The position numbers and the translations under genes were made by a program. Source: Acidothermales bacterium (lineage in GTDB: Bacteria; Actinomycetota; Actinomycetes; Streptosporangiales; WHST01). Taken from it: 28,473 nucleotides of DNA. The stretch spans positions 1 through 28,473 of the forward strand of contig JAFMQP010000001.1 of NCBI GenBank assembly GCA_017354575.1, written 5' to 3'. Within the stretch, counting starts at the first letter, position 1, and the number at the start of each line of letters is the position of its first letter. This document shows positions 1 to 28,473 of the stretch, one piece after another. The notes under the pieces were generated by a model, which was given only the letters and a program-made list of their open reading frames with translations, had not been told where the DNA came from and made no database searches.

Positions 1-303
1 CGCACGCACGGCGTGCCGTGGCGCGCGGTGGCGGTCGCCGTCCTGCTGGCGGCCGCCCTGGTCGTCGCGGACGCCGCAGAGTCGCTGCCTCCCGGCGCGC
101 ACGCGTCGCACGGCCTGCTGATCGCGCTGCGCCGCCGTGCCGTGCCGGCACTCGTCGCCGCGGCGGCCGTCGCCGCGGTCGCCGCCTTCACCGCGGCGCC
201 ACCCGCACTGCACGGTGCGCCGGTCGTCGTCGCGGGCATGGTCGCCGCGGCGGCCACGGTGCTGCTGCTCGTGATCGCCGTCCCACGCCGGCGCCGTCGC
301 TGA
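1..303 (+). CDS. Membrane protein, C-terminal fragment (gene starts before the window)
   Basis: Frame is open from position 1 (R-T-H-G-V-P-W...) to TGA at 301-303. It has three to four Ala/Val/Leu hydrophobic stretches and a basic C-terminus (PRRRRR). No family recognised. Confidence 0.55.
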   Translation, partial: RTHGVPWRAVAVAVLLAAALVVADAAESLPPGAHASHGLLIALRRRAVPALVAAAAVAAVAAFTAAPPALHGAPVVVAGMVAAAATVLLLVIAVPRRRRR

Positions 304-343
304 CCGAACCCGTGCGACAACGGCGATGCGTGACAGCCGGGGG

Positions 344-1990
344 TCACCCGGCCCGGCGGGCGACCCGTTGGCAGGTCAGCGGATGCGTCGGCCCGTCGCC
401 GCAGGTGCGGAAGGCGGCGAGCTGTTCGTCGACGTCCTGCGCCGGGCGACCCGCCCCGTAGCTGTCCGCGGTCTCGTAGCGGTCGCGCCTGAGGTCGTAG
501 TACTCGTACTCGGTCCGCGCGCCGGGCAGCCGGTACTCGACGTAGAGCGCGGACGCCGTACGGATGGCCTGATACGTGGGCGGGTTGGAGTTCCCCGGCG
601 CGGCCGCCTCGTCGTCCACCTCGCCCGGCGCCTTCGGGTCGATGTGCGTGTGTTCCACGAACGCGGCCGTGCGCCAGCGCGGCACCTGCTCGCCGTGCAG
701 CAGCGGCAGCAGGCTCATCCCGTCGGACGGAGGGTGTCGCCGCACGCCCGCGATGTCGAGGAACGTCGGGAAGAAGTCCGTGTTCTGCGCGATCTCGGTG
801 CGATGCACACCCGCGAGGACGCCGGGTCCCACGACCACGGCGGGGACGCGGATGTCGTGGTCGTACGGCGTCTGCTTGCCTCGCAACAGGCGGTGCTGGC
901 CGAGGTGGAACCCGTTGTCGGCGGCGAACACGACGTAGGTGTTCGCCGCCGTGGCGGGCGTGAGCGCGCCGCGTACCCTCGCGAGCAGGTCGTCGACGGA
1001 CTGCATCATCCGGACCCGGTTGCGGTAGTCCTCGGTGAGGTTGGCGTGCTCGCGGGCGGTGAGCGGTTTCCGCCTTACCCACGACGGCTTGTCGGACGTG
1101 TCCTCGTCGAACGCGGGTGAGTGGGCGGCGTCGAGCCGCGTGCAGTCGCCGACGGCGGTCGCGGCGCCGCCGCAGTCACCGTCGCGGTCGACGGCGCTCG
1201 GCCGGTCGCGCGACGCGGGCGGGAAGCGCGGCTCCCTGCGGGTGCGGTCGAACGGGACGCGCTGGTGCGGCGCGTACGTCGCCACCTCGAGGAAGAACGG
1301 CCTGGGCCGCTGCTGCGCCCGGTCGAGGAAGTCCACGGCCCGGTCGGACATGTAGTCGGTGGCGTACTCTGTGCCGACGGTCGACGTCCGTGCCCGTGTC
1401 AGGTCGTTGCGGCCGTTGCGCCGGAGGGTCTGCACCTGGTAGCCGAACTCCCGGTACCCGCCGCCGCCCACGGCGTTCCACTCGTCCCAGCCGGTCGGCA
1501 CCGACGGGTCGCGTTGGACGGGATAACCGTTGAGGTACTTGCCGACGAACCCGGTGTGGTAGCCCTGCCGGTTCAGGTACACCGCGAAGGTGCGCTTCTC
1601 GTTGCTGTCGGCGGTGTCGCCGTCCTCGTTCGGGTCGACGAACGCCGGCCAGCCGCCGTGCGCGCCGCGGTTCGCGAGGACGTGGGTGTTGTGCGGGTAG
1701 AGCCCGGTGAAGACCGTCGAACGTGACGTGCAGCACAGCGAGTCGCCGACGAAGAACGAGTCGAACGTGGTCCCCTGTTCCTGCATCGACTGCAGCTGGC
1801 CGACGTATCGAGCGAGGTCCCACGACATGTCGTCGGTGAGCACCAGCACGATGTTCGGGCGACCACGGGCGGGCCCGTGCTCCGACCCCGGTCCGAACCC
1901 GCCGCTCGAACCCGCGACGATCGCGGTGGCGACGAGCGCCAGGACGCCGGCGACCGCCACGGCGACCAGGAGGCGACGTGCGAGCACCAT
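344..1990 (-). CDS. Secreted sulfatase (formylglycine-dependent family, N-acetylglucosamine-6-sulfatase-like), 548 aa
   Basis: Motifs: PNIVLVLTDD metal site, SLCCTSRSTVFTGLYPHN active-site region, GYHTGFVGKYLNGY, YVVFAADNGFHLGQH, GKQTPYDHDIRVP. Start moved to ATG 1990 because a GAGGGGGAG RBS lies upstream. N-terminus MVLARRLL plus a hydrophobic helix suggests a signal peptide. Confidence 0.92.
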   Translation of the reverse strand: MVLARRLLVAVAVAGVLALVATAIVAGSSGGFGPGSEHGPARGRPNIVLVLTDDMSWDLARYVGQLQSMQEQGTTFDSFFVGDSLCCTSRSTVFTGLYPHNTHVLANRGAHGGWPAFVDPNEDGDTADSNEKRTFAVYLNRQGYHTGFVGKYLNGYPVQRDPSVPTGWDEWNAVGGGGYREFGYQVQTLRRNGRNDLTRARTSTVGTEYATDYMSDRAVDFLDRAQQRPRPFFLEVATYAPHQRVPFDRTRREPRFPPASRDRPSAVDRDGDCGGAATAVGDCTRLDAAHSPAFDEDTSDKPSWVRRKPLTAREHANLTEDYRNRVRMMQSVDDLLARVRGALTPATAANTYVVFAADNGFHLGQHRLLRGKQTPYDHDIRVPAVVVGPGVLAGVHRTEIAQNTDFFPTFLDIAGVRRHPPSDGMSLLPLLHGEQVPRWRTAAFVEHTHIDPKAPGEVDDEAAAPGNSNPPTYQAIRTASALYVEYRLPGARTEYEYYDLRRDRYETADSYGAGRPAQDVDEQLAAFRTCGDGPTHPLTCQRVARRAG

Positions 1991-2086
1991 CGCGCTCCCC
2001 CTCGATGTCGTCGGATGCAGCAGGCCGCGGCGCACACTACGCGACGCATGCCCGGCCCGTCGCGACGAATCGCTAGGGTGGTGCCG

Positions 2087-2282
2087 CTGGTGGTTCGCCC
2101 GTCACGGACGGTCGGGCGAGGAGAAGAGGGAACCCGGTGCGAATCCGGGACTGCCCCGCAGCGGTGAGCGGGAACGACAGCCGCCAAGAGCACTGGGCCG
2201 GTGACCGGCCCGGGAAGCGGCGGCCGGTAGGGAGCCGGTACGAGGTGCCGGAGGGCCCGCGAGTCCGAAGACCTGCCACCGG
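2087..2282 (+). ncRNA. Cobalamin (AdoCbl) riboswitch, cis-regulatory RNA
   Basis: Conserved elements in order: GGTTC (2092), AAGAGGGAA-CCCGGTGCGAATCCGGG-ACTGCCCCGCAGCGGTGA, GCACTGGG...CCCGGGAAG, and GAGTCCGAAGACCTGCC. Closing stem CTGGTGG (2087-2093) pairs with CCACCGG (2276-2282). It lies directly upstream of metE, its classic target. Confidence 0.95.
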
Positions 2283-2404
2283 TACGCGCACCGCCGGTGC
2301 GCGTGGGTACGAGGTCTCGCGGGAGGCGCGCCCGGCGCGGCACGGCCGCACGCCGGCGCCTCCCCCGTCCTCGTGCTCCCCGCCACGCTCGCGAGGAGAG
2401 AGAC

Positions 2405-4669
2405 GTGAACGACGAACAGCCGACGGGGATCGGCGCGACGGTACTCGGCTACCCACGGATCGGGCCGCACCGGGAGCTCAAGCGCGCGGTCGAGGACTAT
2501 TGGGCCGGCCGGATCGACGAGCCGGCGCTGCGGGACGTCGCGGCCGGGCTGCGCCGGGCGACGTGCACCGCGCTCGCGGACTCCGGGCTCGATTCCGTAC
2601 CGGGCAACACGTTCTCGTACTACGACCAGATGCTGGACACGGCCGTGCTCGTGGACGCCGTTCCCGCGCGGTTCCGTGACGAGGGGTCGTCCGAGCTGGA
2701 CACCTACTTCGCCATGGCACGCGGACGCGACGCCGTCGCGCCGCTCGAGCTGACCAAGTGGTTCGACACCAACTACCACTACCTCGTGCCGGAGCTCGGC
2801 ACGGACACGGCGTTCCGGTTGGCCGGCGACAAGCCGCTCGCGGAGTTCCGCGAGGCGCGGGACGCCGGCGTACCGACCCGCCCCGTGCTCGTCGGGCCGG
2901 TGACGTTCCTGCGGCTCGCGAAGCCGGCGGCGGACGCGCCGGAGGGCTTCCGCACGCTCGAGCTGCTCGACCCGCTCGTCGACGTCTACGCGGAGCTGCT
3001 CGGCGTCCTGGCGGACGCCGGCGTCGCGTGGGTGCAGCTGGACGAGCCCGCGTTCGTCGCCGACTCCACGGAGGAGGAGCTGGCGGCGCTGCACCGCGCC
3101 TACGAGCGGCTGTCCGCGCTCCCCGCCCGGCCGCTGATCCTGGTCGCGGGCTACTTCGGCGACTTCGCCGACGCGCTGCCCGTGCTCGGCGGCAGCTCCG
3201 TCGACGGGATCGCGCTCGACCTCGTGACGGCGCCGGCGCAGCTGGACGCCGTGCGCGGCCTGCGCGGCATCAGGGACAAGACGATCGTCGCGGGTGTCGT
3301 CGACGGCCGGAACGTGTGGCGCACCGACCTCGCCGACGCGCTGTCGCGGTGCACGCCGCTGCTCGACCACGCCGGCGAGGTCGCCGTCTCGTCGTCGTGC
3401 TCACTGCTGCACGTGCCCTATGACCTCGACGCGGAGCCGTCGCTCGACGAGTCGCTGCGCGGGCGGCTGGCGTTCGCCCGGCAGAAGGTCGCCGAGGTGG
3501 CCAGGCTCGGCCGGGCGTTGCGCGACGGAGAAGGAGCCGCGGCGGTCGACCCGCCGGCCGCGCCGAGACGCGACGACGGCGTACGCGACCGGTTGACCGC
3601 ATTGGGGCCGGAGCACCGGCGCCGGGCACCGTACGCCGAACGTGCCGCCGCGCAACGGGAACGGCTCCCGCTCCCGCCGCTGACCACGACGACGATCGGG
3701 TCGTTCCCGCAGACCGACGCGGTCCGTCGCGCACGCGCCGACCTGCGTGCGGGACGGCTCGACGAGGCCGGCTACGCAGAGCGGATGCGTGCGGAGGTCG
3801 AGCGGATCGTCCGCCTGCAGGAGGACATCGGCCTGGACGTGCTCGTGCACGGCGAGCCCGAGCGCAACGACATGGTCCAGTACTTCGCCGAGCTGCTCGA
3901 CGGGTTCGCCACGACCGCGAACGGCTGGGTGCAGTCGTACGGGACCCGTTGCGTCCGTCCGCCGATCCTGCACGGCGACGTCTCCCGGCCAGCGCCGATG
4001 ACCGTGCCGTGGATCCGGTACGCGCAGTCCCTCACGGACAGGCCGGTCAAGGGCATGCTCACCGGGCCCGTCACCATCCTCGCCTGGTCGTTCGTCAGGG
4101 ACGACCAGCCGGCGGCCGAGACGGCCGACCAGGTGGCGCTGGCGCTGCGCGACGAGATCGCGGAACTCGAGGCGGCCGGCGTGGCGATCGTCCAGGTGGA
4201 CGAGCCCGCGCTGCGCGAGCTGCTGCCGCCGCGAGCCGCCGACCGGGCGGCATACCTGGAGTGGGCGGTCGGCGCGTTCCGGCTCGCCACCGGCGCCGCC
4301 GCGGCCGCCACGCAGGTGCACACGCATCTGTGCTACTCCGAGTTCGGCGACGTGATCGACGCGATCGACGGGCTGGACGCGGACGTCACCACGATCGAGG
4401 CCGCGCGGTCGCGCATGGAGGTGCTCGCCGACCTCGCCGCCGTCGGGTTCGCCCGCGGCGTCGGCCCGGGCGTCTACGACATCCACTCCCCGCGCGTCCC
4501 GGACGAGACGGAGATCGGCGGCCTGCTCGACGCCGCACTGCGGGCGGTACCCGCGGACCGGCTCTGGGTCAACCCGGACTGCGGGCTCAAGACGCGCGGC
4601 TACGCGGAGGTCGAGCCGGCACTGCGCGCCATGGTCGGCGCGGCACGGCTACCCCGGCCCGCGCGCTGA
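2405..4669 (+). CDS. metE: 5-methyltetrahydropteroyltriglutamate--homocysteine methyltransferase (cobalamin-independent methionine synthase), 754 aa
   Basis: Motifs [52 protein letters not shown] and Zn ligands HLCYSE and [13 protein letters not shown] start at 2405 follows RBS GAGGAG (2393-2398). Confidence 0.97.
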
Positions 4670-4685
4670 CCCGGCGCCCCTCCTT

Positions 4686-4735
4686 CACGAGCCGGCTGAA
4701 TCATGCTCGTGTTTCCTTCGCACGGGTCATGCGAA
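4686..4735. terminator. Two short hairpins between convergent metE and methyltransferase genes (putative terminator)
   Basis: CACGAGC (4686-4692) pairs with GCTCGTG (4705-4711), followed by TTT. TTCGCA (4717-4722) pairs with TGCGAA (4730-4735). Confidence 0.4.
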
Positions 4736-4737
4736 CG

Positions 4738-5502
4738 TCACGACGAGACGGTGCCGCGTGCGTACCAGGCGCGGGCGTCGAGTGTGAACGGCCCCGTGGG
4801 TAGCGCCTCGCGGCACGCCTCCCGCACCCGCGCGCGGCCCTCGGCGGGCAGGGCGGCGACGTACTGCCCGGCCGGTCCGACCCCGAGCGTGAACGGCTCC
4901 CAGAAGTCGTCGAAGTCCCGGTAGTCCGCGTGCGAGGTGAGCACTCCGTCGACGACGTCCGCCAGGCCGGCACGCTCGAACCGGGAAGCGATGTCGCCCT
5001 TCTCGGTGCCGGCCATCCGCCGTTCCCCCTGGGCGGACGAGTCGACCCGGCCGACCGCGGCCCAGAACGTCCGGAGCATGGTCATGCCGTCCGCGACATC
5101 CCACATGCACGCCGCCACCGCGCCCCCGGGACGGGTGACGCGCGCCATCTCCCGGATGCCCAGGCCGGCGTCGCGCATGAAGCCGACCACCAGGCAGCTG
5201 AGCGCCGCGTCGAACCGGCCGTCGGCCCACGGCAGCCGCTCGGCCGCGCCGACCCGGACGTCGGCGCCGGGGTTGCGTTCACCGCACGCGGCGACGAACT
5301 GCGGTGCCGGGTCGACCGCGGCGACGTTCGCGGCACCGACGCGCTCGACCAACTCCCGCGTCAGGCCGCCCGGGCCGCACCCGACGTCCAGCACGCGCTG
5401 CCCGCTCCGCACCCCCGCCGCGTCGGCCAGCCCGGACGCGAGCGCGGGGGTGTACCTGCCCATGAACCGGTCGTAGTGCTCGGCCGGCGCCCCGAACCGC
5501 AT
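4738..5502 (-). CDS. Class I SAM-dependent methyltransferase, about 254 aa
   Basis: SAM motif I VLDVGCGPG, plus AAVDPAPQFV, AERLPW, FDAALSCLVVGF and EMARVTRPGG. An alternative TTG start at 5514 would overlap the SnoaL stop codon (TTGA). Confidence 0.9.
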   Translation of the reverse strand: MRFGAPAEHYDRFMGRYTPALASGLADAAGVRSGQRVLDVGCGPGGLTRELVERVGAANVAAVDPAPQFVAACGERNPGADVRVGAAERLPWADGRFDAALSCLVVGFMRDAGLGIREMARVTRPGGAVAACMWDVADGMTMLRTFWAAVGRVDSSAQGERRMAGTEKGDIASRFERAGLADVVDGVLTSHADYRDFDDFWEPFTLGVGPAGQYVAALPAEGRARVREACREALPTGPFTLDARAWYARGTVSS

Positions 5503-5510
5503 GGCCCCAC

Positions 5511-5888
5511 TCAACGCCCGTTCGCGGCGCGGCGCGCGGCGTCGAACGGAGTGCGGTCGAAGATGAACCGGCTGTAGGCGATCCGGCCGTCCCGGACGGT
5601 GACGCGCTCCGCCGCGGGAGAACTCGCCACCGGCACCGTCTCGGTGTCGTACACGACCACCGCGGTGTCGTCGTCGCCGAACGCACCGATCAGCTCGGCT
5701 CGCCTCAGTATCCGCACGAACGGCGACATGAAGCCCCGGTACGCGGCCGCGCCCTCGAGCCGGCCCGCGGGTGCGTCGCACACGACGTCGTCGGCGACGT
5801 ACGCCATCGCGCCGTCCAGGTCGCCCGACGTCCAGGCGTGGTGATAGCCGAGCGCGGTCGTCAGTGCGGGGCTGGTGGTGTCGGTCAT
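5511..5888 (-). CDS. SnoaL-like / NTF2-family protein, 125 aa
   Basis: Pattern AWTSGDLDGAMAYVADDVVCDAP..RLEG....RGF and C-terminal TVRDGRIAYSRFIFD are typical of the NTF2/SnoaL fold. Confidence 0.85.
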   Translation of the reverse strand: MTDTTSPALTTALGYHHAWTSGDLDGAMAYVADDVVCDAPAGRLEGAAAYRGFMSPFVRILRRAELIGAFGDDDTAVVVYDTETVPVASSPAAERVTVRDGRIAYSRFIFDRTPFDAARRAANGR

Positions 5889-5890
5889 GG

Positions 5891-6190
5891 GTGCTGTCGA
5901 TGCCGCCGGCGCCGCACGAGTACCACGGGCACGCCGCGATCGCGGGCTTCCTGCGCGCCTCGTTCGGCTACGGCGGCAACCGCGTGGTCCGCCTGCTGCC
6001 CGTCGGCGCCAACACGCAGCCGGCGTTCGGCAGCTACCTGGCGGCCGCCCCCGACGCCGTCGCGACGCCCGGCGGCCTGTTCGTGCTCACCGTGGCGGGG
6101 GACCGGTTGCGCGCCGTCACCCGCTTCCACCTCGACGAGCTGTACCCGCGCTTCGGCCTCCCCGAACGCCTCCCTCCGACAGGTCAGTGA
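5891..6190 (+). pseudogene. 5'-truncated ECF sigma-70 factor (SigG-like); only the C-terminal SnoaL-like extension remains
   Basis: VLSMPPAPHEYHGHAAIAGFL...RLLPVGANTQPAFGSY...GLFVLTVAGDRLRAVTRFHLDELYPRFGLPERL matches the C-terminal extension I recognise from SigG-type ECF factors. No sigma region 2 or 4 is present. The homology begins 2 nt from the opposite-strand SnoaL start codon. Confidence 0.75.
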
Positions 6191-6609
6191 CCGGTGCGGC
6201 CGTGGTCGAACCGTTGCCGGTAACGCCGGCGCGCCTCGGCGACGAGCTCGCCGGACAGCCGCGCCACGACCGTCGTGTCGGTGAGCAGCGGCTCGGTGTC
6301 CGGCCCGTGGCCGACGATCCGGCCGCGGACGACCCAGCCGGCGTGCCGCGCGGACCGTTCCGCCAGGTGCACGTACTGGCACACCTGGCGGGCCAGCCAG
6401 TCCTCGAGCGGCCTCGTCCACCAGTCCTGTGGCGCCAACGGGTTCGCGGACAGGCCGGGCATGCGCAGGCCGCTCTCGTAGTCGATGCTGCCGTCCTGCT
6501 CCTCGTCCGGATCGGGGCCGAACCGGACGTAGAGACCGTCGTCGGTCCGCACCAGCTCCGCGAGCTCGCCGAGCCGGTGGAGGACGCGGACGTCCGGCTT
6601 GTCGTCCAT
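6184..6609 (-). CDS. DUF6098-like protein, 141 aa
   Basis: LYVRFGPDP...SIDYESGLRMPGLSANPL..QDWW.RP..DWLARQVCQYVHL pattern recognised from this actinobacterial family. ATG 6609 lies just downstream of a GGGTAT promoter box. Confidence 0.75.
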   Translation of the reverse strand: MDDKPDVRVLHRLGELAELVRTDDGLYVRFGPDPDEEQDGSIDYESGLRMPGLSANPLAPQDWWTRPLEDWLARQVCQYVHLAERSARHAGWVVRGRIVGHGPDTEPLLTDTTVVARLSGELVAEARRRYRQRFDHGRTGH

Positions 6610-6618
6610 GGACGTGGC

Positions 6619-6643
6619 ATACCCCCTGTGTACGCGAGCATGC
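6619..6643 (-). promoter_or_regulatory. SigB/SigF-type promoter (GCAT-N15-GGGTAT) for the DUF6098-like gene
   Basis: Minus strand: GCAT at 6643-6640, 15-nt spacer, GGGTAT at 6624-6619, then 9 nt before ATG 6609. Confidence 0.6.
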
Positions 6644-6692
6644 CAGACTGCGAGGGGGCGGGTACCGCCGTCCACAGGTGAGGAGACAGACC

Positions 6693-7826
6693 ATGTCCGA
6701 GCGTCCCGCAGACCGGCCACCGTTCCGCGCCGACCACGTCGGCAGCCTGCTCCGCCCACCCGAGCTGCTCCAGGCCCGCGACGACTTCGCGGCGGGCAGG
6801 ATCGACGCCGAGGCGTTGCGGGCGATCGAGGACGACGCGATCCGCGAGGTGGTCAGGAGACAGCACGAGACCGGGTTGCGCACCGCGACCGACGGCGAGT
6901 TCCGGCGCGAGTCGTGGCACATGGACTTCATCTACCAGCTCGGCGGGATCACCCAGGTGCGCGACGACACCATCCGGGTCGCGTTCCACAACAAGGAGAA
7001 GTCGTTCGAGTGGGCGCCGCCGTCGGCGCACGTGTCCGAGCGGCTGCACCTCTCGCACACGATCTTCGCGGACGCGTTCACGTACCTCAAGGCGACGGCG
7101 GCCGACGCCGTCCCCAAGCTCACGATCCCGTCGCCCAGCATGGTGCACTACCGCGGCGGGCGCGCGGCGATCGACGAGTCCGTCTACCCGGACATGGACG
7201 CGTTCTGGACCGACCTCACCGACGCGTACGCCGAGGAGGTACGCCGGTTGCACGGCCTGGGCTGCCGGTACCTGCAGTTCGACGACACCAGCCTCGCGTA
7301 CCTGAACGACCCGGTGCAGCGCAAGCACGTCGAGGAGATCGGCGGCGACCCCGAGCACCAGCACGAGAAGTACATCGCGAACATCAACCGTGCGCTCGCC
7401 GACCGGCCCGACGACATGGCGATCACGACGCACATGTGCCGCGGCAACAACCAGAGCATGTGGGCGGCCGAGGGCGGCTACGACTTCGTCGCCGAGGCGC
7501 TGTTCAACAACCTCGACGTCGACGGCTTCTTCTGCGAGTGGGACGACGAGCGGTCCGGCGGCTTCGCGCCGTTGCGGTTCGTGCCGAAGGGCAAGCGGGT
7601 CGTGCTCGGGCTGGTCACCACCAAGCGCGGCGAGCTGGAGAGCAAGGACGACCTGAAGCGCCGCATCGAGGAGGCGTCGAAGTACGTCGACGTCGACCAG
7701 CTCTGCCTCTCGCCGCAGTGCGGGTTCTCGTCCACCAAGGAGGGCAACGACCTGAGCCACGAGCAGCAGTGGGCGAAGCTGCGGCTCATCGTCGAGACGG
7801 CCGCGGAGGTGTGGGACGCGGCCTAG
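6693..7826 (+). CDS. Single-barrel cobalamin-independent methionine synthase-like protein (YxjG/YxjH-like, Meth_synt_2 domain only), 377 aa
   Basis: Motifs PFRADHVGSLLRP, TDGEFRR, PKLTIPSP, YLQFDD and Zn ligands HMCRGN, CEWDDERSG and LSPQCGF. RBS AGGAG at 6681-6685. Confidence 0.9.
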   Translation: MSERPADRPPFRADHVGSLLRPPELLQARDDFAAGRIDAEALRAIEDDAIREVVRRQHETGLRTATDGEFRRESWHMDFIYQLGGITQVRDDTIRVAFHNKEKSFEWAPPSAHVSERLHLSHTIFADAFTYLKATAADAVPKLTIPSPSMVHYRGGRAAIDESVYPDMDAFWTDLTDAYAEEVRRLHGLGCRYLQFDDTSLAYLNDPVQRKHVEEIGGDPEHQHEKYIANINRALADRPDDMAITTHMCRGNNQSMWAAEGGYDFVAEALFNNLDVDGFFCEWDDERSGGFAPLRFVPKGKRVVLGLVTTKRGELESKDDLKRRIEEASKYVDVDQLCLSPQCGFSSTKEGNDLSHEQQWAKLRLIVETAAEVWDAA

Positions 7827-8374
7827 AGCAGCTCGTCGACCCGGGACAACGTCTCGGCGACGTTGTCGTCCGCCGTCAGCGCGCGGGCGTCCGGCACGCT
7901 GAGCCAGCGCAGCGGCGCCTCGGGACGCTCGGCGACGGCGGCGTCGGGTTGCGCCGTGGTCAGCACGAACCTGAGGTCGGCGTGCTCGTGCGCAGGGTCG
8001 TCGCCGTCGGCCGGCACGGGAACGACGGCGACGTGCACGACACCGGCGTCGGGCAACGGTTCGAGATCGGCGAGCCCGGTCTCCTCGTGCGCCTCACGCA
8101 TCGCGACGGCCATCGGGTCCGTCTCGCCGGGTTCGCCGTGCCCGCCGACGTGCAGCCACGACTTCACCCGCTCGTGCCAGCGCAGCAGCACCCGCCTGGT
8201 CGGCGGATGCACGACCAGCGCCGACGCGGTCATGTGCAGCAGGTTCGACCGCGACCAGGGGTCGTCCGTCCGCTCGACGAGCAACCGGGTGCGCGCCACG
8301 TCGGCCGCCTCGACGACTCCCTGCGGCTGGTAGCGCGAGAGCAGCTCGGCGACGGGGCAGTGCGCGGCGGTCAC
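7823..8374 (-). CDS. NUDIX hydrolase, 183 aa
   Basis: Nudix box GGHGEPGE......AMREAHEETGL, plus HMTASALVV and H.HADLRF. TAGGCT -10-like box 8 nt upstream of the GTG suggests a leaderless transcript. Confidence 0.9.
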   Translation of the reverse strand: MTAAHCPVAELLSRYQPQGVVEAADVARTRLLVERTDDPWSRSNLLHMTASALVVHPPTRRVLLRWHERVKSWLHVGGHGEPGETDPMAVAMREAHEETGLADLEPLPDAGVVHVAVVPVPADGDDPAHEHADLRFVLTTAQPDAAVAERPEAPLRWLSVPDARALTADDNVAETLSRVDELL

Positions 8375-8517
8375 GGGGCTTCAGCCTAGGCCCATGGGCT
8401 CGGTGCACGACAGACCCGGTTCGCATCGCTGTCCGTGATCGACGCCGTCCACACGGCGGCGGGACGCCGTTGCGGCGGCCCGCCGTGGTCATGTCGGAGA
8501 GGTGCGACGGGGGGTGT

Positions 8518-9138
8518 TCAGCCCAGCCTCCGCTGCAGGACGTCCGCGCCCGGTCCGGTGAGCTCGTGCGCCACCCCGGCACGTCCGGCCAGTACCATCA
8601 GGACCGCCTCGGCCTTCCCTCGCGCCTCAGGGCCCTTGCCGCGGGACCAGTCGAGGTCGGTCGCGACCAGCCGCACGCCGCGGGCGTTCCAGAAGCCGCG
8701 GAGCGGCGGCGCGGTGACCGCGAACGGGAGCGCGTACCGCAGCCGTTCCTCGGGGACGATGCGTGGCTTGCCGAGTGGGCGGCGGATGTCCTGCTGGTGG
8801 ATCAGCGCGTCGACGAGACCGACCCCGCCACCGAGCCGCGCGGTCGAGCCCCGCGGGTCCAGATGCGAGCGCAGGAACGCGACCAGCTGGCGGGTGTCGA
8901 GGTGTGCGTACTCGGCGAGCGCTACCTCGTTGAGCGCCCCGAATCGGAACCGCGCCCTGGCGAACCGGCGGAGCAGGTCGCCGCTCCCGTGCGCTTCGTA
9001 GCTGATGACATGGCCGACGACATCGCGCACCCGCCATCCCCGGCACAGGCTCTCCGCCTCCCACTGGTCCGGGGTCAGCCCCTCGAGGAAGTCGGCCAGA
9101 TCCGATCGTTCCTGCCGGGCCAGCGCCATCACGTTCAT
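8518..9138 (-). CDS. Maleylpyruvate isomerase-family mycothiol-dependent enzyme (TIGR03083-like, DinB/YfiT fold), about 206 aa
   Basis: ER..LADFLEGLTPDQW...SLCRGWRVRDVVGHV and D..IHQQDIRRPLG metal-binding motifs. The start could instead be 9132 or 9129. Confidence 0.88.
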   Translation of the reverse strand: MNVMALARQERSDLADFLEGLTPDQWEAESLCRGWRVRDVVGHVISYEAHGSGDLLRRFARARFRFGALNEVALAEYAHLDTRQLVAFLRSHLDPRGSTARLGGGVGLVDALIHQQDIRRPLGKPRIVPEERLRYALPFAVTAPPLRGFWNARGVRLVATDLDWSRGKGPEARGKAEAVLMVLAGRAGVAHELTGPGADVLQRRLG

Positions 9139-9165
9139 CCGATCATGGTCCCAGGGATCGCCTCC

Positions 9166-9190
9166 GCATGGCAGCGCCACCACCGGGTAG
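9166..9190 (+). promoter_or_regulatory. SigB/SigF-type promoter (GCAT-N15-GGGTAG) for the DUF2795 gene
   Basis: GCAT at 9166-9169, 15-nt spacer, GGGTAG at 9185-9190. Confidence 0.6.
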
Positions 9191-9227
9191 GCGCACGACG
9201 ACGCCACGACGACACGGAGGTGACATC

Positions 9228-9644
9228 GTGGAACGCGGCAGCGACAAGCACGGGAGCCGGCTCGACGACGAGATGCGTCACGAGACGGAGCCGATGGAAC
9301 ACTCCGCAAACCAGCCGCACAGCGAACAGTGGCGGCAGACCGAACCGTCCGGCGAGGACGAGCCCGTGGTCAGCCCGACACCGGACGAGCGCTACCACGG
9401 CGGCACGCCGAAGGGCCTCGACCCCGCCGACGTCGAGCAGCGTACCGAGGTGGGCCGACATCTCGACATGTCCGCGTTCCCGGCGGACAAGGACGGCGTG
9501 TTGGACAACGCCGCGAAGAACAACGCGCCGGACGCGGTCGTCGGGCTGCTGCGCCGGTTGCCGGACGGGCGGACGTTCCAGAACACCCAGGACGTGTGGG
9601 CGGCGCTCGGCGGGACAACCGAGGACACCGAGCGCCGCCCGTAA
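9228..9644 (+). CDS. DUF2795 domain-containing protein, 138 aa
   Basis: GTG follows RBS GGAGGTG. N-terminus RGSDKHGSRLDDEM; C-terminal domain HLDMSAFPADKD.VL..A....APD.V...LRRLP..RTFQNTQDVW.ALG. Confidence 0.8.
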   Translation: MERGSDKHGSRLDDEMRHETEPMEHSANQPHSEQWRQTEPSGEDEPVVSPTPDERYHGGTPKGLDPADVEQRTEVGRHLDMSAFPADKDGVLDNAAKNNAPDAVVGLLRRLPDGRTFQNTQDVWAALGGTTEDTERRP

Positions 9645-9667
9645 CGGCCGCCCCGCGTCGGTTACGG
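9639..9667. terminator. Hairpin between convergent DUF2795 and PfpI genes
   Basis: CCGTAAC (9639-9645) pairs with GTTACGG (9661-9667). Confidence 0.4.
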
Positions 9668-9671
9668 CGGG

Positions 9672-10244
9672 TCAGGCGCTGGCGGCCTGCCTACTGTGCC
9701 TGCCCTCGGCGAACTCCTCGACCAGCTTGGCGCAGAACGCCGGCAGGTCGTCGGGCTTGCGGCTGCTCACCAGTCCCTGGTCGGTCACGACCTCGCTGTC
9801 CTCCCACTTCGCGCCCGCGTTGCGCAGGTCGGTCTGCAGGCTCGGCCACGAGGTCAGCTTGCGGCCGCGCACCACGTCCGCCTCGACCAGGGTCCACGGG
9901 CCGTGGCAGATCACGGCGACGGGCTTGGCCTGTTCGAAGAAGCCGCGCGCGAAGCTCACCGCGTCGGCGTTCGTCCGCAGGAAGTCCGGGTTCGCGACGC
10001 CGCCGGGCAGTACGAGCGCGTCGTAGTCGTCGGCGCTCACGTCCCCGACGGCGTGGTCGATCGGGAAGGTGTCGCCGCGGTCGAGGTGGTTGAACGCCTG
10101 CAACTTTCCGGTCTGCGTCGACACCAGCTCGGGCGTCGCACCCTCCGCCTGCACGGCGTCCCACGGTTGGGTCAGCTCGACCTGTTCGACGCCCTCCGGA
10201 GCCGCGAGGAACGCGACCCGCTTGCCGTCGAGCTTTTTGGCCAT
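9672..10244 (-). CDS. PfpI/DJ-1 family type-1 glutamine amidotransferase-like protein (YhbO-like deglycase/protease), 190 aa
   Basis: GVEQVEL (conserved Glu), YDALVLPGGVANPD, nucleophile elbow VICHGPW and SSRKPDDLPAF. RBS GGAGG. Confidence 0.93.
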   Translation of the reverse strand: MAKKLDGKRVAFLAAPEGVEQVELTQPWDAVQAEGATPELVSTQTGKLQAFNHLDRGDTFPIDHAVGDVSADDYDALVLPGGVANPDFLRTNADAVSFARGFFEQAKPVAVICHGPWTLVEADVVRGRKLTSWPSLQTDLRNAGAKWEDSEVVTDQGLVSSRKPDDLPAFCAKLVEEFAEGRHSRQAASA

Positions 10245-10255
10245 GGTGAATCCTC

Positions 10256-10588
10256 CTAGCGGCCGAGCGCGTTCTGCAGCTGCCGCTTGCTCATCCGCGA
10301 ACGACCCTTGATGTTGCGCTTCTTTGCGTCGTTGTAGAGCTGCGCCTTGGTCGGGCCGCTGGGCCCCTGCCCGCGGCCGGACCGCTTGCCGCCGCGTGTC
10401 TGCGGCGACTCGCCCTGCTTCGACACCCTGCTCGCACGCTCGCTCTCACCGGAACGCGCGCGGTTCTTGTTCACCGTGCGAGCCGCGATCTCCTCCGCGC
10501 GGTCCTCGCCGGCGCCGCGCTGCTTCTGCTGGCTCTTGATGTGCTCGTACTGGCGCTCTCGCTTGTCGCCCCAGGCCTGCTGCGGCAT
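10256..10588 (-). CDS. Small basic protein with C-terminal Rho_N-like helix motif (family often labelled 'plasmid stabilization protein'), 110 aa
   Basis: AW..KRERQYEHIK......G..E.RAEEIAARTVNK..ARSGE, with C-terminus PTKAQLY..AKKRNIKGRS.MSK.QL..AL. RBS GGAGGTG. Confidence 0.8.
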   Translation of the reverse strand: MPQQAWGDKRERQYEHIKSQQKQRGAGEDRAEEIAARTVNKNRARSGESERASRVSKQGESPQTRGGKRSGRGQGPSGPTKAQLYNDAKKRNIKGRSRMSKRQLQNALGR

Positions 10589-10621
10589 GGTGCACCTCCC
10601 AGTTCGTCGATCGGCACTCGC

Positions 10622-10682
10622 CTACCCGGCACACGCGCTCCTACTCACGGCGTGGACGTTAGGCAACGACGTCGCCGGGTAG
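10622..10682. promoter_or_regulatory. Back-to-back SigB/SigF-type promoters
   Basis: Minus strand: GAGT (10646-10643)-N15-GGGTAG (10627-10622). Plus strand: GTTA (10658-10661)-N15-GGGTAG (10677-10682), 10 nt before ATG 10693. Confidence 0.6.
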
Positions 10683-10692
10683 ACGGCGCGGC

Positions 10693-10959
10693 ATGAGCGA
10701 GTTCCTGACGACGCTGCGCCGGAAGGCGAGACTGCTGGTCTCCGGCCGGGCGAGCGTCCATCGCGGCACCGAGCCCGACGCCGACGACGACCCGCGGCAG
10801 GCGTTGCGCCGCGAGACCGGCACCGGGCAGGGCGACGAGCACGGCGGCGGCCGGACGCCGACGACGGCCGCCGGGAACACGGGCGGCTACGTGGGGCAGG
10901 TCTCCGGCGAGGACGACATGACCGGCGGCGCCGCCGGGCGGGAGGACAACCCGTGGTGA
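10693..10959 (+). CDS. Hypothetical Gly/Asp-rich protein, 88 aa
   Basis: High GC3 codon usage and a promoter box just upstream. Its stop overlaps the next start (TGATG). Confidence 0.65.
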   Translation: MSEFLTTLRRKARLLVSGRASVHRGTEPDADDDPRQALRRETGTGQGDEHGGGRTPTTAAGNTGGYVGQVSGEDDMTGGAAGREDNPW

Positions 10960-12056
10960 TGAGCCTCGACTTCCTCGGACCGGTCTACGCACGCGGTGGC
11001 CCGTACGCCAGCGTCGTGCTCGAGACCAACCGCGAGGCGGCCGACGACGCCGCTCACGCGATCGAGCTGCGCTGGCGCGGGCTGCGTACCGACCTCGCGT
11101 CCGCGGGCGCGGACGAGCCGACGCTGACGGCTCTCGACGCGGTCGTGGGGCGTCCGTCCGACGAGGGCGGCGAGCAGGGCCAGGTGGCCGTCGCGGCAGC
11201 AGGCGACGTGCTGATCGACGAGCGCGTCTACCGGCACCCCGGGCCGAGCGTCGCGCGTTGGGCGGAGCTGCCCGAGGTCATGCCGATCCTGCGTTCGCGT
11301 GCGGTGCAGCTCGCGTACCTGGTCGTCCGCGTCGACAGCCAGGGCGCCGACGTCGAGGTGCGCGGGCCGGCCAGGAACTACGAGCTCGAGGTGGTGGGCG
11401 ACGAGCACCCGTTGCACAAGGTGGGCGCGGGCGGCTGGTCGCACCGCCGGATCCAGCAGCGCGCCGAGAACACGGCGCGGCAGAACGCGAAACTGGTCGC
11501 CGGGCAGGTCGACGAGCTCGTCGGCAGGACGGCCGCGGACCTCGTCGTGCTCGCCGGCGAACCCCGGGCACGGGCCGACGTCCTCGACGAGCTCGGCAAG
11601 GCGACCCGCGATCTTGTCGTGGAGCTCGACTCGGGCAGCCGGCATCCCGGCGCGGAGCCGGTCGACGCCGAGGTCGCTGACGTCGTCGCCCGACACGTGC
11701 GCGGACAGGATCGCGAGCTGCTGGACGCGTTCCGCGCCGAGGGCGGCGAGCGTGCGGCGTACGGCCTCGACGCGACGGTGGCGAGCCTGCGCGAGTCCCG
11801 CGTCGACACGCTGTTCGTCGAGGACGACGGCGAGGGGGACACCGACTCCGGCATCCGGCTGTGGGCGGACAGGTCCGATCCGCTCGCGCTCGGCCGACGG
11901 CCGGGCGAGCTGGAGTCGATGGGCGTCCAGGACGGTTTCCAGGTGTCCGCCGTGCCCGCGATCGTCCGCGCGGCCGCGGGCAGTGACGCTCGGCTGGCGC
12001 TGGTGGAGCCGGGCGCGGTCGGCGACGACGGCATCGCCGCGCTGCTGCGCTACTAG
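10959..12056 (+). CDS. Bacterial archaeo-eukaryotic release factor (baeRF2-like / Vms1-Ankzf1-like peptidyl-tRNA hydrolase), 365 aa
   Basis: GPYASVVL......DA.HAIELRWR.LR..L...GA, catalytic-loop-like LHKVGAGGWSHRRIQQRAEN, LVVLAGEPRAR and a C-terminal eRF1_3-like SLRESRVDTLFV...DGIAALLRY. Confidence 0.8.
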   Translation: MSLDFLGPVYARGGPYASVVLETNREAADDAAHAIELRWRGLRTDLASAGADEPTLTALDAVVGRPSDEGGEQGQVAVAAAGDVLIDERVYRHPGPSVARWAELPEVMPILRSRAVQLAYLVVRVDSQGADVEVRGPARNYELEVVGDEHPLHKVGAGGWSHRRIQQRAENTARQNAKLVAGQVDELVGRTAADLVVLAGEPRARADVLDELGKATRDLVVELDSGSRHPGAEPVDAEVADVVARHVRGQDRELLDAFRAEGGERAAYGLDATVASLRESRVDTLFVEDDGEGDTDSGIRLWADRSDPLALGRRPGELESMGVQDGFQVSAVPAIVRAAAGSDARLALVEPGAVGDDGIAALLRY

Positions 12057-12577
12057 CCGCCGGACGACTTCAGCACGCCGTAGAGCTGTTGCAGCATGTC
12101 CGAGACGCCGACGACGCCGAACATCCCGGCGACGACCCGCGCCGTCCGCGGCGCCGCGAGCAGCGCTGCGACGTAGGCTCCCGCGGCCCAGGGCGCGAGG
12201 CAGAACGGACAGCTGACGACCTCGCCGACGACGTGGAGCAGACCACGGCCGCGCACCTCCTCGGTCACCTCGCCGGAACCGCCGGGCCCGCGGAACCGCG
12301 TGAACGGTGCGCGGACCGGGCTGGTCACGGCGTCCTTCGCCAACAGCCGCACCGCCTTGTGCACAGCCAGCCCGCCGAGCAGGACGTCGGCCGTGGGCAC
12401 CCGCCGAGGCAGCCGCGCCCCGGACACCTTCACCCCGGCCGCGAGCGCGCCGAGGAACGCGCCGTAACCGGCGATCGCGACGGCGTACCCGGCGAGCGGT
12501 TGCTCGTGCTCGTGGTCGTACGCGGTCCGCACCGCCTGCAGCCGTTCCTTCACCTCGTCGGCGGGTCGCTCGCTCAT
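12053..12577 (-). CDS. DUF1360-family membrane protein, 174 aa
   Basis: PLAGY, A.HK..RLLAKD.VTSP.RAPFTRF, GEVVSCPFCL..W (CxxC) and two to three hydrophobic segments. RBS GGAGGAGAGG. ATGA overlap with the upstream enolase-family gene. Confidence 0.8.
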   Translation of the reverse strand: MSERPADEVKERLQAVRTAYDHEHEQPLAGYAVAIAGYGAFLGALAAGVKVSGARLPRRVPTADVLLGGLAVHKAVRLLAKDAVTSPVRAPFTRFRGPGGSGEVTEEVRGRGLLHVVGEVVSCPFCLAPWAAGAYVAALLAAPRTARVVAGMFGVVGVSDMLQQLYGVLKSSGG

Positions 12578-13683
12578 GTCCTCTCCTCCCCGACCGCGAA
12601 GGGCTCGGCGGCCGCCCGGTCGAACGTCATCCCGTGCCCCGGCGTCTTCGCGTCGACGTGCGCCCGGCCGCCGGACGGGTCCAGCGCGCCGTGGAACAGC
12701 CGCGACTCGATGCGGTCGTGGTCGACGAACCATTCGATGTGCCGGAAGTTCGGCGTCGCCGCGCCGATGTGCGCGGACAGGTTGGGCGCGCAGTGCGCGG
12801 AGACGTCGAGCCCGTGCGCCGCCGCGAGGGCGGCGATCCGTTGCCATTCGGTGAATCCGCCGCACCTGGTGACGTCGACCTGGACGCAGTCGAGCGCGTC
12901 GCTCTCGATCATCCGGGCGAAGTAGTGCAGGTCGTAGCCATACTCGCCGGCGGTCACGTCCGCGCCGACCGACTCGCGGACGCGCCGCAGTCCGTCGAGG
13001 TCGTCGCTCGACACCGGCTCCTCGAACCAGGTGACGCCGAGGTCCGCGAGCCGCTCGCCCACGCGCGTCGCGAGCCCGACCGGGTACGCGCCGTTCGCGT
13101 CGACGTACACCTCGGTGTCGGGTCCGGCCGTCTCCCGCGTCAGGGCGGTCCGGTGTAGGTCGCGCTCGACCCTCGTCCCCCACGACTCGCCGATCTTGAT
13201 CTTCACCCGCGGGATGCCCTTCCCGCGCACCCACTCGGCGATCTGGCCGGCCAGCTCGTCGTCGCCGTACGTCGTGAAGCCGCCGCTGCCGTACAGCGGC
13301 ACGTCCTCGTGCACCCGGCCGAGCAGCGTGCTCACCGGCACCTCGTACGTCCGCGCGGCGGCGTCCCACAGCGCGACGTCGACCGCGGACATCGCGCACG
13401 ACACGAGGCCGGGGCGCCCGAGGTTGCGGATCGCGCGCTGCATGGCGTGCCAGCACGCGACGACGTCACGGACGTCGTGGCCGCGCACGGCGTCGGCGAG
13501 CTTGCCGTGCACGATCGGTACGCACGCCGCGTCGGCGTACGTCCAGCCGGTGCCTGTGACGTCCGCCGCGTCGACGGTCACGACGACCAGCGTGGTCGCG
13601 TCCCAGGCCAGCGTCCCGTCCGCCTCGGGCCCGTCGGTGGGTATCCGGTACGCGGACGCCCGCACCCCGTCGATCGTGTGCAT
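12574..13683 (-). CDS. Enolase-superfamily enzyme (mandelate racemase/muconate lactonizing subgroup), 369 aa
   Basis: AYRIPTDGPEADGT, AMSAVDVALWD, YGSGGFT, KIKIG (KxK), VYVDANG, WFEEP, AGEY, QVDVTRCGG and SAHC. Start at ATG 13683, not the long ORF-track start. Confidence 0.9.
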   Translation of the reverse strand: MHTIDGVRASAYRIPTDGPEADGTLAWDATTLVVVTVDAADVTGTGWTYADAACVPIVHGKLADAVRGHDVRDVVACWHAMQRAIRNLGRPGLVSCAMSAVDVALWDAAARTYEVPVSTLLGRVHEDVPLYGSGGFTTYGDDELAGQIAEWVRGKGIPRVKIKIGESWGTRVERDLHRTALTRETAGPDTEVYVDANGAYPVGLATRVGERLADLGVTWFEEPVSSDDLDGLRRVRESVGADVTAGEYGYDLHYFARMIESDALDCVQVDVTRCGGFTEWQRIAALAAAHGLDVSAHCAPNLSAHIGAATPNFRHIEWFVDHDRIESRLFHGALDPSGGRAHVDAKTPGHGMTFDRAAAEPFAVGEERT

Positions 13684-13693
13684 GCCGCGCCCA

Positions 13694-13718
13694 CTACCCG
13701 GCCCCGCCGCAGGCAATC
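13694..13718 (-). promoter_or_regulatory. SigB/SigF-type promoter (GATT-N15-GGGTAG) for the enolase-DUF1360 operon
   Basis: Minus strand: GATT at 13718-13715, 15-nt spacer, GGGTAG at 13699-13694, then 10 nt before ATG. Confidence 0.62.
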
Positions 13719-13734
13719 GTGGCGGGCGCCGTGT

Positions 13735-13776
13735 GAAGCCCTGGTTGATCATGAGAACATGATCAACCAGGGCTTC
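13735..13776. repeat. Perfect 19-bp inverted repeat (REP-like element / terminator)
   Basis: GAAGCCCTGGTTGATCATG-AGAA-CATGATCAACCAGGGCTTC lies 14 nt past the MFS stop codon and upstream of the enolase promoter. Confidence 0.85.
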
Positions 13777-13790
13777 GGCTAACGGGGGAG

Positions 13791-15263
13791 TCAGGCCGCC
13801 TCGGCGTAGGCGGGCTCCTCGCACCCGGCCGGCTCGACGGTCTCGACCGGCTCCGGGGTCGCCCTGCGGTCGTTCGGCAGGATCGCCAGCACCACGACGA
13901 TCGCGGCGCCGACGAGTGCGGCGGCGACGCCGAACGCCAGGTGGTAGCCGCCGGTCAGCGCCTCGGCGGTGCCGTGGCCGGCCCGGCCGAGCTCGCCGGT
14001 GCGGGTCGCGGACAGCGTCGCCAGCACCGCGAGCCCGATCGCGCCGCCGACCTGAGCTGTGGTGTTCACCAGGCCGGACGCGAACCCGGCGTCTGCTGTG
14101 TCCACGTCCGACATCGACACGGCCATCAGCGCGGGGAAGCTCAGTCCCGCACCGGTGCCGAGCAGCACCAGCACCGGCAGCACGTGCACCGGGTAGCTGC
14201 CGCCGACCGGCGCCACCGTGAACGCCGCCAGCCCGACGGCCATGAGCGCGAGACCTGCGACCATCGTCCGCCGCGCGCCGAACGAGTTGATCAGCCTCTC
14301 GGTGTAGCGCACCGACAGCGTGCCCATGACGACGGTCACCGGCAGGAACGCGAGGCCGATCCGCAGCGGGTCGTAGCCGAGGGTCTTCTGCAGGTACAGC
14401 GAACCGAGGAAGAACGTGCCGAACATGCCGGCCGCGCCGAGCACCTGCACGATGTTGGCGCCGGTGACGTTGCGGGAACGGAAGATCCGCAGCGGGATCA
14501 GCGGGTTGGCGGCCTTCCGCTGCCGGACCACGAAGCCGGTCAGCAGCGCGACCACGACGGCGGCGGGCACGACCGTCCGCGGTGCCGTCCAGCCGAGCTC
14601 GGCGGCCGGCTTGACGATCGTGTAGACGCCGAGCATCAGCGCGGAGGTGATCAGCACCGCCCCGGGGACGTCCGCGCCGTGCCGCAGCCCGATGCCGGCC
14701 TGGTACGGGATCAGCCGCTTCGCGAGCACGCCGGTGACGACGCCGATCGGGATGTTGACGAAGAAGATCCAATGCCAGCTGATCGCCTCGGTGAGCAGGC
14801 CGCCGGCGAGCAGGCCGACCGCGCCACCGGCGGACGCGACGAACGCGTACACGCCGATCGCCTTCGCCTGCATGCGCGGCTCGGGGAACAGCGTCACGAT
14901 CATGCCGAGGATCACGGCCGACGTCAGCGCGCCGCCTACGCCCTGCAGGAACCGCGCCGCGATCAGCATGACCTCGGACGTCGACAGCCCGCAGAGCAGT
15001 GACGCGCCGGTGAACAGGGCGAGCCCGGCGAGGAACACCCGGCGCCGCCCGATCAGGTCGCCGAGCCGCCCGACGAGCAGCAGCAGCCCGCCGAACGAGA
15101 TCAGGTAGGCGTTGACCACCCAGGCGAGCCCCGCGGGCGTGAACCCCAGGTCGCTCTGGATCGACGGCAGCGCCACGTTCACGACGGTGGTGTCGAGGAC
15201 GATCATCAGCATGCCGGCGCACAGCACCACCAGTGCGACCCAGCGCGACCGTTGCACGTTCAT
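13791..15263 (-). CDS. MFS transporter, DHA2 (EmrB/QacA, 14-TMS) drug:H+ antiporter family, 490 aa
   Basis: LDTTVVNVALPSIQSDL, WVVNAY, motif A GRLGDLIGRRR, ARFLQGVGGA and WHWIFFVNIPIG. Confidence 0.93.
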   Translation of the reverse strand: MNVQRSRWVALVVLCAGMLMIVLDTTVVNVALPSIQSDLGFTPAGLAWVVNAYLISFGGLLLLVGRLGDLIGRRRVFLAGLALFTGASLLCGLSTSEVMLIAARFLQGVGGALTSAVILGMIVTLFPEPRMQAKAIGVYAFVASAGGAVGLLAGGLLTEAISWHWIFFVNIPIGVVTGVLAKRLIPYQAGIGLRHGADVPGAVLITSALMLGVYTIVKPAAELGWTAPRTVVPAAVVVALLTGFVVRQRKAANPLIPLRIFRSRNVTGANIVQVLGAAGMFGTFFLGSLYLQKTLGYDPLRIGLAFLPVTVVMGTLSVRYTERLINSFGARRTMVAGLALMAVGLAAFTVAPVGGSYPVHVLPVLVLLGTGAGLSFPALMAVSMSDVDTADAGFASGLVNTTAQVGGAIGLAVLATLSATRTGELGRAGHGTAEALTGGYHLAFGVAAALVGAAIVVVLAILPNDRRATPEPVETVEPAGCEEPAYAEAA

Positions 15264-15297
15264 GGGGGTTCCTCTTCCGCTCAGGTCCGTTCATCCC

Positions 15298-15328
15298 TTC
15301 AGACCTGGTACGGAGCCGGAACTCATCG
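15298..15328 (-). promoter_or_regulatory. Putative SigG-type ECF promoter (CGATGA-N18-GTCTGAA) for the MFS exporter
   Basis: Minus strand: CGATGA at 15328-15323, 18-nt spacer, GTCTGAA at 15304-15298, then RBS AAGAGGA and ATG 15263. It resembles the SigG consensus CGATGA-N18-GTCNNTA as I recall it, which needs verification. Confidence 0.5.
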
Positions 15329-15367
15329 TTCGACATCCGGCGTAGCATTTTCCGTGGGTGATGCGCG

Positions 15368-15604
15368 ATGACCACTCTGGTCGCCGTCTGGATGGTCGTG
15401 CTCGGCGTCGGCTGCCTGCTCGTCCGCCTGGTCGGCATCGTCGGAGTCGTCCTGTACGGCCGCCACGTCGCGAAGACAGCGCGGCGTCAGCGCGACCAGC
15501 GCACCTCGCCGCCGACGACCGTCACCGACGGCCGCGCCGAGCCGGAGGCTGCGACGTCGCGGTCGGTGAGGTCGGCGTCCAGGACGACGAGGTCCGCCAG
15601 GTAG
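15368..15604 (+). CDS. Small membrane protein, up to 78 aa
   Basis: The first 40 codons have strongly GC3-biased codon usage and encode a hydrophobic hairpin. The tail overlaps the antisense 3' end of the amidohydrolase by 118 nt. Confidence 0.45.
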   Translation: MTTLVAVWMVVLGVGCLLVRLVGIVGVVLYGRHVAKTARRQRDQRTSPPTTVTDGRAEPEAATSRSVRSASRTTRSAR

Positions 15605-17055
15605 CCCGGCGCCAGCCGGCCCTTGCAATGCTCCTCGCCGGACGCGTACGCCGGCTCGGTCGTGTACGCGCGCAGCGCCTGCGGCGGCGTGAGGACGTTG
15701 CCGTCGGCGCGCTCGCCGCTCTCCGCGGCGGTGCGTGTGGTGGCGGCGCGGATGCCCTCGACCGGGTCGATGGTCTCCACCGGGGCGTCAGAGCCGAACG
15801 CGACGTGCGCGCCCGCCGCCGCGAGGTCGGCCCAGGCGTACGACGCCAGGTGACGCTTGCCCAGCAGCCGCCTGGCGAGTGCGACGTCGCTGGTGCAGTG
15901 CACCGGCTGCATCGACGCGACCACGCCCAACGCGGCGAAGCGTTCCACGTCCGGGTAGGCGACGTGCTGCGCGTGCTCGATGCGGTGCCGCAGCCGGGCG
16001 CCGACGCCGCGCCGCCGCACCTCGGCGATCGCGTCGAGCACGGTGGTGTTGGCGGCGTCGCCGATGGCGTGCACGGCGACCGCGATGCCGGCGGCGGACG
16101 CGGTCAGCGCGAGGTCGAGCAGCTCTTCCGGCGCGAGCGTCGCGACGCCGAAGTCGTCGGCGCGGTCCTCGTACGGGCTCGACAGCGCGGCCGTGTGCGA
16201 GCCGAGCGCGCCGTCGGAGAACAGCTTCACCGGCCCCGTCCGCAGCCACGCGTCACCGTCGCCCGTCGCGTGCCCGGCCTCGACGGCGGCGGCGAGGCCC
16301 GCGTGCGAGAACAGCTGGTGTACGCGCACGGTCAGCCGACCGTCGGCGCGGAGCGCGTCGTACGCCGCCGCGGTGGCGCGGCCGTCGATGTCGTGGATCG
16401 TCGTGACGCCGCTGGCGAGCAGGTCGGTGAACGCGTCCGCGAACACCTCCGGCGGCGGCACGTCGTGGGCGTCCATGGCCGCGTACACCACGTCGTCCGC
16501 CCCCTCGCGCAGCAGGCCGGTCGGGCCGTCCGCGTCCATCTCGACCACGCCGCCCGGCGGCTGCGGCGTCGACGCGTCGACGCCGAGCGCCTGCAGCGCC
16601 ACCGTGTTCGCCCACGTCGTGTGCCCGTCGTGGTTCTGCAACGCGACCGGGTGGCCGGCGGCGTACGGGTCGAGGTCGCACCGGTGCAGCGGCCGGTCGA
16701 GCCCCCACGTGTTGGCGTCGTACCGGCCGCCGAACACCCACGCGCGGTCGGGCAGGTCGCGCACGTAGGCGGCGAGCACCCGCTGCGCGTCCGCCAGGCT
16801 GCGCGCCCCCCGCAGGTCGATCCACCGCTTGCCGCGCGCGTACCCGGCGAGGTGGATGTGGCTGTCCGTGAGCCCGGGGACGGCCCAGCCGCCGCCGAGG
16901 TCGACCTCCCGGTGACCGGTACCGGCGGCCTCGCGGCACTCGTCGACGGTGCCCGCGGCGACGATCCGCTCCCCGCGCACGACGACCGCGTCGGCCCGCG
17001 GACGGGACGCGGCCAGTGTCGTGAACCGGGCCCCGGTGAAGACCGTGTGCGTCAC
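15487..17055 (-). CDS. Amidohydrolase (YtcJ-like, Amidohydro_3), about 522 aa
   Basis: PGLTDSHIH (HxH), HDGHTTWANT.AL, VKLFSDGALGSHTAAL, AVHAIGD, RIEHAQ, SMQP.H, FGSDAP and LAPGYLADLVVLD. TATCGT lies 7 nt upstream of GTG 17055 (leaderless); the ORF track start 17064 is the alternative. Confidence 0.9.
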   Translation of the reverse strand: MTHTVFTGARFTTLAASRPRADAVVVRGERIVAAGTVDECREAAGTGHREVDLGGGWAVPGLTDSHIHLAGYARGKRWIDLRGARSLADAQRVLAAYVRDLPDRAWVFGGRYDANTWGLDRPLHRCDLDPYAAGHPVALQNHDGHTTWANTVALQALGVDASTPQPPGGVVEMDADGPTGLLREGADDVVYAAMDAHDVPPPEVFADAFTDLLASGVTTIHDIDGRATAAAYDALRADGRLTVRVHQLFSHAGLAAAVEAGHATGDGDAWLRTGPVKLFSDGALGSHTAALSSPYEDRADDFGVATLAPEELLDLALTASAAGIAVAVHAIGDAANTTVLDAIAEVRRRGVGARLRHRIEHAQHVAYPDVERFAALGVVASMQPVHCTSDVALARRLLGKRHLASYAWADLAAAGAHVAFGSDAPVETIDPVEGIRAATTRTAAESGERADGNVLTPPQALRAYTTEPAYASGEEHCKGRLAPGYLADLVVLDADLTDRDVAASGSARPSVTVVGGEVRWSR

Positions 17056-17074
17056 GCCGAGCACGATAGCGAAG

Positions 17075-17824
17075 GTGCCGAAACCTCATGACCGGTCGAC
17101 GGAGCTGGAGACGCGGTTCGCCAGGGAACGCGTCTGGCTCACGCACGGCCACCGTGACGTGTCCGGCGGCTGGCTGCGTCCGACGGTCTTCGGCGCGGTC
17201 GACGGGCTCGTCACCAACGCCGCGCTCATCGCCGGCGTCGGCGGCGGCGGCGTGTCGGCGCACGCGGTCATCCTCACCGGTCTCGCCGGTCTCGCCGCGG
17301 GCGCGTTCTCGATGGGCACGGGCGAGTACGTGTCGGTCAGCAACCAGAACGAACTGGTGCACGCAGAGGTCGCCGTCGAGAAGGACATGCACGCGCGGTT
17401 CCCCGACGCCGAGGAGGCCGAGCTTGCCGAGCGGTTCCGCGGCTACGGCGCGGACGCCGAGACGGCCGCGCGGATGGCGGCCGCCGTCTCCGCCGACCCC
17501 GACCAGGCGCTGCGGCTGCACGCGCGCGAGGAGCTCGGCGTCGACCCGGTCGACCTCCCTTCACCGCTGCTCGCCGGCGTGGCGTCGTTCGTCGCGTTCT
17601 CGATCGGCGCGCTGCTGCCGCTGCTGCCCTATCTGCTCGGCCTGGCGTCCCTGCCGATCGCGCTCGGCGTCGCGGGCGTCGCGCTGTTCGCCGGCGGCAT
17701 CACGGTCGGGAAGCTCACCGGACGGCGGCTGCTGTGGTCCGGGCTGCGCCAGCTCGCCTTCGGCGGCCTCGCCGTCGCGGTCACCTTCGGCATCGGCCAG
17801 CTCATCGGCGCGGGTGTGTCGTAG
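17075..17824 (+). CDS. VIT1/CCC1 family (Fe/Mn) transporter, about 249 aa
   Basis: HRDVSGGWLRPTVFGAVDGLVTN, AGAFSMGTGEYVSV, HAREELG and SF.AFSIGALLPLLPY. The start position is uncertain. Confidence 0.9.
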   Translation: MPKPHDRSTELETRFARERVWLTHGHRDVSGGWLRPTVFGAVDGLVTNAALIAGVGGGGVSAHAVILTGLAGLAAGAFSMGTGEYVSVSNQNELVHAEVAVEKDMHARFPDAEEAELAERFRGYGADAETAARMAAAVSADPDQALRLHAREELGVDPVDLPSPLLAGVASFVAFSIGALLPLLPYLLGLASLPIALGVAGVALFAGGITVGKLTGRRLLWSGLRQLAFGGLAVAVTFGIGQLIGAGVS

Positions 17825-17858
17825 ACCGCGGACGACTCGACCTGTAGCCGCGAACCGG

Positions 17859-18890
17859 TCAGCGGCGACGCACCTGCGTGGACGCACGCACCACGAGCTC
17901 GGGCATGTACACCACCGTCTCGTGCTCGTGCGGGACGCCGTCGCGGTCGGACGTCTCCGCGATAAGCAGCTCGGCGGCGGTGTGGCCGATGCGGGCGGCC
18001 GGCTGGCGGACGGACGTCAGCGGCACCGCGGCCGCGCCGGCGAACTCGATGTCGTCGTAGCCCACGATCGCCATCTCGTCGGGGACGCGGACGTCCGCGG
18101 CGACGAGCGCCTGCAGGACGCCGAGGGCGAGCAGGTCGTTGGCGCAGAACACCGCGGTCGGCCGCGGGCTCATGCCCAGCAGCCGCGCGCCCGCGTCCCG
18201 ACCCGACGACACGTCGAGGGCGGGCGCGTCGAGCACCGACAGCCGCCGCTTCGGCGCGGGCGCGGCCGCCAGCGCATTGCGTACGCCGGTCTCCCGGTCG
18301 CGGCACTGGGCGAGGATGCGCGGGCCGACGACGAACGCGATGTGCCTGTGCCCCGACTCGACGAGGTGCCGGGCCGCGAGCTCGCCGCCCGCGACGTCGT
18401 CGACCGCCACCGAACACGCCTCGCCCGCCGGCACGGTGCGGTCGACGAAGACGTGCGGGATACCGCCGCGCCGGAACCGCGCCAGCCGCTCCCCGCACGT
18501 GTCCACCGGCGAGAGCAGCACGCCGCGCACCCGCTGCTCGGTGAGCATCGCGAGGTACGCGGACTCCGTGTCGACGCGCTGCCCGCTGTTGCACGTGATC
18601 AGCTGCAGCCCGGCCTCCTGCGCGGCCTGCTCGGCGCCGCGCGCGACGTCGACGAAGAACGGGTTGGCGAGGTCGAGGACGAGCAGCGCCATGGTGCGGC
18701 TCGTCCCGCTCCGTAGCTGCCGTGCCGACCCGTCGCGCACGTAGCCGAGCTCGTCGATCACGGACTGCACGCGGACCCGGGTGGCCGCCGCGACGACCTC
18801 GGGCCGGTTCACCACGTTCGACACGGTGCCGACGGAGACGCCCGCCGCGACGGCGACGTCCTTGATACCGACCTTGCTCCTGGCCACCAC
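17859..18890 (-). CDS. LacI-family transcriptional regulator, about 343 aa
   Basis: HTH IKDVAVAAGVSVGTVSNVVN, NPFFVDVARG, PTAVFCANDLLALG, VPDEMAIVGYDD, PLTSVRQP and ELVVRAST. Start is probably GTG 18890 or 18887. Confidence 0.93.
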   Translation of the reverse strand: MVARSKVGIKDVAVAAGVSVGTVSNVVNRPEVVAAATRVRVQSVIDELGYVRDGSARQLRSGTSRTMALLVLDLANPFFVDVARGAEQAAQEAGLQLITCNSGQRVDTESAYLAMLTEQRVRGVLLSPVDTCGERLARFRRGGIPHVFVDRTVPAGEACSVAVDDVAGGELAARHLVESGHRHIAFVVGPRILAQCRDRETGVRNALAAAPAPKRRLSVLDAPALDVSSGRDAGARLLGMSPRPTAVFCANDLLALGVLQALVAADVRVPDEMAIVGYDDIEFAGAAAVPLTSVRQPAARIGHTAAELLIAETSDRDGVPHEHETVVYMPELVVRASTQVRRR

Positions 18891-18901
18891 ACCGGTCCCG
18901 A

Positions 18902-18912
18902 TGAATCGTTCA
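18902..18912. promoter_or_regulatory. Putative LacI-type operator 1 (TGAATCGTTCA)
   Basis: Imperfect palindrome with a central CG, 12 nt upstream of the regulator start. Confidence 0.5.
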
Positions 18913-18978
18913 AACCGACACGATCCTGCCACAGCCGATCCCGGATATCACTACGTTCAGCTAACTTCTCACGAGGTC

Positions 18979-19026
18979 TTGTGAGGCGCCACCGCCGGGG
19001 TTACGCTCCCCGGTTAATACGTTTCA
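18979..19026 (+). promoter_or_regulatory. Housekeeping-type promoter TTGTGA-N17-TACGCT plus putative LacI operator 2 (TAATACGTTTCA)
   Basis: -35 at 18979-18984 and -10 at 19002-19007. The 12-mer at 19015-19026 matches palindrome TGAAACGTTTCA at 10/12 and would overlap the predicted +1. Confidence 0.55.
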
Positions 19027-19069
19027 GCTGGTTCGTCCGAACCGAGTCGATGACGACGAGGAGAATCAG

Positions 19070-20401
19070 GTGACCTCAGCGGACCCGGCCGGTTCGACCC
19101 CGGCCGACGACGGCGTGGTCTCACGCCAGGTGTGGAAATGGACGATACTCGCCGCGATGGCGTCGTACCTCGACGCCGGCTCCATCGTGGCCCTGGGCTC
19201 CGGCCTCGCACTCTTCCAGAGCACGTACCACCTCAGCGGCAGCGCCGTCGGCGCGCTCGCGGCGATCGGCCCGAACGCCATCGGGTGTGCCGTCGGATCG
19301 TTCATCGGCGGTCGGCTCGGTGACAAGCTCGGCAGGAAACGCATCTACAAGTACGACCTGCTCGTCTACGCGGTCGGCGCGTTGCTGATCGCGCTGTCGT
19401 TCAACGCGCCGACGCTGTTCGTCGGCACCTTCGTCGTCGGCGTCGCCGTCGGTGCGGACGTGCCCACGTCGCTCGCACTCGTCGGCGAGTTCGCACCCGC
19501 CAAGGCACGCGGCAAGCTGCTCGGCTTCACCCAGATCGCCTGGGGTACCGGGCCCGTCGTCGTCCTCGTGCTCGCGGCGATCCTGTCCGGCGCCGGCCTC
19601 GGGCTGCTCGGCACGCGCATCGTGTTCCTCCACCTGGTGGTCGTCGCACTGGTCACCTGGGCGCTGCGGCAGGGCATGAGCGAGTCGATCCGCTGGCGGA
19701 ACGCCATGCGTGCCACCACGTTGACGGCGCGCGGCCTGCGGACGCTGCTCAGCGGCCCCAACCTGGCGGGGCTCGGGTACACGGCGGTCATCTACGTGTT
19801 CTGGGGTCTCGCGGCCGGCACGGCCGGCATCTTCACCCCGTTCATGATCGAGACGCTGCACGCCGGCGGGCCGGTCACCGGCCTGATGTTCTCCGCCGCG
19901 GGCTTCCTCATCGGGATCATCGCGAACGTGCTCATCTTCATGAAGTACGCCGACCGCGGGCACGGCGCACGCAAGGCGATGTGGGGCATGGGCGCGATCA
20001 TGCAGATCGTGGCATACGGGATGTTCATCGTGCTCCCGTTCACCGTGCCGGTCATCATCGTCAACATCGTGCTCTTCGGCATCGGCGCGTCGCTGGCCGG
20101 CGAGCAGATGTACAAGACGATCAGCCAGGAGGTGTTCCCGACCGTCGTGCGCGGCACGGCGCAGGGCTTCACGTTCGGCGTCGCGCGCGTTCTGCTCGGC
20201 ATCTGGAGCTTCTTCGTGCCGACGCTCGCGCACGCGGGCTTCACGGTCGTGGGCGGGCTGCTCGCGTTCTTCCTGCTCGTCAGCGGCGTCGTGGGCTACA
20301 TCTTCATGCCGAACACGGCCGGTAAGTCGCTCGAGCAGATCGAGTCCGAACGCGCCGAACAGCCGGCCGTCAGTCCCGACCTGGCCCCGGGAGCCGGATG
20401 A
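19070..20401 (+). CDS. MFS sugar/polyol transporter (IolF/RhaY-like), 443 aa
   Basis: AAMASYLDAGSIVA, motif A GGRLGDKLGRKRIY, GADVPTSLALVGEFAP, EVFPTVVRGTAQG and NTAGKSLEQIE; 12 hydrophobic segments. RBS GAGGAG. Confidence 0.9.
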   Translation: MTSADPAGSTPADDGVVSRQVWKWTILAAMASYLDAGSIVALGSGLALFQSTYHLSGSAVGALAAIGPNAIGCAVGSFIGGRLGDKLGRKRIYKYDLLVYAVGALLIALSFNAPTLFVGTFVVGVAVGADVPTSLALVGEFAPAKARGKLLGFTQIAWGTGPVVVLVLAAILSGAGLGLLGTRIVFLHLVVVALVTWALRQGMSESIRWRNAMRATTLTARGLRTLLSGPNLAGLGYTAVIYVFWGLAAGTAGIFTPFMIETLHAGGPVTGLMFSAAGFLIGIIANVLIFMKYADRGHGARKAMWGMGAIMQIVAYGMFIVLPFTVPVIIVNIVLFGIGASLAGEQMYKTISQEVFPTVVRGTAQGFTFGVARVLLGIWSFFVPTLAHAGFTVVGGLLAFFLLVSGVVGYIFMPNTAGKSLEQIESERAEQPAVSPDLAPGAG

Positions 20402-23400
20402 CGGGTACGGACGCGCTCCTTGCCCGGTTCACCAAGCCGGGCAAGGAGTTCGGGCCGCTGCCGCTCTGGTGGTGGAGCGGCGCGGAGGTCACCCGCGACC
20501 GGTTGCGCCGGCAGATGGAACAGCTGTCGGCGCAGGGCGTCCACCAGGCGGTCGTGATGTGCCTCGCGCCCACGGGACCGCTGTACGGGTCGCTCGCGGA
20601 CGACCCGCCGTTCCTCAGCCCGCAGTGGGTCGAGCTGCTCGACGGCGCGTGCGCCGACGCCGAGCAGCTCGGCTTCACGCTCTGGATGTACGACCAGATC
20701 GGGTTCTCCGGCGCGAACTTCCAGGGTCGGCTCACCGCAGAGCACCCGGAGTACGCGGGCCTCGCGCTGTTCCGCGACACCGACGGCGTCGTCCGCAACC
20801 GGGTCAGCGGCTTCGACTACTTCGGCATCGACGCCTGCGCGGCGCTGCTCGACCAGGTGCACGGCGAGCTCGAACGCCAGGTGGGGCAACGGTTCGGGCG
20901 CGCCATCGGCGGCTTCTTCCAGGACGAGCTACCGGCGATGCCGACATGGGGGTACGACTTCGCTGAGACGTTCGCCGACCACTACGGCTACGAGCTGGAG
21001 CCGCGGCTGGAGTCGCTGTTCTCCGGCTCCGGCGATGATGACGTACGCGTCCGCCGCGACTACCACGAGCACCGTGCGACGCTCGCCCGCCGCGCGTTCT
21101 TCGACCCGCTCGACGCGTGGTTCGCGAAGCACGAGATGATCTGCGGCTTCGACCAGCGGTCACCGGCGCGCGAGGGCGACCCGGTCGGCGGCGTGGAGAT
21201 CTACGGCGACTATCTGGCCACCCACAAGGGCTTCGGCGCACCCGGCAGCGACCACTGGGGCGACCCGAAGGTGCACAGCTCGCTCGCGCACGCGTACGGC
21301 CGGCCGCGCACCTGGATCGAGGCGTTCCACTCGTCCGGCTGGGGCGGCACGCTCGAGGAGACCTACGACTGGCTAGCGCCGTTCCTGCGCCGCGGCGCGA
21401 CGCTCTACGACCCGCACGCGGTCTACTACAGCACGGCCGGCGGCTGGTGGGAGTGGGCGCCGCCGTCGACGTGCTGGCGCCAGCCGTACTGGCCGTCGTA
21501 CCACGTGTTCGCGGACGCCGTCGCCCGGCTCTGTTCGGTGCTGACGGCGGGCGCGCACGTGTGCGACACGGTGCTCCTGTCCCCCACGGCGACCGCGCAG
21601 GCGTACACGACCCTCGACGGCGCACAGCCGGAGGCTGATCGCGCATCGCGTTGCTACCACAGGCTGAACGGCGTCAGCGCGTGGTACGCCGAACGCCGCG
21701 GCGTGCTCGAACGCGCGGGCGTCGACCACGACGTGCTCGACGAGGCGACCCTCGCGGACGCCGTCGTCGAGGACGGTACGTTGCGCGTCGCCGACGAGAC
21801 GTACCGCACCGTCGTCGTGCCCGATGCCCATGCGCTGCACGTGTCCACGGCAGGTTTGCTCGCCCGGTTCGTCGAGTCCGGCGGGCGCGTGGTCTGCGTC
21901 GGCGATGCGCCGGCGCGGTTCCTCGGCGGCGATCCCAGCGACGCCGCCGCGTTCAGCGACGCGGTCGCGCGCGGCGACGTCGTCGTCGTCCCGACACCCG
22001 ACGACGTGCCGGACGCCGTCGCCCACGGACCCGTGCGCGTCACTGCGGACGCGCCGTTCCTGTTGCGCCGCAACGGGAACGCGTACGTGCTGATGCTCAC
22101 CTCACACGACGACGATACCGGTACGGCCGCACCGATCATGGACTTCGGCGGCGACGCGCTGGACGTCGAGGCGTTCTCCTGGCAGGACTACTGGGGCCAG
22201 CTGCACGACACCGGTTACGCGTTCCGGCCGACCGGCGGACGGACGGCGCACGTGCGGGTCGAGGGACTGCCGGCACGGGCGCAGCGCTGGGCCCCCGGCA
22301 CGGGACAGCGCGTCGACGTCCAGGTGAGCGAGGCCGCCGACGGCTCGCTCGGCTTCGACGTCCCGTTCGCGGACGGGCCGATCACACTGGTCGTGCTCGC
22401 GGACGACCTGCCGGTGACGACCGCCCACGCACTCGGCGAGGTGGTCGAAACCGTTCCCGTGGACGGGCCGTGGCTGGGACTGGCCTCGTCCACGCTGGAC
22501 AACGGCTACGGCGACCTCGCCGCACCCGATCGCGACGGCGTGCTGCCGATCGAGGTGTGGCGCTTCGAGCACGCGACGGGCGGCGACGAATGGCGCCCGG
22601 TCACCGCCACCTACGGCCCGTTCGCGGAGGTACGCGACCCGGACGGCACATGGCGTACCGCGGAGTGGTCCCTGTCGCGCGGCATCCGCAACGACCCGAT
22701 GCACCGGGAAGCGTTGGGGCCCAAGGGATACGTGCCCGAAGAGTTCCTCGACTGGCGCGACGTAGAGGCCGGTGGGCAGGTGGCGGTGCGGTGCCACCTC
22801 ACGCTGCCGTCGCGCGACGGCCTGCACGTCGCGGTCGGTGCCGACGCCGGCCGGCGTGTGCTCGTCGACGGCGTCGAGCTGCCGGTCGAGGCCGCGGGAT
22901 ACCAGTCGTTCAGCGCGATTCCGCGCGAGCTCACCGGCCGTGGCGTCGCATTGGACGTCGAGCTCACCGCCGAACGCGACGGGCCGGTGCGCGCGTCGTT
23001 CGCGGTCGTCACCGACCCGACGTCGTATCGCCGGCCCGAGTGGCTGACCAGCGGCACCACCGGCCATGAGGGACGCGAGGTCGACTTCACCCGCACGTTC
23101 CCGCTCACCGAGGTGCCGGACGACGCAGCCGTCCAGGTGGCGAGCGACGGTGCGTGCAGGATCCTGGTCAACGGCGTGGAGGTCGGGCGGCAGGGCGACT
23201 TCAGCCCATACCCAGGGCACCGCGAGGTGCGCGTGCACCCGTACCAGGTCGCCGAGCACCTCCGTGTCGGCGACAACGAGATCGTGCTGCGCGCCGTGGA
23301 CGCCGGCGCGCAGCCCACCGCGGTCGCGCTCGACTCGCCCGGTCTGGGCCTGTGTACGGACGCAAGCTGGAATGCCAGTGGCGGCAACGCCTCCGGCACA

Positions 23401-24147
23401 CCGACACTACGCCGCCAACACGCGCGTGACCCGCGGTTCGTCTGCGCCCGGCCGCGTCCGCATCCGCTGCCCGGCGCGGGCTGGCTCGAGCCGGACCGGC
23501 CGACCGACGGCGTCGTCGGCGTCGTCCCGGACGTCGCGCCCGGCGGCGAACGCACCGAACGGCTGCGCTTCCCCGCGCCGCTCGGCACGGTCGCGCTGCA
23601 CGTGCCCACGTCGCTCGACGCCGCCGTCCTCGTCGACGGCCGCGAGCACGCCCCGGACGGTGGACGGGTGACGTTCGCCGAGCCGCTGCCCGCGGCGACC
23701 CCTGTCACCCTGCGGTTCCGCGCCGTCGGCGGCAGGCGCGGCGGCGCGTTGCTCGACGGCCCGGTCGAGGTCGAGGTCGCGGAGACCGGGACCCGGCTCG
23801 CGTCGTGGGAGGAGCTCGGCCTGCGCGCGCTCGGCGGCGAGCTGCGCTACCGCGCCACCGTGGACGTCCGGCCGCCGGACGGCACACGCACCGTGCTCGA
23901 CCTCGGCGACGTGCGCGGCACCGCCGACGTCGTCGTCAACGGCGCGCTCGTCGGCCGGCTCGTCTGGTCGCCGTGGTGCGCCGAGGTGACCGACGCGCTG
24001 CGCCCCGGCGAGAACGAGATCGAGGTCGTCGTCCGCGGCACCCTCGCCGGCTACCTCGACGACGCCTCACCGACCGCGGCGGTGGCGAAGGGCCAGGTGC
24101 GGACGGGATTGTTCGGCGCCGTGCGACTGGTCCATCATCGGAAGTGA
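20398..24147 (+). CDS. Large cytoplasmic glycoside hydrolase, GH106-like (alpha-L-rhamnosidase-type) catalytic region with multiple beta-sandwich domains, 1249 aa
   Basis: PLPLWWWSG, GFTLWMYDQIGFSG, GGFFQDELP, RRDY, EAFHSSGWG and QPYW. C-terminal GH2_N-like LDLGDVRGTADVVVNG..VG...WSPW..EVTDALRPGENEIEVVV. No signal peptide. ATGA overlap with the MFS gene. Confidence 0.75.
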   Translation: MTGTDALLARFTKPGKEFGPLPLWWWSGAEVTRDRLRRQMEQLSAQGVHQAVVMCLAPTGPLYGSLADDPPFLSPQWVELLDGACADAEQLGFTLWMYDQIGFSGANFQGRLTAEHPEYAGLALFRDTDGVVRNRVSGFDYFGIDACAALLDQVHGELERQVGQRFGRAIGGFFQDELPAMPTWGYDFAETFADHYGYELEPRLESLFSGSGDDDVRVRRDYHEHRATLARRAFFDPLDAWFAKHEMICGFDQRSPAREGDPVGGVEIYGDYLATHKGFGAPGSDHWGDPKVHSSLAHAYGRPRTWIEAFHSSGWGGTLEETYDWLAPFLRRGATLYDPHAVYYSTAGGWWEWAPPSTCWRQPYWPSYHVFADAVARLCSVLTAGAHVCDTVLLSPTATAQAYTTLDGAQPEADRASRCYHRLNGVSAWYAERRGVLERAGVDHDVLDEATLADAVVEDGTLRVADETYRTVVVPDAHALHVSTAGLLARFVESGGRVVCVGDAPARFLGGDPSDAAAFSDAVARGDVVVVPTPDDVPDAVAHGPVRVTADAPFLLRRNGNAYVLMLTSHDDDTGTAAPIMDFGGDALDVEAFSWQDYWGQLHDTGYAFRPTGGRTAHVRVEGLPARAQRWAPGTGQRVDVQVSEAADGSLGFDVPFADGPITLVVLADDLPVTTAHALGEVVETVPVDGPWLGLASSTLDNGYGDLAAPDRDGVLPIEVWRFEHATGGDEWRPVTATYGPFAEVRDPDGTWRTAEWSLSRGIRNDPMHREALGPKGYVPEEFLDWRDVEAGGQVAVRCHLTLPSRDGLHVAVGADAGRRVLVDGVELPVEAAGYQSFSAIPRELTGRGVALDVELTAERDGPVRASFAVVTDPTSYRRPEWLTSGTTGHEGREVDFTRTFPLTEVPDDAAVQVASDGACRILVNGVEVGRQGDFSPYPGHREVRVHPYQVAEHLRVGDNEIVLRAVDAGAQPTAVALDSPGLGLCTDASWNASGGNASGTPTLRRQHARDPRFVCARPRPHPLPGAGWLEPDRPTDGVVGVVPDVAPGGERTERLRFPAPLGTVALHVPTSLDAAVLVDGREHAPDGGRVTFAEPLPAATPVTLRFRAVGGRRGGALLDGPVEVEVAETGTRLASWEELGLRALGGELRYRATVDVRPPDGTRTVLDLGDVRGTADVVVNGALVGRLVWSPWCAEVTDALRPGENEIEVVVRGTLAGYLDDASPTAAVAKGQVRTGLFGAVRLVHHRK

Positions 24148-24165
24148 CGGACGCGGGAGGACGCC

Positions 24166-25629
24166 ATGACGGCCACACGATCTGCCCCCGACATCGGCTC
24201 GCTGTTGCAGCGCAAGGTGCCCAGGCACACGAAGATCGGGCTGGTCGCCGGCGGGCTGGGGGCGTACTGGCCGCAGTTCCCCGACCTGCTCCCCCAGCTA
24301 CGGCGTTCCGCCGACCGCGTGTCCGAACGGATGCGGGAGCTCGACTGCGAGGTCGTGGACGTCGGGTTCATCTCGGACGCGCAGGAGGGCGCGGCCGCCG
24401 CGGAACGCCTGCGCGCGGCCGGCTGCGACCTCATCGTCGCGTTCCTCGCCACGTACATGACCGCGACGATGCTCCTGCCGATCGCGCAACGCAACGGTGC
24501 GCCCGTGCTGCTGCTCAACCTGCAGCCGAGCGAGGCGATGGACCACGCGTCCTTCGACACCGGCGCGTGGCTCGCGTACTGCGGCGCGTGCCCGCTGCCG
24601 GAGATGGTGAACGCGTTCCGCCGCTGCGGCATCGAGACGCGCAGCGTCAGCGGCCACCTCGAGGAGCCGTCGGCGTGGGCGAAGATCGAGCGCTGGGTGC
24701 GCGCGGCCGGCATCCGCGGCGCGTTGCGGCACGGCAGGCACGGCCTGCTCGGGCACCTCTACCCGGGCATGCTGGACGTGTCGACCGACCTCACGCTCGT
24801 ACCGGCGCAGTTCGGCGGGCACATGGAGGTGCTGGAGATCGACGACGTGCGCGTGCGCGTCGAGCAGGTGAGCGACGCCGACGTCGACGCCCGCGTCGCA
24901 CTCGCGCGGGACGTCTTCACCGTGGCCGACAGCGTCGTGGAGGACGATCTGCGTTGGGCGGCAAGGGTTTCCGTCGCCCTCGACCGTCTGGTCGACGACT
25001 TCGAGCTGGACAGCCTGGCGTACTACCACCGCGGACTGGACGGCGAGACGCACGAGCGCGTCGGCGCCGGGCTGATCCTCGGCGCGTCGCTGCTCACCGC
25101 GCGCGGCATCCCGGCGGCGGGCGAGTACGAGCTGCGCACGTCGCTCGCGATGCTGATCCTCGACCGGCTCGGCGCCGGCGGCTCGTTCACCGAGTTCCAG
25201 GCGCTCAACTTCCGCGACGACGTGGTGGAGATGGGCCACGACGGCCCCGCGCACCTGGCCATCAGCGACGGGCGCCCGACGCTGCGCGGGCTCGGCGTCT
25301 ACCACGGCAAGCGCGGCTGGGGCGTGTCCGTCGAGCTCGACGTCAGGCACGGCCCGGTCACCACGTTCGGCATCGGCCAGGAGCGCGACGGACGGTTCCG
25401 GTTCGTGGTGTCGGAGGGCACCGTGGTGAGCGGACCGCTGCTGCAGATCGGCAACACCACCTCGCGCGTGACGTTCGGCCGTCACCCGGGCGAGTGGACC
25501 GACGAGTGGAGCGTCTCCGGCGTCGGCCACCACTGGGCGCTCGGCACCGGCCACCGCGCCGCCGAGCTCGCCGTCCTCGGCGAGCTGTGCGGCGTCGAGG
25601 TCGTCACCGTCCCCGGCGTGAGCACGTAG
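24166..25629 (+). CDS. L-fucose/L-arabinose isomerase family protein, 487 aa
   Basis: YWPQFPDL, GHLYPGMLDVSTD, SLAYYHRG, AGEYELRTS.AMLI, GGSFTEF, EMGHDGPAH, GNTTSRV.F and GVGHHWALGTGH. RBS GGAGGA. Confidence 0.88.
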   Translation: MTATRSAPDIGSLLQRKVPRHTKIGLVAGGLGAYWPQFPDLLPQLRRSADRVSERMRELDCEVVDVGFISDAQEGAAAAERLRAAGCDLIVAFLATYMTATMLLPIAQRNGAPVLLLNLQPSEAMDHASFDTGAWLAYCGACPLPEMVNAFRRCGIETRSVSGHLEEPSAWAKIERWVRAAGIRGALRHGRHGLLGHLYPGMLDVSTDLTLVPAQFGGHMEVLEIDDVRVRVEQVSDADVDARVALARDVFTVADSVVEDDLRWAARVSVALDRLVDDFELDSLAYYHRGLDGETHERVGAGLILGASLLTARGIPAAGEYELRTSLAMLILDRLGAGGSFTEFQALNFRDDVVEMGHDGPAHLAISDGRPTLRGLGVYHGKRGWGVSVELDVRHGPVTTFGIGQERDGRFRFVVSEGTVVSGPLLQIGNTTSRVTFGRHPGEWTDEWSVSGVGHHWALGTGHRAAELAVLGELCGVEVVTVPGVST

Positions 25630-25654
25630 GGCGCACGCTCACCGGCGGCGGCTG

Positions 25655-26386
25655 TCAGCGCTCCCGCTGCCTGCCGCGGTCCGCGGGACGCTCGGCGCGT
25701 GCGCCGCGTGCTGCCGCCCGGCCCCGGCCCAGTCTCGTCGACCGCGGGCGCGCGACGGACCGTTCCGCGTGAACGGTCCTCGTCAGGAGTGCCTCGGCCG
25801 CCTTCGCCGGAGACGCCTGCACCGCCTCCTCGCGGTCGAAGCGCTCGGCGGCGCGGCGGACGGCCGCCGCCTCCCGCGGACGCTGGTGCGCGAACTCCGC
25901 GACGCTCTCCTTGTCGGCGAGGTCGACCAACCGGAACCGGGGATTCCTGCGGGCCATCGCCTGCGCACGGTCGTAGACGTCGTGCTGCATCCTCGCGCCG
26001 TCCTTGACCACCCAGACGACGTCCCAGCCCTGACGCAGCATCGCGGCGTCCTTGCGCAGCTGCAGCAACCGATGCTCGCGATTCCCCCCGCCGACCTTGA
26101 ACTCCCACGCCAGGAAGGCGCGGCGGTTGCCGATGTCCTGGAATCGCTTGCCGAACCGGGTCGGCTGGTACCGCTCCTTCCGCCAGCCGTCGCGTTCCCG
26201 GTAGCCGAGCTCGTCGTAGGCGAGGTCGCGGAACCGGTTGCCCCGGCGTTGCAGCTCCTCGAAGTATGCGACCCGCCCGAGCCAGTCGGCACGGTCCCTC
26301 GGCGTCTCGCCGCGGGCGAGCTTGTGCGTGCGGTACGTTCGATAGCGCCGAACGACTTCCCGTGGAGACCACCCGCGCGGCGTCAT
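25655..26386 (-). CDS. Hypothetical protein with a predicted PD-(D/E)xK restriction-endonuclease fold (toxin-tip-like) and an Arg-rich tail, 243 aa
   Basis: GWRKE...GKRFQD (D at 26135-26137)...WEFK (26096-26104)...QLRKD..ML.QGWDVVWVV. ATG 26386 is 10 nt after the upstream stop. Confidence 0.65.
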   Translation of the reverse strand: MTPRGWSPREVVRRYRTYRTHKLARGETPRDRADWLGRVAYFEELQRRGNRFRDLAYDELGYRERDGWRKERYQPTRFGKRFQDIGNRRAFLAWEFKVGGGNREHRLLQLRKDAAMLRQGWDVVWVVKDGARMQHDVYDRAQAMARRNPRFRLVDLADKESVAEFAHQRPREAAAVRRAAERFDREEAVQASPAKAAEALLTRTVHAERSVARPRSTRLGRGRAAARGARAERPADRGRQRER

Positions 26387-26396
26387 CGTCAGGCGC

Positions 26397-26939
26397 TCAG
26401 GCCAGCGCCTCGTCGTCCTGCATCTGCTGCCAGACCGGCGGTTCCGGGCGTCCCGCACCGACCCAGGCGTCGTGGTCCTCCCGCTGGAACCGGTGGACGG
26501 CGGACCACTCCCCGCCGGTACGGCGCTGCACCGCCATCGTCAGCGCCCCGCCGACGTCGAAGTACTCCGGCGAGTAGGGCAGCGCCACCGCAGGCACCAG
26601 CCCGGTCGCACCGAGGTCGACGTACACCCAGGCGCCCTCGAACCGACGCACGAGCAGCTCGCCCAGGTACCGGCGGAACCCGTCGATGACATCCGCGCCG
26701 GCCTGCGCCGTCTCGGGATCCGCGGAGTCGGCGTCAGGAAACCGTTCCAGCGCCGCGGCCTCGGCGTGCCGAAGCCCTTCCTCCGACCACGGGTCGGCGG
26801 GCATGTCGGGGACGACGCGGTCGAAGAAGCCCGCCAGCGCGGCGTCCATGCCGGCCAGCCAGTCCCGCCACTCCGGGCGCTGCTGGAACGGCGCGATGCG
26901 GCGCTGCTCCTGCTCGTACGCCTCGGCGTAGTCGACCAC
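26397..26939 (-). CDS. Hypothetical acidic, Trp-rich protein, immunity/antitoxin-like, 180 aa
   Basis: Strong RBS GAGGAGGG (26952-26945) 5 nt before GTG 26939, so the start is moved from 27008. Motifs W..WL..M...L..FF...VP.MP.DPW, RYLGE..VRRFEGAW and RRTG..W. Confidence 0.75.
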   Translation of the reverse strand: MVDYAEAYEQEQRRIAPFQQRPEWRDWLAGMDAALAGFFDRVVPDMPADPWSEEGLRHAEAAALERFPDADSADPETAQAGADVIDGFRRYLGELLVRRFEGAWVYVDLGATGLVPAVALPYSPEYFDVGGALTMAVQRRTGGEWSAVHRFQREDHDAWVGAGRPEPPVWQQMQDDEALA

Positions 26940-26977
26940 GGGAACCCTCCTCGGCGCCTGAACCTCGGGTACCGGCA

Positions 26978-26986
26978 ACGTTAACG
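26978..26986 (-). promoter_or_regulatory. Putative -10 box (TAACGT) overlapped by the palindrome CGTTAACG, upstream of the two-gene operon
   Basis: ACGTTA at 26978-26983 on plus reads TAACGT on minus. CGTTAACG spans 26979-26986. No good -35 was seen. Confidence 0.35.
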
Positions 26987-27066
26987 GGCACGGCTCAGGA
27001 GCCGACACGCTCGAACGTGAACAGGTCGGAAACGGAGGGCGTCCCGGCGTGACCGGCGGCCCGCGG

Positions 27067-28473
27067 TCATGTCCCTGTCGGCCGCACCCCCGGGATCACG
27101 AACGTGGTGATGGACTGCGCCTTCAGCGTCGTACGGTAGGTGCCGCCCTGCCGCGCCTCGGCGGGCAGCTCGGCGAGGTTCTCTGTGCTCGACGTACGCC
27201 GCCGCAGCACGTCACCCGACGACGGCGTGAACCCGCTCAGGTCGAACGTGACGTCGCGGTTCGCGGTGCCGAGCTCGGTGTAGACGACGACCAACTGCCG
27301 GCGCCTGGCGTCGTACGCGGCGAACGCGTTCGCGTCGCCGACCCGGATCACGGTCGCGCCCGGCCGTACGTACTTCACGTAGTTGCCGTAGCCGTAGTAC
27401 TGCTTCGCGACGTAGAAGTCCTCCTGGCCCGGGGTGTAAGTCGCGTGCACGATGCCCCAGCAGGTGTTGCCGTCCCGGTTCGCCTCGATGCTCTCGATCG
27501 CGTTCCAGATGTTCCACGCCTCGGCCTGCAGGACGTTCAGGTCGAGCAGCATCGTCTTGGACAGGTTGAGCGCGTTGCTGATGTGCTGCGGCTGGTACCC
27601 GGCGTCGCCGGCCGTGCCGAACTCCGACATCCACAGCTTCGCCGGCAGCGCGCGTACGGCGTCGCGCAGGCCGGTACGTTCCTGGTTCCAGTACGAGTGC
27701 GTGTTCACCTGGCCGAGCAGCCGGGCCTCGTCACCGTAACTGGTGACCGAGTCGAGCCCGGCGCTCGCACCCGGCTCCTCGGGCATCGCGAGCCGGGTGT
27801 GGGCCGACAGCCCCTTGGCGTCCATCTTCCTGCGCATCGCGTCCAGCACCTGGGCCTGCATCGGCAACGAGAAGTGGCAACCCTCCTGCGTGCCGTTCGC
27901 CACCCACCAGTCAGCGATCGGCTCGTTGATCGGTGACAGCGAGCCGAACCTCGTTCCCCACCTGCGCGCGAACAGCACGGCGACGTCGGTGACATAGTCG
28001 GCGAAGTCGTCGACGTGTTCCGGCAGCAGGTTGTCGCCGCTGTCGGCCGCGCCACTCACGCAGCCGCTCCGCGTCCACCAGTAGTGCGGGCTGCAGACGA
28101 ACGCCTCGGTGCGTGTCGCCTCGCGCGCCAGCGCCTGCGCGAGCACCCAGCGCTGGCCGGCGTCCCGGGTGTAGTCCCACGTGCCCGGCTGCTCGGGCCA
28201 GAACGACGGGATGCTCGCACCCAGCCGCATGTGGTTGTGCGCCGGGTTCTCGGTGGCGCCGATGTTGTACCGCGCGATGTCGATGCCGAGACCGTCGGAG
28301 CCGAACAGCAGGTCGACGATCTGCGTGCGCTTCTCGACGTCCTGCCAGCCGCCGATCACGTTGGCGCCCCAGGACAGCGCGGTGCCCCAGCCCTCCATCG
28401 TCTGGTACCGCGTGCCGGGATCGACGGCGATGGGCGCGTCGGCCGCGCCCGCCCGGCGCGGCCCCGCCGCGAC
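27067..28473 (-). CDS. GH30 glycoside hydrolase (endo-beta-1,6-galactanase-like), 5' end outside the window
   Basis: IAVDP..RYQTMEGWGTALSWGAN, GLGIDIARYNIGA, acid/base SPINEP, QEGCHF, nucleophile LWMSEFG and KQYYGYGNYVKYVRPG. The frame is open to 28473 and shows the end of a signal-peptide-like Ala-rich segment. Confidence 0.85.
   Translation of the reverse strand, partial: VAAGPRRAGAADAPIAVDPGTRYQTMEGWGTALSWGANVIGGWQDVEKRTQIVDLLFGSDGLGIDIARYNIGATENPAHNHMRLGASIPSFWPEQPGTWDYTRDAGQRWVLAQALAREATRTEAFVCSPHYWWTRSGCVSGAADSGDNLLPEHVDDFADYVTDVAVLFARRWGTRFGSLSPINEPIADWWVANGTQEGCHFSLPMQAQVLDAMRRKMDAKGLSAHTRLAMPEEPGASAGLDSVTSYGDEARLLGQVNTHSYWNQERTGLRDAVRALPAKLWMSEFGTAGDAGYQPQHISNALNLSKTMLLDLNVLQAEAWNIWNAIESIEANRDGNTCWGIVHATYTPGQEDFYVAKQYYGYGNYVKYVRPGATVIRVGDANAFAAYDARRRQLVVVYTELGTANRDVTFDLSGFTPSSGDVLRRRTSSTENLAELPAEARQGGTYRTTLKAQSITTFVIPGVRPTGT

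Follow-up and report, generated by a model that had tools for sequence, protein, structure and literature searches.

Nuclease toxins that are encoded together with a dedicated neutralising protein are known from secreted polymorphic toxin systems, and two-gene modules in which an inhibitor precedes its toxin are known as type II toxin-antitoxin (TA) systems. An example of the WXG100/LXG-type toxin-immunity pairs associated with type VII secretion systems (T7SS) is EsaD-EsaG of Staphylococcus aureus (PMC9616950), while TseT-TsiT (PA3907-PA3908) is an effector-immunity pair of the type VI secretion system with a restriction-endonuclease (REase) fold. For the toxin domain Tox-REase-7, the signature is listed by Zhang et al. 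2012 as G..., ...D, ExK and Q, and the paper describes polymorphic toxin systems as keeping stand-alone cassettes and metal-dependent nuclease domains of this kind as apparently absent from classical TA systems (PMC3482391).

The locus described here consists of two coupled minus-strand genes, separated by 10 nt and sited among sugar-catabolism genes, within a 28,473-nt stretch of actinobacterial DNA that was analysed as a whole (the window). Like the WXG100/LXG type VII polymorphic toxins, it joins a nuclease toxin with a homologous tip to a dedicated small acidic neutraliser; unlike them, the window protein lacks both an N-terminal stalk and accompanying WXG100 genes, is preceded by its immunity gene and has an added C-terminal tail with a conserved end. 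EsaD is not known to be a PD-(D/E)xK enzyme. Among the features by which polymorphic toxins are recognized, homology to a secreted toxin and to its immunity protein is present in the pair, and the C-terminal position of the toxin and the downstream position of the immunity gene are absent; gene 2 also shows none of the features of a type VII substrate (a WXG100, WXG100_2 or LXG domain, or adjacent WXG100 genes). With Tox-REase-7/-5 and TseT-TsiT the nuclease shares the REase fold, and its G, D, ExK, Q signature is like the one listed for Tox-REase-7, but, compared with Tox-REase-7/-5, its domain is larger (about 165 aa), contains two extra N-terminal helices and is accompanied by a different immunity family. 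The resemblance to type II TA modules lies in the two-gene operon with the inhibitor first, the tight or overlapping spacing, the direct complex (in silico), the multicopy and patchy occurrence and the insertion of the pair among unrelated housekeeping genes, whereas the inhibitor differs from a type II antitoxin in having no HTH, RHH or AbrB domain and no disorder, there is no conserved operator, and a long low-complexity tail sits on the toxin.

Gene 1 (26397..26939, minus strand, stop codon 26397-26399) starts with GTG and encodes 180 aa, and gene 2 (26386..25655, minus strand) starts with ATG and encodes 243 aa. Homologous proteins support both start codons, those of locus L010 beginning with MSEYVEAYEREKRR and MAPRGWTPEQEE, and third-position GC, 92% in gene 1 and 90% in the nuclease domain of gene 2, is similar to that of the flanking genes. 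On direct reading, a Shine-Dalgarno-like GAGGAGGG (26945..26952, minus strand) lies 5 nt before the GTG. The neighbours are a GH30 hydrolase, an arabinose-isomerase-like protein, a large glycosidase and an MFS sugar transporter. The initial annotation of this DNA had described a minus-strand bicistron with a strong ribosome-binding site between sugar-catabolism genes, and the reading frames, the 10-nt gap, the binding site and the flanks were recovered as it gave them. The assembly is sound: a single contig of the source sample covers 25302-27405 and agrees with it at every position, and another study contributes a contig over 25743-27723. None of the RNA runs was shown to contain the region, which is present in metagenomic DNA runs only, from termite-mound and soil samples. 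The carrier is a soil actinobacterium.

Comparison by tblastn and blastn with contig 53 of a same-genus genome (G401) places the pair in a variable slot (25630..27078): homology ends at 25629 and restarts at 27079, the surrounding synteny is conserved, and the slot of the other genome is occupied by 380 bp of unrelated sequence. Of the 401 genomes sampled in the class, three contain the pair, and searches of three congeners and two further relatives did not reveal it. It probably represents a horizontally mobile two-gene cassette. Defence-island and mobile-element genes were absent from the flanks of the window copy and of three homologous loci (L001, L004, L010), so that no defence-island context, which the initial annotation had proposed to look for among homologues, was seen there.

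The nuclease domain and its predicted inhibitor

Residues 1-168 of gene 2 (25883..26386, minus strand) are predicted, on the basis of an AF2 model, the family alignment and structure matches, to form a PD-(D/E)xK (REase-fold) nuclease domain. The model (pLDDT 97) has the order alpha-alpha-beta-beta-beta-alpha-beta-alpha-beta and includes the alpha-beta-beta-beta-alpha-beta core of the superfamily, made up of helix 32-59, strands 68-76, 79-87 and 92-97, helix 103-118 and strand 122-127; the two N-terminal helices are part of the domain in the fused toxins too. Four residues, D84, E95, K97 and G49, are invariant in the alignment of 37 relatives, and R81, G99, Q109, D113, W125 and F151 are nearly so. 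D84 is located on strand 79-87, E95-x-K97 on strand 92-97, and Q109 and D113 on the helix that follows, which is the placement of these motifs in the superfamily.

When compared with the PDB using an exhaustive aligner, the model matched mostly REase-fold nucleases (Z 8.8-5.3), the best being SfsA (Z 8.8), AF1548 (8.4), BstEII (8.3) and BsoBI (8.0), with Can2, Vsr and NucS also present and the TseT-TsiT entries 9oz0 and 7dym at Z 6.3 and 5.7. Foldseek searches of the AFDB clusters retrieved Tox-REase-5 (E 1.8e-7) and Tox-REase-7 (E 1e-5, TM 0.72), which were also the nearest among the named clusters according to a protein language model. Foldseek against the PDB produced no significant match (best E 0.03), with REase-fold proteins still in the top rows, and placing the fold of gene 2 required the exhaustive aligner and the AFDB clusters. 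At the level of sequence, scans of Pfam, NCBIfam, PADLOC and PHROGs with both proteins and all alignment members returned nothing meaningful, which agrees with the earlier expectation that the pair is unnamed; in PADLOC-DB 2.0 neither protein has a match, and the 37 members give single chance-level matches to DrmC (0.002) and Cas4 (0.005). Profile searches of PDB sequences gave nothing significant, and the models of Tox-REase-7 (PF15649) and Tox-REase-5 (PF15648) matched neither gene 2 nor any of the 37 members at E <= 1. When the family profile was set by hhalign against a Tox-REase-7 alignment assembled from genomes, the D, ExK and Q columns lined up at a probability of 0.04, a figure of low information because the two-sequence template is too thin. 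The models and matches support the assignment of gene 2 to the REase-fold nucleases of the toxin-tip kind, the likeness to Tox-REase-5/-7 being structural only, and the protein would be expected to act as a metal-dependent nuclease. Its fold also bears a likeness to Vsr, DUF559, NucS and SfsA.

The product of gene 1 is acidic (pI 4.4, net charge -17, 7 Trp), with a charge complementary to that of gene 2 (pI 11.4). It is homologous to the genes found downstream of WXG100_2-fused toxins (BLASTP 4e-30 and 1e-11 to two of them, P0055 and P0054) and therefore belongs to their cognate immunity family. In the AF2 model (pLDDT 95) it is a compact, helical protein with a beta-hairpin and without any disordered segment. 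The best structural match is 3hlz (BT_1490; Z 7.7, runner-up 4.6); a separate search also matched a SUKH-4 immunity protein (4.6e-5, TM 0.63) and several DUF3806 proteins, and the Atlas clusters include DUF3806, YwmA, DUF6278 and Imm11. These matches are middling and based on predicted models, and the likeness to DUF3806, SUKH-4 and BT_1490 is one of fold, with no sequence-level Pfam match to families of these types and none to any Imm family; our literature search found no paper linking DUF3806 with immunity. Searches for HTH, RHH and AbrB families were likewise negative, and, since gene 1 has neither a DNA-binding domain nor a disordered region, it is unlike a labile, autoregulating type II antitoxin.

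The predicted complex of the two proteins scored 0.91, versus 0.15 for the best control; 51 of 78 solved complexes attained that mark, as did 2 of 108 mismatched pairs. According to this model, gene 1 would bind the nuclease core one-to-one, on the face carrying the beta-hairpins and the Q109/K112/D113 helix flanking D84, E95 and K97, with the predicted contacts leaving out these three catalytic residues themselves. Among the 401 sampled genomes of the class, relatives of gene 1 occur only in the three that have strong gene 2 matches, and the divergence of one family parallels that of the other (Mantel r 0.61, a value matched or exceeded in 11 of 5000 permutations). Gene 1 probably binds gene 2 in vivo as well.

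Architecture, gene order and the C-terminal tail

In WXG100_2 toxins of type VII secretion, the domain of gene 2 recurs as the C-terminal tip (phmmer E-values of 6e-12 to 7e-4). Six relatives (P0021, P0025, P0029, P0039, P0042 and P0051) carry WXG100_2, and the order of genes in the fused cassettes is WXG100, WXG100, WXG100_2-stalk-nuclease, immunity. The stand-alone form is the commoner architecture of the family, represented by 30 of the 42 members; the Atlas clusters point to a total membership of several hundred. In the window protein the nuclease domain occupies the N-terminus from residue 1, with 75 residues after it and no N-terminal trafficking domain; N-terminal extensions are absent from the stand-alone members in general, all 30 of which have their own ATG at domain residue 1. 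Gene order tracks architecture in all 14 loci compared: the immunity gene is upstream of the nuclease in the 11 stand-alone loci (the window among them) and downstream in the three fused ones. The spacing between inhibitor and nuclease, compared in six loci including the window with its 10 nt, has as its extremes an overlap of 14 nt and a gap of 18 nt. Two copies per genome are encountered in Luteipulveratus (L004, L005) and in one further genome (L013, L017), and a search for related loci with a narrower alignment retrieved four loci in Nocardia.

Most of what the initial annotation had proposed about the two proteins is upheld by these comparisons. The motifs that it quoted for a REase-fold toxin tip (RFQDIG, WEFK, QLRKD and GWDVVWV) are present and include the invariant D84, E95 and K97; relatives are indeed tips of WXG100_2 toxins with WXG100 genes alongside; gene 1, called immunity-like, is homologous to the gene downstream of such toxins; and the REase fold and confident complex that it foresaw were both obtained (pLDDT 97; 0.91 versus 0.15). 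The reversed gene order, the missing delivery domain and the patchy distribution are found as well (14 loci; 3 of 401 genomes), the homologues of the two genes co-occur, and with 30 of 42 members stand-alone the homologues are not always the C-termini of long toxins, a case in which the annotation would have seen an ordinary orphan tip.

The remainder of gene 2, residues 169-243 with the stop codon (25655..25882, minus strand), is delimited by the architecture comparison and by composition as an Arg/Ala-rich tail with a net charge of +11, 26% Arg, 25% Ala and a third-position GC of 87% in frame. The initial annotation had remarked upon an Arg/Ala tail of unexplained function; the spread of the feature through the family lay outside its view, an Arg/Ala/Glu-rich tail of 32-433 aa being carried by all stand-alone members and missing from the fused ones. 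A comparison of tail ends shows that the terminal DRGRQRER-COOH (25658..25681, minus strand) reproduces the consensus (D/E)RG(x)xR(D/E)R of the family. An RG or GR is present within the last 14 residues of 26 of the 30 stand-alone tails, whereas 2000 draws of random internal 14-residue windows gave 5.1 on average and 12 at most. Judged from the sequences, the tail with its conserved end is a module shared across the family, not an oddity of the window copy, and on that account it may function in export or targeting; in our main reading it would serve as an address or as a regulatory handle. We also considered the motif as a shared sorting tag and rejected this idea because gene 2 alone, among 2975 coding-like ORFs of the source genome, has an ending of this type (about 0.8 expected by chance).

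Alternative readings and the direction of evolution

As an explanation of the whole, we favor an intracellular cassette of a nuclease and its cognate inhibitor that works in the manner of a TA or abortive-infection module, to which we assign a probability of roughly 0.5; a TA or defence role inside the cell is plausible. Both genes would be co-transcribed from a start in front of gene 1, so that synthesis of the inhibitor precedes that of the nuclease, whose translation would be coupled to it across the 10 nt. Gene 1 would keep the nuclease inactive inside the producer, where the nuclease would act upon some putative trigger. The likeness to type II TA suggested earlier is retained as regards the antitoxin-first order and lost as regards a labile antitoxin, gene 1 being compact and modelled with high confidence (pLDDT 95). 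A simple TA model leaves the conserved tail and its terminal motif unexplained, and these could be an export signal in a genome that encodes EccC.

An unlikely alternative, yet one with several points in its favor, is that gene 2 has remained a toxin exported against other bacteria, but with its polarity reversed: the toxin domain would be N-terminal, the variable tail with its RG end would act as the export or targeting signal for type VII secretion or another route, and gene 1 would shield the producer and its kin just as the immunity protein of the fused form does. In function, its nearest relatives are T7SS toxins, the tail is found on every stand-alone member with the terminal RG motif in 26 of 30, and docking signals typically consist of a conserved end peptide behind a spacer that varies; however, the motif is unique to gene 2 in its genome, and known actinobacterial T7SS signals (YxxxD/E, WXG) differ from it in look. 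The source genome encodes the type VII ATPase EccC (709 bits, over the family cut-off), but in this genome, which is 77% complete, no match to WXG100 (PF06013) or WXG100_2 (PF25547) was detected, and the neighbours in four stand-alone loci (L001, L004, L005, L010) include no WXG100 or other T7SS Pfam family. Orphan homologues of gene 1 without a nuclease in Nocardia (L019, L021) would be expected if cells must resist an incoming toxin, whereas gene 2 has no hydrophobic N-terminal signal and immunity-first coupling is unusual in secreted toxin cassettes. Two further readings were rejected as very improbable. A displaced tip cassette, held as a silent spare for recombination or only for its immunity gene, would agree with the domain being common to polymorphic toxins and with the stand-alone cassettes reported by Zhang et al. 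2012 (PMC3482391); against it stand the own ATG at domain residue 1 in 30 members, the intact catalytic residues, a conserved tail that tips do not have, the immunity-to-toxin order, and the absence of any full-length toxin gene or homologous junction near the window pair and of any detected WXG100_2 protein in the genome. Equally hard to credit is a Vsr- or DUF559-like nuclease that serves housekeeping or repair, has a regulator as its partner and plays no part in conflict: the resemblance of the fold to Vsr, DUF559, NucS and SfsA is countered by the low occurrence (3 of the 401 genomes sampled in the class, none of the three congeners and two further relatives), by the position in a variable slot and by closest sequence relatives that are toxin tips with immunity genes.

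The direction of evolution is a matter separate from present function. The initial annotation envisaged a secreted tip and its immunity gene domesticated into a TA-like module. In the tree of 42 sequences the fused forms make up one group (SH-aLRT 85), so that one change is needed, and under midpoint rooting this group lies inside the diversity of the stand-alone forms, which are the majority (30 of 42), are paraphyletic and occupy several deep, well-supported clades. The reverse of domestication is thus at least as likely. We give an even chance to the scenario in which the stand-alone module is ancestral and a single capture onto a WXG100_2 stalk turned the inhibitor into an immunity gene, considering that the tree has a midpoint root only, with no alignable outgroup, that midpoint rooting is unreliable with unequal rates, that support for the fused group is moderate and that the sequences sampled are representatives of clusters at 50% identity.

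Homology of both partners links two life-styles of one nuclease-inhibitor pair, a secreted type VII weapon and an inhibitor-first cassette, and, as the tree shows just one transition, the family offers a clean system for the movement of toxin domains between inter-bacterial and intra-cellular conflict. It is also a candidate counter-example to the absence of metal-dependent nucleases of polymorphic toxins from classical TA systems that was noted by Zhang et al. 2012 (PMC3482391). Two protein families without a database model are now defined, with confident models, catalytic residues and a predicted interface, and the exposed conserved C-terminal peptide gives experiments a concrete starting point. 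We put forward, tentatively and as a possibility rather than an expectation, that the stand-alone, immunity-first, tail-bearing modules are an undescribed class of actinobacterial conflict systems from which the T7SS tip was derived, and that the (D/E)RGxxR(D/E)R peptide, joined to the nuclease by a variable spacer, is an address or switch for docking, be it to a trigger protein, to nucleic acid or to an export route that has so far escaped recognition.

The upstream region

A putative -10-like TAACGT (26978-26983) and a palindrome CGTTAACG (26979-26986) were located by direct reading upstream of gene 1 (26978..26986, minus strand). The hexamer is present where the initial annotation saw a -10 box, and its status as a promoter was not corroborated by a consensus promoter and terminator scan of the upstream sequence, which was empty. 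The palindrome had been suggested as a possible autoregulatory operator. We rejected this candidate: an 8-bp palindrome within about 130 bp is close to chance expectation, no upstream palindrome is conserved across the six loci compared, and gene 1 has no DNA-binding fold. By eye, TANNNT-like hexamers can be recognized at a similar upstream distance in several of the loci.

The nuclease and its partner protein

The pair consists of two minus-strand open reading frames, with the coordinates, lengths and 10-nt spacing proposed in the initial annotation: gene 1 (26939..26397), which begins with GTG and is translated into 180 aa, and gene 2 (26386..25655), which begins with ATG and is translated into 243 aa. 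Both start codons match the N-termini of homologues, and the sequence GAGGAGGG sits 5 nt ahead of the gene 1 GTG. Third-position GC is 92% in gene 1 and 90% in the gene 2 domain, similar to that of the flanking genes. The window is the entire 28.5-kb contig of a metagenome-assembled genome (77% complete) derived from termite-mound DNA. Because contigs from two studies support it, one from the source sample (25302-27405, zero differences) and one from a second study (25743-27723), the arrangement is not an assembly chimera.

Gene 2 was not matched by any model in Pfam, NCBIfam, PADLOC or PHROGs, and 46 relatives were recovered when 1.84 billion cluster representatives were searched exhaustively with phmmer. 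When 37 of these are aligned, G49, D84, E95 and K97 prove invariant, and R81, G99, Q109, D113, W125 and F151 nearly so. The AlphaFold2 model built on this alignment (pLDDT 97) begins with two helices, after which comes a beta-beta-beta-alpha-beta-alpha-beta core; its second strand carries D84 and its third E95-x-K97, which in the model is the classical PD-(D/E)xK arrangement. Exhaustive structural comparison with the PDB returned mostly restriction-endonuclease-fold nucleases (SfsA, Z 8.8; AF1548, 8.4; BstEII, 8.3; BsoBI, 8.0), with Can2, Vsr and NucS lower, and the T6SS effector-immunity complex TseT-TsiT at Z 6.3 and 5.7. Among AlphaFold DB clusters, the first named match after the family itself is Tox-REase-5 (1.8e-7); a PAAR-like DUF4150 toxin is also among the first named matches, Tox-REase-7 follows at 1e-5 (TM 0.72), and the ESM Atlas agrees with this placement. 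On the basis of these structural matches and the empty family scans, the gene 2 family is therefore a restriction-endonuclease-fold toxin domain that lacks a database model, in accord with its earlier description as a toxin-tip nuclease. Tox-REase-5 and Tox-REase-7 are its nearest neighbours, but it has no sequence-level membership in either.

Gene 1 encodes an acidic protein (pI 4.4, net charge -17), and the nuclease is very basic (pI 11.4). In its AF2 model (pLDDT 95), gene 1 folds into a compact, helical domain that includes a beta-hairpin; the closest structural matches are BT_1490 (3hlz, Z 7.7; next best 4.6), a SUKH-4 immunity protein and DUF3806 proteins. At two loci, L008 and L009, the neighbourhood of a WXG100_2-toxin gene ending in a gene 2-type domain was retrieved; it reads WXG100, WXG100, WXG100_2-toxin and then a gene of 170-173 aa. 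Since these downstream genes are homologous to gene 1 (BLASTP 4e-30 and 1e-11), sequence comparison settles its identity as a member of the immunity family that accompanies this nuclease when it is a secreted toxin. The predicted complex of the two proteins scored 0.91 in three runs (best control, 0.15), a value reached by 51 of 78 solved complexes and by 2 of 108 mismatched pairs, which supports binding of gene 1 to the nuclease. The predicted contacts on the nuclease (residues 67-79, 88-91 and 104-120) comprise hairpins and the Q109/K112/D113 helix flanking the catalytic residues, which themselves lie outside the contacts. Homology and the complex model thus both uphold the immunity-like label initially given to gene 1. 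One AlphaFold DB cluster entry, A0A367YWG6, is 384 aa long, with 48% identity to gene 1 over residues 6-180; its extra length could mean that the start was called too far upstream in a high-GC genome, or that the protein is genuinely a fusion.

Two architectures and a conserved tail end

In 11 of the 46 relatives the gene 2-type domain lies at the extreme C-terminus of proteins of 207-555 aa, and in six of these WXG100_2 (PF25547) lies upstream of it. Such fused proteins have N-terminal extensions of 51-399 aa and C-terminal ones of 0-9 aa. The homologues are not always the ends of long toxins: 30 members are stand-alone, with no N-terminal extension, except for 22 aa in the protein P0016, and with C-terminal extensions of 32-433 aa that are rich in Arg, Ala, Glu and Gln. 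Across the examined loci, gene order is strictly coupled to architecture. The immunity gene is immediately downstream at all three fused loci (L008, L009, L012) and immediately upstream, as the initial annotation had pictured, at all 11 stand-alone loci (the window, L001, L002, L003, L004, L005, L010, L013, L017, L018 and L020). Spacing, compared in six of the stand-alone loci, is tight, the extremes being a 14-nt overlap and an 18-nt gap. The neighbours of stand-alone L001, L004, L005 and L010 include no member of WXG100 or of any other secretion-related family. The pair behaves as a unit: of the 401 genomes sampled from the class, only the three with strong gene 2 matches have gene 1 relatives, and pairwise identities of the two proteins correlate over ten loci (Mantel r 0.61; 11 of 5000 permutations as high).

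It had been proposed that a toxin tip was domesticated into a toxin-antitoxin (TA) module. A maximum-likelihood tree of 42 domains places the fused forms in one group, attributable to a single change (SH-aLRT 85). The stand-alone forms fall into several well-supported deep clades and, under midpoint rooting, are paraphyletic. As this tree has no outgroup, it does not show direction, and domestication is no better supported than the reverse.

The tail of gene 2, which the initial annotation noted and left unexplained, is a family-wide feature with a conserved end. The 30 stand-alone tails vary greatly in length and sequence, and 26 have RG or GR in the last 14 residues (random internal windows, 2000 draws: mean 5.1, maximum 12). 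Their ends resemble one motif (ERGLSRER, PRGLSRER, SRGISRDR, DRGRSRDR, QRGHERSR, ARGHDLER and, in gene 2 itself, DRGRQRER), often just preceded by RGG(T). The motif is old, since it is present in several deep clades of the domain tree, and it could dock to nucleic acid, a partner protein or an export machine. A general sorting tag was ruled out, because gene 2 alone among 2975 coding-like ORFs of this genome ends in this way.

Nuclease toxins with immunity proteins are, as a kind of system, well known, and Zhang et al. 2012 (PMC3482391) include a catalogue of Tox-REase-1 to -10 and their immunity families. Searches of open-access text turned up no paper that describes the nuclease family, the accompanying immunity family or the inverted architecture with its tail, and the pair is, as first supposed, unnamed in Pfam, NCBIfam, PADLOC and PHROGs. 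The new elements here are the pair of families, the strictly two-state architecture and the C-terminal motif conserved among the tails.

Distribution, setting and probable function

The nuclease family is rare and, as anticipated, patchy, with strong matches in 2 of 400 other sampled genomes of the class and weak partial ones in three more; a search of three congeners and two further relatives did not find the pair, and two genomes have two copies each. Two Nocardia loci (L019:5845-6525 and L021:6001-6459) carry orphan gene 1 homologues, and no nuclease domain was detected in the flanking sequence retrieved, which at L021 extends about 300 nt downstream; the L019 homologue adjoins an ORF and an NRPS-like gene.

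Both flanks of the pair are sugar-related, as originally noted: the upstream neighbour, which shares the strand of the pair, is a GH30 hydrolase gene, the opposite neighbour is a convergent arabinose-isomerase-like gene, and a putative 1249-aa glycosidase and an MFS sugar transporter lie farther away. A genome of the same genus, G401, retains the isomerase (91% identity) and GH30 (89%) genes, likewise convergent. Between this genome and the window, homology ends at 25629 and restarts at 27079; in the interval G401 has 380 bp of GC-rich DNA unrelated to the pair's locus (contig 53, L037:4350-4730). This makes the pair an accessory cassette in a slot that varies between species. The 1249-aa protein (20398-24147, plus strand) resembles GH106 rhamnosidase and a GH2 galactose-binding domain only weakly and below threshold, and the 487-aa protein beside it (24166-25629, plus strand) has a sub-threshold arabinose-isomerase C-terminal match as its sole similarity; the two genes are kept together in relatives and may encode poorly characterised sugar-catabolism enzymes.

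We hold it probable (about 0.85) that the pair encodes a PD-(D/E)xK nuclease toxin and its cognate protein inhibitor, which would be expressed together, the inhibitor gene first and then the nuclease. It is unlikely to be a silent orphan tip, and gene 2 is equally unlikely to be a housekeeping nuclease. As to where the stand-alone form acts, the odds that it is an intracellular TA-like or abortive-infection module are close to even. The lack of a delivery domain and of partner genes, the inhibitor-first coupling, and the multiple copies at scattered insertion sites all favour such a role, whereas the inhibitor is globular and stable and has no DNA-binding domain, the tail is left unexplained, and defence-island context is lacking: in the window the pair has no integrase, repeat or defence gene beside it. 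That the stand-alone form is instead an exported toxin, with the tail as its signal, is doubtful; the genome does encode an EccC type VII secretion ATPase (contig C161:5965-9357; TIGR03924, 709 bits, above cut-off), but no WXG100 or WXG100_2 gene was detected in the 77%-complete assembly.

The TAACGT hexamer and CGTTAACG palindrome, suggested earlier as promoter and operator, are present at chance level and are not kept in homologous loci. A hairpin, TGACCG-N8-CGGTCA (27050-27069, minus strand; 6-bp stem, no T-run), begins at the stop codon of GH30 and may insulate the pair from GH30 transcription; alternatively, transcription from GH30 may read through into the pair. At L010, the closest homologous pair (JGI metagenome 3300079521), an inverted repeat with 15-bp arms, GCACTTCGCGCTAGT...ACTAGCGCGAAGTGC, followed by a third copy of TAACTAGCGCG (L010:9-60), lies ~115-165 nt upstream of the gene 1 homologue; it has no similar counterpart in the window and could be an operator or a terminator. 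Beside the WXG100_2-fused cassette at L009 (L009:3576-7318) are a phage-integrase fragment, a NaeI-like fragment and an AAA_21/AAA_15 ATPase gene with its partner, surroundings that point to a mobile or defence-island setting of the fused form there.
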